Part shown: piece after piece, positions 1 to 64,000 of the stretch | How positions within the stretch are numbered: position 1 is the first letter of the stretch | Layout: every line of letters starts with the position of its first letter | Source: a virus | IMG/VR virus record: IMGVR_UViG_3300036790_000060 | Location: 8,836 to 72,835 of that record | Length of the DNA stretch: 64,000 nt | Direction: 5' to 3' (one strand) | The notes under the pieces: generated by a model | The model's database searches: none | What the model was told of the DNA's origin: nothing | Seen by the model: only the letters and a program-made list of their open reading frames with translations | Program-made: the position numbers and the translations under genes

Positions 1-141
1 GATGCCTACGTTCAGGTCGGTGTTCGGGCCCACCATATCCGGGCAGTAGACTTCCAAATAGATGGCGTCGATCGTCCGGCCGCGCACTACGGACTTCGGG
101 GCGGTTTCGATCGGCGCCCAGCCATTATTCTCCTTGTTCAT
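1..141 (-). CDS. DUF551-like small phage protein (partial, runs off window)
   Basis: Translated by hand: MNKENNGWAPIETAPKSVVRGRTID..., with a WxPIETAPK motif. ATGA overlap with the stop of 138..434. Confidence 0.6.
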   Translation of the reverse strand, partial: MNKENNGWAPIETAPKSVVRGRTIDAIYLEVYCPDMVGPNTDLNVGI

Positions 142-434
142 CTCACCACCAAGCAATGAAGGACGTAAACGTGGGTAGGATCGTCCACGGTATAATCCCA
201 CTCTTCCGGAAGCGGCGTGTTATGCCCCGCGTAGAAGTAGTTCTGGTTGGGCTTGAGCGTCACCGGGATGCTCTCCTTCCGCCCGACGTGTTCCAGCACG
301 CCTTGGACGTAGGTAGCGTCTGGGAAGTGCCGGCGGATATCTCGGTGCGAGATGCTGATCCGCCGTCCCGCCGCGTCGCCCGTCAAGCCATTATGACGGA
401 CGACGACCGGGATGATCTTGCAGGCTTCGGTCAC
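138..434 (-). CDS. hypothetical protein
   Basis: 98-aa ORF coupled by GTGA/ATGA overlaps on both sides. Confidence 0.65.
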   Translation of the reverse strand: MTEACKIIPVVVRHNGLTGDAAGRRISISHRDIRRHFPDATYVQGVLEHVGRKESIPVTLKPNQNYFYAGHNTPLPEEWDYTVDDPTHVYVLHCLVVR

Positions 435-1390
435 TTCGGACCAAGACGCGTGCGCGTCGGTCCGCCACGCTCTTCGATCGGGCGGTTATCGAATGCTGTT
501 CCAAGAATATGGACCGGCCTCGTCTTAAGCAATACCCGCGCCGGGATGTTCTTAATATCCTTCCCAACGTAATAGGCATTCCACACAAACGCTGCCGCAC
601 GGATGCGCTGCCAGTATTTAGCTTCTCCACCTTTATGAGTCGAAAGGTAGTCGAACAGAACCTTCCACTGACCCTTCGGTTGCAGTCCGTGGCCTTCGTT
701 CCGCATCACCGCCCCCCAGAACTCAAGAGCAGCTTCCGGTTTGATCGCCGTCGTCACGAGAGCGACCGCGTAAACTGGCCCTGTCATGATAAGAGGAAGA
801 TACCCTTTCACGCCGTCCGCCCGCGCAGCTTCTAGAGCGTATGAAGCAGTCTGATACTCATTCAGCAGGGTAGCTTGGTGGATATCGCGATCCTTCGTGA
901 TGTCCTCCTTGTTATCGTCCTTCGCGAACCGGCATAGGACGTGCTGCATCGCAGCTAGGGCAACTTTTATATTTGGTATCTTCTCGTCGAGCCCCGTCCC
1001 TTTCGCCGCATCGATCGGTTTCCTACCCAATTGTAGATCGATGCGGCTGTAAGCCTTCCCGACTTCTTCAGCGTTAGACACTTTATGGATAGTCCGAACG
1101 AAGGGGACGGTGATGCCGGACTGGATAACGGCGTTCAGCCGGTGATAGCCGTCCACGAGCTGCAGCGATCCATCCGGAAGCTCGCAGAAGTAAAGTTGCG
1201 TCCATGGCAGGAACGTCCCGTTCCGCATCTTGCTAGCGAGACTGTTCACGTGTCGCTGCCTGATATCACGCTGTCTTTTAAAGGCGTATTTACCCGTGTA
1301 TTCCGTAGCCGTCGCGACGTCTACGGTTACTAGCTTTGTCTCAGCTGGATGTAATCCAGCATACGGCGATATTTTGTTCTTCGCGAGCAT
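431..1390 (-). CDS. ParB/Srx-like (DGQHR-type) domain protein
   Basis: QRDIRQRHV...LVDGYHRLNAV motif; AGGAG RBS upstream. Confidence 0.65.
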   Translation of the reverse strand: MLAKNKISPYAGLHPAETKLVTVDVATATEYTGKYAFKRQRDIRQRHVNSLASKMRNGTFLPWTQLYFCELPDGSLQLVDGYHRLNAVIQSGITVPFVRTIHKVSNAEEVGKAYSRIDLQLGRKPIDAAKGTGLDEKIPNIKVALAAMQHVLCRFAKDDNKEDITKDRDIHQATLLNEYQTASYALEAARADGVKGYLPLIMTGPVYAVALVTTAIKPEAALEFWGAVMRNEGHGLQPKGQWKVLFDYLSTHKGGEAKYWQRIRAAAFVWNAYYVGKDIKNIPARVLLKTRPVHILGTAFDNRPIEERGGPTRTRLGPK

Positions 1391-1423
1391 CCGTAATCTC
1401 CTTCGGGTTAAGGTTCGTAAATT

Positions 1424-2272
1424 TTACGAACCCAGTTCTTCGTATATCCGATCACGCCACGCGGCTTTACCGCTTTTCCATACAGAAAGCAGCTCCTTTC
1501 GCCACGCTGTCTCAGCCTTCTTATCAGCGGCGGATGCGGCCTTGACCGTCTTCGCCACCTCAGGTTCAGGCTTTGGTTTCACGACCACCGTCTCTTCCTT
1601 CGCCGCGTTCCGTTCGGCGATCTTCCTGACGACCTCGAACTGCTCCTCCTTCGGCGCCTTCGCCACTTCGTCCAGCACCACGCCCTTGTCCAGCGCCGTG
1701 CCCTTGATCTCGTCCAGCACGGCGGGATCGATCGCCTTGGCGCGGGCGACGTCGCGAAAGACTTTCCGTTCGGACTGGCCAGTATTAGCTGCGGTATCGG
1801 CGACGAAAGACGTGACATCAGACCTGGGTGCCAAATTGGCAGTCAGGTCCTGACTGGCCGCTTTCTTCATGCCGATCCCCTGCGCTACCCCCGCCTTCGT
1901 CTCCGGGTGGATGTTCTCGTATATCTCCTTCCGCCGTAGAAGGAACCACGCGCGTTCGGACGGGGATAGTTTCGTCCCGCACAGGTTCTCGTCGCACTCG
2001 GCGAGCTGGCAGTGAAGGTCGTCCAGCGATACTACGTGGACTTCTACTTCGTCCCATCCAAGGCGCTTCACCGCTTCCAGCCGATGGAACCCAGCGACTA
2101 GACCGAACCCGTCCACCCAGCCGCCGCCTTTCAGCACCTTGGCAGGTTTGACTGTGAGAGGGTTTAGCAGCCCGACGTCGGTGATACTGGCGACGAGCGC
2201 TTCAACCTGTTTTTCATCGATCCCACGTAACCGGCCGGTCCCGACGATGATCATATCGATGTCGATTAGCAT
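1424..2272 (-). CDS. ParB N-terminal domain protein with HTH-like region
   Basis: GLLNPLTV...LVAGFHRLEAVKRLGW...DENL..LSPSERA. Confidence 0.8.
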   Translation of the reverse strand: MLIDIDMIIVGTGRLRGIDEKQVEALVASITDVGLLNPLTVKPAKVLKGGGWVDGFGLVAGFHRLEAVKRLGWDEVEVHVVSLDDLHCQLAECDENLCGTKLSPSERAWFLLRRKEIYENIHPETKAGVAQGIGMKKAASQDLTANLAPRSDVTSFVADTAANTGQSERKVFRDVARAKAIDPAVLDEIKGTALDKGVVLDEVAKAPKEEQFEVVRKIAERNAAKEETVVVKPKPEPEVAKTVKAASAADKKAETAWRKELLSVWKSGKAAWRDRIYEELGS

Positions 2273-2281
2273 TATATTTTC

Positions 2282-2683
2282 CTATACCTTCGTGACGGAA
2301 ACGGACACCGCGTTGAACGCGCCGACGCCAGGAACCTTCTTCCCGGCTTCCCACCGTTCGTGGATCGCCGCTTCGTTCAGACGCTTCTGCATCAGCTCGA
2401 ACTGGCCGGTCTTCTTGAGGTATTTGTAGAAGAGTTCCCAGTCCTCGACGATCGGGATCATCTTCGTGACGATCGTCGCCTTGGCGACCTTGCCGATGGC
2501 GCCGCGCGAGTCGGACTTCGGGAGCGTGGCGATCAGGTGCTCCTTGATTGCCTTTTCGTAGGCGTCCAGTTCCGCGACGTCCTTCTGTTCGGACAGGCGC
2601 TGTTCGCGCGTCGCGTAAAGGGTATCCGCGCACGCTCCGATCGTCTTCGGGATCGGGCGGGTCTTCTTCGGCGGTGCTGGCAT
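2282..2683 (-). CDS. phage hypothetical protein (coiled coil, basic)
   Basis: 133-aa ORF, AAGGAA RBS, C-terminal KVPGV motif. Confidence 0.75.
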   Translation of the reverse strand: MPAPPKKTRPIPKTIGACADTLYATREQRLSEQKDVAELDAYEKAIKEHLIATLPKSDSRGAIGKVAKATIVTKMIPIVEDWELFYKYLKKTGQFELMQKRLNEAAIHERWEAGKKVPGVGAFNAVSVSVTKV

Positions 2684-2741
2684 TTCGTATTCCTTTCCTG
2701 TTCTAGATCATATCGCGTCGATCGATCACTTGTCGACGATT

Positions 2742-3131
2742 TTATTCAGCTGGCGTTTCGTCTTTCACGCATTCCATTACGCTGATGTATTTCCCGGCGG
2801 GACCGTCTTTCAGGTTATCCAGCACGCCGTGAACGACCTGTCGGATAACCTTACCCGGATTATTGCAGTCCCCGATCGCGTAAGGCATCAGGACGCGCTC
2901 CACCGTCCGTCGGTTCGACGGCTTCAGCAGCGCGTGGACGTCCGGTATTTCGCCGGACGGCGCGGTGAAGAAGACGAAGACGTAGACCTTCGGGTTAGAC
3001 CGGGCGAACGTCAGTATCTGGTGCGCGTTCCGGTCGATCAGGATGGCGTAGCGGAGTTCGCTGGCGGGAGGCGTCGGGGCGGTCGCGGCGCTGACGTCTA
3101 CGACCACCATAGGCGGCTTCTTGCGGGTCAT
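2742..3131 (-). CDS. hypothetical protein
   Basis: Start moved to MTRKKPP (ATGA overlap with 3128..3472). Confidence 0.6.
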   Translation of the reverse strand: MTRKKPPMVVVDVSAATAPTPPASELRYAILIDRNAHQILTFARSNPKVYVFVFFTAPSGEIPDVHALLKPSNRRTVERVLMPYAIGDCNNPGKVIRQVVHGVLDNLKDGPAGKYISVMECVKDETPAE

Positions 3132-3472
3132 GGATCGGATCGTCCGGCGTGATCCGGCGACCATATGTAAAGCGGTTCGCCAGCAGCGTTCTCCTTTATG
3201 GTTGCTGTACCAGTGAACCGAACGTTGCCGCCGTGATGAGTATCGATAACCGCAGTAACGTGGCACACTATTGACGCCGACGCGCGATCGAGCGATACCG
3301 TCGTTATGTGTTCAAGATCGACCACGTAAAAATTCAATCCGCGATCGTGGAATTGGTTCGTCATGAACCCCATAATCACGCTGGCTACTAGCTGATCGCG
3401 ACAGTTATCGATCTGCGCCATCGCCGGGAACGCCAGGGCAACGAATGCCCCGGCCAACAAGAGCTTACGCAT
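3128..3472 (-). CDS. putative secreted protein
   Basis: Signal peptide MRKLLLAGAFVALAFPAMA-Q. Confidence 0.7.
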   Translation of the reverse strand: MRKLLLAGAFVALAFPAMAQIDNCRDQLVASVIMGFMTNQFHDRGLNFYVVDLEHITTVSLDRASASIVCHVTAVIDTHHGGNVRFTGTATIKENAAGEPLYIWSPDHAGRSDP

Positions 3473-3475
3473 CGA

Positions 3476-3877
3476 TCAGTCCTCCTTGGCTGCCTTCATA
3501 CATGCCTGGTAGCCATCTACCAGGATCATCATCAGTAGGTCGTCGGGATCGTCGGACGGCGGCGTGATCTGGATGATGACCATCCGCGCGTTGCTCCTCG
3601 GATCGATCTCCGCCTTGAACCCCTTCGTCGCGTTGAACATATCAACGATGTCCTGCGGGGTATGGATCGGGGTGCCGAAGTCGTCCTGCACGTCGGCGAC
3701 CGCCGTGCAGAGGTTCGGCGGTTTCCCGACGATCCGCCAGTCCGGTTCCGACGCGTGGGCGCACGAGTAGGCGGCGAGGCACAGGAGCGCGACGATCCCC
3801 CAGCCGACGACGAACCGCACGGGGCGGAACATCAGCAGCACGATCAGGAATAGCGCGGGAAGCGTGAGTATGATCAT
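3476..3877 (-). CDS. putative membrane/exported protein
   Basis: Two N-terminal hydrophobic segments ending AHA-S. Confidence 0.65.
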   Translation of the reverse strand: MIILTLPALFLIVLLMFRPVRFVVGWGIVALLCLAAYSCAHASEPDWRIVGKPPNLCTAVADVQDDFGTPIHTPQDIVDMFNATKGFKAEIDPRSNARMVIIQITPPSDDPDDLLMMILVDGYQACMKAAKED

Positions 3878-4083
3878 GGGAACGACTCCTCCTTAGTTTC
3901 GTATCGGCGCATCGTAACGCGGCACGTGAAGCCGTAGTCGCATTCGATCTCGGCTTCCACGTTGTTGAACCGCTTCGCGTCGGCGTGGTTCCGCAGGACG
4001 TGCGACGATACCAGGTGCGCGACTTCGTCCTTATCGAGGGTGAAGACCTTCGTCTCCGTCAGCGTGACATCGACCTTGATCAT
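3874..4083 (-). CDS. hypothetical protein
   Basis: Coupled ORF with GGAGG RBS. Confidence 0.6.
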   Translation of the reverse strand: MIKVDVTLTETKVFTLDKDEVAHLVSSHVLRNHADAKRFNNVEAEIECDYGFTCRVTMRRYETKEESFP

Positions 4084-4280
4084 GACGGCCTCCTAGCGAC
4101 GTGGCGTAGCTTCGCCGGTTCGCCCATCTCGTATTCGACCTGCTGCTGGGACACGAGCGCGTCGTCGAGGTTATCGAAGGCGAACAGCGGCGCCCAGTAG
4201 CCGTCCTGGTTGACATGGACTATCATACCGTCGCGGTAAGCCCGATACCCCGGACGCCATACGTAGAGGTGATACTCCAT
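4080..4280 (-). CDS. hypothetical protein
   Basis: Start moved to MEYHLYVW after GGAGG. Confidence 0.55.
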   Translation of the reverse strand: MEYHLYVWRPGYRAYRDGMIVHVNQDGYWAPLFAFDNLDDALVSQQQVEYEMGEPAKLRHVARRPS

Positions 4281-4501
4281 CACAGCCTCCCGCAGAATAA
4301 GTTCGGTCCGATCCCCCACGCGGGAAGGAATAGGTCGAACAGGGTGTAGATCGCCGGGACGGTCATCGCCACCATGACGATCCCCGATGCGGCGAGCGCT
4401 ACCGAAGCGTTCGTCTGATACATCTTCGGGAATTCGATCGAACACGATTTGATCATCTTGTACAAGACGATCACTTGCGCCAGCATGAGCCACGTGATCA
4501 T
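4280..4501 (-). CDS. small membrane protein
   Basis: Two hydrophobic segments; coupled to neighbours. Confidence 0.55.
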   Translation of the reverse strand: MITWLMLAQVIVLYKMIKSCSIEFPKMYQTNASVALAASGIVMVAMTVPAIYTLFDLFLPAWGIGPNLFCGRL

Positions 4502-4674
4502 AGCCCCATCCCCCTGATAAGCAGCTCGATCTTGAGCCGTTCCACGATGTTATGTCGTTTGTCCTCGTCGCCGACGATATCGAACCCCTGGGATAGGCAG
4601 CGCTGGACGTCGCCCAGCGCCATCTTCGCTATCGGGACTTCGGCACCGTCGATCTGATACATGTAGTCCCGCAT
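4498..4674 (-). CDS. hypothetical protein (58 aa, not in ORF track)
   Basis: MRDYMYQIDGAEVPIAK...LLIRGMGL; GAGG RBS; fills the gap. Confidence 0.55.
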   Translation of the reverse strand: MRDYMYQIDGAEVPIAKMALGDVQRCLSQGFDIVGDEDKRHNIVERLKIELLIRGMGL

Positions 4675-4675
4675 A

Positions 4676-5287
4676 TTAGACCTCTCCGTTCCGCTTCATT
4701 TCGCCCAGGTAGAACCGAACACCGGCGGTCGCGCGCTTCTGGTCGTGCATAACCGGGAACCGGCCTTTCGAAAAGTCGTCCGTCAGCTTCGCGACGACCA
4801 CCTCGACCGTCAGGCCCTTCAAGAGGTATTCGCGGGCGACGGACCGGAACGTCTCGGCACGGACGCCAGGAGCCTTCACAGAGGCCTTCCTCGCCGGTTC
4901 CGCCGCGTCGCCCGCGATCAGCTTCTGCGCGAGGTTCGCCGTGGTCGATTTCGCGGCTACCTCGTTCGCCATCCGCCTCACGGCCTTCATCATCGCGGGT
5001 GACGGTTCCGGCACGTGGCCGATAACGAGCTGGGCGACCGGAGGCGGTTCCTCGGTCGGCTTGCCGGGAAGGACGATATCGGTCAGGTGGTTCGGGCAGG
5101 GTGTGCCGTTCGCGGTATCACGGAGGGACGTGGCGACCTTCACGAGGCGCTTGATCCCGGTCGGGCGATCCTGGAACTTCTTGACCTGCGGGACGTTCGC
5201 CGCGAAGGAAAGGTTATTGAAGCTGAAGACCAGTTCGGCGCTGGTCATACCGTTGATCTGTTCGTCGGTGGGGATCGTGGTAGACAT
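4676..5287 (-). CDS. early protein with C-terminal helical (HTH-like) domain
   Basis: Start MSTTIPTD after AGGAG; N- and C-terminal domains resemble 50361..50849. Confidence 0.7.
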   Translation of the reverse strand: MSTTIPTDEQINGMTSAELVFSFNNLSFAANVPQVKKFQDRPTGIKRLVKVATSLRDTANGTPCPNHLTDIVLPGKPTEEPPPVAQLVIGHVPEPSPAMMKAVRRMANEVAAKSTTANLAQKLIAGDAAEPARKASVKAPGVRAETFRSVAREYLLKGLTVEVVVAKLTDDFSKGRFPVMHDQKRATAGVRFYLGEMKRNGEV

Positions 5288-5345
5288 TCTAGTTCTCCTG
5301 TTTAGGCGTTTCTGGTTTTTCGCCAACCGTTCGTTGGTGATTTGG

Positions 5346-5374
5346 GATATACGCCACGACGTTGGGGATGTAAA
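5346..5374 (-). promoter_or_regulatory. sigma70-like early promoter
   Basis: TTTACA-17bp-TATATC; TTTACATCCC also at 9046-9055 and 55179-55188. Confidence 0.55.
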
Positions 5375-5456
5375 CGAAATTGTGTTGATATAATGAAAAA
5401 AGATTTTTGGTTACTGATTGTAATAACCCTGGACAGGGCTATTTCAGACACAGCAT

Positions 5457-5488
5457 AAAAAAAGGGGCGATCCCGCGAAGGACCGCCC
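5457..5488 (-). terminator. rho-independent terminator
   Basis: GGGCGGTCC-TTCGCG-GGATCGCCC hairpin followed by C and a T7 run. Confidence 0.8.
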
Positions 5489-5549
5489 AAGTTTACAGGG
5501 AGGAAACGTCCTAGAAAGCAGAGACCAAACGGCGCCTGCGGGATCATCA

Positions 5550-5876
5550 TTAACCGACGTCCGGCGGGATGTACAGGACTGTTTTCGCCGGGTGCCGCTT
5601 CCCCGTCTCGCCGCAGAGTTCGCACGGCATCATGACGGACTGCCAACCGCGCGATAGAAGGACACGGCCGACGCCCGCGCAGTTCGGGCACATATCGTCC
5701 AGGGCGTAGCGCGTCGCGGCCAGGCGTGCCTGGACGAGCTGATCGTAGGCGTAGACCGTCCCGCCGCCGTCCGGATGCGCGATCTTCGAAAGCTGGCGGA
5801 ACCGCCTGTGGATATCTTCCGGTGACGCGTTCGGCGTCAGCCGGAGGAGCGCGAAGGCTTCGGTAGCGTTCATCAT
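5550..5876 (-). CDS. J-domain (DnaJ-like) protein with Zn-finger repeats
   Basis: LSKIAHPDGGG (HPD motif), CPNCAGVG and CELCGETG. Confidence 0.8.
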   Translation of the reverse strand: MMNATEAFALLRLTPNASPEDIHRRFRQLSKIAHPDGGGTVYAYDQLVQARLAATRYALDDMCPNCAGVGRVLLSRGWQSVMMPCELCGETGKRHPAKTVLYIPPDVG

Positions 5877-6049
5877 ATCAGGTCCAGTATCACGGTGATG
5901 ATTTCACATAATTCGGCGATCGTGTCCGCCATGACGAGCGCGTCGCCGATCGCCTGCTTAATGAGAACGCGGCGCGCGTGGGTTAAGCTGCATTCGTGCT
6001 TAACCCGATACGCCTTGATTTCCGCTATGGTGACCCGTCGAACGGTCAT
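5873..6049 (-). CDS. hypothetical protein (58 aa, not in ORF track)
   Basis: MTVRRVTIAEIKAYR...ILDLI; ATGA overlap with the J-domain gene. Confidence 0.5.
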   Translation of the reverse strand: MTVRRVTIAEIKAYRVKHECSLTHARRVLIKQAIGDALVMADTIAELCEIITVILDLI

Positions 6050-6289
6050 TCAGATTTCCTCGTAGCACTGGCTGTGTTCGCGGCGCCCGTCGTCGTCCGT
6101 CCAGTCGTGGAACGTGGTGAAGTTCGGACAGACAGCGGAGTGGTCCGGATACCCCGGACGAATAAGCGGCGCGATATGCGGGTGGTCGGTGAACACCACA
6201 CGGCTGGCGCTGGCGTTATGGGCTTCGGGGATCGCTACATAGATCGCGAGCATCGCGACCAAGGCGACCAGCGTGACTGCGTAGGACAT
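6050..6289 (-). CDS. small exported/membrane protein
   Basis: N-terminal hydrophobic segment; GGAG RBS. Confidence 0.55.
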   Translation of the reverse strand: MSYAVTLVALVAMLAIYVAIPEAHNASASRVVFTDHPHIAPLIRPGYPDHSAVCPNFTTFHDWTDDDGRREHSQCYEEI

Positions 6290-6358
6290 GTTTCGTCTCC
6301 CCCTTGGTTCGGACGGCGCGGGCTTCGGGACCGCGCCGCTCGATGTGAACCCCCTTCG

Positions 6359-6568
6359 TTAAGCCTTCAGCGCGGCGACGAGCTCGGCGCCGTGCGCCTT
6401 CGCGGCCTTGACCATGTCCTTGGCACCGGCGGTCGCGTGGAATTCGACGTGCTGCGCGGTGACCGTCTTCGCGATGGCGACGTGCGCCTTGGTCACTTCC
6501 TTCACGGCCTTGTCGACGGACTTCTGGACGAGCTCGGCAACACCGGGCTGTTCGATCAGTTTAGCCAT
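6359..6568 (-). CDS. small Ala/Lys-rich protein
   Basis: AAGGAG RBS; promoter-like TTTACA-17-TAGGTT upstream. Confidence 0.65.
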   Translation of the reverse strand: MAKLIEQPGVAELVQKSVDKAVKEVTKAHVAIAKTVTAQHVEFHATAGAKDMVKAAKAHGAELVAALKA

Positions 6569-6659
6569 TCTCAGTCTCCTTCGTTCGTTGTGCCATAAGC
6601 GGCGGTCGGAAACCTAATCGCGCGCTCACGCTTTGTAAATCATTAAAATACAAACGGCG

Positions 6660-8774
6660 TCAGTATTTTTTCCCGTCAGCGTTCCTCTTCGCGATCGACT
6701 TCGGCTTCGGTGACGAAGGCGCAGGTGGGACACTACCAGTCGTTGAGTCATCGTCACTATAGCCCGTGAACCCAGGCGGCGGTAGGAACCGGCGCGTTCC
6801 GTTGCTGCGCTTCTCCGTCCATCCCAGGCGCTTAAGCGTCGTCGCGATCTTGTTCGATATCCCGCTGTGGATGCTCTTCTTCTCGAAGTTGAGGCCCTCT
6901 TCAGCGACGCTGTTCGTTGTAACCGTGAACGACGCGAGACGAACCGGGTCCATCGATACGATCTTGTACGTGTGATTAAGGTGCTCCTTGATGAAGTCAT
7001 CCCAGTCGCCGCCCGCGAAGTATTTGTCCTGCTCGGGGTTAAACAGCCGGGCTTCCAGGTCAGGCGTCGGATACCACTTCTCACCGGCCTGATACATGAT
7101 GAACGCCTCGGCGAACAGCTGGTCGCGGTCGGCGCGTAGGCCGGATAGATCGATCTTCCCGGAATGGACGGGCCAGAACCTACGGTTCCCGGTTTCGTCC
7201 TTAAGGAACTTCTCTTCGTTGGTCGTGCCGACGAATACACACTGGCGGGGCTCGATCGACTCCGTCTTCCCATACATCCGCGTGTACTTTTCCGTCTGCC
7301 GTGTAATGAACCGCTTGATATCCTCGACTTCGGCTTTCCGCATCGCGGATAGTTCGGCGATCTCGATTAACCACTTCCCGTTGAGGTGGGAAGACAGGCG
7401 CTTCTCGTCGTTCCCGTCCAGCTTCGGTAGCTGATCGGAGAAGTATTCCTCACTAGCGAGGATCGAAAGCGCGGTAGACTTCCCTTCGCCCTGCTTCGGA
7501 TCGACAAGGACCATCATGTAGTCGCACTTGCATCCCGGTTTCTCGACACGTGCGACCATCGCGATCAGGACCATCCTGCCCATCGCGTCGGTGTATTCGT
7601 TTTGCTCCACGCCGAAGTATCGCGCCAGCCAACCGGTCAGGCGCGGTTTCTTGTCCCACGTGACGGAACGCAGATAGTCGCGGACGGGGTGGAACGGCTT
7701 CTGGTAGGAACGCAGCTTGATCGCGGTTCGCACGTCGTTATCTCCTATTCGGGAAAGGCCACCGTATCCCTGAAGCCAGTCCTGGGTGCGTGATACGTCG
7801 TGGTCGGTCCATCGCCGCCGCGTGAATGTATCCGCGTCGTCGTCGAGTAGCGGCTGGATGACCGACGGTTCGACCTGCATCTGATCGAACGCGAAGACGT
7901 CCTTGATATCGGGCGCTGAACGCATCGCGACGCCAACGTTATGGAGATTATTGATTGGCCCGGTATCACTCATCTGATACTGGCTCTGCCAGTCTTCCAG
8001 GCGCGGCGCCGCCTTCATCAGTGCTTTAAGATTGGCGCCCTTCGTCAGGAGGTAGTCGTCAAGCCCCACCTTAAGGTCGTCAGGCTGCGGAAGATCGATC
8101 CGGTAGACTAAGGCGCCCCGCTTGATGAGACGGGCTGTCAGCGCGCTGAGGGCATTCTGGACTTCGGGTTTAATCGCGATGTCGGAGTCGAACGCGATGT
8201 AGACCTGGCGAAGTTCCCACGGGACGTGGAGTTCGGGAAGGAGTTCGTAGTCCATCTTCCCGGCCATGAATGACCATACGCCACCGAGGCCGATCGTCGG
8301 GAACCCGTGCTTCGCCCCGGCTGCGGCTTTTAGTTCGCCTTCGGTGATCACGATCGGTCGCGCTGTGTCTTCCAGCACTTCTCGCCAGTTCACGGTCGGC
8401 GGGAAGTAGGCGCGGACGCGGGAGCCGAAAGCCTGCGCGTATTTCGGAAACCGGCGCGGCTTCCCCTTATCGTCGGGCGGTAGGATCGGGAGGGGATCGG
8501 TCAGGCAGCGTGCGCGGTAGAACGGACCTGACGGGTCGAGTCCGTTGATCATCGGCACTGTAGTGTTCCACGGATCGAAGTAGGGTATCCGTAGCGCCGG
8601 GTGCCCACCCTTCCAGAGCTTCGCCGCGCCGGACTCGGTCGCGGTCATCGCTGACATCTTAAGAGCGTGGCCGTCTTTTTCGGTCAGGCCTGATGTCGCC
8701 AGCTTCGCGACGGCTATCTTCCAGATAGCTGGCGCGTCGAGTACCGTCTTGCCGGTGAAATCTTTTGCAGCCAT
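6660..8774 (-). CDS. DNA primase-helicase (DUF3854/TOPRIM + VirE/VapE P-loop domain)
   Basis: VITEGELKA, YIAFDSD, GLDDYL (TOPRIM); QGEGKST Walker A; WLIEIAEL, GTTN, DETGNRRFWP (VirE). Confidence 0.9.
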   Translation of the reverse strand: MAAKDFTGKTVLDAPAIWKIAVAKLATSGLTEKDGHALKMSAMTATESGAAKLWKGGHPALRIPYFDPWNTTVPMINGLDPSGPFYRARCLTDPLPILPPDDKGKPRRFPKYAQAFGSRVRAYFPPTVNWREVLEDTARPIVITEGELKAAAGAKHGFPTIGLGGVWSFMAGKMDYELLPELHVPWELRQVYIAFDSDIAIKPEVQNALSALTARLIKRGALVYRIDLPQPDDLKVGLDDYLLTKGANLKALMKAAPRLEDWQSQYQMSDTGPINNLHNVGVAMRSAPDIKDVFAFDQMQVEPSVIQPLLDDDADTFTRRRWTDHDVSRTQDWLQGYGGLSRIGDNDVRTAIKLRSYQKPFHPVRDYLRSVTWDKKPRLTGWLARYFGVEQNEYTDAMGRMVLIAMVARVEKPGCKCDYMMVLVDPKQGEGKSTALSILASEEYFSDQLPKLDGNDEKRLSSHLNGKWLIEIAELSAMRKAEVEDIKRFITRQTEKYTRMYGKTESIEPRQCVFVGTTNEEKFLKDETGNRRFWPVHSGKIDLSGLRADRDQLFAEAFIMYQAGEKWYPTPDLEARLFNPEQDKYFAGGDWDDFIKEHLNHTYKIVSMDPVRLASFTVTTNSVAEEGLNFEKKSIHSGISNKIATTLKRLGWTEKRSNGTRRFLPPPGFTGYSDDDSTTGSVPPAPSSPKPKSIAKRNADGKKY

Positions 8775-8817
8775 AGGTGACGTCCTCTACCAGGTTTTAA
8801 GATCAGCCTGGCGAGGA

Positions 8818-8997
8818 TCATCCATCGGTTTCGTCGGGATACACGACCGTAGGGACAGGGCGATCGAGTTCGCGGATAATCGCGCGGCGCATGATTTCCG
8901 AAGGGCGCCGGTCTTCGACCACGGCACGGTCTTTCAGCCTGGCTACGGTCCCTGGTGGGAGACGAACCATGATCATATCCGTAAGCACGCGAGCCAT
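8818..8997 (-). CDS. ribbon-helix-helix (CopG/Arc-like) regulator, 59 aa, not in ORF track
   Basis: MARVLTDMIMVRLPPGTVARLKDRAVVEDRRPSEIMRRAIIREL; AAGGAG RBS. Confidence 0.7.
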   Translation of the reverse strand: MARVLTDMIMVRLPPGTVARLKDRAVVEDRRPSEIMRRAIIRELDRPVPTVVYPDETDG

Positions 8998-9097
8998 AGG
9001 CAGCTCCTTCGGTAAGCGGGGTAGCCCGTTTATACGAACCCCGGCGGGATGTAAATCATCATATAACCTGGTATGATGGAAGGGCCGTTTTGGGCCC

Positions 9098-9430
9098 TTA
9101 GTGTCGACCTTTCGCGAATTATGTCGACACTAGACGTCGACACTTCCTCTAAGCTGCTGATCTATAAAGGGAAAAATCGAAAGTGTCGACTAGTGTCGAC
9201 TACTTCTTGAAACCCCCCGGATGGTTTTTCCTAAAACCCTATTACCTATTAGATAGAGACCCTGTCGGCACTTATCGACACTTCCCCCCTTAAACCGCTG
9301 ATATGATTAGGCAAATCGTAGTGTCGACGGTCGGCCCTAGTCGACACTATTGGGCCCCTTTTGGCCCTTTTGACCGTGTACTCGCATAACCGTGGCGATC
9401 GCCGATTGCAGGTGATTTAGTGTCGACACG
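9098..9430. repeat. iteron-like GTCGAC/TAGTGTCGAC repeat cluster, putative replication origin
   Basis: GTCGAC at 9103, 9123, 9136, 9185, 9195, 9323, 9340 and 9422, plus degenerate copies, in an AT-richer intergenic stretch between divergent operons. Confidence 0.7.
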
Positions 9431-9723
9431 CCCCTTCCCATGATATCCCACGCGATCCCATGCGATCCCATGTTCGGCACTAGCCCTGGACATGGTGTTT
9501 TGGCGTCATTATATACGCCGCTGCCGGCCAGCTTGCAGCGACCATCCGGCGTCGGCCACGGCAGGAGTTCATTGGTGTAGATCGAACGAAGACATACGCG
9601 ACCTATCGACGGCTCCCCATCGGAGTAACTAACGTGAGGCTGATGGGGCAAGAGTCGGCAGGCGCCGGGCGCTTCCACCCGCTATCCGATGTTCAACCCA
9701 TTCAAGTGAGGCAGTGGCGATCT

Positions 9724-10284
9724 ATGGCTTTGAACGACGTGGTCGATTGGAAGTCGGAATTCTTCCCGTGTACACGCAACGATGAACAGATACGCTGCCC
9801 CGAATGGTTCGTATTGCACTACATCGTTACGCATGAGACGATCCTTCTTCGGTTGATGAACATAATCGGCGTTCGATATCGCCATTTCACGTTCATACAG
9901 CCCAGCGAACGCCGCCGTGGCCCTTCGACCACGAAGCGTTGGTTTCACGGGTATCTATTTGTCGAATGCGATATCGTTCTCGACCGCTGGCAACAGCTAC
10001 TGAACATGCCCGGCGTCGTTACCATCCTAGGCGATCCGTCCCCGATCACGATCGAAGACATCGACCGGATGGAAATGGTATGCTGCGGCGAAGTGAAGCG
10101 CGGCGATCCCGGCTTCAAAGTGAAACCAGGCGACAACGTGCGCATCTGCGATGGCCCGTTCACTTCGTTCCCTGGGGTGGTTAGCGAGATCAAATACGAT
10201 AAGAGGTTGGTCACTGTGGTTGCGATGATATTCGGACGGCCCTGTGATGTCGAGTTGCACGTTAGTGCTCTCGAACTGCTATAG
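9724..10284 (+). CDS. NusG/RfaH-family transcription antiterminator
   Basis: WFVLH, FHGYLFV, KOW motif KPGDNVRICDGPFTSFPGVV, IFGRPCDVEL; exact start uncertain. Confidence 0.85.
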   Translation: MALNDVVDWKSEFFPCTRNDEQIRCPEWFVLHYIVTHETILLRLMNIIGVRYRHFTFIQPSERRRGPSTTKRWFHGYLFVECDIVLDRWQQLLNMPGVVTILGDPSPITIEDIDRMEMVCCGEVKRGDPGFKVKPGDNVRICDGPFTSFPGVVSEIKYDKRLVTVVAMIFGRPCDVELHVSALELL

Positions 10285-10295
10285 GCTGACGTGTC

Positions 10296-10922
10296 ATGGC
10301 CACCAAACCAAAGAAAGCTACGGTCGCGACGCCGCCTACTGCGCCCCCGAAGGCGAAGAGGACGTTCAAAGCGACTCCGCCTTTGAATAAACCGTATCTT
10401 AAGAAACCACCGAAAAATCAACTGAACGTCACGCCCGACGCGCCGAACACGAGAACGCACGTTGATCAGCTTTTGAAAATGGTATGCGGTCGTCCGTCCG
10501 TGTACAATTCAGAAACGTCCGCCGCGATTGACAAGGTCGTTTACGAGTTTGAACTGCTTGGAATGACTGACGCTGAGATCGCGAGGTTCTTCCAAATACA
10601 CCCGGATACACTAGCCCAGTGGGATAAGAAATACCCCTCCTTCTACGTTGCACGTGCGCGTGGTCGCGAGTACGCAGACGGCGAAGTGGTCCGCGCGCTT
10701 CATCATCGGGCGATCGGCTACACCCATAAAGCCAAGAAGTTCTTCAGCACTCCCCAGGGTATCCTTGAAGTCGAATACGATGAACATTATCCGCCGGACG
10801 CCAATTCCGCAGCCCTATGGCTAACGAACCGCAGGAAGGATAAATGGAAGTCCAAGCCGGATGACTCCGACGCTTCCGGTGGTTCAACCGTTCGGATTAT
10901 AGGAGGCCTGCCTGATGACTAG
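10296..10922 (+). CDS. terminase small subunit
   Basis: GRPSVY...LGMTDAEIARFF..TLAQW HTH; HYPPD..AALWLTNRRKDKW; upstream of TerL. Confidence 0.85.
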   Translation: MATKPKKATVATPPTAPPKAKRTFKATPPLNKPYLKKPPKNQLNVTPDAPNTRTHVDQLLKMVCGRPSVYNSETSAAIDKVVYEFELLGMTDAEIARFFQIHPDTLAQWDKKYPSFYVARARGREYADGEVVRALHHRAIGYTHKAKKFFSTPQGILEVEYDEHYPPDANSAALWLTNRRKDKWKSKPDDSDASGGSTVRIIGGLPDD

Positions 10923-11517
10923 AGATGTAGTCGCTGCTAAGGACTTCGGCCGCACCGCCGCGACGTGGCGCGAAGCCGATCACGCGATCGAAAGCATGCG
11001 TATCGGCGGCGCGGCCCCGCCGTCCTTATATACGCACCGCCTGATCGAAGCCCAGCACCGCATGGTCGAAGCCCACTACGCGGCGCCGCCACGCCAGCCA
11101 GGGAAAAGCTACCTTCAGCGCCTGATGGATACCTACGGCGACGGCGCCGCGAAGGACCACGATACGGTCCACGAATGGACGGGGGAAGTATCGATGCCCT
11201 TTAACGACGCCGTGAACACGGTCGAGAACCTCTACGAGGTCGTCGCGGCCACGCTAGGCTTCCCCGTCCGTCTACTTATGGGCATCGATACGGCGATGGT
11301 CGAACAGCCGAAGCACGATCCCGCGTTCGACAAGAAGGTGACCGACGTCCTCGATCATATCGTCGGCGGTAAGAGCACGGCCGGTGAACGTAAGGCGCTC
11401 AAGGGCGCGATCGACAAGACCGAAGCGCCGCTGACCGGCAGGGCGAAGTCCGACCACGCGATGGGGCGGGCGCTCCGCTTCGGCGGGAACGGCGAGATCA
11501 ACGGCTGCTTCAAATAG
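10915..11517 (+). CDS. hypothetical protein
   Basis: 200-aa ORF between terS and terL. Confidence 0.6.
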   Translation: MTRDVVAAKDFGRTAATWREADHAIESMRIGGAAPPSLYTHRLIEAQHRMVEAHYAAPPRQPGKSYLQRLMDTYGDGAAKDHDTVHEWTGEVSMPFNDAVNTVENLYEVVAATLGFPVRLLMGIDTAMVEQPKHDPAFDKKVTDVLDHIVGGKSTAGERKALKGAIDKTEAPLTGRAKSDHAMGRALRFGGNGEINGCFK

Positions 11518-11544
11518 CGTTTCTGGCTGGACGAGGATCGTGGC

Positions 11545-12933
11545 GTGGGTAGAGAGATCGTCGTCCAGCTTCCTACGTTCCACGCTGGCCAGCTGCGCGC
11601 TTACCAGGTCTTCAAAGACAACAAGCGTGTCGCTGGCCGGTGCGGACGACGCTGGGGGAAGACCGACTTAGGCAAAATCCTGGCCTCTGACTACGCGGTC
11701 AAGGGCCGCTACGTCGGGTGGTTCGCCCCGTCGTACAAGGTGCTGGTCGAAGCCTATTCGGAGATCGCCGCGTCCCTGCTTCCGGTCAAGCTGACGTCAT
11801 CGAAGACCGAAGGCATCATCCGGACGATCCCGACCGAAGGGCGAAGCCACGGCGGACGCATCGACTTCTGGACGCTTGAAAACGAGAACGCGGGTCGATC
11901 GCGCAAGTATCACCTGGTCATCATCGATGAAGGCGCGTTTACCAAAGCCAACATGATGAAGATATGGGAGCAGTCGATTGAACCGACGCTTCTGGACTAC
12001 GCGGAACTGCCCTACGGCGGCCGGTGCTTAGTGCTATCGAACACGAACGGCATTGATAAGGACAACTTCCTCTACCAGATATGCGAACCCCTTCATAAAC
12101 GTGAAATGGGAACGCCTGGGAAGAAGTATGGTTTCGCGGAGTTCCACGCTCCGACCGAAGAGAACCCCTACATGTCCAAGGGGGCGATCGAACTCCTGCG
12201 CCAGCGGAAACACCCGTTGGTGTTCAAGCAGGAATATCTGGCCGAGTTCGTTGACTGGTCCGGCGTCGCGTTCTTTCAGCTGCAGAAGATGCTGGTCGAT
12301 ACCGTCGAAGTCGATGGCGTCCTGACTGGCGGCACCCCGGTGAATTATCCCACCGCCTGCAAGTTCGTCGTCGCGGTCATCGACACGGCGGTGAAGACCG
12401 GATCGGAAAACGACGGAACCGGCGTGTCATACTACGCCGTGATGCACGACCACTTCGACCAGTATCGAATGGTCATCCTGGACTGGGATATCGCCCAGAT
12501 CACCGGCGCCCTGCTTGCCGAATGGATGCCGTCCGTCTACCGGCGCCTGAATGAACTGTCGAAGGCGTGCAGCGCGCAGTTCGGGTCGATCGGTGCCTAT
12601 ATCGAAGACCGTGGATCAGGCTCTGTCCTGCTTCAGCAGTGCGTTCTGCGCGGGTGGGACGCGACACCCCTGCCCGAAGAACTCACTGCCAAGGGCAAAG
12701 ACGAACGTGCGATGAACGCGGTCGATCCCGTCTTTCGTGGCGAGGTCAAGATCAGCTACCACGCGCACGATAAGACATCGACGTACAAGGAAGAGACCAG
12801 GAACCATTTCGTGGACCAAATCGTAAGTTTCAGGATCGGCGATCCGGACGCGGCGAAACGGGCAGATGATCTGCTCGACACGTTCACGTATTCGATCGCG
12901 ATCAACTTAGGTGGACCGGAGGGCACGGCGTGA
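11545..12933 (+). CDS. terminase large subunit
   Basis: CGRRWGKT Walker A, VIIDEGA Walker B, QEYLAEF, nuclease IDTA..DGT and DDLLD. Confidence 0.93.
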   Translation: MGREIVVQLPTFHAGQLRAYQVFKDNKRVAGRCGRRWGKTDLGKILASDYAVKGRYVGWFAPSYKVLVEAYSEIAASLLPVKLTSSKTEGIIRTIPTEGRSHGGRIDFWTLENENAGRSRKYHLVIIDEGAFTKANMMKIWEQSIEPTLLDYAELPYGGRCLVLSNTNGIDKDNFLYQICEPLHKREMGTPGKKYGFAEFHAPTEENPYMSKGAIELLRQRKHPLVFKQEYLAEFVDWSGVAFFQLQKMLVDTVEVDGVLTGGTPVNYPTACKFVVAVIDTAVKTGSENDGTGVSYYAVMHDHFDQYRMVILDWDIAQITGALLAEWMPSVYRRLNELSKACSAQFGSIGAYIEDRGSGSVLLQQCVLRGWDATPLPEELTAKGKDERAMNAVDPVFRGEVKISYHAHDKTSTYKEETRNHFVDQIVSFRIGDPDAAKRADDLLDTFTYSIAINLGGPEGTA

Positions 12934-13124
12934 TCATCAACAAGCTCAGGACGAATAAGGCGATCTGCGACGCGCTCGGTATCGATCCATCGAAGGTCAG
13001 TAAAGTCACTATCACGCTAGGCAGCGACGCGCCGATGATCGAAGTCCTATGTTACCTGGACGTCGAAAAAACCGGCAGGCTGGTCGAAGTTCTCTCTAAC
13101 TGCGAGTTTAGCTGGAAGTCATGA
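12930..13124 (+). CDS. hypothetical protein
   Basis: Coupled by overlaps to terL and portal. Confidence 0.6.
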   Translation: MIINKLRTNKAICDALGIDPSKVSKVTITLGSDAPMIEVLCYLDVEKTGRLVEVLSNCEFSWKS

Positions 13125-14647
13125 GCGGTTTCCAAGGAACGAACACGGCCGAAGGCGGCGAAGGCAATACCTTCGTCGGCCTGTCGTCGGGCGCCGGATC
13201 ACAGCTGACCAGGCTGATGCTGTCTGACGACATCGTTCCGGGCGATACGCCGTCCTACCAAACGTGCAAGATCACCTACACCTACCACCCGCTAGGCGGG
13301 AAGATGGTCGACACGCCGATCAAGGTGATGCAGTCCCAGGAACGCGAGATCACGGTTTCGGGCGGTCCTGAGACGAAGCTAATCCCGGAGTTCAAGCGTG
13401 TATGGAAGTCGCTTGCCAGTGTAGGCGCCGACTCGATCATCCAGAACGTTATCCGCACCGCGCGTATCTACGGCATCGGTTCCCTGGCCTGCGGCACGCG
13501 CGGCATCGGCCAGAACGCGCCGCTCGTCTTCGAAAACATTACCGAAGAGAACGTGTACTTCAACACGCTTGACCCGTTGAACACGGCCGGATCGCTAGTC
13601 CTTGACCAGGACCCTTCGAGCCCCGACTTCCAGAACCCGACGTCGATCACGTCAGGCGGGAAGAACTGGCATGCGTCGCGCACCGTCGTGGTCATGAACG
13701 AAAAGCCGATCTACATCGAATTCACCAGTTCGGCGTTCGGCTTCGTCGGCCGGTCGGTTTACCAGCGCGCCCTGTTCCCGATGAAGACGTTCCTGCAATC
13801 CATGATCACCGACGACATGGTGACCAAGAAGTGCGGGCTGCTGGTCATCAACGCTACCGCGCCGGGTCCGGTCACGAACAACCGCATCCTGAACTTCTTC
13901 GGTCTGAAGCGCTCATATCTCAAGGGCGGCGTGACCGGGAACGTCATCACGATCGGCGAAAAGGAACAAATCAGTTCCCTCAATTTCCAGAACCTGGAAG
14001 GTCCGGCGAAGTTCGCCCGCGACAACGCGCTGAAGAACATCGCCATGGCCGCCGGGATGCCAGCCAAGCTCCTCGAACAGGAGGAAATGGTCGGCGGCAT
14101 GGCCGAAGGAACCGAGGACGCGAAGGCGATCGCGCAGTACATCAACGCGATGCGCGAAGAGTCGCAGCCGATCTATCGGTTTATGGATAAGGTCGTGATG
14201 CGCCTGGCCTGGTCCCCGACGTTCTACAAGACGATCCAGAAGGAATTCCCCGAGCTGTACGGCGGCGTCGATTACAAGACCGCGTTCATCGAATGGGCGA
14301 ATGCGTTCGAAGCCACGTGGCCGAACCTGCTGGAAGAGCCCGATAGCGAAAAGATCAAGGTCGAGGAAACGCGGTTCAAGTCAGTCGTCGCCCTCCTGGA
14401 AACGCTGGTCCCGTCGCTCGATCCGGAGAACAAAGCCGCCGTGATCGCCTGGGCCGTGGACGAGATCAATACGCGCCGCCAGCTGTTCTCCGCGAACCTG
14501 GACATCGACGCGAAGAAGCTGGCGAAGTTCGGGATCGAACAGCAGAAGCAGCAGCAACAGATGGCCCAGCAGGGCGCCGCTGGCGGGGCGGGCGAAGGCG
14601 GGGCGAAGGAACCTGCGCCGCCGAAGCCGTTTAGTTCGACGTCATGA
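13121..14647 (+). CDS. portal protein (DUF1073-like)
   Basis: 508 aa following TerL; ARIYG, GFVGRSVYQR, IAMAAGMPA..L, EGTED. Confidence 0.85.
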   Translation: MSGFQGTNTAEGGEGNTFVGLSSGAGSQLTRLMLSDDIVPGDTPSYQTCKITYTYHPLGGKMVDTPIKVMQSQEREITVSGGPETKLIPEFKRVWKSLASVGADSIIQNVIRTARIYGIGSLACGTRGIGQNAPLVFENITEENVYFNTLDPLNTAGSLVLDQDPSSPDFQNPTSITSGGKNWHASRTVVVMNEKPIYIEFTSSAFGFVGRSVYQRALFPMKTFLQSMITDDMVTKKCGLLVINATAPGPVTNNRILNFFGLKRSYLKGGVTGNVITIGEKEQISSLNFQNLEGPAKFARDNALKNIAMAAGMPAKLLEQEEMVGGMAEGTEDAKAIAQYINAMREESQPIYRFMDKVVMRLAWSPTFYKTIQKEFPELYGGVDYKTAFIEWANAFEATWPNLLEEPDSEKIKVEETRFKSVVALLETLVPSLDPENKAAVIAWAVDEINTRRQLFSANLDIDAKKLAKFGIEQQKQQQQMAQQGAAGGAGEGGAKEPAPPKPFSSTS

Positions 14648-16275
14648 CGACGCTACGCGATATCGCCCGGACGCTTGGCGTCATCAAGCCATCTCGCGAA
14701 GAGAAGCTGGCGGCAATCCTTGATGACCTGTCGTCGGTCGAAGTGCGGATGGACCTCGAATGGAACGAGTCCGATCATCCGCGCGCCGCTGACGGCAAGT
14801 TCGGATCGGGTGGTGGCGGGTCCGTCGCGCACGGCGCGAAGTCGTATATCAAGAGCCTGGCCGGCAAGAAGGGCAGCGGCGCAGGGATGATCAAACACAT
14901 GCTGCAGGCCGGCACCTATAGCAAGGCGGATATTATCGCGGCGACGAAGGAAGTAGGCTTCAACCTCGGCGGGAACCCGTCATACGCCATTGAAGCGTAT
15001 CACAAGCAGATGATGAACCCGCCCCCGATCCCGGCGAAGTCTGGGCCGAAGGAAGTGAACACGCCAACGGGCACCGATCCTGATGGTTCGTTCGCCGCGC
15101 ACGGCAAGAAGATACTGGCCGAGATCGAAGCGGCGAAGGCAGCGAAGGCGGCGGTTAGTGGGAAGTCGGCGCAGCAGCAAAAAGCCGTCGCGTCGCTGAC
15201 TTCGATCGCCGAACTGCCGGATGAGAAAAAGACGGAAAAGTTCAAGGACGCCGCATACAAGTATCTCCCGTCGAACATCTTTTCAGCGATGAAACCGACG
15301 CTCGACCACTTCGAAAACCTGACGGCGGAAAACAAGCCGAAGGTCGAAAGCAAGCTGATGGAGGTGCTTACCGCGTTCGCCGAGAATGAGGGTAGCGATA
15401 CGGATACGAATGACATCTACACGGCGCTGATGAAGATTGATCCGATCGCCGGTTCCGGGATGTCGGTCAACGCGGTGAACACAATGCTCGTCGGCGTGAA
15501 AGCCGACTACGCCTCGAAGGCGAACGTGACCGGTTACGCGCCGACGTCCGAAGCCGAGAAGAAGGTCTACAGCAAGCTATCGAAGGTCGCGCATTACGCC
15601 ACCGATAGCGGTGCCGTCGCGGAAGACCACGAAGGCAAGGACATCAAAGCGCGGCTGAAGACCAGCACGAAGGCGATCCCCGGTGACTATTACGCCAAGG
15701 TGTCGTCGGCCTACAACGGGAAGAAGAACGTTGGCGATACCCCGCACGTCGGGTCGGCGATGCAGGACTACGGTAACGAGGTCTGGAACACGTTTGACGA
15801 AGAGCAGCGGGGCTCGCTTGATTTGTACAAAGGGTCAGGGTACATGTCGATCAATCAGGCGCTATTAAGTGAGAACTTCGATGAGTATGCCAGCAGCGGT
15901 GTAAAGTCGCGTATCAAGAACATCGACGCGGCGATGGCAAAGTCAGTCGTTCCGGCCGATACCCCTGTGTTTCGTGGGATGACTGCCACCCTGAAGGACC
16001 TGACCGGCTTCGATGATCCCGACGAAGCCGTGGGCCGCGCGTTCGAACACAAGAACTACGCCTCGGTGTCGCGGAATATCGAAGTGTCGAAGAACTTCGG
16101 CTCGACGACGATGCTGCGGTTCACAATCCCCGCTGGGGCAAACGGCATCGTGCTGGGAAGTCAGTCGGCGGGCGAAAAGGAGATCGTCCTACCACGGCGC
16201 GGTGTGTTCCGGGTGGACAAGGTGACTGGCAATATGGTAGACGTCACCTATTTGGGAGTCCGTGAGGATGACTGA
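14644..16275 (+). CDS. head-associated mono-ADP-ribosyltransferase (VIP2/Alt-like, R-S-E class)
   Basis: Y..SGY..IN..L, VFRGM, YASVS, GEKEIVLPR; N-terminal WNESDHPRAADGKFGSGGG motif. Confidence 0.85.
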   Translation: MTTLRDIARTLGVIKPSREEKLAAILDDLSSVEVRMDLEWNESDHPRAADGKFGSGGGGSVAHGAKSYIKSLAGKKGSGAGMIKHMLQAGTYSKADIIAATKEVGFNLGGNPSYAIEAYHKQMMNPPPIPAKSGPKEVNTPTGTDPDGSFAAHGKKILAEIEAAKAAKAAVSGKSAQQQKAVASLTSIAELPDEKKTEKFKDAAYKYLPSNIFSAMKPTLDHFENLTAENKPKVESKLMEVLTAFAENEGSDTDTNDIYTALMKIDPIAGSGMSVNAVNTMLVGVKADYASKANVTGYAPTSEAEKKVYSKLSKVAHYATDSGAVAEDHEGKDIKARLKTSTKAIPGDYYAKVSSAYNGKKNVGDTPHVGSAMQDYGNEVWNTFDEEQRGSLDLYKGSGYMSINQALLSENFDEYASSGVKSRIKNIDAAMAKSVVPADTPVFRGMTATLKDLTGFDDPDEAVGRAFEHKNYASVSRNIEVSKNFGSTTMLRFTIPAGANGIVLGSQSAGEKEIVLPRRGVFRVDKVTGNMVDVTYLGVREDD

Positions 16276-16423
16276 CGACGCGGCTGACCGCCGTTTTATC
16301 ATCGAGAAGGGCTCGGTCGTCCCGATCGGGAAGATCAAGCAGACGATTGACCACACGTCCGAAGCCGACAAGAAGGCGAAGGCCGAGGCCGAACGCGCCC
16401 AGCAGATCGATGTCGACGAGTAG
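16268..16423 (+). CDS. small hypothetical protein (51 aa, not in ORF track)
   Basis: MTDDAADRRFIIEKGSVVPIGKIKQ...DVDE; overlaps the ART stop and the MuF start. Confidence 0.5.
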   Translation: MTDDAADRRFIIEKGSVVPIGKIKQTIDHTSEADKKAKAEAERAQQIDVDE

Positions 16424-17261
16424 CCCCCAGACCTTTCAGGAACTGCTGACGGCCGCGATCAACGAATTCTCCGAACGCGGATATGATAATCCGGAGCGCG
16501 TCCAGCACTGGTTGATGATCCTCCGGAACGCGGCGGAACGCGACCTAGGACCGGAGTGGCAGACCAACGCTGACGTCCGCGAACAGATGACGCGGCTGTT
16601 CGAAAAAGCGACTTCGGTCAACGACGTCAAACGCTACGTCCCGGATATCCAGCCGTGGACGATATCGATCGTGAAGCCGAAGGTCAGGCCAGAACTGGAC
16701 CGGCGCGTCATCGCCTCGGTTAACCTAATCAAGCTGAACCGCAAGACGGCCGTGGAGAATACGCTTAGGCGCGCTGAAGGGTGGATGACGTCCGTCCCGC
16801 CCGGTGGCGTCGAAGATATCGATCGGCGTGAGGTCAAGACGGGGATCACTAAGTCCCTCGCGCAGCATAAATACGAAGTCCGCCGGGTCACGATCGACCA
16901 GTCACATAAGCTCCTGTCGAACGTCCGCGACGTTATCGCGATGGACGCGGGGGCGATCGCCGTCATCTGGCATAGCCACTGGCGCGACGCATCGTATAAC
17001 TACAGGAAGGACCACAAGGGTCGGGACGAACGTGTCTACCTGATCCGCGACTCCTGGGCCCACAAGCAGGGGCTCGTCAAGCCGGGTCCAGCTGGCTACT
17101 TCGACCAGATCACGAAGCCCGGCGAAGAGGTCTACTGCCGCTGCTGGGTGGTTTACATCACGTCGCCGCGAAAGCTACCCGACGAAATGCTGACTTCGAA
17201 TGGCCAGGCTTGGATCGAACGCGGCCGGATCGCCGCACAGAACAGGATAGCCGGATCATGA
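16410..17261 (+). CDS. minor head/head morphogenesis protein (MuF, SPP1 gp7-like)
   Basis: IDQSHKL, WHSHW..YNYRKDH, PGEEVYCRC. Confidence 0.85.
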   Translation: MSTSSPQTFQELLTAAINEFSERGYDNPERVQHWLMILRNAAERDLGPEWQTNADVREQMTRLFEKATSVNDVKRYVPDIQPWTISIVKPKVRPELDRRVIASVNLIKLNRKTAVENTLRRAEGWMTSVPPGGVEDIDRREVKTGITKSLAQHKYEVRRVTIDQSHKLLSNVRDVIAMDAGAIAVIWHSHWRDASYNYRKDHKGRDERVYLIRDSWAHKQGLVKPGPAGYFDQITKPGEEVYCRCWVVYITSPRKLPDEMLTSNGQAWIERGRIAAQNRIAGS

Positions 17262-17488
17262 ACGTCATCGACGAGATGAAGAAGATCGGCCAGCTTGTCG
17301 CCGACGCGGGCGGCCGGGTCCACCTGGAGATCGACACCAGGTTCTTCAACGAAGAGACGAAGGTCACCGTCACGACGTGGCTACCCGGCGGTCACGATAT
17401 CAAGTCGTCGGCGCATTCGATTGAGGATGCGCTTCACCACCTGCGAACGAACATCCGGGCGGCCGAAAGCTGGAGGAAGACACGATGA
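17258..17488 (+). CDS. hypothetical protein
   Basis: ATGA coupled to MuF. Confidence 0.6.
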   Translation: MNVIDEMKKIGQLVADAGGRVHLEIDTRFFNEETKVTVTTWLPGGHDIKSSAHSIEDALHHLRTNIRAAESWRKTR

Positions 17489-17661
17489 GCTACGTCGATG
17501 AAGTGATGGCGCGGTTCACCGCTTACCGCAAGCGTGAAACCGAAAAGTTGGAAGAGCAGGACGAGGCGCTGCGCCAAGTGATCGAAAGGAACGCGCGGTA
17601 TGCCGATGAGGTCCAGTCACAAATGGCGGAGGTCTTCGCCAAACTTCAATGGAAGAAGTGA
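17485..17661 (+). CDS. small coiled-coil protein (58 aa, not in ORF track)
   Basis: [18 protein letters not shown]...LQWKK; GGAGG RBS. Confidence 0.55.
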
Positions 17662-17662
17662 C

Positions 17663-17869
17663 ATGCCGCTAGCATCCGGGTCGTCCAAGGAGGCGATCGG
17701 TCAGAACATCGCGACCGAACGCCACGCCGGCAAGCCGGAGAAGCAGGCGATCGCGATCGCGTATTCCGAAGCTGGGAAGTCGCGGAAGGACACGATGGGC
17801 CAGGTCCTGAAGGACTGCATGGCGCTCAGCGATCGGTTCGACAAGTTCATGAAGAGCAATAGCCGATGA
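17663..17869 (+). CDS. small head-module protein (MPL..GSSK..I..NI..E..AGKP..QA.AIA type)
   Basis: Motif recognised from phage head modules. Confidence 0.7.
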
Positions 17870-18114
17870 CGCCGTTCACGTTCCGGCTGCGCGTCCCGAT
17901 GGACGTCAAGCCGCCGAGCTTCATGCCGCACGCGGTCATGGTCTGCCGTATCCGGGTCGGCATTCGCACGCACTTCATGGAAGTCACGTTCGAAAAGCTC
18001 GGCGAAGACGAACTGATCGCGACGTCGGTTATGGAACTGCCCGACTTCGACGCGATGAAAGACTTCGAGTTCGGCTGGATGGCTGAGGGCGTGTTCCTCC
18101 TGCTGGCCGTATAG
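17866..18114 (+). CDS. hypothetical protein
   Basis: ATGA coupled; its stop directly abuts the tRNA-like gene. Confidence 0.55.
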
Positions 18115-18186
18115 GCGCCGCTTTCTGGCGAGGGTCCGGGCTTTCAATCCCAGGACAGCCCGGTTCGATCCCGGCGCGGCGCACCA
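18115..18186 (+). tRNA. atypical tRNA: short D-arm, 8-nt anticodon loop CTTTCAAT (Glu-TTC-like or four-base TTCA)
   Basis: Perfect acceptor stem GCGCCGC/GCGGCGC plus A-CCA; T-arm CCGG-TTCGATC-CCGG; anticodon stem TCCGGG/CCC(A)GGA. Confidence 0.75.
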
Positions 18187-18201
18187 ATTCGTGAGGACGA
18201 T

Positions 18202-18301
18202 ATGACCAAACCCGATACGTGAATACGCGGCTAGAGGCCCACCCCGTCTCCCCAGGCTGACCCGTTCAACCTCAGGAGATGATCATGCACGTATTCCTTA
18301 A
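18202..18301 (+). other. putative recoded leader peptide MTKPDT-[UGAA]-YAARGPP...
   Basis: GAGGA RBS, ATG at 18202, TGA at 18220; the +1 frame is open to TAA 18299-18301 and encodes ARGPP. Confidence 0.45.
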
Positions 18302-18641
18302 AGTCAAGATTTGTTCCCTCGCCGCCGAGGCTTCCATCATCCGTCGCGAAGAGCGCCGGTGGAAACCGCGCTGGCGGTCCCACCAGGACCAGATGTTTTT
18401 CCGGCTGAAAGGACATCGCACCTGCGACGTCCGATCGGAGCAGCGGTCGGCCCTGCTGGCTTACGGCTTCCTTCGCGGGACGCCGTATCTGGTGATCGAG
18501 TCGAAGTGCTATGAAGAGCCGAACTGGGGGCGGGTCGCGAAGATCGTCCGGAAGTTCGGACCGCTGATATCTGAGACCGACGCCATGAAGGCGGTGTCGG
18601 AATGGTCCAAAGTGCCGCTGCCGGTCGCGCTGGCGGCTTAA
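18279..18641 (+). CDS. basic hypothetical phage protein
   Basis: LKVKICSLAAEASIIRREE...HRT..VR.E.R.ALLAYGFLRG.PY; AGGAG RBS. Confidence 0.8.
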   Translation: MIMHVFLKVKICSLAAEASIIRREERRWKPRWRSHQDQMFFRLKGHRTCDVRSEQRSALLAYGFLRGTPYLVIESKCYEEPNWGRVAKIVRKFGPLISETDAMKAVSEWSKVPLPVALAA

Positions 18642-18664
18642 CCCTGATCGCCGGAGAGGCGTTG

Positions 18665-19588
18665 ATGACGAAGAACGCTGCCGGTGTGATGATCATGTCG
18701 AAAGGGAGGGCGCTGCTGCTGCAGCGCTCCTCGACGTCCAGCCATCCGGGCGAATGGTGCTTTCCCGGCGGCGGGATGGAAGACGGCGAAACGCCTGACG
18801 AAGCCGCGTTCCGCGAACTGTTCGAAGAGATCGGCGACCAGGACGTGGGCGAACTCAAGTTCTGGATCAGGCGGATCAAGGACGACGTTGACTTCACGAC
18901 GTTCATCGCCAAGTCGCCGACGTGCTTCGAACCGCGACTGAACGACGAACACACGGCGTTCGCCTGGATCGATCCGGTGCACCCCGCCGTGAACATGCAC
19001 CCCGGCGTCAAGATCGCGCTCGACAAGCTATCGATGGACGAGCTCGATATCGCCGACGCGATGGCGGACGAAGAGCTTTCCAGCCCGCAGGTGTACGGGA
19101 ACCTCTGGATGTTCGCGATCCGGATCACCGGGACCGGCTTCGCCTACCGGGCAGGGCGGAAGGAATACGCCTGGCGGGATACGTCGATCTATCTGACCGA
19201 TCGGTTCCTGCGCCGTTGCAACGGCCTCCCGGTGACGATCGACCACCCGGACAAGTCTTCGCTCGACACGAAGGAATACGAGGATAGGGCGGTCGGTTCC
19301 GTCTTCGTCCCCTACTTCAAGGGCGAAGAGGTCTGGGCGATCGTCAAGATACATAACGCTGCGGCCGCCGCGCTAATGCAAAGCGAGCAGCTTTCCACGT
19401 CTCCGGGCGTGGTCTTCCGAGACGCGACCAGCACGAACGCGACGTTCCAGCTAGGTGGTGGCAAGGCGCTACTGATCGAGGGCAAGCCCGCTCTCCTCGA
19501 TCATATCGCAATTTGTGAGCAGGGCGTATGGGACAAAGGTGGAGAGCCCGCCGGAGTCGACATCAACGGAGTAATCGATAATGGCTAA
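18665..19588 (+). CDS. NUDIX hydrolase fused to DUF2213 head-maturation (prohead protease-like) domain
   Basis: Nudix box PGGGMEDGETPDEAAFRELFEEIG; GLPVTIDHP, LSTSPGV, LDHIAICEQGVWD. Confidence 0.85.
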   Translation: MTKNAAGVMIMSKGRALLLQRSSTSSHPGEWCFPGGGMEDGETPDEAAFRELFEEIGDQDVGELKFWIRRIKDDVDFTTFIAKSPTCFEPRLNDEHTAFAWIDPVHPAVNMHPGVKIALDKLSMDELDIADAMADEELSSPQVYGNLWMFAIRITGTGFAYRAGRKEYAWRDTSIYLTDRFLRRCNGLPVTIDHPDKSSLDTKEYEDRAVGSVFVPYFKGEEVWAIVKIHNAAAAALMQSEQLSTSPGVVFRDATSTNATFQLGGGKALLIEGKPALLDHIAICEQGVWDKGGEPAGVDINGVIDNG

Positions 19589-20561
19589 GGAAGGTGAAGA
19601 CGACGGCCTCCTGGACAAAATCCACGACGCAGTGAAGTCCCTGCACGGCCGGATGGATGCGTTCGAGAAAGAGCGCAAGGACGAAGACGACCGGAAGGAC
19701 GCCGAGGAAAAGGTGCGTATGGACAAGGCGCGCCACGACTCCGCCCGGAAGGACAAGTTCGGCGCCCGGAAGGACGGCGAACGTCATGACGCTTGGAAGA
19801 AGCGCCACGACGAAGACGAGAAGGCCATGTGCGATGCCATGGGCGGCGACGATGCCGCGAAGGACTCCGCCCGGAAGGATCGTCACGACGCTGAAGAGGA
19901 AGAGAAGCGCAACGACGAGGACTTCGAAAAGTGGGCCAAGGAAGAGGAAAAGGAGCCCGAGCACAAGAAGGACTCCGAGATGTCCTCCAAGCAGGCCGAG
20001 TCGCCTGAGATTAAGGACAGCGCTGAAACCGAAAAGGAAAAGGAAGAAGCTGTGAAGGACAAGGCGCGGCACGACGCGGTCGTTGCCGAGAACGCGGACC
20101 TGAAAGCCAGGTTCGAAAAGATGGAAAGCATCATCGCGAACCTGACCCGTGAAACTCCGGCGTCCGAACGTTCGGCTCTGGCGAACGCGCAGGCTCGCGC
20201 CGACAGCGTGGCGGTGATGTTCGCCGATCGCGCCCCGCCCCCGATCGGCGGCGAGACTTCGCTGGACTACCGGAAGCGGATGCTCCGCCGGTTCCAGGCG
20301 CATTCCCCGCGCTTCAAGGAAACGCGGTTCGACAGCTACGACGAGGCATCGGTCAGCACGGTCGAGGACGTCATCTATCACGACGCGATCAACCGTGCGC
20401 GGGAACCCGGCGACACCCGTCCCGGTCAGCTGATGGCTTTCGAGGAGCGGGACCGCGCAGGCCGGACGATCACCAAGTACTCCGGTGACATCCTGGGCTT
20501 CATGGCACCGTTCATGACGGGCGCCACGACCGGCACGATCAACCGCAAACCGAACGGCTAA
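19581..20561 (+). CDS. capsid scaffold protein
   Basis: Highly charged with repeated RxD motifs; lies between the protease-like and capsid genes. Confidence 0.75.
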   Translation: MAKEGEDDGLLDKIHDAVKSLHGRMDAFEKERKDEDDRKDAEEKVRMDKARHDSARKDKFGARKDGERHDAWKKRHDEDEKAMCDAMGGDDAAKDSARKDRHDAEEEEKRNDEDFEKWAKEEEKEPEHKKDSEMSSKQAESPEIKDSAETEKEKEEAVKDKARHDAVVAENADLKARFEKMESIIANLTRETPASERSALANAQARADSVAVMFADRAPPPIGGETSLDYRKRMLRRFQAHSPRFKETRFDSYDEASVSTVEDVIYHDAINRAREPGDTRPGQLMAFEERDRAGRTITKYSGDILGFMAPFMTGATTGTINRKPNG

Positions 20562-20594
20562 TCCGTTCCCGAACCTCTGAAAGGCGATTGAATT

Positions 20595-21236
20595 ATGTCG
20601 ATCACGATCAACCCGTTCTCCACCAATCAGCCCCAGGACAGCTTCCTGCTTCAGACGCAGGGCCTGATCCAGGGGATGATGTATGACGATCCGACCGCGC
20701 GCCTGGAACTCGCGGGCGGCGTCCTGAACAGCGGCGAGACCGTCCCGATGTGGGGCGGCCGGGCCATCTCCGAATTCGTCAACTACGCAGGATCGAACTC
20801 GGACGGCCTCGGTCCCCAGATTTATTCGGGCACCGCTGCGGGCAATAGCCAAAGCGCGACCGCGCAGACCATCACCGGCTTCAGCGTGTACAACCAGGCG
20901 AACAGCATGGTGATCACGCCGGGCCAGACGGCGCCGCAGGCAGGCGTCGGGAACTACGTCGCATTCGTGCGGAATGGTTCCAACGCGCGCATCGCGGTCA
21001 AGATCGCCCCGGCGCTGGTAACCGCGTTGATCGCCACGCCGGGTCCGATCGCCCAGCCGCTTTACTGGGACACGACCAATTACCAGATCACGACGTCTGG
21101 TGGCACCACCCCGATCCAGCTGGCGGTGACGACTCGGCTGCTGTCCATCAATACGAACAGCAAACTGGTCAGCTACAACAGCGGTACCGGCGCGGTCACC
21201 TGGACGACCGGCACGCTCTGCATGATCCAGATCTGA
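20595..21236 (+). CDS. head decoration/minor capsid protein
   Basis: GLIQG...DDP..R..LAGG..PMWGG..ISE; precedes the MCP. Confidence 0.7.
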   Translation: MSITINPFSTNQPQDSFLLQTQGLIQGMMYDDPTARLELAGGVLNSGETVPMWGGRAISEFVNYAGSNSDGLGPQIYSGTAAGNSQSATAQTITGFSVYNQANSMVITPGQTAPQAGVGNYVAFVRNGSNARIAVKIAPALVTALIATPGPIAQPLYWDTTNYQITTSGGTTPIQLAVTTRLLSINTNSKLVSYNSGTGAVTWTTGTLCMIQI

Positions 21237-21296
21237 ACCAACCCCGCAACACGTTCTAAGGCGGGGCGAGCCCCCGGCAAAAGGAGCTTCATTTAG

Positions 21297-22322
21297 ATGG
21301 GTAACATCTTCCCGGTGGCCGTAAAAGCGTCACCGTCCTACACCGAGCCTGAACTGATCCTCACTTACGCTCAGGCATCCGGTGCGTTCGCGGCTTTGGC
21401 GGGCGGCAAGCCGCGCGTCAAGATCGGTTCCGAAGACATGGTGGTTTACATCAACCGCCTGGACCTCCGGACCGAAGCGACGGCGGGCCAGTCCCCGTTC
21501 AACCTGTTGCCTTCCGCTTCGCTGGAAGCCAACTACTACCAGACGCCGACGTATCTCATCCGCGTCCGGGCGATCTGGGACCACCACGATATGGCCCGTG
21601 CGTCGGGCTGGAACGTGGCGCTTCCGGCGGCGCAGGACCTGGCGATGCGTCAGGGTATCTTCCAGCAGATGCGGACTGCGCTGCTGTACGGTTTCAACCC
21701 CGCGAACGGCGAAGGCTTGCTGAATACCTCCGGCGCGACGGCGGTCTCCCTTCCGCCTGATACGTTCGGCAACTCGACCGCTTCCACCTACGACAATGGC
21801 CAGATGGCCATGTTCTTCCTCAACCAGATGGTTGCGCTGAAGAGCCGGATGTGGCAGTCGGGCGGGAATATCAAGAACAAGATCGTGGTCATCTCGCCGC
21901 AGTCGATCTTCTTGCAGTTCGCCTACGCCAACATCGTGCAGGTCACTTCCTACCAGCGCCCCGGCGCCGGCACCGAGACGACCGGCCGGGTGATCAAGGA
22001 CGTGGCGATGGAGTCCGGCGACACGTTCGACTGGTATTTCGATGATACCCTCATCGGCCAAGGTTCGGGCGGAACGAACGCCGTCCTGCTGACGATGCCC
22101 GAGATCGAACAGCCTTCGATGCCGGGGATCGACACTAACGAGTTCGCCGGTCTGATGCCCAACATCAAGGCGGCGAACCTGATGTATGCGGATATGGCGG
22201 CGCCGATGAAAATCCCGACTCCGACTCCGGACGGGGCGATCACCGAGCTGCAGGAACTCCGCATCACCTCCGGCTGGTGCATCCGGCCGCAGGCGATTTC
22301 CATCATCGCGATGCCGAGCTGA
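21297..22322 (+). CDS. major capsid protein
   Basis: 341 aa; LAMRQGIFQQMR..LLYG..GEGLLN, RITSGW.IRPQA. Confidence 0.85.
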   Translation: MGNIFPVAVKASPSYTEPELILTYAQASGAFAALAGGKPRVKIGSEDMVVYINRLDLRTEATAGQSPFNLLPSASLEANYYQTPTYLIRVRAIWDHHDMARASGWNVALPAAQDLAMRQGIFQQMRTALLYGFNPANGEGLLNTSGATAVSLPPDTFGNSTASTYDNGQMAMFFLNQMVALKSRMWQSGGNIKNKIVVISPQSIFLQFAYANIVQVTSYQRPGAGTETTGRVIKDVAMESGDTFDWYFDDTLIGQGSGGTNAVLLTMPEIEQPSMPGIDTNEFAGLMPNIKAANLMYADMAAPMKIPTPTPDGAITELQELRITSGWCIRPQAISIIAMPS

Positions 22323-22334
22323 AGGAGGATCGCC

Positions 22335-22724
22335 GTGACGCACGTTTACAACCAAGACTCGACGCTCAGCACGGCGAACTCTAACCAGACCGTGACTAAC
22401 TTCACGGTCACTGGTTCGGGCACCGTCACCGTGATCAAGGGCTCCGCCGGTTTCCTCGCCAACATCACTGTTGCCGGGGCTACGAACGGTTCCTATTTCA
22501 CGATTTACGACAACGCATCGGCGGCGTCCGGCGCCGTCGTTCCGCCGAATTCCAACCTCGGCGACGCGACGACCTACCAGGGACCGACGATGGAGCAGAC
22601 CGGCCTCGCCTTGCAAGCGGCGGCCGGGCAGGGCGCGACGCAGTACAACTACGGCGTGTCGACTACCAATGGCATCACCATGCTGTCCTACGGAACGATC
22701 ACCGGAGTGGCAGTCTTCCAGTAA
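22335..22724 (+). CDS. beta-rich virion protein, paralog of 27767..28072
   Basis: VIKGSAGFLANITV...TIYDNASAASG. Confidence 0.65.
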   Translation: MTHVYNQDSTLSTANSNQTVTNFTVTGSGTVTVIKGSAGFLANITVAGATNGSYFTIYDNASAASGAVVPPNSNLGDATTYQGPTMEQTGLALQAAAGQGATQYNYGVSTTNGITMLSYGTITGVAVFQ

Positions 22725-22734
22725 AGGATTGATC

Positions 22735-23259
22735 ATGACTGTTCTATACCTATCCAACCCGTCGAAGCAGAACCACACTTTCTATTACCGCACCGGTGGC
22801 GGGGCTCTGCTCGCGAACGTTGAGATACCGTCCGGCCAGCAGGTTGCCCTGAACAGGGACAGCCGTTGGTCGGGTAAGGACCTGGAGGACGTGCTGCGGC
22901 ATATCCGCCTGTACGGTGGGCACGAGGCGTCGGACACTCACCGGCCGATGCCGAAGTTCACCGGTCTGCTTTATCGCGTCGATGACGAAGTGACCGAGGA
23001 TGAGATCGTCGCAGGTCACGAAGCGACCGTGGCGAACCAGGAGCAGCGGTCGGCGACCGAAGCGACGCGCGCCGCGCTGGCGTTCGATCGCGGGGCGAAC
23101 AAGCTCACCGGTCGCGGCAAGCAGCAGCGCGTGGCCAAGGTGACCCAGGTCGAAGTCATCCAGGAGCTGGAGAAACACCAGCGCCCGACCGGCAACGAAG
23201 TTCACTTCGATGTGTCGATCGATCCCGAAGGGCGTGGCGACGCCGGGCTGCCGGTCTAA
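22735..23259 (+). CDS. head-module hypothetical protein
   Basis: Start MTVLYLSNPSKQNH after AAGGA. Confidence 0.7.
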   Translation: MTVLYLSNPSKQNHTFYYRTGGGALLANVEIPSGQQVALNRDSRWSGKDLEDVLRHIRLYGGHEASDTHRPMPKFTGLLYRVDDEVTEDEIVAGHEATVANQEQRSATEATRAALAFDRGANKLTGRGKQQRVAKVTQVEVIQELEKHQRPTGNEVHFDVSIDPEGRGDAGLPV

Positions 23260-23260
23260 C

Positions 23261-23515
23261 TTGGCTCGTATCATCGTGCCGCTGCGCCGGATAAGCGTAG
23301 CGGCCGGTGCCACCGGTAAGCAGACGTTCTTGCTGCCGGTCGTCATCGAAGTGACAGACGGGCGCGTGACGAAGTCATATCTTCAGGACCCAGACTCCGA
23401 TCGCCACATTCACGAAGGCGTTTCCGGCGTTCTGGTCATGGTAATGAGGCGAGCTGATGAGCGAGATAAATTCCCCCACTGGCCAGAACCGGAACCTAAC
23501 CTGGGACTCGGTTAA
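23261..23515 (+). CDS. hypothetical protein
   Basis: TTG start 1 nt after the previous stop. Confidence 0.45.
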   Translation: MARIIVPLRRISVAAGATGKQTFLLPVVIEVTDGRVTKSYLQDPDSDRHIHEGVSGVLVMVMRRADERDKFPHWPEPEPNLGLG

Positions 23516-23762
23516 GACCTACGTGACCGTGATCGGGACGACGCTCCTGTTCTGGTGCGTCGCTATTTTCATCATAACGCATACGACGCTGACACGGAGC
23601 CCGACGCAGCAGGAAATCGACGCCGTGACGCAGGCCGCGCTTAGGGCGATTACCGCGCTGCACGACCAGGTCTCGCAGGACCAGGCAATCATATCCAAGC
23701 TCCAGGACCGGCTGTCCAATTGCGATCGATACACGCAGCCTCTCAAGGAAAAGACGAAGTGA
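23457..23762 (+). CDS. single-TM protein with coiled coil
   Basis: TM segment VTVIGTTLLFWCVAIFII, then heptads. Confidence 0.6.
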   Translation: MSEINSPTGQNRNLTWDSVKTYVTVIGTTLLFWCVAIFIITHTTLTRSPTQQEIDAVTQAALRAITALHDQVSQDQAIISKLQDRLSNCDRYTQPLKEKTK

Positions 23763-25696
23763 AGAACTTTTTCGTCATCGCGCCCTTCGCCGCCACGTTC
23801 CTGTTCGGGACGGCGGCGGTCGCACAGACACCTGCGCGCGTGGCGAACGTGATCGGGCGTGTGGGCATGAACACCCACATCCCCGAGAACAACTACGGAT
23901 ACCAGACCTATTCGCAGGTCGAGTCGAACCTGGAGTATCTCGGCCTCCCGATCATGCGCGACAGCGCCGAAGCGACCATCGACGTGACGAACATCTCGAC
24001 GGTGGCGAACGCGGCTGGCGTTAAGGTCGATGACTACATCGGCGAGAACTCCCCCGCCGGGATGGCGGTCGATCTGTCGCTGATGCCGAACTTCGCGCCG
24101 GGTCTTCTGATGGCGATCGAAGGCGGTGACGAAGAAGACGACGGATATCCGGTCGGCCTCGGCAATAGCCTGTCGATCACCGCCGCGTTCCAGCAGCGCA
24201 GCGTGTGGCCGATGGGACGGCAGCTAGGACTGCCGGTCATCGGCATGTCGTTCGGCTCTGGGTACACGTCTGATAACGCCTACATCGGCGATTACGGGAT
24301 GGTCGGCGACCTTTCCGTCTGGACCAATCACTCGACCGCGCACGCGTATCCGCAGTTGGGCCAGACTCCCGCGTTCTCGATGGGCGACGTCAACGGCCTG
24401 GCCCACATGTCCGGCCTGTCCGTCCCCGTCGCCATGACCGAACTCGGGTGGGAAGACACCGTATTCACGCAGGCCGCTATCGCGCAAAATGCGGTGGCCG
24501 CCGTCCTGGACGCACAGCTGTTTGGTAACAGCTATCTCATGTTCTACGCGCTGTATGATGACGGTTCGGGAAACTGGGGCTTCTTCTCCGCTGCCGGCGC
24601 CACCCGTCCGGCGGCCGTCGCGATCCACAACCTGACGACGATCCTCGCCGATACCGGCGCCACCGCGAAGTCGTTCACGCAGTCCGCGCTCGGCTACACC
24701 CTGGTCGGCCAGCAGACCGGCGACTCGGTCGTCGTGATGGAGAATTCGACCGGCGGCTATTATGTGGCGATCTGGAACGAGAACGAAGCGGTGACCCACA
24801 CCGTCAAGGTGCTGTTCAGCGGAACCGTTCCGACCGTCTCGATCTATGATCCAACCGTACAGGCGACGCCTACCAGCACGGCGTCCAGTGCTACGTCGGC
24901 CACGCTGACCGTCCAGACCTACCCCACGTTCGTCGGAACGTCCGCCGGGGCGAACCTACCGGCGCTGCTGCCAACCGCTCTGGGAGTCCTCCTGACGCCG
25001 CCTACGGCGATCGGGACCGCGACATCGACCGCGAACCCGCTAGGCGCCATACCCCTGTCAGACGCGGCGGAGCAGGGTGTTACGGGCAACCTGACGATAC
25101 ACCTGACCGCGACCGGGACGTTTACGGTCTCCAGCGCCCAGGGAACCGTCACCGGATCGGGCACGGCGTCCCTTACGGATACCGTGACCTGGGCGCAGAT
25201 CGCCCACGATCTCAGTTCGATCGTCTACACGTCGCCAGCTTCCGGCACCGCCGATCAGGTCGTGATGACGATCACCGACCAGGCTTCGAACGTCACCGTC
25301 TTCACGGTCCCGGTGACGATCCCGCAGCCCTACAACTACCCAGTGCTGGTGGTTCCCACAACGCTGGCCGCCGTGACGAACGTTCAGATGGCGCTGACGC
25401 CGATTAACATCACCGACTATCAGGCGCTGATCGTGCCGACTGCACAGGTCATCAACGTCCGGGACTACTACGGCCTGCTCCAGGTTCCGGTATCGCAGTG
25501 CGGCGGCACCGTCGTGTCCGGCAACAATACGGCGACGCTCAGCCTCAGCGGAACGACGAACCAGCTTAATCAGTGCATTCAGTATCTGACGTATCAGGCC
25601 GCGAACAACACGACGTCCGACATCGTGGTCGTGAAATACATCAGTCAATTCGGTCAGACGGCAACCGCGTCGGCCGCTGTCACGGTGAGTAACTAA
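23759..25696 (+). CDS. secreted glycoside hydrolase-like protein (clan GH-A TIM barrel) with C-terminal beta domains
   Basis: Signal peptide ending AVA-Q; GMNTH, IEGGDEED, HAYP, MTELGW, FYALYD, WGFF. Confidence 0.65.
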   Translation: MKNFFVIAPFAATFLFGTAAVAQTPARVANVIGRVGMNTHIPENNYGYQTYSQVESNLEYLGLPIMRDSAEATIDVTNISTVANAAGVKVDDYIGENSPAGMAVDLSLMPNFAPGLLMAIEGGDEEDDGYPVGLGNSLSITAAFQQRSVWPMGRQLGLPVIGMSFGSGYTSDNAYIGDYGMVGDLSVWTNHSTAHAYPQLGQTPAFSMGDVNGLAHMSGLSVPVAMTELGWEDTVFTQAAIAQNAVAAVLDAQLFGNSYLMFYALYDDGSGNWGFFSAAGATRPAAVAIHNLTTILADTGATAKSFTQSALGYTLVGQQTGDSVVVMENSTGGYYVAIWNENEAVTHTVKVLFSGTVPTVSIYDPTVQATPTSTASSATSATLTVQTYPTFVGTSAGANLPALLPTALGVLLTPPTAIGTATSTANPLGAIPLSDAAEQGVTGNLTIHLTATGTFTVSSAQGTVTGSGTASLTDTVTWAQIAHDLSSIVYTSPASGTADQVVMTITDQASNVTVFTVPVTIPQPYNYPVLVVPTTLAAVTNVQMALTPINITDYQALIVPTAQVINVRDYYGLLQVPVSQCGGTVVSGNNTATLSLSGTTNQLNQCIQYLTYQAANNTTSDIVVVKYISQFGQTATASAAVTVSN

Positions 25697-25697
25697 C

Positions 25698-26165
25698 ATG
25701 TCGTGGTCGAACCCCGCATCGCCGAACCTCGCTGACTACATGCTGTTCCTCCAGAACAACGTGGGGATACCGGAGAGCTACCTTCCGTACACCCCCGTCC
25801 CGTCGCCGTTTATCGAATACGCCTTCTACCGGGCGATGAACCTCGTCATCCGGGTGTCGACGTTCGGCAGCGGTTTCGATTACACGCTGGCGGTGTATAA
25901 CTGCGCGGCGCATATCCAGCTGGTCATCACGCCGGACCAGACCGAGCGGACGTTCTTCCGGAAGAAGCGGGACGAATATGACCTGCTGAAACCAGTCGTC
26001 GGCCTGGTCGCGTCGTCGAGCGACGAAGGGACATCGGTGACGAACGCGGTCCCCGACGCGCTCCGCCAGCTAACGATCAGCGACCTCGGCTTCATGCGGA
26101 CGGTCTGGGGACGCGAGTATCTCGCCTACAACCAGGACTACGGCTGCCCGTGGGGGCTATCATGA
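25698..26165 (+). CDS. head-tail adaptor-like protein
   Basis: LAVYNCAAH, GLVASSSDEGTS, TVWGREYL; position. Confidence 0.7.
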   Translation: MSWSNPASPNLADYMLFLQNNVGIPESYLPYTPVPSPFIEYAFYRAMNLVIRVSTFGSGFDYTLAVYNCAAHIQLVITPDQTERTFFRKKRDEYDLLKPVVGLVASSSDEGTSVTNAVPDALRQLTISDLGFMRTVWGREYLAYNQDYGCPWGLS

Positions 26166-26674
26166 AGATCACGTTCGGCGTCATCGACATCCCGTACTCG
26201 GCCGACGCATCGCCAGCGAAGACGGCGAAGCAGGTCCAGTCGGAGAAGCGGAATGCGATGCGCGCCGCGCTCGGCGTCCCGGAAGTCAATAACACGACGG
26301 CCGAGGTCGGTCAGATGCTTGAAGACAAGTATCACATCATGGAGCACTTCTGGCAGGCGAAGGGCAACGCGATCGTCGGCGAGATGGAACCGGCGCTGCA
26401 GGTCGCGTTCGAAGACATCCTGTCGGGCGGGACGCCGCAGTCACTTGATACCGTGTTCCTCCAGGTGACCGGCAACGTCTTCACGATGTTCCAGAACTTC
26501 ATCGACCTGAAGGAAATGGATAGCCTGGGTTACACCGGCATCCCGACGATGGCCGCGAAGAAGGGCGTGAACCACCGGTTGAAACACCCCTACGCGAAGG
26601 ATAACCCCGAGCGTCCGTCGTTCAAGGACACCGGCGTGTTCATGGCAGCATTTCGAATGGAGGTTAGCGAATGA
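26162..26674 (+). CDS. neck/tail completion protein
   Basis: GVIDIPY, LEDKYHIM, RPSFKDTG. Confidence 0.65.
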   Translation: MKITFGVIDIPYSADASPAKTAKQVQSEKRNAMRAALGVPEVNNTTAEVGQMLEDKYHIMEHFWQAKGNAIVGEMEPALQVAFEDILSGGTPQSLDTVFLQVTGNVFTMFQNFIDLKEMDSLGYTGIPTMAAKKGVNHRLKHPYAKDNPERPSFKDTGVFMAAFRMEVSE

Positions 26675-26799
26675 CCGACGACGAACGCACGCTCCTGATG
26701 GCCGTTGCCAAAGTGGCCATGCAGAGCCTGGATACACCGCGCAACGATCGCGTCCGCATCCAGGAACTGATGCATAAGTTGACTGACAAGAAGGACTAG
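26671..26799 (+). CDS. small hypothetical protein (42 aa)
   Basis: GGAGG RBS; fills the gap. Confidence 0.45.
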   Translation: MTDDERTLLMAVAKVAMQSLDTPRNDRVRIQELMHKLTDKKD

Positions 26800-26802
26800 G
26801 CC

Positions 26803-27753
26803 GTGTCGCTGATCGATGAGACCGCCGTAGCGAGTGCGAACCTAGCCGGTCTGCGGACGCTGTCCAACGATCAGCTGGTTCCGTTCTCACTGTATCAGCG
26901 ATACGTCCTACCGCTCGATGGCTATGTCTACTGGCTCCGCGTGAACGAAGGCGATCCCGTCCGGGGATCGATCCACGTGACGGCCGATAAGCGGCAGCTG
27001 GAAGACGAGACGATCGCGGTCAACCGCGTCGTTATGACGACCGGCGAAATGGTTCAGGCGTTCAACGATATCGGGCCTGACCAGATGTGGATCGGCGAGA
27101 TCGCTGGCGTCCGCTTCGCGTTCCGGTCGTCGGGTCCGCGATACAAGGTGGCCGGGCTTTACCACTACTGGGGCGAAGCCGTCTACCCGGCGCTGACGTC
27201 GCAGCTCGTCGATAACGGCGCCCAGCTATCGGCAAAGACGCTGGTGACGTCCAGCAGCCTCCCGCTATGGCTTAGCCTGAAAACCTACGATCCGGTCCTG
27301 ACGTCCGTCGTCAACCCCGCCGTTACGCTCTACCCCGCGTTCCTCGTGCCGGACAACCTACGGCCGCCCTATGGGACGGTCTACGTGATGCCCGACTCGA
27401 CGACCGCGCTTCAGGACTTCCCAAGCCTCGGTCACACCGAATGGAGACAGCACCAGCTGGTTTCCGACCGAGTCCGGATAACGCTCTATGGGTTGACGAA
27501 CGACCAGGTGATGGACTTCGCCCGCGTCGTCTACCAGTACAGTGAGAACGAGGACCTGATGGGGATCATGAATGATACCCCCGCCGTTCGGAACCCACAA
27601 CGCACGCAGGCGGAACTCGGCGTTCTCGCGATGAAGCAGACGCTCATGTACACCGTCAGCTACTACCAGCACCGCGCGAACGAGGTGGCGCGCCAGCTGA
27701 TCACGCAAGCCTCGGTAGCAATCGTCCTTTCGCCCGATGGGCCGGACATCTGA
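26803..27753 (+). CDS. head-closure/tail terminator-like structural protein
   Basis: YVLPLDGYVYW, VRITLYGL, VSYYQ; precedes the sheath gene. Confidence 0.65.
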   Translation: MSLIDETAVASANLAGLRTLSNDQLVPFSLYQRYVLPLDGYVYWLRVNEGDPVRGSIHVTADKRQLEDETIAVNRVVMTTGEMVQAFNDIGPDQMWIGEIAGVRFAFRSSGPRYKVAGLYHYWGEAVYPALTSQLVDNGAQLSAKTLVTSSSLPLWLSLKTYDPVLTSVVNPAVTLYPAFLVPDNLRPPYGTVYVMPDSTTALQDFPSLGHTEWRQHQLVSDRVRITLYGLTNDQVMDFARVVYQYSENEDLMGIMNDTPAVRNPQRTQAELGVLAMKQTLMYTVSYYQHRANEVARQLITQASVAIVLSPDGPDI

Positions 27754-27766
27754 AGGAGTTTTCCAA

Positions 27767-28072
27767 ATGCCGCAGTATCCCTCCAATCAGCCCGTTGGCC
27801 TGAATTACGCCAACATCGCGGCGACCGGCACGAAAGTCGTGAAGTCATCGCCCGGTTTCCTCAAGGGCTTCGTCATCAATAGCGCGGTCGCTGGCGCCGT
27901 CGTGACGTTCTACGATAACACCGCCGGGTCGGGGACGGTCATTTCGGCATTCACGCTGACCAACGCAATCACGGTGCCGCAGCCTTTCGTGGAAATGGAC
28001 ATCCTGTTCCAGAACGGTTTCGCGGTTGTGGTCGCGACGGACAATGCGGATATCACGTTCACGTATCGGTAA
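27767..28072 (+). CDS. beta-rich virion protein, paralog of 22335..22724
   Basis: VVKSSPGFLKGFVI...TFYDNTAGSG; AAGGAG RBS. Confidence 0.65.
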   Translation: MPQYPSNQPVGLNYANIAATGTKVVKSSPGFLKGFVINSAVAGAVVTFYDNTAGSGTVISAFTLTNAITVPQPFVEMDILFQNGFAVVVATDNADITFTYR

Positions 28073-28116
28073 TCCGCCTCCCTGGCTGAACCTGAACTCC
28101 AAGGAGACGCGCACGA

Positions 28117-29790
28117 ATGCCCGCTATCGTAAACGTCAACGTCACGTTGACGCAAGCGCCCACGCCCAATACGCTGCAGGGCACCGGCGCGTTCATCAGC
28201 CAGGGCGGGACGAACACCGCCCCCGGCACTAAAACCTTGCTGACACAGATGTCGACCTTGTCGACCTACCTGAACGGCAATAAGGCAATCACGTCCATCA
28301 CCCAGACGACCGGAACGGCGACGGTCACCACGACCGCCGCACACGGTTTCGCGATCGCCGATACGATCTGGCTCACCATTTCCGGTGCGACGCAGACCGG
28401 CTACGACGGGTCGTTCCTCTGCACGATCACGACCACGACCGCCTTCACCTATGCCGTCCCGTCCGGCACCGTCACCCCGGCGACCACGACGACCACGTTC
28501 ACCTACACCGAAGAAGACGTCGGCGAACTCAACGCGATGAACACCACGTTCTTCGCGCAGGGTGGCAGCAAGGCCGTCTACGTCCTGGAGCTAGGGCCAG
28601 GGAGCGTCAACGAAGGCGTCGCGTCGCTGACTACCTGGATCGCGGCAAACCCGCCAGGCGTCGCCTATGGGTCCGGCTTCTACGGTTTCTACGGATACCT
28701 GGTCCCCCGGACCTGGGACGGGAACGCGAATTTCATCACGCTGCTGGCCAGCTACGAAAGCACGACCGCGCTCACGTACTTCTGGATCACGACGACGCTG
28801 GCGACCTACACGCTCTACCCCGCGACGGCGAAGTGTGCGGTTCTGTTCATCGAGTCGCCGAACCTCGCTGTCTACCCGGCGAACGCGCTGACCGCCATCG
28901 CCGAGTCCGGCACCGTCGTCACGGCTGCGACGACGACCGCACACGGCGTCGCAGCCGGCGACTGGTTCCAGGTTTCCGGATGCGTCCCTACCGGCTACAA
29001 CGGCTGGTGGCAGGCGCAGGTCGGGACGACCGGGACCGCGCTCGTCTGGAACGCGCCGTCCGGCCTTGGTTCCGAGACGACGCTTGGCACGCTGCTCGCG
29101 AACCAGTATGCGAACACGTTCAACCCAACGTCGGAATTCAGCTGGGCATCCGGTTTCTTCGTCACGCTGAACTACAACCCGTCCGCGACGAACCAGGTGA
29201 CGCAGTTCGAATATGCGTTCACGTTCGGCGTCACGCCGTTCCCGGTCCTGGGCATGTCGGCGCTCCTGACGACGCTGAAGACCGCGAACGTCAACGTGAT
29301 GGGGACCGGCGCGGAAGGCGGCTTGTCAGGAACGATGATCGTCGGCGGTAACACGCTGGACGGGAACTCGTTCAACTTCTGGTATGCCATCGACTGGATG
29401 AACGTCAACATCAACCTGAACGTTTCGAACTACATCATCAACGGTTCGAACAACCCGTCAGCGCCGGTCTATTACAACCAGCCCGGTATCAACGGCGGAC
29501 AGGCGGTCGGCGCCGGGACGATCACCAGCGCCATCTCCTACGGGATGTGCTACGGCAGTCTGCTTCAGACCGAATTGTCGTCCACGCAGTTCGCCGCGAA
29601 CGTGGCGGCGGGTATCTACAACGGCTACGCCGTCATCAACGCGATCCCGGCGGCGACCTACGCGCAGGTGAACCCGAGCGCCTACAAGCTGCGATCCTAC
29701 GGCGGCTACGCCGTGTCGTTCGCGCCGCAGCTCGGGTTTGATAACGTCACGTTCAATCTCAACGCAACCACGTTCGTCGGTCAGGGGTAA
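28117..29790 (+). CDS. tail sheath protein with two inserted TTAAHG beta domains
   Basis: 557 aa; FNFWYAIDW..IN, PVYYNQPGI; followed by the tube gene. Confidence 0.85.
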   Translation: MPAIVNVNVTLTQAPTPNTLQGTGAFISQGGTNTAPGTKTLLTQMSTLSTYLNGNKAITSITQTTGTATVTTTAAHGFAIADTIWLTISGATQTGYDGSFLCTITTTTAFTYAVPSGTVTPATTTTTFTYTEEDVGELNAMNTTFFAQGGSKAVYVLELGPGSVNEGVASLTTWIAANPPGVAYGSGFYGFYGYLVPRTWDGNANFITLLASYESTTALTYFWITTTLATYTLYPATAKCAVLFIESPNLAVYPANALTAIAESGTVVTAATTTAHGVAAGDWFQVSGCVPTGYNGWWQAQVGTTGTALVWNAPSGLGSETTLGTLLANQYANTFNPTSEFSWASGFFVTLNYNPSATNQVTQFEYAFTFGVTPFPVLGMSALLTTLKTANVNVMGTGAEGGLSGTMIVGGNTLDGNSFNFWYAIDWMNVNINLNVSNYIINGSNNPSAPVYYNQPGINGGQAVGAGTITSAISYGMCYGSLLQTELSSTQFAANVAAGIYNGYAVINAIPAATYAQVNPSAYKLRSYGGYAVSFAPQLGFDNVTFNLNATTFVGQG

Positions 29791-29796
29791 TCAGAC

Positions 29797-30240
29797 ATGT
29801 CGGGTAACAACCCTAATATTGCGTTGGGGACGCTGAACCGGATACGGGCGAGCGTGACCTGGGCCACCTTCCCAGGTCTGAGCGTGTCCGCGTCCTACCT
29901 CAGCAAACGTGGCATTACCCTGTCGTTCGCGGGTGAAGCGACGGTCTACATCGACGTGATGACCGGCGCCGTCACGTCGCCGGAACCGTATCTTCGCGCG
30001 ACGTTCACCCTCCACCTTCTGAAAACCCAGTCGCTCGCGAACTCCTACAAGCTCCAGATGGAGCTGTTCTCCCTGTTGGGTCAGTGCACGATCCGGCCGG
30101 ACGCGGCGACGATGAACCCGTGGAACCTGACGAACTGTTCGATCACCGGTGTCGAAGGTCTCGACTTCGCCGGCACGACACCCGAGTACACCGTGCGGTG
30201 CGGTGGCATCTACCTTATCAACTCCACACTCTTTACCTGA
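29797..30240 (+). CDS. tail tube protein
   Basis: 147 aa after sheath; GTLNRIRASV, MTGAVTSPEPY. Confidence 0.8.
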   Translation: MSGNNPNIALGTLNRIRASVTWATFPGLSVSASYLSKRGITLSFAGEATVYIDVMTGAVTSPEPYLRATFTLHLLKTQSLANSYKLQMELFSLLGQCTIRPDAATMNPWNLTNCSITGVEGLDFAGTTPEYTVRCGGIYLINSTLFT

Positions 30241-30252
30241 AGGACTTCCAGG

Positions 30253-30876
30253 ATGCGACTCAATGAGCGACTTAACCTGGTGATACCAGTCTACGACGAT
30301 CACGACAAACTCGTCGGCCACGTCCATTCGACGCCGGTGTCTCTCGCGACGTTCGAAGTCAACCACGCGATCGTCGCCCGGACGTTCACCTCGCTGTTCT
30401 CTTCCGGCTACGGCGAAGTGGCCGGGCCGCGCGTCGCGGCGATGATCATGCGTAGCCTGGCGAAAAGGTATGGCGATGACGCCGAGGAATTCATCGGCGA
30501 AGTCGTCCGTCTTTCCCGCTACGTGCACGGCGCGGCGAAGGGATGGGAAACGCTCCCGCTAGAAGATGCGATCGCTGAAGGCGTTCTCACCGATGAGGAT
30601 GCTTCGGAGGTCATCAACGCAATCGTTTTTTTTACTGTCGCCTCGGCGATGCTTCCTCGGAAGACGGTGAATTCAACGATCGCGTCGGCTGCAAGAATAT
30701 GGAATGCGTCGACATCCTCATTAGAGTTTACGGCCTGGGTAACTTCCTTGCGGACGTCGACAAAAGCCGTAGCTTCGAAGAAGACGGTCGCACCGCCTAC
30801 CGAACACGCGGTGGAACCGGCGGGACTCCAGGTGATGAAAGATGGACTGACATCAACGTTGCAGGTGCCATCCTAG
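30253..30876 (+). CDS. tail assembly chaperone (G-type)
   Basis: Between tube and tape measure; contains a T8 slippery run. Confidence 0.75.
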   Translation: MRLNERLNLVIPVYDDHDKLVGHVHSTPVSLATFEVNHAIVARTFTSLFSSGYGEVAGPRVAAMIMRSLAKRYGDDAEEFIGEVVRLSRYVHGAAKGWETLPLEDAIAEGVLTDEDASEVINAIVFFTVASAMLPRKTVNSTIASAARIWNASTSSLEFTAWVTSLRTSTKAVASKKTVAPPTEHAVEPAGLQVMKDGLTSTLQVPS

Positions 30877-31007
30877 GGTGGGCGGCCGGGTCCGGCTTCC
30901 GTGAACTCGCCGAGGACGTCGGATTGATGTTCTCGACGGCCTCCGAATTCCGGTCCCGGCATATGACGAAGAGTCTGTTCGCTGCCTTAAAGGCGCTGAA
31001 AGGATAA
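30625..31007 (+). other. programmed -1 frameshift site and extension of the tail chaperone (GT-type)
   Basis: GTT TTT TTT ACT at 30625-30636; the -1 frame is open to TAA at 31007, 3 nt before the tape measure start. Confidence 0.75.
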
Positions 31008-31010
31008 GCC

Positions 31011-32939
31011 ATGACGATACACGCGCTCCTCGATGTCGACGTGGCGGATGAGAAGTTCAAGCAGTTTGCGCAGGTCTTCGACCAATACCAGGAGGCGCTC
31101 AAGAAGACCGCGCCGCAATGGAAACAGGTCAATACGGAGATCGACGCGGCGGCCGACGCGATGGACGAAGTCCACGATGCGACGTCCCAGGTCGATGAGC
31201 GCGTGCGTCAGATCGGCACGACCTTCCAGCAGAACATCCTGATCCTCGGCCAGCAGACCAAGGAACTGACCGAACAGGAGAAACTGGCGAAGGCGAAGGC
31301 CGACGCGGAGAAGAAGGCCGCTGCCGATGCCGCACGGCACGATAAAGAGCGGGCCAAGATGTGGCACGACATGGCGCGTGACTCCAAGGCGTTCGCCGTG
31401 GGGATCGCCGACGCGACCAAGCAGCTCCTTCGCTGGGGCGAACTGACCGGCCTGATCGGCGGCCTCCTCGGCGCCGGTGGCCTGTTCGGCATCGATCGCC
31501 TCGCCCAGGCGGCGGGGAACGAACGGCGCACCGCGACCGGCCTGGGTCTCACGACCGGGCAGGAACGGTCTATCGGCGTCAATCTCCAGCGGTATGTCGA
31601 TCCCGGCGCAGTCGAGAACGGCATCGTCAGCGCTCTTCAGGACCCGACGAAAGCCGTCCCGTTCATGAACCTCGGGCTGAACCCGCAGGCCGAAGCCGGG
31701 AAGGGAAACTTCCAAGCCATAATCGACACGATGACGGCCGTGAAGAAGCTGGTCGATGCGACGCCTACCAATCAGCTCGGGAACGTTCTGCAATACCGCC
31801 ACCTCGACCAGCTCGGCCTTAGCCTTCAAGATCTGAACCGGATCAAGAGCGAGAACCCGGCCGAATTCGCGAAGAACATGCAGCGCACGGCGGCCGACGC
31901 GAACAACCTCGGTTACAGTGATCCGACTGCGAAGGCGTGGCAGGATTTGCAGGTTCAGCTCAAGCGTGCCGGGGCGGAGATCGAAGCCGATCTAGTCCAG
32001 GGGCTCGTGAAGGCGGCGCCCGCGATCGATCACCTGTCGTCCGCCGTGACCGACGCGGTCGGCGAATTCACCAAGAGCAATGGGTTTACGTATCTCATTT
32101 CCGAAGTGTCCGAAGGTTTGGAAGACTTCTCCAAGTTCATCGGATCGCAGGGTTTCAAGGATGACGTAAAGACGTTCGCGGCCGACGTCGGTGTGCTGGC
32201 GCACGCGATCGATAGCGCGATGCACTGGATCGCCAGATGGATCAAGGGCGATGCCGATAAGGACTACTCCGATCCGACCGGGATGTACGGTCCTGCTACC
32301 GGAAACGATCCTGCCCACCCCGGCGTGAACCTGGGGAGCGGCAAGGACTGGAACTGGCTGATGGGTAATCCCAACCCGAACGCCCACGCCTCCAGGATCA
32401 GTAGCCCGGAAGCGATGGCGAACGAAGTCGCGATCCACAACCAATTGATCGCGGGCGGTCTCAGCGAAACCGCTACCGCCGGTATCCTCGGGAACCTCCA
32501 GCAGGAGAGCGGTTTCAACCCGATGAACGAAAATCCCAGTCATCACTTCGGCATCGCGCAGTGGGATACGAACCGGCAAGCGAACTTCAAGAAGCTGTTC
32601 GGCCACGACATCCGTCAGTCAACGCTGGCGGAACAGGTGGCGTTCCTTCAGCACGAACTCCACGGTGACTACGGCGAAACGCTCTCCCAGCTGAACGCAG
32701 CCGGATCGCGCCGTCAGGCCGCTACGGTGTTCAACCAAGGCTTCGAAGTGTCCGGCGACGACTCCGGCGTGCGCGAAGCGAACGCGGTTCAGGCTGGCAA
32801 CAAGTTCGCGACGCAGGGGCCATCCACCCCGGCCTATAACCAGCTGCCGGTTCGGAACGGTTCGCAGGTCGTGATCACCGACGCGACCGGCGGTAACGTG
32901 CATATGAACCTTGCGGCCGCTGCTTCGGGAGGTCCGTGA
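31011..32939 (+). CDS. tape measure protein with phage tail lysozyme domain
   Basis: Ala-rich helical body; TAGILGNLQQESGFNP...GIAQW...EQVAFLQHEL. Confidence 0.85.
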   Translation: MTIHALLDVDVADEKFKQFAQVFDQYQEALKKTAPQWKQVNTEIDAAADAMDEVHDATSQVDERVRQIGTTFQQNILILGQQTKELTEQEKLAKAKADAEKKAAADAARHDKERAKMWHDMARDSKAFAVGIADATKQLLRWGELTGLIGGLLGAGGLFGIDRLAQAAGNERRTATGLGLTTGQERSIGVNLQRYVDPGAVENGIVSALQDPTKAVPFMNLGLNPQAEAGKGNFQAIIDTMTAVKKLVDATPTNQLGNVLQYRHLDQLGLSLQDLNRIKSENPAEFAKNMQRTAADANNLGYSDPTAKAWQDLQVQLKRAGAEIEADLVQGLVKAAPAIDHLSSAVTDAVGEFTKSNGFTYLISEVSEGLEDFSKFIGSQGFKDDVKTFAADVGVLAHAIDSAMHWIARWIKGDADKDYSDPTGMYGPATGNDPAHPGVNLGSGKDWNWLMGNPNPNAHASRISSPEAMANEVAIHNQLIAGGLSETATAGILGNLQQESGFNPMNENPSHHFGIAQWDTNRQANFKKLFGHDIRQSTLAEQVAFLQHELHGDYGETLSQLNAAGSRRQAATVFNQGFEVSGDDSGVREANAVQAGNKFATQGPSTPAYNQLPVRNGSQVVITDATGGNVHMNLAAAASGGP

Positions 32940-33253
32940 TGTCGACCGTCACCGACTTCACCCCATCGATCAATTCCGTCTTCCAGTTCCAGGCGAACCT
33001 GACCGGGGCGAACCCGATCAACGTATCGTCTACGTCCACCACGTTCATCGTGTCGGTCATCTGGAATGTCTACAGAGGCGGCGGCGGGTATCCCGGCTGG
33101 TACATCCTGATCGCCGACGAAGGCGGTAGTCAGGTCCTGTGCACGCCTCTGATCGGTTCGCCGCCCGGTTATCCGATATCGCTGACGGCCGGATACTTCA
33201 CGTCAACGCTCGTCTTCCTTGAAGCGACGAACCAGTTTGTGGTGACGCCGTGA
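32936..33253 (+). CDS. baseplate protein
   Basis: FQFQANL, WNVY, PLIGSP; position. Confidence 0.6.
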   Translation: MMSTVTDFTPSINSVFQFQANLTGANPINVSSTSTTFIVSVIWNVYRGGGGYPGWYILIADEGGSQVLCTPLIGSPPGYPISLTAGYFTSTLVFLEATNQFVVTP

Positions 33254-34293
33254 GGTATTATCGGATCATCATCACCAACGATGACGGGTCGATCTACAGG
33301 TTCAAGTCGCTCGGCACCGCGATCGATCCGCCATCGACGCTGAGCAGTCTGCTGCCGGGTGGACCGCAGAACCCGGCGTATGGATTGACGAACCCGGCCG
33401 CGCTTCAGATCGAACTCGACCTGCCGGTGTCGTCCTACGGCGATCCGACCGGGAACGCGCTGCTGACGATCCATAACCTCGGGATCGTGGACGTCAGCAG
33501 CGCGGCCGATCTGGCCGGATTGAACATCCAGATATTCGGCGGGATGGCGAAGGGCCTGCCGCTGGCGAACCCGGCGCAGGCCGGGCTCCTGTTCGAAGGG
33601 CACATCTTCACGTCGTGGGGGATGTGGTTCAACGAACGGCAGTGCATCACGCTGAACATGACGCCCGGACTGCTCGCGGCGAACAAGAAGGGTCCGGCTG
33701 TCGGCAGCCCGAACGCGCCGCAGAACTTCCCAGTCGCCTGGAAAACCGGGACGCCGCTGGGCCAAGCCATCGCCCAGACGCTGTCGATCGCGATGCCGGG
33801 GATGGCGCAGAATATCAATATCTCGCCGAACATCGTCCTCAATCACGACTCGGCCGGGCAGTATCAAAGCCTGACGCAGTTCGCCGAAGCGGTCGATGTC
33901 GTCGCGCGATCGATCCTCGGCGCCGGTTATCCGGGCATCAGCGTCTACGTGAACGGCGGGACGATCACCGTCGCGGATATGACGGCGACCGCGAACGTGA
34001 TCAAGATCGCGCCGCAGGATATCATCGGCCAGCCTACGTGGGTCCAGTTCAACCAGATTAGCGTTCAGCTCGTCATGCGCGCCGATATCCACAACGGCGA
34101 CACGATCACGCTACCCGCGATCGTCGTTCAGACAGGTTCCGGCGCACGGTCAGCGTGGCAGAATATACCGGCTAACAAGCTCACGTTCAGCGGCAACTTC
34201 GTCGTCCAGCAGCTTCGCCACCTTGGCAATTTCCGCCAGGAAGACGGCGAGGCGTGGAACACGACTTACACCTGCAACGTCGCTTCGGCGTAG
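33250..34293 (+). CDS. baseplate hub protein
   Basis: MRYYRIII, GGMAKGLPLANP, IIGQPTW, HLGNFR. Confidence 0.7.
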   Translation: MRYYRIIITNDDGSIYRFKSLGTAIDPPSTLSSLLPGGPQNPAYGLTNPAALQIELDLPVSSYGDPTGNALLTIHNLGIVDVSSAADLAGLNIQIFGGMAKGLPLANPAQAGLLFEGHIFTSWGMWFNERQCITLNMTPGLLAANKKGPAVGSPNAPQNFPVAWKTGTPLGQAIAQTLSIAMPGMAQNINISPNIVLNHDSAGQYQSLTQFAEAVDVVARSILGAGYPGISVYVNGGTITVADMTATANVIKIAPQDIIGQPTWVQFNQISVQLVMRADIHNGDTITLPAIVVQTGSGARSAWQNIPANKLTFSGNFVVQQLRHLGNFRQEDGEAWNTTYTCNVASA

Positions 34294-34302
34294 GAAGACC
34301 AG

Positions 34303-35094
34303 ATGTCAGGCGCACTATCGGCCGCTACCACCGTCGTCCAGGTCGGCCTGATCACGCCGTTCAAGCTGGCGTTCGAGCTGTCGCCCATTATCTTGTGCGG
34401 CGGTATCGCGCAGAATTCGGTCGGCGGTATGATGCCGATACTCCAGCTTACGCAGCCTGATCTGACGTCGTTCAATCCGACGTCGATCGGGCCGAACGGC
34501 CTCCTGCTGCCGGTCACGCTTGATCAGTATTTCGCCCACTGGGTGCCACTACCCGGCGGCGAGATCGGGAAGAACAAGGTCAGCACGTTCCCGTTCGCGA
34601 ACCAGGCGGTGGCCGGCAACGCGATGATCGCGCAGCCGCTTACGCTTTCGATGCTGATGGTCTGCCCGACGCAGGCATCGTACAGCCAGTCGGCCACGGT
34701 GTTTTCGTCTGTCGTCTACGCGCTGAACCAGCACGATGCACTGGGCGGCAGTTACACGATCATGACACCGAAGTTCCCCTACACGAACATGCTCCGACTC
34801 CGGGGTGTGGATGCGTCGCACGGAAGCACGCATCAGGCGCAGAACGCATACCAGTTCGACTTCTACGCGCCGCTGCTGACGCTCGAACAAGCGCAGAACG
34901 CGCAGAACTCACTGATGTCGAAGCTATCCGCCGGGACGCAGGTTTCGACGCCTCAGTACTCCAGCCCGGCGACGACCGTAGGCACGCCGTCGTCCCTGGC
35001 GACCGGGACGGCTACCGGTAGTTCGATCGCCGGGACGAGCATCGCGCCGTTCCCGACGCCACCGATACCGCCCACTGGGACGCCACCAACATAA
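34303..35094 (+). CDS. baseplate/tube-initiator-like protein
   Basis: FELSPIILCGGIA, FPFANQAVAGNA; position. Confidence 0.6.
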   Translation: MSGALSAATTVVQVGLITPFKLAFELSPIILCGGIAQNSVGGMMPILQLTQPDLTSFNPTSIGPNGLLLPVTLDQYFAHWVPLPGGEIGKNKVSTFPFANQAVAGNAMIAQPLTLSMLMVCPTQASYSQSATVFSSVVYALNQHDALGGSYTIMTPKFPYTNMLRLRGVDASHGSTHQAQNAYQFDFYAPLLTLEQAQNAQNSLMSKLSAGTQVSTPQYSSPATTVGTPSSLATGTATGSSIAGTSIAPFPTPPIPPTGTPPT

Positions 35095-35753
35095 TGCCCA
35101 ATCTATCACAGCGCGTCTGGACTGGTCAAGTCACCCAGCGTCTAGCGAAGCAGAAGGCGGCGGACCAGATCGTAGAGACCGGGATGTCGCTGCCGTGCCA
35201 CGTGACGAAGGTCATAAGCGCGCACATCGTGGTCGTCGCGTTCGACGTTCAGGCGGTATCGGGGCACACCCCGCTTACGCTCCAGTCGATCACGCTGCCC
35301 GTCCTCGGAAGCCAGTGGTTCAGAAGCCCGATCCAGGTTGGCACGCAGGGCTCGACGATAGCGGCCGACGTCTACCTCGGCGGCGTGTCCGGTCTGGGAG
35401 GCGGCACGGCCGTGATGGCGAGGCCGCTGAACCTCGACGGGCTGATGTTCTCCCCGCTAGGTCAGACCAACTGGCCTACCGCGCTTGGAAGCTATTCGAT
35501 CAACCCGAATATGGCGACCGTTTATGGCCCGGCCGGTGCGGTGCTTTCGGACACGGCGGGCGAGAATATGGTGGTCGTATCGTCCGGCGGGACGGTCGCG
35601 ATCACGGCGCAGACGTCGATCACCTTGACGGTCGGCGGCAAGACGATCGTTATCAATTCGTCCGGCATCACGCTGGACGGCATCCTCTGGGATACGCACC
35701 AGCATCAGGGTGGCAACGGCGGCACTGGCTTGACCGGAGGACCACAGGCATGA
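35094..35753 (+). CDS. baseplate central spike
   Basis: SLPCHVTKV N-terminus; C-terminal THQH metal-binding motif. Confidence 0.75.
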   Translation: MPNLSQRVWTGQVTQRLAKQKAADQIVETGMSLPCHVTKVISAHIVVVAFDVQAVSGHTPLTLQSITLPVLGSQWFRSPIQVGTQGSTIAADVYLGGVSGLGGGTAVMARPLNLDGLMFSPLGQTNWPTALGSYSINPNMATVYGPAGAVLSDTAGENMVVVSSGGTVAITAQTSITLTVGGKTIVINSSGITLDGILWDTHQHQGGNGGTGLTGGPQA

Positions 35754-36109
35754 GGACGTGGGGACGAATAAACCAGGTCAACGGCCTGGGCGGCACATGG
35801 GTCGAAGTGACGACCGACTCCAACGGCTATAACGACGGCGTGTATTTGACGACGCTGGTTCAGGTGTTGAAGCTGAACCTCGGCGAGTCGCCGTTCTACG
35901 CGAACTACGGCATCCCGGCGGCGCCGTCCGTCATCACGCAGATACAGCCCGACTACTACGCGGCTATGACGCAGAAGCAGTTCGCACCGTATTTCGCCAG
36001 CCTGCAGATATTCAAGGCGACCGTCCAGGCGAACCCGGTCAAACCGACGTATAACATCACTCTTATAACCCAGAACGGCTCGACCGTCAGTGGTCCGGTG
36101 GCGACATGA
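35750..36109 (+). CDS. baseplate wedge protein (gp25-like position)
   Basis: MRTWGR...LKLNLGESPFYANYGIPA; ATGA coupled. Confidence 0.7.
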   Translation: MRTWGRINQVNGLGGTWVEVTTDSNGYNDGVYLTTLVQVLKLNLGESPFYANYGIPAAPSVITQIQPDYYAAMTQKQFAPYFASLQIFKATVQANPVKPTYNITLITQNGSTVSGPVAT

Positions 36110-37545
36110 GTGGAACTGTAAACGTAACCCTTACGGCGGCGGGACGGGTCAACACCCCGCCAGCCACGCTGAACGCCACGCTCATCGCCAACGCGGTGTC
36201 GCTATCGCCGGGCCTGACCGCGACGCTGCCGGGATCGCTGATCGAAGACATCAGCAGCACAGACACCGGCGCGCTGATCGTGATCGATCAAGCGGTGACC
36301 GAGACGCTGGCATCGATATCGCCCTATACCGCGAACCCATACATCCTTACCCAGCTCGGCCAGATATACCTTGGCCAAGGTTCGACCGCGACACCAGCCA
36401 CGAACACGTCGGTCTACTGCGTGTTCACCGGTTCCGGCGTGGACGGCTTCGTGGTTGCGCCCGGCTTCACCGTGTCGGACGGGTCAAACCAATACGTCAC
36501 GACGATCGGCGGCATCGTCGAGTCGGGCGGTTCGACCGGCCTGATACAGTTCTACGCCATCAGTTCCGCGTCGTTCGCCGTCCCGGCTAACTCCGTCACG
36601 ACGATCGTAACCTCATTGCCCGTGGGGATCGGCCTGACGGTCACCAACCCGTCCTCAGGGACGCCGGGCGGGGCGGCGCAGACGGAAGGCGCCTACAGGG
36701 CTCAGGTGCTTACTGCGGGCCTGGTAGGAGCTACCGGGATGCCGAACTACCTGACGACGCTGCTATTGGCGATCCCAGGCGTCCAGTCGAACCTGATCAA
36801 CATCAGGCAGCAGCCGGGACCGACGTGGGAGATCATCGTCGGCGGGACGGGCGACCAATACGCGATCGGGCTGGCGATCTTCGAAGCGCTGTTCGATATC
36901 AACACGCTGACCGGGTCCAGCCTACTCGTCACTGGGATCACGAACGCGAACCCAGGCGTTGTGACGACGGACCTGAACCACGGCTACGCTACCGGGCAGA
37001 CGGCGCAGATCAACGGCGCGGTCGGCATCACCGGGATCAACGGGACGAACTTCACCGCTACCGTGATCAGCCCGACGAGCTTCAGCATCGGGATCGACAC
37101 GACGTCGTCCGGCGCGTGGACCTCCGGCGGGATCGTCACGCCGAACTTCCGGAACGCGACGGTCACGATCAACCAGTATCCGAACTCATACACGATCCCC
37201 TACGTCCTGCCGCCGGTCCAGGTCGTCTCGCTGGAAGTGACGTGGAATACGTCAGACCTGAACTTCGTGTCGCAGTCCGGTGTCGCGCTGCTCGTCCAGC
37301 CAGCGATGGCCGCGTACATCAATGGCCTTCCGGTCGGCGCCCCGATCAACGAATTGGAGATGGACTCGGTGTTCCAGACGGCGGTCATCTCGCTGATCCC
37401 GACGAACCTCCTGACCCGGCTCGTCTACACCGTGACGATCGATGGCGTCGTGACGGCGCCTGGAACGGGCGAGGCTACCATCTTCGGCGATCCGGAAAGC
37501 TACTTCTCGATCGCCGCCGCTTCCATCATCGTTCAGCAAGGATGA
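36106..37545 (+). CDS. baseplate J/gp47-like protein
   Basis: LPGSLIEDISST, QTEGAYRAQV; inserted ITNANPGVVTT..HG domain. Confidence 0.8.
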   Translation: MSGTVNVTLTAAGRVNTPPATLNATLIANAVSLSPGLTATLPGSLIEDISSTDTGALIVIDQAVTETLASISPYTANPYILTQLGQIYLGQGSTATPATNTSVYCVFTGSGVDGFVVAPGFTVSDGSNQYVTTIGGIVESGGSTGLIQFYAISSASFAVPANSVTTIVTSLPVGIGLTVTNPSSGTPGGAAQTEGAYRAQVLTAGLVGATGMPNYLTTLLLAIPGVQSNLINIRQQPGPTWEIIVGGTGDQYAIGLAIFEALFDINTLTGSSLLVTGITNANPGVVTTDLNHGYATGQTAQINGAVGITGINGTNFTATVISPTSFSIGIDTTSSGAWTSGGIVTPNFRNATVTINQYPNSYTIPYVLPPVQVVSLEVTWNTSDLNFVSQSGVALLVQPAMAAYINGLPVGAPINELEMDSVFQTAVISLIPTNLLTRLVYTVTIDGVVTAPGTGEATIFGDPESYFSIAAASIIVQQG

Positions 37546-37549
37546 GATC

Positions 37550-37807
37550 ATGGCCTCCGCGTCGCCCTCACCAGTCGCCCCAACTGTTCCAGTTCACGGC
37601 ATACAGATCGTCGTCGGGACCGTTTATAGCCCGCCGTTCACCAGAGTTTATGTAGGGCCGGTCCAATCAGCTTTCACGATCTTGATGGCTGAGGATACCG
37701 TGGCTCTAGCTTTGGGCGCGGTTCCGGCCGGGACGACGCTTGATCTTTGCATTCAGGAAGTCACCGCCGCCACTACCATCACTGGCTGCTTCGGCTTCTG
37801 GGGATAA
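37550..37807 (+). CDS. hypothetical virion protein
   Basis: 85-aa ORF in the operon. Confidence 0.55.
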   Translation: MASASPSPVAPTVPVHGIQIVVGTVYSPPFTRVYVGPVQSAFTILMAEDTVALALGAVPAGTTLDLCIQEVTAATTITGCFGFWG

Positions 37808-37810
37808 TCA

Positions 37811-38758
37811 GTGTCAGGTTTCGTCTTCCCGCCGGGCGCGCCGACATGCCTTCAAGGCATCATACCGGCATACGTGTATCAGCAGTACAGCGACGACGCG
37901 AACATCCAGGCGTTCAACTCATCGTATAATGCCTACGCTCAGGTGTACCTGAACTGGTTCAACACCATCGAGCTACCGATATACACGGGCCTGTCGGGAT
38001 CGCTTCTCGACTGGGTGGCGAACGGCGTCTACGGGATATACCGGCCGTCGCTGCCCTACGGCATCGTTCAGGCGGTCGGGCCGCTCGCGACGTGGGAACC
38101 CGGAACCTACCTACTGGCGTCCTATACGACGACGGGCCAGGTCCAGGACTTCACGACGACCGATGATATCTTCAAGCGTATCATCACCTGGTACTTCTTC
38201 AAAGGTGACGGCCAGAACTTCTCGGTCACGTGGCTCAAGCGCCGCATCATGCGGTTCCTGATCGGCATCAACGGCGTCGCGCCGAACATCGATAATACGT
38301 ATCCGATCAGCGTCGCGTTCGGCGTGTCTAACAGCGTATCGATCCAGATCACGCTGACGACTGATTACCCGATCACCCTGGCGACGGCGCAGGTGTTCCA
38401 GGCGGCGGTCGCGTCGGGTGCGGTATCGCTCCCGTTCCAGTTCACCTTCTCGGTATCGATCGTCAACCAGCTGTCGTCCACCGGGCTGTTCGACGCGGGC
38501 GGCATCCTTCAGGTCACGGACGCATCCGGATGGCCTACCGTCGGGACCGGCGCGGCTGGGACCGTGTGGGACGCTGGCGGCGCCGTCTACGTTATACCCG
38601 GCCACACGCCTGACCCAACGGCGCCACCCGTGTTCTACAACCAGATCACGGCCGCCCAGCTCCTCGCCCTCGGTGGTGGAAACCTGCCGGCGACCGATCC
38701 GAGGAACCTCCTTCAACTTTGGAATAATACGGGGATCGTATGCGTATCTCTTGGGTAA
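37811..38758 (+). CDS. baseplate wedge protein (DUF2612-like)
   Basis: LLDWVANGVYG, DDIFKRIITW..KGDG, WLKRRIMRFL. Confidence 0.75.
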   Translation: MSGFVFPPGAPTCLQGIIPAYVYQQYSDDANIQAFNSSYNAYAQVYLNWFNTIELPIYTGLSGSLLDWVANGVYGIYRPSLPYGIVQAVGPLATWEPGTYLLASYTTTGQVQDFTTTDDIFKRIITWYFFKGDGQNFSVTWLKRRIMRFLIGINGVAPNIDNTYPISVAFGVSNSVSIQITLTTDYPITLATAQVFQAAVASGAVSLPFQFTFSVSIVNQLSSTGLFDAGGILQVTDASGWPTVGTGAAGTVWDAGGAVYVIPGHTPDPTAPPVFYNQITAAQLLALGGGNLPATDPRNLLQLWNNTGIVCVSLG

Positions 38759-40668
38759 TCGCTATTTTTATCATCGGGCTCACGGCGTTCGCCGGAAAGG
38801 CGGAGGCGCAGTGCGCGCTGACGAACCTGACGGCCTGCCCGTCGCCGCCGCTAAACGCGGTCACAGCGGAGTCCATGACGCTGGCTACGCCCTTGGCGAT
38901 ATCAAGCGGGGGGACCGGCGCGACGACGAGCGGAGCCGCCCTGACCGCCCTTGGAGCGATCGGATCAGCGTCCCCAAATTTCACTGGAACTCCGACCGCG
39001 CCCACGGCCGCATCGTGCACGAGCACGACGCAGCTCGCGACGACCGCCTACGTCCTGGGGAACGGCTGCCTCGTCACGCCGAACCTATCGGGCCTCGAAG
39101 CGATATCGACGGCGACCGTATCCACCGTCTACCGAGGCGGCTACGCGACCGTGGGCGACGGCGGACAGGAATGGTATTACGCATCGGGCGGCGCATGCAC
39201 GCTTCATTCCGGCGCGGGCGACAATGGTTCGCAGGTCCCATCCGCGAACGGCAAGTGCTGGATCGCCGCCTTCCCGGCCACGGGTGCTGACATCCGTGCG
39301 TTCGGCGCGGCCGTCGCGACAACCAATAATTCCGTCGCGATCCAGAACTGGGCGAACTACGCCTGCACCGGGAAGCTGATCGCGCCGCAAGGCGTGTTCA
39401 AATTCACGGCCGCGCCGATCGTCTTCCCGGCTTGCAACGGCGGCTCCGTCCAGGGCTCCGGTATGTACGGGACCACGTTCATGTACTCCGGCGCCTCGAC
39501 GACGCCAGACCTGTTCGACTTCGGCGCGGCGTCGAACACCGGATCGCAGGTGCTGGGCTGGACGGTCGATGGCATCAACGTCGACAGCCAGACGCAGATG
39601 ACGGCCGGGACCGCGATCCACCTGATCTTCCTCGTCGCGTCTACGTTCAATAACGTGAACGCTGCCGGGCAATACGGGAACGGCGGGACGTCGCCGCATA
39701 CCTGGAACGGCGTCTGGTGCGATTATTGCTTCGATGTCTATTATAACAACTTCGAGGCGTCGGGCGCCAACGACGGCGTTCGCGCGTCGGGCACCGTGTC
39801 CGCGACCGGCGCCGGGTTTTATCCGTCGAACTGCAAGATCAGCGGTTCGGCGATCGGCTGGCACCAGGGCGGCAACTATGGCGCGATGAACCCGACGAAC
39901 TGCGATATCATCGCGAACGTCGTGAACGTCGAGGTGGACCATTCGATCGTCGCGGCCGGGAACTCGACGAGCATCTTCGACAGCGCCACGGACGTCGACA
40001 CGCCGATAAGTGGGAGTAACATCATCCTGAACGACAGTTCGTTCCAGTCCGGGCAGATGATGGTCTTCAACGGGACGTGGTCCTGTTCCGCCCTGACCGG
40101 CGCCTACGGTCTCTGGGTCGAGAACATGAACGGGCAGAAGGTCATCGCGAACTTCGGCGCGATATGCAATAACCAAGGCGGCGGCATCCGGATCGATGAC
40201 GCGAGTGCCAACGTCTCGGATAATAATGGGCCGGGCATCTATGAGAACGGCGGCTACGGCATCGACGCGACGGTGGTCAATAATCACGTCTATGTGAACG
40301 GCACGCCGATCGGGAATTCGACCGGGCCGTGGACGGCCGACGCGATCCTTGGGACGGTCGGTGGATGCACGACGACGGCGTGCTATACGAAGGACTTCTC
40401 TGGAACGATAACCCAGTATTTCCAGGCGAACTTCACTGGCGCCGCAAGCACGGCATTGCTTAATACGCCGTCCTATCCCATCACGTTCCCCAACGCAGTC
40501 ATTTCCGGAACCTTGGCATGCGTGCCTTACGGCATCAATAACACAAACGCTCTCATGGGGACCGGCGCAGCCATCGCGCCGGGACTGTCCAGTGCCGAGA
40601 TATTCCTCGTCAGCTCGGTTACTGTGACGAACTCCCAGCCCGTCATCTGCCAGATCAAGGGGAACTAA
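38740..40668 (+). CDS. tailspike/fibre with pectate-lyase-like beta-helix and signal-peptide-like N-terminus
   Basis: SPNFTGTPTAPT..QLATTAYV, GYATVGDGG, DIRAFGA, Asn/Gly-rich beta-helix; N-terminus MRISWVIAIFIIGLTAFAGKAEA-Q. Confidence 0.75.
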   Translation: MRISWVIAIFIIGLTAFAGKAEAQCALTNLTACPSPPLNAVTAESMTLATPLAISSGGTGATTSGAALTALGAIGSASPNFTGTPTAPTAASCTSTTQLATTAYVLGNGCLVTPNLSGLEAISTATVSTVYRGGYATVGDGGQEWYYASGGACTLHSGAGDNGSQVPSANGKCWIAAFPATGADIRAFGAAVATTNNSVAIQNWANYACTGKLIAPQGVFKFTAAPIVFPACNGGSVQGSGMYGTTFMYSGASTTPDLFDFGAASNTGSQVLGWTVDGINVDSQTQMTAGTAIHLIFLVASTFNNVNAAGQYGNGGTSPHTWNGVWCDYCFDVYYNNFEASGANDGVRASGTVSATGAGFYPSNCKISGSAIGWHQGGNYGAMNPTNCDIIANVVNVEVDHSIVAAGNSTSIFDSATDVDTPISGSNIILNDSSFQSGQMMVFNGTWSCSALTGAYGLWVENMNGQKVIANFGAICNNQGGGIRIDDASANVSDNNGPGIYENGGYGIDATVVNNHVYVNGTPIGNSTGPWTADAILGTVGGCTTTACYTKDFSGTITQYFQANFTGAASTALLNTPSYPITFPNAVISGTLACVPYGINNTNALMGTGAAIAPGLSSAEIFLVSSVTVTNSQPVICQIKGN

Positions 40669-40669
40669 C

Positions 40670-41572
40670 ATGCCCAAGCTTCTGAAAGCTTGGCTGACAT
40701 CGATCATCCTGGTGTCTAGCCTGCTCGTCATGAAGCAGGCGGTCATCCAGTTCATCCCGAAAGCCTATGCCCAGACCGCGTGCACAGTCACGTCGGTATC
40801 GGCCCTTCAAACCTACTTCTCCGACAGCGCGGCGGCGGGATCGATCGTTCCGGCTTACATCCGGGATATCATCTGTTCCGCCGTCAACTTCAGCCTGACG
40901 CCTACCGGGACCGGATACACGGACTCGATCGGCAACTTCTTCGCTGATCTGTTCACCGGCGCGCCGAATACCCTGCCGCTTTACGCCAGCACGCTCAACG
41001 TTAGTACGGCGCTGGCTGGGGCGGGTTTCACCAACTGGGCATCGTCCCCGCCCCCGATCGGCAACACCGCGCCGAACACCGGTGCGTTCACGACGCTGGC
41101 AGCAACGACCGGATCGATGACCAAGCTTACGCTCAGCGGCGACGACGCGATGACGTACATCAACACGTCAGGTCAGTCGATCCCGAATTCGACCAACACG
41201 ACGATCACCGGATGGACGCTGGTGACCGATCGCCTAGGCGTTAACTTCAACGCCACGACCGGGATATTCACGGCACCGGCTGCCGGGGCTTACGTCATCG
41301 CCGCGAACGTTCTGTTCAACGCGGCGGTGCCAGGTGCCGTGACGGACGTCGTCAACCTTTTGGTCGTGGCGAACGGGACGAACGTTTGCACTGTCAGTCA
41401 CGGCACTGACGGCATTACCAACACGGTCTACGGCGCCGAGATGCCGGCGTGCTTATTCACGCTGCTGGCGGGACAGACGGCGCAGATCGAAGTCGCTCAT
41501 AACTTCGGCTCGGCCGAAACGCTCAGCACGACGTCGCCGTTCATCCACTTTTCACTCTGGCAGGTGCCCTGA
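40670..41572 (+). CDS. C1q-like domain fibre protein with hydrophobic N-terminus
   Basis: FNATTGIFTAPAAGAYVIAANV; IGNTAPNTGAFTTL. Confidence 0.65.
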   Translation: MPKLLKAWLTSIILVSSLLVMKQAVIQFIPKAYAQTACTVTSVSALQTYFSDSAAAGSIVPAYIRDIICSAVNFSLTPTGTGYTDSIGNFFADLFTGAPNTLPLYASTLNVSTALAGAGFTNWASSPPPIGNTAPNTGAFTTLAATTGSMTKLTLSGDDAMTYINTSGQSIPNSTNTTITGWTLVTDRLGVNFNATTGIFTAPAAGAYVIAANVLFNAAVPGAVTDVVNLLVVANGTNVCTVSHGTDGITNTVYGAEMPACLFTLLAGQTAQIEVAHNFGSAETLSTTSPFIHFSLWQVP

Positions 41573-42540
41573 TGTCTAGCGTCGTATGGGCTAATTTCGC
41601 GGCGACGACTCTAGCCGCATCGATCACATCCACGCAGACGTCGATCACGGTGGTGAACGGATCACTGTTCCCGTCGCCGAGCGGCGGTCAGTTCTTCGCT
41701 CTGGTCCTATCCAGCGCCACCCTGGCGAACACCAACGAGATCACCTACTGCACCGCGCGCAGCACCAACACGCTGACGATCGTCCGCGCCCAGGAGGGGA
41801 CGTCCGGCCTGGCGTTTAACGCGGGCGATAACGCGGCGAACCTCGTGACCGCCGGGACGCTAACCCAGGGGCGGCTCCTGAACGTCCAGGTGTTTAATTC
41901 GTCGGCGACCTATACCCCGACGCCGGGTATGCTGAGCGCGATCGTGGAAGGCGTAGGCGGCGGTGCCGGATGCGGCGGGTGCGGCGCGACGTCGTCATCT
42001 CAGAACGCGGTCGTGGGCGGCGGCGGCGCCGGGTCTTATGGCAAGTCGTTGTTCTCGTCCTCGACGATCGGGGCGAGCCAGGTCATCACCATCGGCGCCG
42101 GTGGTTCGGCGGGCGCAGCTGGGAACAACGCTGGCGGGAACGGTGGAACCACGACGTTCGGCGGCCTGATGTCGATGTCCGGCGGGTTTGGTTCGACCGG
42201 CGGCCCCGCTACCGCGCTGTCCCTCGTCTCGTTCGCGCTGGCGGGCGGGTCGGGCGGCGCGACCGTATCGGGCGCCTCGATCCTATCGGCGATCGGCGGC
42301 AGCGGCGCGACGGGCATCTTCACGAGTTCGGCCGTCATCATCGGCGGCGTCGGTGGCGCAAGTCTTTTCGGATCGACCACGGCCGCTACGGTGACGTCAA
42401 CGAACGCCGTCAGCAATGCTGCGGTGGCAGGTGGTAGCGCTGGAGCTGGAGCATCCGGCGGATCGAACAACACGTCTTGCTCCGCGATACCCGGCGCGAT
42501 CGGCGCGGCTGGTAAGATCATCGTCTACGAGTACGGTTGA
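41572..42540 (+). CDS. glycine-rich tail fibre protein
   Basis: NFAATTLAASI..EITYCT..LTIVRAQEGT; GGG repeats; GKIIVYEY. Confidence 0.75.
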   Translation: MSSVVWANFAATTLAASITSTQTSITVVNGSLFPSPSGGQFFALVLSSATLANTNEITYCTARSTNTLTIVRAQEGTSGLAFNAGDNAANLVTAGTLTQGRLLNVQVFNSSATYTPTPGMLSAIVEGVGGGAGCGGCGATSSSQNAVVGGGGAGSYGKSLFSSSTIGASQVITIGAGGSAGAAGNNAGGNGGTTTFGGLMSMSGGFGSTGGPATALSLVSFALAGGSGGATVSGASILSAIGGSGATGIFTSSAVIIGGVGGASLFGSTTAATVTSTNAVSNAAVAGGSAGAGASGGSNNTSCSAIPGAIGAAGKIIVYEYG

Positions 42541-42559
42541 TATCAAAGGAGTTACCTAA

Positions 42560-43150
42560 GTGAACCTCGCACAAGTTACCGGCGGCGTCGGTCTGAACTT
42601 CGTCGCTCTCTTGCACAACGCTTCCACGATGACGTGGTATTCCGGCACGCAACCCGCGACGCCTGAGACCGTGTTGTCGGGCAACACGTCGCTGGCCGTG
42701 TGGACGATGTCTACCCCGGCGTTCGGCACGCCGTCATACGGCTCGTCGAAGATGACCGCGACCGCGTCGTTCACGTCGGCGACCGTCACGCCCGGCGCGA
42801 GCGGCACCGTCACGTTCGCCCGCGTCACAATGCCGTCCGTCGCCTGGACTGCTTCGCACGCGTACACGTTCGGCACGATCGTCACGAACTCGTCGAACTT
42901 CTACCTCTGCACCGGCGCGGGAACGTCAGCCGCGTCCGGTGGTCCGACCACGACCGCGCAGGGTATCAGTGACGGCACGACCGATCCAGTGACCTGGTGC
43001 TATATCGGTTCGACCTCGGGTCAGGGTAACGTCGTGGCTGACTATACGGTCGGCACGTCCGGCACCGACATCATCGTCGGTTCGACCGCCCTGTCCACCG
43101 GCGTCCCGGTCGACATCACCAGCTTCACGCTTTCGATCCCGGTCGTCTAA
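42560..43150 (+). CDS. virion structural protein
   Basis: YSGTQPATPE, GTVTFAR, VGTSGTD; AAGGAG RBS. Confidence 0.65.
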   Translation: MNLAQVTGGVGLNFVALLHNASTMTWYSGTQPATPETVLSGNTSLAVWTMSTPAFGTPSYGSSKMTATASFTSATVTPGASGTVTFARVTMPSVAWTASHAYTFGTIVTNSSNFYLCTGAGTSAASGGPTTTAQGISDGTTDPVTWCYIGSTSGQGNVVADYTVGTSGTDIIVGSTALSTGVPVDITSFTLSIPVV

Positions 43151-43191
43151 CTCTAGAGACTTCCCGAAGTCGGCAACGAGGTTTTCATAGG

Positions 43192-43596
43192 ATGAGCAGT
43201 TCTTCAGTTATCCCGCCGAACACCTCGGATACCACGTTCTTGGCCGACAGCGTCGCGGTTGCCACGATCGTCCCGGCTGACATACGGCAGGTCAATGACT
43301 CGCTTGCGTCGTTGCCCTTCAGCAGTCAGTCCGGGACAACTTACACGTTCGCGGCGGCGGACTTCGGGACGGTCGTTAGGTTCACCAGCAGTTCGGCGGT
43401 CACGGTCACGATCCCGTCCGGTGTGTTCACCGCTGGGAATGTCGTCTACGGGCGGGCGGAAGGAACCGGCGCGCTTACGATCGTCGCCGGTAGCGGCATG
43501 ACCCTGAACGTTCCGAGCACGCTGGCATTGACACCTGTCCAGTGGGCGACCTGGGCGATACACTTCACGTCAACTTCCGTATCGGTGTTAATGTAA
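43192..43596 (+). CDS. fibre-associated protein
   Basis: QSGTTYTFAAADFG..SSAVTVTIP..GTGALTI. Confidence 0.6.
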   Translation: MSSSSVIPPNTSDTTFLADSVAVATIVPADIRQVNDSLASLPFSSQSGTTYTFAAADFGTVVRFTSSSAVTVTIPSGVFTAGNVVYGRAEGTGALTIVAGSGMTLNVPSTLALTPVQWATWAIHFTSTSVSVLM

Positions 43597-44249
43597 TGCT
43601 ACCGATTGTCATGAACCGTGGCATGCGAAGCTACACCACGAAGTTCCCGGCGACTGAGAACCCCATCTCCGAGAACGGCATCTGGGTAAACGGTGCCGTC
43701 ACCGGGGTGGAATGGTATAATATGCGGACGACGCCGAACCTCGCGTATGGGACGATGCCTGGGAACGGCACCGGCAGCGCCCAATACGCTGATGCGACGG
43801 CCGTGCTCGGCGGCACCTGGGGCGCGAACCAGGACGCATCCGCTACGATCGCCGTGACGTCCGCATCCAGCACCTCTGGCGTTTACGAAGAACTGGAGAT
43901 ACGTCTCCGCACGACGATCACGGCCAACTCGATCACGGGCTACGAGATCAACACGTCGATCGCTACCGGGCAGAACAGCTACATCGAGATCGTGCGGTGG
44001 AACGGCGCGCTCGGTAGCTTCACGATCCTCGGTGAATGGGACGGCGTCGGTTCGTCCGTCAACGGCGACGTGATGCGCGCGACCGCCGTGGGATCGCTGA
44101 TTAGCGTGTACCGGAACGGCACCCTGATCGGGACCGCCACCGACACGACGTATCCGACAGGTTCGCCTGGCATCGGCGCGTTCTTGCAAGGGGCGACCGG
44201 CGTGAACGCGAACTACGGTCTATCCGCATTCTCGGTGACGGCATGGTAG
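43596..44249 (+). CDS. beta-sandwich/lectin-like virion protein
   Basis: ENPISENG.W, GDVMRATAVG..ISVYRNG, GSPGIG. Confidence 0.55.
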   Translation: MLPIVMNRGMRSYTTKFPATENPISENGIWVNGAVTGVEWYNMRTTPNLAYGTMPGNGTGSAQYADATAVLGGTWGANQDASATIAVTSASSTSGVYEELEIRLRTTITANSITGYEINTSIATGQNSYIEIVRWNGALGSFTILGEWDGVGSSVNGDVMRATAVGSLISVYRNGTLIGTATDTTYPTGSPGIGAFLQGATGVNANYGLSAFSVTAW

Positions 44250-45475
44250 GCATCATACTCTCCAGGCAGGACGCGATCGATCAGCGATACGTCGCGCCGT
44301 ATCGACGTGCGAAGTTCTTCGTTCCGAACGTCCTGCCGCATTGGCGCGTGCTTCGCCGGTTGCGGTTCCAAGGCGAGCCGCGCTGGCGCTGCCCGATCTA
44401 CACCATCGTGTACGAGATAACGCCGCTCGGTCAGCCGGGCGACGTGTTGACGTGCTGGGAAGGAAACGCCTTCGAGTGCCCGACGTCGTGGTGGTGGGAC
44501 GACGCGGTGCCATGGTGCTGGTTCACCACGGACTTCCTGACGACACCGACCGGATCGACACAGACTTGGACGTTCGACGTGACGTGGAATAACGCCAATA
44601 ACAGCATCGGCGTCATCGGCGCGGGCGGCGGCGGTGCCGATGGCGTTAACGACTCCGATGGCGCGGGCGGCGGCGGTTACAGCGGGAAGACGAACCTGAC
44701 GCTGACTACGAACGCGACGTGGGAAACCGGGACCGGCGGCGCCGGGTCAACCGCCGGGACGGCAGGCGGTAGCACGTGGTTCAATGGCGCGACGATCGGC
44801 GCCTCTAGCTGCGGCGCGACAGGCGGTGCTGGCGGGTCCGGCTCCGGTACGAACGCGGCGGGCGGGACGGTCAGCGTCGGGACCGGGTCCGCCGGTGGCG
44901 CCGGTGGTAATGGTGCGAACCAGCCGGGTGGTGGAGGCGGTGCGGGTGGCCCTGCCGGCGTCGGCGGTGCGGGCGGCACGGCTGCGGTGGCGTCCTACTA
45001 CGGCGCCGGTGGCGGAGGCGGTGGCGGTGGTTCGGCCGGTGGCGTCGCGGCGGCGGGATCAGCAGGCGCCGGTGGGAACAACCATCTAAGCGCCGGAGGC
45101 GGCGCCGCTGGCGTTACGACCGGCAGCGCTGGAACGGCGGGGACCGCAGGCGGTGGCGGCGGCGCAGGTTCATCCCAGTCTTCGACGGTCCACACGACGC
45201 CTTACGCTGGTGGCGCCGGTGGACCGGGCACGGACTATAGTGCGTCGTTCGGTTCCGGCGGTGGCGGCGGCGCGGCGAGCGCGAATACCGTTGCGCAATC
45301 CACCACGGCGATCGGCGGCGTCGGCGGCGCGTTCGGTGGCGGCGGCGGTTCCTCCGGATGGGCGACGAGCGCCGGTGCGGGTGGCGCCGGGCTGATCGTC
45401 TTGACCTGGACGCCGTCCGGCACCGGGTGGGTGCCTTACAACAGGCCACCACCCATCCAGATATGGGACCATTGA
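44243..45475 (+). CDS. glycine-rich virion protein
   Basis: Long GGAGG tracts; GLIVLTW. Confidence 0.7.
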   Translation: MVGIILSRQDAIDQRYVAPYRRAKFFVPNVLPHWRVLRRLRFQGEPRWRCPIYTIVYEITPLGQPGDVLTCWEGNAFECPTSWWWDDAVPWCWFTTDFLTTPTGSTQTWTFDVTWNNANNSIGVIGAGGGGADGVNDSDGAGGGGYSGKTNLTLTTNATWETGTGGAGSTAGTAGGSTWFNGATIGASSCGATGGAGGSGSGTNAAGGTVSVGTGSAGGAGGNGANQPGGGGGAGGPAGVGGAGGTAAVASYYGAGGGGGGGGSAGGVAAAGSAGAGGNNHLSAGGGAAGVTTGSAGTAGTAGGGGGAGSSQSSTVHTTPYAGGAGGPGTDYSASFGSGGGGGAASANTVAQSTTAIGGVGGAFGGGGGSSGWATSAGAGGAGLIVLTWTPSGTGWVPYNRPPPIQIWDH

Positions 45476-45487
45476 AAAGGATACATC

Positions 45488-45985
45488 ATGCAAGACCAGC
45501 TAGGCGTATGGACGATCCGGGCACCTGCCATGTCGATCACGGCAGGAACCGGCAAGACCGTTATCCAATACGTAGCATCATCGACCAATACCGCAGAGGT
45601 GCTTTACTGGAGCGCGTCTCAAAGTGGCAGTACAACGTCCGCTATGGACGCTTTCGGTCTGATCGTTCCCAGTGCTGCTGCAACGATGGCGGCGGCCGGA
45701 GTATCAACGCCGGGTACAACTGCGACCGTCATCGATATGGCCGGTGGCGCGAGCACGTTGCGTGCTTCGTTATCAACGACGACGATCGGCATCGGGCCGA
45801 CGACGCTATCGACTATCAACGGTGTTCCGAAGAAGTTCAACTTCAATACCTTGGCCGGTTATGAATGGAATGCCCAGCCGAACACTCGGTTATGGGTGCC
45901 GGTGTCGGGTATCATCCAGCTCATCTGCTATGGCATATCGACCGCGACGTGGGACTGCGAACTGGTTATCCGCGAGTCCAAGTAA
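45488..45985 (+). CDS. hypothetical virion protein
   Basis: AAGGA RBS; 165 aa. Confidence 0.6.
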   Translation: MQDQLGVWTIRAPAMSITAGTGKTVIQYVASSTNTAEVLYWSASQSGSTTSAMDAFGLIVPSAAATMAAAGVSTPGTTATVIDMAGGASTLRASLSTTTIGIGPTTLSTINGVPKKFNFNTLAGYEWNAQPNTRLWVPVSGIIQLICYGISTATWDCELVIRESK

Positions 45986-46010
45986 TCCCGTAGTCCGGGA
46001 GGACTGACCC

Positions 46011-48809
46011 GTGACGACGGTTTACAGGCTTCCGACCTTCGCCCCGGTAACAGCGGCGAAACTTCACCCGCCGCTACTGAAGAGCGGACCGGTTGCTGCT
46101 GCTGGCGCGGCAACGATCGGTCCGCGTGGCGCGTTCAGTCCGAAGTTCGATGCCCGGTTCGCGGGCGGCGGCGGCGCGATCCAGGCGCACGCGACGGCAT
46201 CGACCAGCACGAATAACGCGACGGTCGCGCCATCGATCGGCGCCCTGACGTCGCACGGCACGACTACGCAGACCGATGGTGCGACCGGCCACCCGGTGAT
46301 CGGCGCCCTGACCGCAGCCGGCACGACATCGGTCAGCAGCACGACGACCATATACCTCGTCGGTAACGGCACATCGCTCTCGTTCACGCCAGCGGCGACG
46401 GCGACGGCGATCGTTCAATGTTGGGGTGCTGGCGGCGCCGGTAACGCACCGTCGGGCGGTTCCGGCGCTGGCGGTTACTGGTCGAAGCTCAATACCTTCA
46501 GCCTCGTAAGCGGCACGCCGGTCACGTTCACTTTGGGCGCACCCGGCACGACGTCGGGGCAGACCGGCGGCGACACCTGGTGGTCGTCGTCTTCCACGGT
46601 CATCGCGCCGGGCGGCGGGTCATCAACGACCGTCATCGGCAGCTCGTCGAACGCGGGCGGCGCCGGGCAGAGTAGCGGCGGTGCGACCGGCAACCCAGGC
46701 GGCGGCGGCGCGGGTGGCCCCGATGGCGTCGGCGGCGCGGGCGGCGCGGGTAGCAATACGTTCTATACCGCAGCGTCCGGCGGCGGTTCCGATGGCGGCG
46801 GTGCTGGTGCGTCACCCGCCGGTGCGACGGCCGGTGCGATCGGTGGCAATAACTTCGCCGGGTCCGGCGGCGGCGTCGGCGGAACGTCCGGCAGCATCAA
46901 TGGTGGGAACGCGACCGCTGCCGGTGCGGGTGGTGGTGGCGGCTACGGTGCGAACGGCGGGACCGAAGGTATCGGCGGCAACGGTTCGAACAACTTCGAC
47001 CAGGGCGGTGGCGGCGGTGGCGGCGGTGGTTACTCCGGCGGCGCGTCGGCGGCGATCGGCGGCACGGGTGGAACGCCTGGCGGTGGCGGCGGTTACGCAG
47101 ACCCGGTGAATGGCGTCCCGTCCGCTGGGTGGGGCTTGATCAAGCTCACGTATCCCAGCGGTTCGACCGTCACGCAGACATACTACTACGGGACGTATCC
47201 GGGTGCCGCGACCGGTGCCGCGACGATCGGCGCCCTGACCGCTGCCGGCACCGCGTCGTCCACGACCAACATAGCGGTCGGCGCGGCGATCCTCGGTCCG
47301 CAAGGTCCGGCGAACTACCAGTTCGACTTCCAGTTCGAAGGTGGTGGCGGGGCGATCATCGCCGCCGGGACTGCCGTTCAGAACGTTGTGATCGCGACCG
47401 GTGCGCCGGTCATCGGTGCTCTCACTGCGCACGCTACGACCACGCAGACGAACGCGGCGCACGGCACCCCGGCGATCGGCGCCCTGACCGCTTCGGGAAC
47501 GACGATCGAAACGGACCACGCGACCGGTGCGCCGGTCATCGGTGCGTTGACCTCCGCCGGGACGGCTACGCAGACTGACATAGCCACGGCGGCTCCGGTC
47601 GTGGGCGCCTTGACGGCTACCGGAACCACGTCGCAGACGAACCACGCGACGGCCGCGCCGACGATCGGTGCGTTGACGGCCTCAGGCACGACTACCCAGG
47701 CGGACGTCGCGACCGGTGCGACGACGATCGGCACGTTGACGGCTGCCGGCACGACGGCTCAGACGGATCACGCAACGGCCGCGCCGGTGATCGGTGCCCT
47801 GACCGCGCACGGCGTCGTCCCGCTGGTCGCGACCGGGACGCCTACGATCGGCGCCCTGACCGCTTTAGGTTCGACCGGGTCGCAGGTCGTCGCCACCGGA
47901 GCGCCCGTCATCGGCGCGATCACTTCCGCCGGGACTACGACGCAGGTCAACGACGTGACGGCGGCGCCCGCGATCGGCGCGCTGACGGCGTCGGGCACGA
48001 CCGCGCAGACGGACCACGCGACCGGATCGCCAGCGATCGGCGCGCTTACGGCATCCGGCACGACGAGCACCCAGCTTACCGCGACCGGCGCGGCCGTCGT
48101 CGGCGCCCTGACCGCTGCCGGGACGTCCACCCAGACGGACCACGCGACCGGATCGCCAGCGATCGGCGCCGCGACGGCCGCCGGGATCGCGACGCAGACC
48201 GACTCCGCTACGGCCGCTCCGTCCATAAGCGCCATCACAGCCTCTGGGGCGGCTTCACAGACCGATCACGCGACGGCGGCGCCGGTTATCGGCGCCCTGA
48301 CCGCGAACGGCTCAGCGGGGCAGCAGAACGCCGCAACGGCCGCGCCGACGATCGGCGCCCTGACCGCGATCGGCCTAACCGGCGGAACGGCGATAGCGGC
48401 GGCCGTAATCGGCGCCCTGACGGCGTCTGGGACGGTCGCACAGACCGATCGCGCTACGGCGGCGCCGACTATCGGCGCCATGACCGCGAACGGCTCAGCG
48501 GGGCAGCAGGACGTCGCCACGGGGCACCCCGTCCTAGGGGCGATCTTCGCGGCGGCGGTCGCGTCGGCGAAGAACCCGGCCATGGCTGCGGCGTCGATCG
48601 GCGCCCTGACTGCGCTCGGCGTGGCGGCTGGCGCCGGGATCGCCGCGCAGGGTGCCGGCGTCATCGGTTCCGTGACGGCGAAGGCGCGGGCGATCCAGTT
48701 CATGGTGCCGCCGGAGAACCGGATCGCCGTGGCGCGCCAGTCTCGGACGCTATTGCAGAACGCGCCATCATCGACGGCGATAACGGCACCACCCAACCGG
48801 AGAATTTGA
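46011..48809 (+). CDS. long fibre protein: Gly-rich domain plus ~23-aa IGALTA tandem repeats
   Basis: More than 20 copies of AT(G/A)xPxIGALTAxGT..Q. Confidence 0.8.
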   Translation: MTTVYRLPTFAPVTAAKLHPPLLKSGPVAAAGAATIGPRGAFSPKFDARFAGGGGAIQAHATASTSTNNATVAPSIGALTSHGTTTQTDGATGHPVIGALTAAGTTSVSSTTTIYLVGNGTSLSFTPAATATAIVQCWGAGGAGNAPSGGSGAGGYWSKLNTFSLVSGTPVTFTLGAPGTTSGQTGGDTWWSSSSTVIAPGGGSSTTVIGSSSNAGGAGQSSGGATGNPGGGGAGGPDGVGGAGGAGSNTFYTAASGGGSDGGGAGASPAGATAGAIGGNNFAGSGGGVGGTSGSINGGNATAAGAGGGGGYGANGGTEGIGGNGSNNFDQGGGGGGGGGYSGGASAAIGGTGGTPGGGGGYADPVNGVPSAGWGLIKLTYPSGSTVTQTYYYGTYPGAATGAATIGALTAAGTASSTTNIAVGAAILGPQGPANYQFDFQFEGGGGAIIAAGTAVQNVVIATGAPVIGALTAHATTTQTNAAHGTPAIGALTASGTTIETDHATGAPVIGALTSAGTATQTDIATAAPVVGALTATGTTSQTNHATAAPTIGALTASGTTTQADVATGATTIGTLTAAGTTAQTDHATAAPVIGALTAHGVVPLVATGTPTIGALTALGSTGSQVVATGAPVIGAITSAGTTTQVNDVTAAPAIGALTASGTTAQTDHATGSPAIGALTASGTTSTQLTATGAAVVGALTAAGTSTQTDHATGSPAIGAATAAGIATQTDSATAAPSISAITASGAASQTDHATAAPVIGALTANGSAGQQNAATAAPTIGALTAIGLTGGTAIAAAVIGALTASGTVAQTDRATAAPTIGAMTANGSAGQQDVATGHPVLGAIFAAAVASAKNPAMAAASIGALTALGVAAGAGIAAQGAGVIGSVTAKARAIQFMVPPENRIAVARQSRTLLQNAPSSTAITAPPNRRI

Positions 48810-48812
48810 TCG

Positions 48813-49280
48813 ATGTTCGATGATTTTTGTCCTCCGTCGCCGCCCCCGCTATGGTGGCCAATCGCGCAGCCCACGGACTCGAAGCCGTATTCGCTTAGCA
48901 CGTTCCAACAGCTGGAGCCGATTGCTGACGCGATCGTTCAGGTGGAACTGAGCATCAAGCCGTCCGGCATCGGTGAACTCCAGGCGTCCGATCTGACGAC
49001 GTTCATCAACCCGAACTACCCGCTGCAGATGACGGCCTACGATATCGGCGTCAGGCTGACGGGCGGCGTCGCCGGGCGCGAGTACACGATCATGATCATC
49101 GTGACGACGTTCGCCGGCAACGAGTTCACTTACATAATCGGCCTACCCATCTCCAGGGTCCTGGCCTCGTTCCCCCTTCCGCCGTCCCCCAACCCTGGGT
49201 TTGGTCCGGTGCTCACGCTGCAAGGCGCGGCGGCTGCGGCGAGCATCGGATCGCTGACATCTGCGGGAGCGGCTACATGA
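48813..49280 (+). CDS. fibre-tail adaptor-like protein
   Basis: LTGGVAGREYTI; ends with one IGSLTSAG repeat. Confidence 0.55.
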   Translation: MFDDFCPPSPPPLWWPIAQPTDSKPYSLSTFQQLEPIADAIVQVELSIKPSGIGELQASDLTTFINPNYPLQMTAYDIGVRLTGGVAGREYTIMIIVTTFAGNEFTYIIGLPISRVLASFPLPPSPNPGFGPVLTLQGAAAAASIGSLTSAGAAT

Positions 49281-49672
49281 CATCAGATCAACTGACTAAG
49301 TTCAAGGAATACCTCCTGATCGTCGCGGCTATCCTTGGCATCTGCGCGTCCATGTGGTGGATGATCAGCTGGTTTACCGGCGGTCTTAAGCCGGGCGACC
49401 AGGTCGTGACGGAGTCGCTTTCCGATAAGGTCACGGCGATCCAACTCAGCGTGTCGACGCTCAGCAACCAGATGTCGGCGATGCCGCGACCGACTGATTA
49501 CCAGTCGCTCGAAAACCATCTCGAAAGCATCGACCGATCTATCGGCCTTCTAGGCGACCGGCTGACCCAGGATGAGATATCCGCCGCCCGAACGTCGGCG
49601 ACGATCGGGAATATCGGGAATGCCGTCAATAGTCTTCAGCAACCTGGCAGTCGCCAGCAGCAAGGACGGTGA
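49277..49672 (+). CDS. single-TM coiled-coil protein (lysis-associated?)
   Basis: TM segment LLIVAAILGICASMWWMI; coupled to the endolysin. Confidence 0.6.
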   Translation: MTSDQLTKFKEYLLIVAAILGICASMWWMISWFTGGLKPGDQVVTESLSDKVTAIQLSVSTLSNQMSAMPRPTDYQSLENHLESIDRSIGLLGDRLTQDEISAARTSATIGNIGNAVNSLQQPGSRQQQGR

Positions 49673-50316
49673 CGGGCTACTGGGTCGTTATCCTGATGCT
49701 CACGGTATTCCTAATTATAGGCCACGCATCGGCACATCGACGCGCAACGTCTACCCATCATCCGAGGTATCACAACATGACGATCGAACACCCAGCGATC
49801 AAAACGCCCATCACCCCCGAAGTAGACCTGATGGCGAGGACCCTGGACGGTGAGGCCGAGTCCGGCGGCGCCCTGGCGATGCGGGCGGTGGCCTGCGTCA
49901 TCATGAACCGGGTCAACAACCCGCGCTGGTGGGGACGGGACATCACGAGCGTTATCCGGATGCCATACCAGTTTTCGTGCTGGCTGCCCGGTATCGATTG
50001 CAAGAGGATCGAAGGTCTTGCCCAGGACGATCCCTGGTATCTGATCGCGGTCGGGATATCGCAGCAGGCCATCGATGGGCAGCTGATCGATATCACGAAC
50101 GGGGCGGACTCCTACTACGCGAAGTCGATGACGAAGCCGCCACCGTGGGCGCACACGGCGCCGCTGACATATCAGGATGCGTGGCAGCGGTACTATCGAA
50201 CCGAACTCCCGGCGCCGACTGCGAAAAATCAGCCGTGTGCGCCGGGAACACCGGTGACGACTGACAAGCTGAACCAGATGGAGATCGATAAGATCGACAA
50301 GTCTTCCAAGCCCTAA
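49669..50316 (+). CDS. endolysin, cell wall hydrolase (SleB/Hydrolase_2 family)
   Basis: ARTLDGEA, AVACVIMNRV, PYQFSCW, TNGADSYYA; hydrophobic N-terminus. Confidence 0.85.
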   Translation: MTGYWVVILMLTVFLIIGHASAHRRATSTHHPRYHNMTIEHPAIKTPITPEVDLMARTLDGEAESGGALAMRAVACVIMNRVNNPRWWGRDITSVIRMPYQFSCWLPGIDCKRIEGLAQDDPWYLIAVGISQQAIDGQLIDITNGADSYYAKSMTKPPPWAHTAPLTYQDAWQRYYRTELPAPTAKNQPCAPGTPVTTDKLNQMEIDKIDKSSKP

Positions 50317-50321
50317 CGTGG

Positions 50322-50354
50322 AAACGGCGGTCTCTTTCATCGAGACCGCCGTTT
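50322..50354. terminator. hairpin between convergent genes (bidirectional terminator-like)
   Basis: AAACGGCGGTCTC-7nt-GAGACCGCCGTTT perfect 13-bp stem. Confidence 0.7.
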
Positions 50355-50360
50355 ACGGGA

Positions 50361-50849
50361 TCAAGTGGTGATCTTCCCACGCTTACCAGTTGGCGGTGGC
50401 GTCCCGCTTTCCGTCATCGTTCGCCGGTAGTGCGCGACCGTCGATGGCGCGACGCGGTCCTTCCCGAATAGCTCCCGCGTCTTCTCGAGTATTTCCGTAT
50501 CCGTCATCGTCCCACGCGTAAGGTATTCGCGTATCGTCGCGGCGATCGTCTTGTGGCCGTTCCGCGTCGTCACGCCGTTCCCGTTCCCGTTCGTCACGTG
50601 CGCCGTCGCTGGTGGCGTCGTTGCGGGTGGCGGCGTCACGATCGTCGTCCGCGTCGGCCGTGGCGTCACCTCTTGAAGAGGTATCGTCTCCGTGTCCTGG
50701 ATAAACGCCTTGCCGATATCATCGATCATTTTCAGCAAGGCTACCGTGGCCTCCATTCGCGTCTTGAAAGTCGCGACGGTCGGGAGTCCAGCGTATTCCG
50801 CCAGCATGTTGTGTCGGCGGGTAAGCTCTTCTAGAGTCGGCGTATTCAT
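50361..50849 (-). CDS. protein with C-terminal HTH-like domain, paralog of 4676..5287
   Basis: Start MNTPTLEE after AGGAG; IAATIREYLTRG...VAHYRR. Confidence 0.7.
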   Translation of the reverse strand: MNTPTLEELTRRHNMLAEYAGLPTVATFKTRMEATVALLKMIDDIGKAFIQDTETIPLQEVTPRPTRTTIVTPPPATTPPATAHVTNGNGNGVTTRNGHKTIAATIREYLTRGTMTDTEILEKTRELFGKDRVAPSTVAHYRRTMTESGTPPPTGKRGKITT

Positions 50850-51059
50850 CTTTCTACTCCTTCGTTTTTGTATACGGATCGGCCATCCCGTCCGCGATTT
50901 GATATATACGGCATTCCAACCGAAATTGGAATACCCTCTGAGTAACACTATAGCGAACGCTGCGAAGTATTTCACACCCTAGATATCGGTAGTAAACGTG
51001 TCCCTAAGTGGACGCGTGCTTGGCGCTACGTTAAAGGTCGTAATCCATAGGAGGTATAA

Positions 51060-51362
51060 ATGAACTCGAGTTCGCCTGTCGCTACCGGTGCCGCTGCCCT
51101 ATCGGGCGGTTCCATCGGCGAGGTTATCAGCTGGCTATGCACGGCGGTCCACATCCCCGCCCCGCCGGAGAACGTCGCGATGGCGCTAGGCGCCGTGATC
51201 CTGGCGATCGGTCACGCGCTTTACGTCAAATATCTAGCGGCGTCGGAACCCGTCGCCGCCGTGTCGGAACCGGAAAAGGCGTCGGCGCCGACGCCGTCGT
51301 TTGCCGAAGCCCGGCACCAAGCTGCCGTCGCGGAACTCGCCGCTGTTCATACGGCGCCGTGA
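51060..51362 (+). CDS. putative holin
   Basis: Two hydrophobic segments; AGGAGG RBS; near the endolysin. Confidence 0.55.
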   Translation: MNSSSPVATGAAALSGGSIGEVISWLCTAVHIPAPPENVAMALGAVILAIGHALYVKYLAASEPVAAVSEPEKASAPTPSFAEARHQAAVAELAAVHTAP

Positions 51363-51901
51363 CGCATCGCTGCCCCCGGCGGTCGGAGAACCCGATCGCC
51401 GACGACCTGTTCCCCGATCCCGACGACTGGCGGACGGGGCGACACGGTATCCGGACCTGCTCATACTGCGGCAGCCTGTCACCGGAAACCTTCTTCGCAT
51501 ATGCCGAAGCGGGCTGCATGGTCGATCCGACCGATAAGAACTATAAGGTCTACATCCACCCGCCGAACCCGGACGTGGGGAAGATCGTCGAGTACGGTTC
51601 GGATAGCGGTGCCGCGTTCGACCGTCACGGCAATCCACGACGCCACGATCTGACCGACGAAGAGAAAGCCACCGGACGATACAACCGCACGCTCGTGGGT
51701 CCGGCATCGGCGACGCTTCACGAGAAGTTCTACTTCCAGCACTTTTCGGAAGACGATCGGCAACGGTTCATCCAGATGGCGAACGCGAAGAAGTTCAACC
51801 TGGCCTTCCCTGGCCGCTTCTACGTGACGCCGTACTTCTGCACGGTCGTGCAGGTACCACCTGTCGTCCCCGATCAGACGCCTGAATCACGCGCAACCTA
51901 G
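51359..51901 (+). CDS. hypothetical protein with CSYCGS motif
   Basis: TCSYCGSL.P, PTDKNYKVY, KFYFQH, PGRFYV.PYF; GTGA coupled. Confidence 0.65.
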   Translation: MTHRCPRRSENPIADDLFPDPDDWRTGRHGIRTCSYCGSLSPETFFAYAEAGCMVDPTDKNYKVYIHPPNPDVGKIVEYGSDSGAAFDRHGNPRRHDLTDEEKATGRYNRTLVGPASATLHEKFYFQHFSEDDRQRFIQMANAKKFNLAFPGRFYVTPYFCTVVQVPPVVPDQTPESRAT

Positions 51902-51908
51902 CTAGGAA

Positions 51909-52502
51909 ATGAAAATGAACGATCTTCTCGTCTCGCGCCGCAACGCCTTGAAAGTGGCGATCGGCGCCGCGACCGCGCTCAGCGCCATGTCCGCGATCCT
52001 GTCCGCCTGTTCCGGCTCCGCCGCCGTTATCAGCGCCCAGGCTCTGGCCGACGCGCAGGGCCTTATCGGCGTCGCCCAGGCGATCGTCGCGGCGATCCTC
52101 CAGAACGATCCGATGGCACTGACCACCGACATTCAGGCGAAGATCACCGCAGCCGAGAACGCGGCCACGGCGGCGATCAAGAGCCTGTCGACGTCCACGG
52201 CGGCGATCCCCGGCGCGACGACGCTCCAGGCGGTGGATGCCGATCTGAATACGATCCTGGCGGCGGTCGGCGCGGCGCTGCCTGCGGCCGCGATCGCGTT
52301 CCCGGTCATCGCCCCGTTCGTGCCGGAATACGACGCGGCCGTGGCGCTGCTCCCCGCGATCGAGACCTGGGTCAACGGCGTCCTCGCGTCGGCGACCGTC
52401 ACCGCCCCGCCGGCAGCCGCGATGATGCCGATGGCGGCGATCCATACGGCTTACACCGTGGCGCAGGCGCGGGCGCTGCTGAGTATCCCGGTGGTGAAGT
52501 GA
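51909..52502 (+). CDS. twin-arginine lipoprotein, Ala-rich
   Basis: SRRNALK Tat motif plus LSAC lipobox. Confidence 0.7.
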   Translation: MKMNDLLVSRRNALKVAIGAATALSAMSAILSACSGSAAVISAQALADAQGLIGVAQAIVAAILQNDPMALTTDIQAKITAAENAATAAIKSLSTSTAAIPGATTLQAVDADLNTILAAVGAALPAAAIAFPVIAPFVPEYDAAVALLPAIETWVNGVLASATVTAPPAAAMMPMAAIHTAYTVAQARALLSIPVVK

Positions 52503-52611
52503 GACCGCTGGCGTTCGTTCTGCTGGTGCTGGTCGCGATCGGAACGGCGGCGTGCGTCGTCCCGGTCGGCGTCGGCGGTCCGCACTGGCACGACTCGCAT
52601 TGGCGTGGCCG

Positions 52612-53079
52612 GTGAGGCTTCCGGTCCTCGCGTTCCTGACGACTCTGGGCGGCTGCACGGTCGCCCAGACCGTCACCGTCCATATGGCGCGGACGGCGAT
52701 CGTCGGGATGAACGTGGTCGATCTTCAGGGATGCGCCGGTCGGCCGGACTCCGTGACGGTACTGGACCAGGACGAACTCCTCGTCCAATACGACAGCAAG
52801 ACGTCCGGGAACGCTGCCAGTTCGGCGTACACGATCGCGCTACCGTTCGGCGCGACGATCAAGCTAGGGGCCCAGACGGGCGAATGCCACGCCCACTTCC
52901 GCGTGTTCCGCGACGGGACGGTGGCGGCTGTCAGTTTTTCGGGTCCGATCCTCGCCGACGCAGCGGCGGTCTGTTCCGGCCTGGTGTCCGAGTGCCTGAT
53001 GCACCCGGACCAGACCGAACTACCTAAAGGCTTCGACGCCTTCGTGGTGATGGCGCCGCTGATGTCGAAGGCTAAGTAG
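52612..53079 (+). CDS. putative lipoprotein
   Basis: VRLPVLAFLTTLGG-C lipobox; CAGRPD. Confidence 0.6.
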   Translation: MRLPVLAFLTTLGGCTVAQTVTVHMARTAIVGMNVVDLQGCAGRPDSVTVLDQDELLVQYDSKTSGNAASSAYTIALPFGATIKLGAQTGECHAHFRVFRDGTVAAVSFSGPILADAAAVCSGLVSECLMHPDQTELPKGFDAFVVMAPLMSKAK

Positions 53080-53293
53080 GCGGAAGAGCCTGCTTGTTGT
53101 CAATCCAGACGTGCCGCCAGAAGTCGATCTGGACATTCAGCGCGGCGGCGTATCCCGCCTTGAACCCCTGGTCTCTTTGCGTGCGCTGCTTGCGCGAGCA
53201 TTCTTTCGCGGCTTGCGCGTAATCACTCTCCAGCACTTCCAGCATTTCGTCACGCATTTCGGATGCGGTAACGCTGTCTGATATTACGGCCAT
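53072..53293 (-). CDS. hypothetical protein
   Basis: AAGGAG RBS. Confidence 0.6.
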   Translation of the reverse strand: MAVISDSVTASEMRDEMLEVLESDYAQAAKECSRKQRTQRDQGFKAGYAAALNVQIDFWRHVWIDNKQALPPT

Positions 53294-53318
53294 CGGTATT
53301 CTCCTTGTTGATACAGTA

Positions 53319-53567
53319 TCAGATTAAGTCCCAATCGTCGGTCGTGCATTCCGCTTCGTCGGGGCGGAACACCTGCAGGCAGTTGTCCCACGCGTCGAGC
53401 TCCGGGAAATACTCGTCCAGCCGGACCTCGAACAGGTGCCCCATGCCGTGGTCGGCGCCAGGGTCCGGATCAGCCCAGACTACGGTGCCCGTGGCGCCGG
53501 TCAGGAAGGAGCCGAGTTGGAATATGTCGACGTCGCCCGTCAGGCGAACGCGATCGTTGAGCTTCAT
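53319..53567 (-). CDS. small acidic SH3-like hypothetical protein
   Basis: DRVRL..GATGTVV; GGGAGG RBS. Confidence 0.6.
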   Translation of the reverse strand: MKLNDRVRLTGDVDIFQLGSFLTGATGTVVWADPDPGADHGMGHLFEVRLDEYFPELDAWDNCLQVFRPDEAECTTDDWDLI

Positions 53568-53863
53568 GTCAGCCTCCCATCGCTGGACGATATGACATTC
53601 GCCTTCTGCAGGGTCACGCGGATCGTCTGGCTCTTATCATCCTTCAGGACATTCGGGTCCTGCCAGCCGAACTTCGCAGTCAGGCGCCGGAAGGCGTTTG
53701 CGGTCGTTACCGCGTCGAACCCGGTCACCTTCGGGACGAAGAACGTCACGACGACGTAATCGGAGTAGGTGCTAGATACATCGACGCAGCGGCTCGTCAG
53801 GTTCAGGTCGGCGGTCACTCCGGCGATGGTCAGGTTCAGATCGGCTCGGGTCATGCGGGTCAT
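53564..53863 (-). CDS. hypothetical protein
   Basis: GGGAG RBS; ATGA coupled. Confidence 0.55.
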   Translation of the reverse strand: MTRMTRADLNLTIAGVTADLNLTSRCVDVSSTYSDYVVVTFFVPKVTGFDAVTTANAFRRLTAKFGWQDPNVLKDDKSQTIRVTLQKANVISSSDGRLT

Positions 53864-53874
53864 CGGTCGTCTCC

Positions 53875-54051
53875 CTAGTTCGCGCCGACTGCGCGGCAAT
53901 ACTCGGCGGGGCTGATCTGCCAGATGCCGCTGTCGCGGTTCTCGAAGAACCAGCGACGTTCGCCGATCGGGGCGGTGATGCAGATAACGTAGCCAACCGG
54001 CAGATCGATCAAAAGTTCTTCTGCGGACTCGTAAGCTGCTTGGGTGTTCAT
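53875..54051 (-). CDS. hypothetical protein
   Basis: AAGGAG RBS before MNTQAAY. Confidence 0.55.
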   Translation of the reverse strand: MNTQAAYESAEELLIDLPVGYVICITAPIGERRWFFENRDSGIWQISPAEYCRAVGAN

Positions 54052-54136
54052 TGACGTTCTCCTTGTCGGTAGAGCTAACCTACCGCAGTTCAACGACCAC
54101 GTACAGGACTATCTCACTAAAAGGTTGGAAAAAATT

Positions 54137-54817
54137 ATGAACCGTTCCCTCGGCCGTATGCCACACGATCCCGTCCGGATCGCCGCCGAACGTCCCCACG
54201 TGATGTCGGCGACCGCCCCCGCGCCGCTCGTCCTGTCGCGCCCGGCGGTCCTCGCCCAGCCGTCGCTGGTCTTCAACGACAGCCTTCCGACGTGCACCGT
54301 CGCCGGGCTGATCAACTGCGCGCGGGCCTGGGCGCAGCTGCACGGGTTTGATCTGACATACACCGACGACGCCTGCCTCGCCTTCTTCGCGAAGGTCGCG
54401 GGTTGCGACAACACGATTGAGGCCATCGCGAAGGTTCCCGGTCTCGTCATGCAGGACGTCCTGGACTACGGCCGCGTCAACGGCTTCGACTGCGGCGGTC
54501 CGGTCATCCTGGAATACGACTACCAGGTGGTCGATCCGCACGACGAAGCGGCGATCCGCGACGTGATCTCGTTGGACGGCGGTGCCTACGTCGGCATCGA
54601 CGTGTACGCGCGTGATATGGCCGATCCGGATAACTGGAACACGACGGTATCGACGGCGGGGGAACTGGTCGGGGGGCATTGCCTCGTCCCGAAGGATTAC
54701 ACCACGCTCAACTACGACGCGGTGACGTGGGGAGAAGACCTCCAGATGACGAACGTCTGGCTGGACGAACGCATACAGGAGGTCTTCCGCATCGAGTGGT
54801 TGTTCCCGATCGCCTAG
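54137..54817 (+). CDS. papain-like (C1-type) cysteine peptidase
   Basis: NDSLPTCTVAG (Cys), GGHCLV (His), VTWG. Confidence 0.65.
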   Translation: MNRSLGRMPHDPVRIAAERPHVMSATAPAPLVLSRPAVLAQPSLVFNDSLPTCTVAGLINCARAWAQLHGFDLTYTDDACLAFFAKVAGCDNTIEAIAKVPGLVMQDVLDYGRVNGFDCGGPVILEYDYQVVDPHDEAAIRDVISLDGGAYVGIDVYARDMADPDNWNTTVSTAGELVGGHCLVPKDYTTLNYDAVTWGEDLQMTNVWLDERIQEVFRIEWLFPIA

Positions 54818-55107
54818 GCGACGAAGGTAAACCCGTAGGCTTCGACGGCGTTCATCCACGTTTGGGCATCGGACTGCTCATCGCGGACGAACGCTTCGTG
54901 CTCGTGATCGTAATAGGCTTCGAGCCATCCCATGAACTGCCGGCGCGTCCCGCGTAGTCTGATCGTCGGGACGCCGCCGGGTCCGCACGTAACCCAGTGG
55001 ATGAGGACGAGCTTCTGCTCGAAGATCGCTTCGAGTAGTTCGATCAGTTCGCCCGTCCCGTAAGCGACGACGTCGAACTCACCGTCATAGATCGGTTGGT
55101 AACCCAT
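54814..55107 (-). CDS. hypothetical protein
   Basis: 97 aa; own TTTACA promoter upstream. Confidence 0.6.
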   Translation of the reverse strand: MGYQPIYDGEFDVVAYGTGELIELLEAIFEQKLVLIHWVTCGPGGVPTIRLRGTRRQFMGWLEAYYDHEHEAFVRDEQSDAQTWMNAVEAYGFTFVA

Positions 55108-55159
55108 CGTTCTAGCCTTCCGTTTTCCCGGTTCGCCCCATACGGCCTCCGGTTCGATC

Positions 55160-55188
55160 CTTATAGCCCGGCCGAAGAGGGATGTAAA
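55160..55188 (-). promoter_or_regulatory. sigma70-like promoter
   Basis: TTTACA-17bp-TATAAG. Confidence 0.55.
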
Positions 55189-55193
55189 ACGAA

Positions 55194-55823
55194 ATGTTGA
55201 CCACGCTCGATTTCGCGAAGCTCGAATGGGACACGTATTCGGTCAGCCCCGCCGGGACGGTATTCGACACCGGTCTCGACCGGGCGGTGGTCACCCGGAC
55301 GGGAAATGACGTCCTCATATCCATCCGTGGGACTAAGGACGCGAAGCAGTGGGTATCGAACTTTAAGATCGTCGGCGTCCGGTCGGCGACGCATCCACGG
55401 CTAGGCGTCTGCGAACAGGGTTTCCTGGACGGCGCCGCCGCGCTATGGGCGATCATCAAACCGACGCTGAAGCCGGGCGACGTCCTGACGATCCAGGGCC
55501 ATTCGCGCGGCGCCGGGATGGTTCCGATAATCGTCGGGATGGCGTTGCTCGACGGTTTCCACGTCGCTTACGCCTTGATGTGGGAAGCGCCATGGTGCGT
55601 CGGTCATGACTGCCGCACCTTCCTGATTTCAAGGGGCATCTACGGCCTTCAGATGTGGCACGGCGACGATCCAGTTCCGACGATCCCGGCCGTCCCATGG
55701 CTCGTCTCTAACGTCTGGCCGATCAAGCATTTCGGGAAGTGGCGGCTCGATCCGTTCGACTGCCACGCGATGGCCGGGATTGTAGCGGAACTGATGCCGC
55801 CTACTTCGTCCGCCAAACCCTGA
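55194..55823 (+). CDS. lipase class 3 family protein
   Basis: ISIRGT, QGHSRGAG nucleophile elbow, DDPVP.IP, terminal His. Confidence 0.8.
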   Translation: MLTTLDFAKLEWDTYSVSPAGTVFDTGLDRAVVTRTGNDVLISIRGTKDAKQWVSNFKIVGVRSATHPRLGVCEQGFLDGAAALWAIIKPTLKPGDVLTIQGHSRGAGMVPIIVGMALLDGFHVAYALMWEAPWCVGHDCRTFLISRGIYGLQMWHGDDPVPTIPAVPWLVSNVWPIKHFGKWRLDPFDCHAMAGIVAELMPPTSSAKP

Positions 55824-56127
55824 TACCGAGTTCGCGGTCTTTCGCGATCGTCCGGCTTCGCCACGTATAGCGGACATCCTCACGTTGCTGGCGGATGTTG
55901 ATCGCCGCGATGACGCCGAGACACGCGGTCGGTCCCGCTTCCGACAGCGGTACAAAGAACGATCCACCGATTTCCATAAGCGGGAACGGATACGTTCGGA
56001 CGAACTGTTCTGGTCCGACGCATCCGCCGCGCTTTTTAGGATCGGGGATCGGGACGTTATCTTCTACCTTGTAGAAAAAATCGTCCGCCGTGAGGACACG
56101 CTTCGGCCGCTGCTTATAAGCCGACAC
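55801..56127 (-). CDS. small basic, probably DNA-binding protein
   Basis: YPF..MEIGGSFFVP...GIRVWR. Confidence 0.65.
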   Translation of the reverse strand: MSAYKQRPKRVLTADDFFYKVEDNVPIPDPKKRGGCVGPEQFVRTYPFPLMEIGGSFFVPLSEAGPTACLGVIAAINIRQQREDVRYTWRSRTIAKDRELGIRVWRTK

Positions 56128-56131
56128 GGCT

Positions 56132-56398
56132 TTACTCTTTCGCGCCGATACGCTGTTCCAGTGTAACCTGCTCGTCCTTGTGTTTCGGATCGGGCGGCAG
56201 CGGGACGAACTCGGCCGCGTCCAGCGCGAACGCCGCGCGCCGTAGCGCCAGTTTCACGTTGGCGTATTCCGGACCCGGTCCGTGTCCGCGCTGGCGGACG
56301 TTCCCCAGTTCGGTCAGCGCCTCGCCGATGTTGATCATCGCGAGGTTCAGGTATCGGTCTTCGAGGCTAAGGGCTGGCATCGCTGTCTTCCTCTCCAC
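56132..56398 (-). CDS. hypothetical protein
   Basis: ORF in the minus-strand operon; start uncertain. Confidence 0.5.
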   Translation of the reverse strand: MERKTAMPALSLEDRYLNLAMINIGEALTELGNVRQRGHGPGPEYANVKLALRRAAFALDAAEFVPLPPDPKHKDEQVTLEQRIGAKE

Positions 56399-56648
56399 CG
56401 AACATGTCGGTCAGGTGTTCACTGTATTTAGGGATGCCTGGCATGGTCGGCCGCCCGCGCTGCATCGTCTCGTTATACGGCATCCGGATCAGCGGATTTT
56501 TGTAGGACCAGCACTCGCCGGTGTCCTTCTGGAAGCACACCCAGACGAGGGCGCCGTCCGTCGAATAGTCGATCACAAAGTAAGCCTCGGCACGGCCGCG
56601 TGGCGTATCGAGTTCGATCGGCGGTTCTAGCCGCGTCATCGTCGGCAT
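56367..56648 (-). CDS. hypothetical protein
   Basis: LEPPIELDTPRG..IDY..WVCF..TGECW..N..IR. Confidence 0.65.
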   Translation of the reverse strand: MPTMTRLEPPIELDTPRGRAEAYFVIDYSTDGALVWVCFQKDTGECWSYKNPLIRMPYNETMQRGRPTMPGIPKYSEHLTDMFGGEEDSDASP

Positions 56649-56739
56649 CAGTGCAGCCCGTCGTCGCCGGAGATGCTGATGCCCACCAGGACACCAGCGA
56701 TGAACGCGACTAATCCGACCGCGATCAGCGTCATCATTT

Positions 56740-57312
56740 TCATTCCTTCTTGAGATGTAGCCATTCCCTAGGCATCTTCTGCCATAGCGCCCGCGCCGCT
56801 TCGTCGTGCGCATAGGGCGCGCGGAAGACGATCCGGCGGCAGCTGGTGTTCATCAGCATCTTGACGCATGACACGCACGGGCTGACCGTGACGTAGCACG
56901 TGTCGATCGCCCAGGTATCCCGGCACTTCGCGATGGCGTTCTGTTCGGCGTGGATCGCCTCGCAAGCATCTAGTTTCGTCCCGCTTACGGCATCGGCGCC
57001 GGGGCAGGCGTTCGGCGTCCGGTCTATGAACCCGATGCAATCGCTCGTAGTATAGGTGACCTTATGACGCTTGCCCTTCCGATCCGGGTTATCTTCCCAG
57101 AGGGTCTGAAGACGCGGTGTGCCGTATTGCGGCTCCTGCGCCACCTCGTTGCAGTGCGGCATTCCCGACGCGACACCGTTGAAACCCATCGACAGTTCGT
57201 TCCCGCGCCGATCGACCAGGAAACACCCGACCTGACGGCGGAGGCAGGTCCCACGGAGCGCCGTCGTTTCGGCGATCCGCAGGCCCCACTCGTCCCGATC
57301 GATCCTGCTCAT
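56740..57312 (-). CDS. dCMP deaminase
   Basis: TCLRRQVG, GFNG, HAEQNA, SPCVSC. Confidence 0.9.
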   Translation of the reverse strand: MSRIDRDEWGLRIAETTALRGTCLRRQVGCFLVDRRGNELSMGFNGVASGMPHCNEVAQEPQYGTPRLQTLWEDNPDRKGKRHKVTYTTSDCIGFIDRTPNACPGADAVSGTKLDACEAIHAEQNAIAKCRDTWAIDTCYVTVSPCVSCVKMLMNTSCRRIVFRAPYAHDEAARALWQKMPREWLHLKKE

Positions 57313-57394
57313 AACAGGTCGAGATACAGAAGTAGATACAGCAGACCTAGCAGCACGATTACCAGTGCTGCGAACGGTCCCCACCATCCGATGT

Positions 57395-57634
57395 TCATGG
57401 TTCCAATCCTTTGTCCATCATCGCTTTCCAGATGCGATCCGCCCCGATGCCTTCGGCGGCATTGAGCATATCGCGGTCGGGTTGCCGCGCCTCTCGCAAG
57501 ATGCGGCGAACGTCTTGACGATAGCAGCTTTTCAAGCTGGGGGACAGGTTTTCCCATATCGTCGCGTCGCCACCATGTAATGCGCAGGCCAGCCGGTCGA
57601 TGAACGCCGCGCTCATAACCCCGTCTCCCACCAC
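57395..57634 (-). CDS. hypothetical protein
   Basis: REARQPDRDML..IWKAMMD. Confidence 0.55.
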   Translation of the reverse strand: MVGDGVMSAAFIDRLACALHGGDATIWENLSPSLKSCYRQDVRRILREARQPDRDMLNAAEGIGADRIWKAMMDKGLEP

Positions 57635-58425
57635 CGCATCGGATCGCCCTTCGACGTCTGTTTCAGGCGGTCCAACCAGTGCCCGATGCCATAAAGATCG
57701 ATCTTTTCGATCGGAAGCGGAAGTCCGCCGGGAACCTCGGCGATCGGCATCGACAGCGCATCCCAGTGATCTTGGTAAATATGGGACGACGCTGCGGTGA
57801 GATATAGGTTCCCCACCCCGATCGGCGTCGCGGACGCGGTCCAGGTGTTGTAGACTTCCCGCACCAGCAGGCCGACGCAGGTGAACGTGAAGACGTCGTA
57901 GGGCAGCCCAAGCCAGACATCAGACGACCGCATGAAGACGTGCACGTTGAGTCGGTCTTCCCTGATCTTGAAGTCCAGTGCGACGGTGCACGGAACGTCC
58001 TTCGTCGGCTGCGGGTTTTGTATCCACGTCGTCATCGTCGCCTGCCGCGTATCACGGTCTTCCACCAACTTCCTGACGACGTGATCCAGCTGATTGACGA
58101 TGCGCGGGCCGTAGGCGCCGTAGAGCGTCTGTCCGTCGTCGCTGAACTCGGCCAGCCGCTTGTTGTAAGGCGTGATCTCCGATAGCTGGTTGGAACCGGA
58201 CAGTATCCACGCCGCCTCCGCCGCCATGAACTTGTAGTTCAGTTTCCGCTCCGGAAGGCGGAGGACCGGATACTGCATGTCCACGGCGATCGTATGGTGC
58301 AGCAGTTCCGATATCGCCTTGCCGCGTGGCTTGCACGCGTGGCCGTAGGTGATGACGTTGTCGTAGGTGTCAGCCCAGGCTTGGTCCATCGTCCCGACTT
58401 CGGCGCCGAACAGTGCCGTTCTCAT
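57613..58425 (-). CDS. thymidylate synthase homologue, probable dCMP hydroxymethylase/methylase
   Basis: GAYGPR, DTRQA, DVPCT, MRSSDVWLGLPYD, SSHIY. Confidence 0.85.
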   Translation of the reverse strand: MRTALFGAEVGTMDQAWADTYDNVITYGHACKPRGKAISELLHHTIAVDMQYPVLRLPERKLNYKFMAAEAAWILSGSNQLSEITPYNKRLAEFSDDGQTLYGAYGPRIVNQLDHVVRKLVEDRDTRQATMTTWIQNPQPTKDVPCTVALDFKIREDRLNVHVFMRSSDVWLGLPYDVFTFTCVGLLVREVYNTWTASATPIGVGNLYLTAASSHIYQDHWDALSMPIAEVPGGLPLPIEKIDLYGIGHWLDRLKQTSKGDPMRWWETGL

Positions 58426-58955
58426 TTGTAATACCCCTCGATGATCGCCAGGTCGTTATCGGAACTGAACGGGTCGATGACGACGCTATGGAGCGCCGTT
58501 ATGTTCGCCAGCGCGGCTTTCGTCCGGTACCATTCATAGACGACGTGAAGCTGCTGGACACCGGCCAGATACTCCTGCCCTGCGCCCTTCCGTTCGATGA
58601 AGTTCGTCTGAACGGTTTCCCACGGCGGGAGGCAGATGATGACGGTCGTCCGGCACCGCGCCGCCATCGTCTCCAGCATATCGACCTGATCCGGCGTGAT
58701 CCGGTCGGCGCCGCCACGGAACGCGACGCCGTAGGGCTTCTCGCTGATCCAGCACCGGTCGAGCACGACGTCGCAGCGGTTCAGGACGGCGGGCGCCATC
58801 GTTTGCGCGTAGACGTGGTGAAGACCGCCCTGGATATTCGGATACGGTCCGTGATGATGGAAGAAGCAGCCGGGCAGCATCGCCACGATCTTCCGGGCGA
58901 GGGTAGTTTTACCCGCCCCGTCCGGACCTTCCATGATGATGATCTTCCGGGTCAC
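58422..58955 (-). CDS. dNMP (thymidylate-like) kinase
   Basis: IIMEGPDGAGKTTLA, VLDRCWISE..YG. Confidence 0.85.
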   Translation of the reverse strand: MTRKIIIMEGPDGAGKTTLARKIVAMLPGCFFHHHGPYPNIQGGLHHVYAQTMAPAVLNRCDVVLDRCWISEKPYGVAFRGGADRITPDQVDMLETMAARCRTTVIICLPPWETVQTNFIERKGAGQEYLAGVQQLHVVYEWYRTKAALANITALHSVVIDPFSSDNDLAIIEGYYK

Positions 58956-59497
58956 GTTTTTGCTCCCGGATCGTCCACGCACTTCGCGTCATCGATCGTG
59001 TAGATCGAGAAGATGTTCTCCGGATCGTCCAGCGATATGAACTCCGCCCGACGATACCCAGCGGCGCGCAGGATCGCCCCCGTCTCCGGCGGCTTCCATC
59101 CCGGCGGCTTGCAGATATCCGCGCCAAACCCCATCTTCCGATGCGTCGGCCCCCTCACCTTCTGCATGTTCTTGTCCTGAACGTCGTCCCAGAGCTCCTG
59201 CCACGGCAGGCCCATCATCACGGCGGTGCCCTTCGCGACGTAGACCAGATCGACCAGGGCATCGGCCTGGAGTTCGATCTCCTGTTCCGCGTCGTCCGCC
59301 ACGAACTTCAGTTCGTCGGGCTCACGGATCGGGATATTCAGCGCCAGCCCGGCGGCACCGGCGCCTTCCAGCAATTCCTCCAGCATGAAGTTGAAGCGTT
59401 CCGCGAGCTTCCGTTTCGTTAGGTTCACCGGTCGGCCGGGATCGAGCTGGTCGAACTTCCGGTGGAACGCCTGAACGTCTTCGCACTCTTTTTCCAC
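58952..59497 (-). CDS. MazG-like nucleoside triphosphate pyrophosphohydrolase
   Basis: DVQAFHRKF, EELLE, ADALVDLVYVAKG, NMQK, KPPGWKPP. Confidence 0.85.
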   Translation of the reverse strand: MEKECEDVQAFHRKFDQLDPGRPVNLTKRKLAERFNFMLEELLEGAGAAGLALNIPIREPDELKFVADDAEQEIELQADALVDLVYVAKGTAVMMGLPWQELWDDVQDKNMQKVRGPTHRKMGFGADICKPPGWKPPETGAILRAAGYRRAEFISLDDPENIFSIYTIDDAKCVDDPGAKT

Positions 59498-59500
59498 GTG

Positions 59501-61216
59501 TTATTCCTTTGAGAGTTTTTCAGCCAAGTCTACCGCCAGCGTGAGGATATCGATGAGCGCGATGGCGAATGTCTTCGCGTCCTGGTTAGGGATACGCCGA
59601 AGCGACTGTATCTTACCCCGGACGGCCGCGAACGGGAACTGTGTGGACGCCGTCTGACCGTTCGGCACGGGCACCTTCTTCGGTGTATCATCCCACGGCA
59701 CCGTCGTGGAATTAGGCGCGGCATACTTCGGTATCTTCGCCGCCACGCGTTCGATCGCCTGATGCGACGCCGCGCTGTTTTCCGCCCGTTGGGCTTTCGT
59801 CTCCGGTTTCACCGTTGGCATATAGGCGACCGATCCGGACGGCGCATACGTCTCCGCGCCGCCGAACTGCCACCCCTCCTTCTTCAGGATGCCCTTGTTG
59901 AAGCCGATATCCGACTTCGTCGCCTTCGATCCGGGGAACTGCGCGTGGACGCGCTCCAGGATCGAGTCCGCGCTGTAGGTCATCTTCAGGAGCCGCCGGA
60001 TGTAGGCGCCGGACTTTTCGCCCGGTTCGACGTTCGGCGGTGCGCCGTTCATGCCGCCGCCCTTCTTGACGACGAGCGGGAACTGCGTCTCCGGCTGCCC
60101 CTTATTCGCCTGGAACGCCGCAGCCTTCTCGGCGCGGAACTTCGACATCTGCTTCTGTGTAGTGCCGCTTACTGGCAGCGCGAAGCTGAGCGGCGGTTGA
60201 ACTTGTTTCATCGGATACTCCTTTATCACCTTTCTGAAAGTATCTAGCACTCTCTCTTTTGGCCAGGCTATTTCATCCAACCGATCGCGTTGACGTTGCG
60301 CCAGGTCGGCCAGATCTGCGATGCGTAGACGTTCGACGCGGCGCGGATCACTCGCGAAGATGTATGGTTCACCAAGGCACGCCGCTTCGGCGAAGTCGGC
60401 CGACATGATGCATCCCGCGTCGGCCGCCATTAGGTAGCGCGCCCGCCACCAGCTTGATCCGGAGAACGGCCGCGACGGGGAAAACATCCCCCATACGTGG
60501 CATAGTTCGTCCGCCAGTTCCTGTTCGGTCATGCGCGGCTTCGCGTCGGCGCCGATGGAACCGATGCCATACAGGCCACGGTCCTGAGGACCGTATTCGG
60601 CGACCGGCCATTCGCATCCGTCCGGCGGGTGGCTTTTCAGCAACGACGCATGGTTCCACATCTTGAAGCGTGGTCCAGGGACCGGCAGATACCGATGCGT
60701 GTAGGCGGTCGGATCGACACCGATCAGCGGCGCCGGCATCCCGATCTTCTTCAGATCGCCGGTCCCTAGCGTGGCGGCGACGATCGGGTATGGCCACGAT
60801 CCGGACGCCAGGCTGCGGACCGTGGCCATTATCTCGTCCTTGATCCGGTCGTCCAGTTCGCCGCCGCGAAGGCGGAAGGTCCGTTCCTTCGACCTTGCAC
60901 ACGTCTGCAGGCCGGATATCAGCTCCCGTATCTGCCAGTCGTCTAGCGCGACGATAACCCGTGGTGCTCGTCCCAGGGCCCACAGCGCGCCCTGTACGTG
61001 CGACGACGCGATAGAGTTCGGCTTATTCAGGACCGCGACCGTGATATCGTAGTCCCGTAGGTCTTCGCCCGGCGTCACCGCCCGCCATTCCGTGGTATAT
61101 CCCAGATCATCCAGCACGCGCTTCCACGCGGCCGATGCGTTCATCTTCATCTTGATCTGGGTCCGATCCGATCCGACCTGGATAGCCGTCGAACCGGTGA
61201 CGAGCGCGCGCTTCAC
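59501..61216 (-). CDS. putative DNA glycosyltransferase (GT-B-like) fused to a basic HTH-like C-terminal region
   Basis: GTG start overlapping the MTase stop; ALVTG, LGY..EW, DDWQ, GSSWWRARY..AADAG; context of modification genes. Confidence 0.55.
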   Translation of the reverse strand: MKRALVTGSTAIQVGSDRTQIKMKMNASAAWKRVLDDLGYTTEWRAVTPGEDLRDYDITVAVLNKPNSIASSHVQGALWALGRAPRVIVALDDWQIRELISGLQTCARSKERTFRLRGGELDDRIKDEIMATVRSLASGSWPYPIVAATLGTGDLKKIGMPAPLIGVDPTAYTHRYLPVPGPRFKMWNHASLLKSHPPDGCEWPVAEYGPQDRGLYGIGSIGADAKPRMTEQELADELCHVWGMFSPSRPFSGSSWWRARYLMAADAGCIMSADFAEAACLGEPYIFASDPRRVERLRIADLADLAQRQRDRLDEIAWPKERVLDTFRKVIKEYPMKQVQPPLSFALPVSGTTQKQMSKFRAEKAAAFQANKGQPETQFPLVVKKGGGMNGAPPNVEPGEKSGAYIRRLLKMTYSADSILERVHAQFPGSKATKSDIGFNKGILKKEGWQFGGAETYAPSGSVAYMPTVKPETKAQRAENSAASHQAIERVAAKIPKYAAPNSTTVPWDDTPKKVPVPNGQTASTQFPFAAVRGKIQSLRRIPNQDAKTFAIALIDILTLAVDLAEKLSKE

Positions 61217-62259
61217 AGCACGTACATACCGCCCGGCGGACGGGTCACGTCGAGGACGGCGACCTGGACGGCGTTCAGCCGCTTGTTCGCGATCAGCGCC
61301 CGGTTCACGTTCTCGGCCAACCAGTCGGCGACCGGCGGCATGATCCCGCGTGACATGTAGCTGGATATATCGTTGAACGATAGCTTCGGCCACCGGTAGT
61401 CCTGCGGGAAACCGCAGATCGCCGCAAGCTCTTCCTGACACATGAACCGCAGTTCGGTCGGGTGGATCGCCTTCCCGCCGAGCAGGACGCCTGCCGGTTT
61501 ATCCAGCGGGACGCGGCCATCCAGGAACGACGGACGACCAACGATCTGTCCGCGATCGCCGCGTTGCGGTTCCGGATTTTCCCGATTGAATATCTTCGCC
61601 AGCCCTTCGCCTGGTTGGGCCAGCCGCGCCCACTGGGCCAGCTTCGGCGGAAGGGTCATATCGTAGCCGCCCTTCTTCATCTTCACGCCCTTCAGCGCCT
61701 GCCGAACGGTCGTCGGCGCCCCGAACGGTGGGTGCTGCCAGGGGATCGACACCTTGTGGAACGTGTAGAATATCCGCGATCGGTTCTGCGGAACCCCTAG
61801 CCACTTCGCGTTATGCATCGCGACGGTCGTGGAATAGCCATGCCCCGATGCCTTCTCGATAAGCTCGTCGATGTACTCACGACCGCGAACGAAGGACGGC
61901 GGGACGGACTCGATCGCCAGGACGTCCGGCTGAACGACGTCCATCGCGTATCCGAATATCTCCCGATGCATCGATAGGCGGGGATCGTCCTGCCACCGCC
62001 CGGCACGTCCATGCGAAGCGCCCGACCATATAGCGCACGGCGGGTTGCAGTACATGAAGCGCGGGCGGGCGGTCTTACCCGGCCAGGACGTTGGCCAGGT
62101 GGATGGACCGCCAGCGTGGATCGGCATCTGAGGCCAATTGAGCCCCACGACGTCGGCGCCATATCCGGAGTGCTCCAGATGGGCTAGCACGTTGAAGTGT
62201 TTCGCCACACCTATGGTGAAGCCGCCCGCATAGATATGCGCGCCGATCGCGTTGAACAT
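61213..62259 (-). CDS. C5 cytosine DNA methyltransferase (divergent motifs)
   Basis: IYAGGF, NPPC, IESV, GVPQNRSRIF, EELAAICGFP, RGIMPPVA. Confidence 0.85.
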   Translation of the reverse strand: MFNAIGAHIYAGGFTIGVAKHFNVLAHLEHSGYGADVVGLNWPQMPIHAGGPSTWPTSWPGKTARPRFMYCNPPCAIWSGASHGRAGRWQDDPRLSMHREIFGYAMDVVQPDVLAIESVPPSFVRGREYIDELIEKASGHGYSTTVAMHNAKWLGVPQNRSRIFYTFHKVSIPWQHPPFGAPTTVRQALKGVKMKKGGYDMTLPPKLAQWARLAQPGEGLAKIFNRENPEPQRGDRGQIVGRPSFLDGRVPLDKPAGVLLGGKAIHPTELRFMCQEELAAICGFPQDYRWPKLSFNDISSYMSRGIMPPVADWLAENVNRALIANKRLNAVQVAVLDVTRPPGGMYVL

Positions 62260-62286
62260 CAGATTGGTCTCCCTGTGAAAGCCGTA

Positions 62287-63180
62287 TTAGGCTTTCGCTG
62301 CCGGCGGGCTCATACCCTTGATCTGAAGGATGCCCCGGTAGTGGGTCACCGCGTTCTTTGGTATCTTCTTACCGAACGCCTGTTCCACGGTGGAGTGGAT
62401 GACCGCGTCGGTCTTCTTGCCTTCCATGATCAGATCGCGGAACATCGATGACATCGTGCCACCGGTGCTCAACCCTCGGCCTTTCCGCGCCGGTTCCGGT
62501 GCGGCCGCTACCACGGCCTTGCCGTTCTTCTTCGCTTCCTTCTTGACGGCTGCCATCTGAGCCGCCGCGTCGGTTGCCTTCGCCGCCGCCTTCTTCCCGA
62601 CCGGCTTCGTATCAAGTGCCTTATCGGCCGCGTTGGCAGCCTTCATCGCCGCGCCATTCGTCTTCGGAGTCCGTGCCATATCGTCTGAGTCCTTCTCGTG
62701 TTGGTCAGGGGTGGCATCCCCGGACGGTTCAGTAAACTGATCACCGGTGTTTGTAAACCCCTTGATGCGCTCCTCCGCGTCGGCCTTCAGGCTGAACCGT
62801 AGGACGTCGCTACCGGGACCGGCGACGCGCATCAGGAGGTCGTCACGTGCGTGGTCGGCGATATAATACGTCCCACGGATGAAGCTCTCCATCACCTGAA
62901 AGCGGCGCCCTATAAGGGGGCTGGCGTATCGATCGCCGTTCGTCTGGGCGATCACCTCGTCCGCGTTCAGCGGCTTGAAGCCGATCTTATGAGCGCGGTC
63001 CTCGTTCGTCCGGCTGATGAACTTTCTCATCTCGTTCCTCATCTTAACGGCCACGCGGTCAAGGACGTCGCGTTCCTGATCGGTCTTGGCCAGGACGGCC
63101 ATCCGTTCCCACTTGTAGGAAAGGATGGCGTATCCGCAGAAGACCCAGCCTTCCGCGTAATCGCCGAACGTTTTAGGCAT
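62287..63180 (-). CDS. Lys/Ala-rich protein with C-terminal HTH-like domain
   Basis: Histone-like KKAAAKA linker; MFRDLIMEG...VTHYRG. Confidence 0.7.
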   Translation of the reverse strand: MPKTFGDYAEGWVFCGYAILSYKWERMAVLAKTDQERDVLDRVAVKMRNEMRKFISRTNEDRAHKIGFKPLNADEVIAQTNGDRYASPLIGRRFQVMESFIRGTYYIADHARDDLLMRVAGPGSDVLRFSLKADAEERIKGFTNTGDQFTEPSGDATPDQHEKDSDDMARTPKTNGAAMKAANAADKALDTKPVGKKAAAKATDAAAQMAAVKKEAKKNGKAVVAAAPEPARKGRGLSTGGTMSSMFRDLIMEGKKTDAVIHSTVEQAFGKKIPKNAVTHYRGILQIKGMSPPAAKA

Positions 63181-63412
63181 GGACGATGCCCGTCTTTATG
63201 ATATTCACGAGTTCGCGCGACGTGACGACCGTGCACACCTGTTCCAGTTCGATCCGGCGCCCCTTCGGCATATCGTAGTGCGGGAACCGATCGTTGTTAT
63301 GGAACCAGCACCGGTCGATCCCCATCGCCTTCGCCATCGCGTGGAGCCCCGCGACGGAATACGGCCGGCAGACCATGTGCCGATCGAGGTCGCAGACACA
63401 TTCATACGCCAT
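63173..63412 (-). CDS. DUF4031-like protein
   Basis: HMV..LHAMAKAMGI.R.WFH..PHYD. Confidence 0.7.
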   Translation of the reverse strand: MAYECVCDLDRHMVCRPYSVAGLHAMAKAMGIDRCWFHNNDRFPHYDMPKGRRIELEQVCTVVTSRELVNIIKTGIVHA

Positions 63413-63602
63413 GGGACGTCCTCCATTCCTCGATGATCGGGATCAGCGTCACCGGATCGTGCTCTTCCAGGTCGGCGTCATACATAACCAGGTCTTCGGC
63501 GATGAGCAGGTTCGATCCGAGCCCGATCAGTTCGTCCATAGACCCGTTCTCCTTGGCGTTATCCAGTGCCGCGAAGACGGTCGTCTTAAGGTCGTCGGCC
63601 AT
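63402..63602 (-). CDS. small acidic hypothetical protein
   Basis: AAGGAGG RBS before MADDLK. Confidence 0.6.
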   Translation of the reverse strand: MADDLKTTVFAALDNAKENGSMDELIGLGSNLLIAEDLVMYDADLEEHDPVTLIPIIEEWRTSHGV

Positions 63603-63626
63603 GTCACCCTCCTTGATTGTCCGTAT

Positions 63627-63655
63627 ATCATATAACATTAACGCAAACGTGTAAA
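63627..63655 (-). promoter_or_regulatory. sigma70-like promoter driving the modification operon
   Basis: TTTACA-17bp-TATGAT upstream of a strong RBS. Confidence 0.7.
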
Positions 63656-63667
63656 CGGCGGAATTCA

Positions 63668-64000
63668 TTACGCGAACTCCAACACCCGTTCTTCCGTCAG
63701 TTCACCAACGACGGACGGCGGATCATCATATACCCACCCCTGACTTACGCGTATCTTCACGTCGTCGCGGGACGGGTCTAGCTGATACCCGACGCCTTTA
63801 TGGTGGATGATCCCGATCCCGGTCGCGAACCTGATCTGACGGATGTAAGCGTCGAGCGTATCGCCGCGCGGCGGAACGCCGTCCCACACGACGGCATCGA
63901 ACATCCGATACGCTACCACGCCGCCGTTCGTGGAGTGTAGAAGGTCGAACATCTTTCGATGCTTCGTCCCTTTCCGCAGCGTGATAGCGCCACCGTACGC
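63668..64000 (-). CDS. winged-HTH (OmpR C-terminal-like) protein, 5' end outside window
   Basis: VWDG...TLDAYIRQIR...KGVGYQL; frame open to the window edge. Confidence 0.6.
   Translation of the reverse strand, partial: AYGGAITLRKGTKHRKMFDLLHSTNGGVVAYRMFDAVVWDGVPPRGDTLDAYIRQIRFATGIGIIHHKGVGYQLDPSRDDVKIRVSQGWVYDDPPSVVGELTEERVLEFA

What the first reader, a model, noticed from the sequence alone, without database searches (positions are those of the whole stretch)
18115..18641. Atypical tRNA with a UUCA four-base anticodon beside a leader ORF whose UGAA stop, read +1, gives an RGPP arrest-like motif
Seen: a CCA-ending tRNA (18115-18186) with a perfect acceptor stem and a normal T-loop, but a 3-bp D-arm and an 8-nt anticodon loop CU-UUCA-AU closed by TCCGGG/CCC(A)GGA. 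Fifteen nt downstream, after a GAGGA RBS, is ATG ACC AAA CCC GAT ACG TGAA TAC GCG GCT AGA GGC CCA CCC. UUCA is the exact complement of that UGAA. Decoding it as four bases gives MTKPDT-x-YAARGPP..., and this frame runs across the RBS and start of the 120-aa gene at 18279. Established: 8-nt anticodon loops make +1 frameshift suppressors, and RAPP/RGPP/RAGP motifs mark ribosome arrest peptides (SecM, ApdA, ApdP). Inference: a self-contained recoding cassette (suppressor tRNA, gated stalling leader, effector), possibly sensing RF2 or tRNA status or countering tRNA-targeting defence. This is the best candidate for an undescribed system here.
Basis: partly seen in the sequence, partly recalled or inferred. 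Interest (0 to 1): 0.92.

Follow-up and report, generated by a model that had tools for sequence, protein, structure and literature searches.

The report
Phage four-base-codon tRNA gene switch
A soil phage carries an odd tRNA with an eight-base anticodon loop next to a tiny leader gene that reaches its ribosome-stalling Arg-Gly-Pro-Pro signal only if the stop codon UGA plus the next A is read as one four-base codon, and dozens of distant phages keep the same matched tRNA, leader and target gene.

Summary

**In the window**
- 18115-18186 is a compact tRNA-like RNA. ARAGORN misses it and Rfam scores it below threshold.
- It has a perfect acceptor stem, a canonical T-loop, an encoded CCA and an 8-nt anticodon loop, CU-UUCA-AU.
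- Fifteen nt downstream lie an SD and a 6-codon leader ending UGA-A.
- The +1 frame gives YAARGPP. A hairpin then buries the SD of a 118/120-aa gene ("X").

**In relatives of X (80 viral loci plus the window)**
- 47 of 81 carry a strict leader: start, up to 12 codons, stop, up to 13 codons, then [RK]xPP.
- All 35 UGA leaders are in frame +1. UAG leaders are in frame 0 or are UAG-A in frame +1.
- tRNA type matches leader type in 42 of 47: 8-nt UUCA with UGAA/+1, 8-nt UCUA with UAGA/+1, 7-nt CUA with UAG/0. One locus is discordant and four have no tRNA found.
- Eight further loci place UAG inside X itself.

**Best reading:** X is made only when the phage's own suppressor or quadruplet tRNA works. 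X's function is unknown.

My literature searches found no description of this. The scan has found the same class before on other DNA.

The parts
18115..18186 (+). Compact tRNA-like RNA with an encoded CCA, a reduced D-arm and an 8-nt anticodon loop
   Evidence: Sequence read. ARAGORN finds none. Rfam gives 20.2 bits against tRNA-Sec, below threshold. Covariance model R1, built without this copy, gives 56.4 bits, E = 8e-13, and is the only hit in the window.
18141..18148 (+). Anticodon loop CTTTCAAT; the four-base anticodon UUCA is at 18143-18146
   Evidence: The same 8-nt loop (C/A-U-UUCA-A-U/C) occurs in the relatives. The RNAalifold consensus leaves 8 columns unpaired between three covarying stem pairs.
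18193..18197 (+). Shine-Dalgarno sequence GAGGA of the leader
   Evidence: it ends 4 nt before the ATG at 18202.
18202..18223 (+). Leader ORF MTKPDT, then UGA (18220-22) plus A (18223), giving the quadruplet UGAA
   Evidence: In the closest relative, L002, the stretch around the stop is conserved: the Pro codon change is synonymous and a 3-nt indel keeps the +1 frame. L081 has the same ...KPDT-TGAA-YAARGPP.
18224..18244 (+). +1-frame codons YAARGPP; the RGPP arrest-type motif is at 18233-18244 (predicted P-site Pro at 18239-41, A-site Pro at 18242-44)
   Evidence: [quoted passage not shown]
18232..18234 (+). Frame-0 TAG backstop: a triplet read-through of UGA would end here, before RGPP
   Evidence: A frame-0 stop lies before the end of PP in 24 of 40 +1 leaders.
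18245..18281 (+). Hairpin with 5' arm 18245-51 and 3' arm 18275-81; the 3' arm holds the SD AGGAG (18274-78) of gene X
   Evidence: -15.8 kcal/mol, z = -2.41, with 2 of 200 shuffles folding as well. Equivalent hairpins occur in the relatives.
18285..18641 (+). Gene X: 118 aa from ATG 18285 (120 aa from ATG 18279), all-helical, member of a large unannotated phage family
   Evidence: AF2 model with pLDDT 91.8. The family has 3,821 representatives at E <= 0.001. No Pfam, PHROG or NCBIfam hit.

Best explanation
This is a self-contained phage cassette of three parts: a dedicated tRNA, a gated leader and a target gene.

Proposed mechanism in this window:
1. The compact tRNA (anticodon loop CU-UUCA-AU) is cut out of the late (head-module) transcript.
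2. Ribosomes start on the 6-codon leader and reach UGA-A.
3. Normally release factor 2 ends translation there, or a triplet read-through ends at the TAG four codons later. A hairpin keeps the SD of gene X paired.
4. If the phage tRNA is present and active, it pairs with the four bases UGAA. It inserts one residue and moves the frame by +1.
5. [quoted passage not shown]
6. The stalled ribosome covers the 5' arm of the hairpin, which starts directly after the Pro codons. This frees the SD, and X is translated.

X is therefore made in proportion to the activity of the suppressor tRNA relative to termination.

Status of each step:
- Shown by comparison: the matched tRNA, stop codon, frame, arrest motif and hairpin are conserved as a set.
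- Inferred: aminoacylation, four-base decoding, stalling, SD unmasking.
- Unknown: what X does. My preferred guess, at low confidence, is a factor that limits or copes with read-through (a feedback governor or a rescue factor), because its synthesis is tied to suppression in three different architectures.
For: **1. Linkage.** Relatives of X sit next to stop-anticodon tRNAs in the viral loci. ARAGORN itself reports anticodons cta, tcta, ttca and tta beside the gene.

**2. Leader enrichment.**
- The strict pattern occurs in the 250 nt upstream of X in 47 of 81 loci, at 2.32 per kb.
- Elsewhere there are 127 hits in 916,782 nt, or 0.139 per kb.

**3. Frame rule.**
- All 35 strict UGA leaders are in frame +1: 0 in frame 0 and 0 in frame +2. 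In 34 the scan reports A as the fourth base. The 35th (L068) is an artefact of the scan rule, and its true stop is TGA-A.
- In the background, UGA hits split 18, 18 and 20 over the three frames.
- UAG leaders are in frame 0 (7 loci) or are UAG-A in frame +1 (5 loci).

**4. Codon-anticodon-frame match.**
- With the strict tRNA finder: 7-nt CUA with UAG/0 in 4 of 4; 8-nt UCUA with UAGA/+1 in 4 of 4; 8-nt UUCA with UGAA/+1 in 25 of 25.
- After adding the covariance-model and ARAGORN calls: 42 of 47 strict-leader loci are concordant, 1 is discordant (L059) and 4 have no tRNA found.

**5. Motif spectrum.** RGPP 22, RDPP 8, RAPP 7, RSPP 4, RPPP 2, KDPP 2, RYPP 1, REPP 1 of 47. PMC12992588 reports RGPP and RAPP as the most robust, EF-P-refractory arrest cores, and RDPP and RSPP as partly permissive.

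**6. Hairpin.**
- The distance from PP to the start codon has a median of 52 nt.
- Mean z of the fold is -2.9.
- The SD region is paired in 41 of 46 loci. The window's hairpin has z = -2.41.

**7. Other routes to the same logic.** Eight loci carry UAG in frame at codons 3-5 of X itself, with a CUA tRNA adjacent in the seven loci where the flanking DNA was fetched.

**8. Divergence.**
- There are 73 clusters at 70% identity among the 81 X proteins.
- A supported clade of 11 loci holds all three classes.

**9. Membership of the window's RNA.** The model built without it scores it at 56.4 bits.
Against: - There is no experimental or expression evidence; no RNA run was listed.
- The tRNA is atypical. 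The D-arm is reduced, the anticodon stem has only three certain pairs and the T-stem has a mismatch. Charging and ribosome use are therefore unproven.
- In many loci the Pro-Pro codons (CCUCC) are themselves the anti-SD. Part of the PP signal could therefore be an RNA-level requirement.
- The nascent chain at the stall is only 13 residues long in this window. The studied RAPP peptides are longer, and their N-terminal parts contribute to stalling.
- Exceptions exist:
  - L059 has a UUUA loop beside a UGAA leader.
  - L075 has an 8-nt UUUA loop by pairing, but its motif lies in frame 0.
  - Four loci have a cognate-stop leader without PP (L021, L060, L063, L076).
  - Three loci have no gate (L024, L046, L057).
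- The cassette is inherited as a unit, so concordance alone is partly descent. The tree forces only 2 or more class changes on well-supported branches.
- I found no other UGAA site in this phage that needs the tRNA.
Confidence: 0.75

Rival explanations
1. The +1 shift at UGA-A does not need the neighbouring tRNA. The leader would be a prfB-like sensor of release factor 2 in which a host tRNA slips or binds out of frame, and the tRNA is only genetically linked.
For: The switch output must in any case depend on competition with RF2 at UGA. Four strict-leader loci have no tRNA detected in the fetched DNA. Thr is the last leader residue in 17 of 47 leaders, which could mean that the termination context matters.
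Against: The last sense codons (ACG, ACC, TTC, AAC and others) cannot re-pair in the +1 frame as CUU does in prfB, and no SD sits 3 nt upstream. The anticodon changes with the stop codon (UCUA with UAGA, UUCA with UGAA). The loop size changes with the frame (7-nt CUA with frame 0) in 42 of 47 loci. A tRNA-independent shift does not predict either.
Confidence: 0.08
2. The element works at the RNA level only. The CCNCC stretch is simply the anti-SD of a hairpin, and any ribosome that runs into it, or any RNA rearrangement, opens it. The R-x-P-P reading would then be a by-product, with no peptide-mediated arrest.
For: In many loci the CCUCC of the Pro-Pro codons pairs with the GGAGG of the SD. 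Four loci have a cognate-stop leader and a hairpin but no PP.
Against: The motif is always in the frame set by the tRNA type, with 0 hits in frame +2 and 0 UGA hits in frame 0. Arg or Lys three codons before the motif end, and G, A, D or S at the second position (41 of 47), are not needed for an anti-SD. In the window, L002, L004, L013, L020 and L054 the Pro codons are not CCUCC, and the hairpin arm starts after them.
Confidence: 0.06
3. The RNA is a decayed or ordinary tRNA-Glu (UUC) copy, the mini-ORF with RGPP in another frame is chance, and X is an ordinary phage gene.
For: ARAGORN and Rfam do not call a tRNA. ARAGORN reads some relatives as tRNA-Glu ttc. The loop CUUUCAA resembles a tRNA-Glu loop (recalled).
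Against: The same loop, leader, frame, motif and hairpin recur across 73 clusters at 70% identity. The covariance-model hit has E = 8e-13. The 7-nt reading leaves a mismatch at the loop-closing pair in the window and its relatives.
Confidence: 0.02

Closest known systems
RAPP/RGPP-type regulatory arrest peptides (ApdA, ApdP, ApcA, with SecM RAGP as paradigm; PMC7897499 seen in the search listing only; PMC10951233 passages read; PMC12992588 abstract, section 8 and passages read)
   Same: A C-terminal R-[G/A/D/S]-P-P core lies upstream of a gene whose SD is held in a hairpin. [quoted passage not shown]
   Different: Known examples are 100-aa-scale secretory or membrane 'monitoring substrates', and their arrest is released by the Sec/YidC machinery. 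Here the leader has 2-12 codons. The motif lies behind a stop codon, often in another frame. The input is a suppressor tRNA, not protein export. PMC12992588 has no occurrence of 'phage' or 'stop codon'.
+1 frameshift-suppressor tRNAs (sufD, sufJ, sufA6/SufB2) and engineered quadruplet tRNAs such as UAGA decoders (PMC8481270, PMC9094753, PMC4764823: search listings and abstracts only)
   Same: One extra nucleotide in the anticodon loop (8 nt) and a four-base complement to the codon. UAGA and UGAA-type words are also used in the laboratory.
   Different: Those are laboratory mutants or designed molecules. Here the tRNAs are wild, conserved and genome-encoded in many phage lineages. They have a dedicated cis target and often a compact body with a reduced D-arm.
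Suppressor tRNAs of stop-codon-recoded phages (crAss-like, Lak, Agate, Jade; bioRxiv 10.1101/2021.08.26.457843, passages read)
   Same: Phage-encoded tRNAs read stop codons, and suppression is proposed as a timer for late genes.
   Different: Those phages carry many in-frame TAG or TGA codons read as triplets. The window's genes are open under the standard code. The UGA class here is always a four-base, +1 reading. That preprint has no occurrence of 'anticodon loop' or 'frameshift'.
prfB (release factor 2) programmed +1 frameshift (recalled)
   Same: A UGA in a short upstream frame and a +1 shift are needed to go on, so the output depends on termination efficiency.
   Different: There is no CUU-UGA-C slippery site and no SD 3 nt upstream. 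The shift is matched by a dedicated tRNA, and its product is an arrest motif rather than the protein itself.

Membership tests
Canonical tRNA (ARAGORN; Rfam tRNA clan CL00001) | Cloverleaf recognised by the standard models | tested here: not met
   ARAGORN finds 0 genes in the window. The best Rfam clan match is tRNA-Sec at 20.2 bits against a gathering score of 47.
Canonical tRNA (ARAGORN; Rfam tRNA clan CL00001) | 7-bp acceptor stem, discriminator plus CCA, and a T-arm with a TTCRANY loop | tested here: met
   the acceptor stem has 7 of 7 pairs, followed by A and CCA. The T-loop is TTCGATC, on a stem of 4 bp plus a C-C mismatch.
Canonical tRNA (ARAGORN; Rfam tRNA clan CL00001) | 7-nt anticodon loop and a full D-arm | tested here: not met
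   The loop has 8 nt. Only 14 nt lie between the acceptor and anticodon stems.
+1 frameshift-suppressor / quadruplet tRNAs | Extra nucleotide in the anticodon loop, giving a four-base complement to a codon | tested here: met
   The loop is CU-UUCA-AU and the leader has UGAA. The same pairing is seen in 25 of 25 loci with the strict finders.
+1 frameshift-suppressor / quadruplet tRNAs | Demonstrated +1 decoding and aminoacylation | not testable with these tools
   Support is indirect only: all 35 UGA leaders place the motif in frame +1.
RAPP/RGPP arrest peptides | R-[A/G]-P-P core at the point of arrest | tested here: met
   RGPP lies at 18233-44. RGPP occurs in 22 and RAPP in 7 of 47 relatives.
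RAPP/RGPP arrest peptides | Arrest unmasks the SD of the downstream gene | tested here: inconclusive
   The hairpin with the SD is predicted. Neither arrest nor unmasking was measured.
RAPP/RGPP arrest peptides | Monitoring substrate of Sec/YidC: an N-terminal signal or TM segment and a downstream localisation gene | tested here: not met
   The leader has 6 codons before the stop and 7 after it. X has no Pfam, PHROG or NCBIfam family.
prfB-type programmed +1 frameshift | Slippery P-site codon that re-pairs in +1 (CUU-U), plus an SD about 3 nt upstream | tested here: not met
   The window has ACG-UGA-A. The last codons in relatives are ACC 9, ACG 8, TTC 5 and AAC 5 of 47.
Stop-codon-recoded phage (code 4 / code 15) with a suppressor tRNA | Many phage genes interrupted by in-frame TGA or TAG | tested here: not met
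   The window's ORFs are long and have coding-like GC3 under table 11. I found no convincing UGAA-joined gene pair.

The most novel reading that the evidence does not exclude
Phages have evolved true four-base codons. UGAA, UAGA and perhaps UAAA would be read by dedicated 8-nt-loop tRNAs and used as a private lock and key. Only a cell that holds the phage's working quadruplet tRNA can reach the RGPP stall and so switch on protein X. X belongs to a family with thousands of members. It would be a new translation factor that governs or exploits stop-codon suppression, for example by feedback on the tRNA, on release factors or on ribosome rescue.
Probability: 0.6. Interest if true: 0.95.

Novelty: categorically new. 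Interest (0 to 1): 0.9.

Why it matters
Triplet decoding is regarded as universal. Four-base decoding is known from laboratory suppressor mutants and from synthetic biology.

This cassette would be a natural, conserved and regulated use of quadruplet codons, with the tRNA and its cis target side by side.

What it would offer if true:
- A ready set of natural quadruplet tRNA and codon pairs, with context rules, for genetic-code expansion.
- A new input class for arrest-peptide switches: suppressor tRNA activity instead of protein export.
- A direct experimental handle on how phages control stop-codon suppression during infection.
- A large unannotated phage protein family (3,821 cluster representatives) flagged as linked to translation termination or recoding.

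Tried and rejected
**Searches for relatives and for the function of X**
- A genome-contig scan with X alone matched 72 stretches, none confirmed.
- blastn of 17600-19600 against phage records gave only two weak hits, both under the Nudix/scaffold gene.
- Longer or fused forms of X: none among 8,000 candidates scored.
- X has no Pfam, PHROG or NCBIfam family.
- The ESM Atlas gave no usable hit.
- Foldseek against PDB gave no match at E <= 0.001; the best, at E = 0.4, was a helical hairpin.
- The VIA wide search gave a best Z of 7.2, all generic helical hairpins, which is uninformative for a helical model.
- The gene downstream of X is not conserved. Of 66 downstream ORFs, no Pfam family is shared by more than 2. 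No PTH2-type family is among the 25 families listed out of 30. My pick of the 'next ORF' was crude.

**Search for other targets of the tRNA in this phage**
- I first thought the Nudix ORF (18665-19588) and the next ORF (both hit phrog_6216) might be joined by UGAA. This is rejected: the stop is TAA-G and the ORFs overlap as ATGGCTAA.
- The tail-chaperone region looks like an ordinary -1 G/T arrangement.
- Of 13 genes ending in TGA-A, three have long +1 extensions. Two run into the next gene's frame, and those genes have their own starts. phrog_6359 is complete without any extension.
- The homologous gene was not found in five related records, which are fragments.

**Structure and expression**
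- RNAalifold on the MAFFT alignments recovered only the inner anticodon stem and the T-arm, because the 5' ends are misaligned. The D-arm and the upper anticodon stem of the compact class therefore remain unresolved.
- Expression: no RNA holder was listed. The only run holding the stretch is a soil metagenome that may be the source.
- Complex prediction and the second structure prediction were not used.

**Literature**
- Searches found no paper describing a natural phage quadruplet tRNA or a suppressor-gated arrest leader.
- Supplements were closed and were not seen.
Full report
**1. What is in the window**

The tRNA-like RNA spans 18115-18186:
- The acceptor stem has 7 of 7 Watson-Crick pairs (18115-21 with 18176-82).
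- The discriminator is A, and CCA is encoded.
- The T-loop TTCGATC sits on a stem of 4 bp plus a C-C mismatch.
- Only 14 nt lie between the acceptor and anticodon stems, so the D-arm is reduced.
- The anticodon arm has three certain pairs, GGG/CCC, closing an 8-nt loop CTTTCAAT (18141-48).

Standard tools do not call it:
- ARAGORN finds no tRNA in the whole window.
- Rfam's best clan match is tRNA-Sec at 20.2 bits, against a gathering score of 47.
- The strand folds better than shuffles, with z = -3.15.

Fifteen nt after the CCA come:
- the SD GAGGA;
- ATG ACC AAA CCC GAT ACG TGA A (18202-18223);
- in the +1 frame, YAARGPP (18224-44);
- a hairpin (18245-51 with 18275-81) whose 3' arm holds AGGAG. 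This is the SD of the gene that starts at ATG 18285 (or 18279). The hairpin folds at -15.8 kcal/mol with z = -2.41.

In frame 0, a triplet reading of UGA would end at TAG 18232-34. The +1 frame ends at TAA 18299-18301.

**2. Context**

- The window lies in a 72.8-kb virus record rated complete. The only sequencing run holding it is a soil metagenome.
- The cassette sits in the head module:
  - portal, 13121-14647;
  - ADP-ribosyltransferase-like ORF, 14644-16275;
  - head-morphogenesis protein, 16347-17261;
  - Nudix plus DUF2213-like protein, 18665-19588.
- The tRNA starts directly after the TAG of the upstream ORF (17866-18114). No promoter-like site on the + strand was found nearby. It is probably cut out of a long transcript; this is inference.

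**3. The target gene**

- X has 48 homologues among 56 candidates in the word-indexed search. None is named and none has a Pfam domain.
- A profile search finds 3,821 cluster representatives at E <= 0.001.
- The AF2 model is confident (pLDDT 91.8). It is all-helical, with a long hairpin followed by three short helices.
- Nothing informative came from Foldseek, VIA, the Atlas, Pfam, PHROGs or NCBIfam.

**4. The comparative test**

A profile scan of viral contigs gave 111 relatives, and the best 80 were kept. ARAGORN on these loci reported, right beside the gene, tRNAs with anticodons cta, tcta, ttca, tta or 'tc/ct', or Glu-ttc followed by A.

Reading the spacers showed a recurring plan: an SD, a mini-ORF ending in the cognate stop, a few codons, R-x-P-P, and then the gene.

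I then scanned without reference to the tRNA. The pattern was: a start, up to 12 codons, a stop, up to 13 codons in any of three frames, then [RK]xPP.

| Region scanned | Hits | Rate |
|---|---|---|
| 250 nt upstream of X, 81 loci | 47 hits in 47 loci | 2.32 per kb |
| Remaining 916,782 nt, both strands | 127 hits | 0.139 per kb |

Breakdown of the 47 target hits:
- TGA plus A in frame +1: 34.
- TGA plus non-A in frame +1: 1. This is L068, an artefact of my nearest-stop rule; one search shows its true TGA-A.
- TAG in frame 0: 7.
- TAG-A in frame +1: 5.
- Frame +2: 0. TGA in frame 0: 0.

Background TGA hits split 18, 18 and 20 over the three frames.

**5. Matching tRNAs**

A finder of my own required a T-arm, an acceptor stem and a stop-type anticodon loop. 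It picked up many compact tRNA-likes of 64-69 nt that ARAGORN misses.

Crossed with the strict leaders, 33 loci have both:

| tRNA class | Leader class | Match |
|---|---|---|
| 7-nt loop, CUA | UAG, frame 0 | 4 of 4 |
| 8-nt loop, UCUA | UAGA, frame +1 | 4 of 4 |
| 8-nt loop, UUCA | UGAA, frame +1 | 25 of 25 |

The 25 include L068 and also L025, which carries a second, CUA-like element further upstream.

Covariance model R1 was built from 19 compact members without the window:
- It scores the window's RNA at 56.4 bits, E = 8e-13, the only hit in the window.
- It adds UUCA tRNAs in L002, L016, L023, L037, L040 and L051.
- It adds a UCUA tRNA in L048.
- ARAGORN's CUA tRNAs in L069 and L008 fit their UAG/frame-0 leaders. 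The one in L008 is on the opposite strand.

The overall tally for the 47 strict-leader loci:
- 42 concordant;
- 1 discordant (L059, a UUUA loop beside a UGAA leader);
- 4 with no tRNA found in the fetched DNA (L028, L054, L064, L081).

No 7-nt UCA (triplet opal) tRNA was seen.

The alignment of 32 tRNA-likes has the loop consensus C/A-U-[UUCA | UCUA | UUUA]-A-U/C. RNAalifold leaves 8 columns unpaired between covarying stem pairs.

Their bodies differ widely in acceptor stem and discriminator. The amino acid carried is therefore probably not conserved (inference).

**6. Is the motif a peptide signal?**

- The second residue of the motif is G 22, D 10, A 7, S 4, P 2, Y 1 and E 1 of 47. The motifs are RGPP 22, RDPP 8, RAPP 7 and RSPP 4.
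- Fujiwara et al. (PMC12992588; abstract, section 8 and passages read) report RGPP and RAPP as the most robust, EF-P-refractory cores. They report RDPP and RSPP as partly permissive and under-represented in proteomes.
- Morici et al. [quoted passage not shown]
- The gap from the stop to the Arg or Lys is 1-5 codons.
- The distance from PP to the start codon has a median of 52 nt.
- The region from PP to the start folds with mean z = -2.9, and the SD region is paired in 41 of 46 loci.
- In many loci, CCUCC of the Pro codons is itself the anti-SD. This supports a partial RNA-level rival. The strict frame rule, the conserved Arg and the G/A/D/S preference argue for translation of the motif.
- A frame-0 stop lies before the end of PP in 24 of 40 +1 leaders.

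**7. The other loci**

I classified the 34 loci without a strict leader by eye:
- 19 have a relaxed version:
  - TGPP, GCPP, FHPP, RASP or YKPP motifs;
  - two successive TAGA before RGPP (L011, L012);
  - RGPP further downstream;
  - a leader that is the end of the upstream ORF;
  - a leader with no canonical start.
- 8 carry UAG in frame at codons 3-5 of X itself: L005, L017, L026, L035, L070-L072 and L074. A CUA tRNA lies next to the gene in all of these except L070, whose fetched DNA ends just after the gene.
- 4 have a cognate-stop leader and a hairpin but no PP: L021, L060, L063, L076.
- 3 show no gate: L024, L046, L057.

By this reading, 78 of 81 loci tie the synthesis of X to suppression.

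**8. Independence**

- The 81 X proteins form 73 clusters at 70% identity.
- On a poorly resolved tree (86 columns), the three classes need 17 changes. Well-supported branches force at least 2.
- One supported clade of 11 loci holds all three classes.
- Descent explains part of the concordance. It does not explain why the features persist while the leader peptides, spacers and tRNA bodies diverge.

**9. What the cassette contains**

The gene after X is not conserved. The unit is therefore the tRNA, the leader and X.

I found no other UGAA site in this phage that clearly needs the tRNA.

**10. Mechanism and function**

The best-supported model is a suppressor-tRNA-gated arrest leader. In this window it is read as the four-base codon UGAA.

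What the switch senses is open. It could be the tRNA's charging, its competition with RF2, or an attack on tRNAs. What X does is also open.

**11. Comparison with what is known, and novelty**

- Each part has a known relative: arrest peptides, laboratory frameshift suppressors and phage suppressor tRNAs.
- My searches found no description of the combination, nor of wild quadruplet tRNAs with a cis target.
- The scan itself has reported the same class on other DNA, in some cases gating a Pth2-like gene. I saw those notes only after reaching this reading.

Noticed in passing
window 5450-5526 (-): The only Rfam match at gathering score in the window is suhB/mmgR (RF00519), at 54.9 bits, inside a virus record. 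It may be a phage-borne copy of an alphaproteobacterial sRNA, and it hints at the host group.
   Followed up: no
window 14644-16275 (+): A 543-aa ORF between the portal and head-morphogenesis genes carries an ADP-ribosyltransferase exoenzyme-type domain (Pfam PF03496, E = 3.7e-19; Alt-like PHROGs).
   Followed up: no
window 18665-20561 (+): Two ORFs together cover phrog_6216: a Nudix plus DUF2213-like ORF (18665-19588) covers profile positions 3-289, and the next ORF (19581-20561) covers 322-537. They overlap as ATGGCTAA with a TAA-G stop. This is a split, not a UGAA junction.
   Followed up: partly
window 30253-31007 (+): There is a likely tail-chaperone G/T pair. One open frame spans 30241-30876 and a second, in the -1 frame, spans 30597-31007, just before the 642-aa tape-measure-like gene.
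   Followed up: no
leaders of the 47 strict loci, including window 18217-18226: Two context biases have no explanation yet. Thr is the last leader residue in 17 of 47 leaders (ACC 9, ACG 8). The first codon after the stop(+A) mostly starts with T (Cys 17, Tyr 9, Phe 5, Ser 3, with Leu 6 partly so), giving UGAAU.
   Followed up: partly
tRNA-likes in A3/A5, including window 18138-40 / 18149-51: Three G-C pairs (GGG/CCC) next to the anticodon loop are nearly invariant. In the compact class the stem above them is mostly unpaired A-rich sequence. Three G-C pairs at this place are a hallmark of initiator tRNA (recalled). Their meaning here is unknown.
   Followed up: no
L059 2813-2960; L075 2600-3120: Two exceptions to the match. 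L059 has a UUUA loop beside a UGAA leader, one transition away from UUCA. L075 has a loop that pairs best as 8 nt (UUUA), but its TAA leader reaches ITGPP in frame 0.
   Followed up: partly
L057 2950-3000 and 3371-3449: X seems to lack an in-frame start. Reading ATG CAT TGC then TGAC as one step would join it to the conserved N-terminus. The neighbouring odd tRNA's loop does not match that word.
   Followed up: no
L062 3872-4331: ARAGORN calls a permuted tmRNA gene about 500 nt downstream of X in this locus. This is a single case, but it touches on ribosome rescue.
   Followed up: no
X family representatives: Many representatives carry 25-50 extra N-terminal residues; the profile match starts at residues 26-47 of the protein. 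These may be gene calls that run from the leader or hairpin region into X.
   Followed up: no
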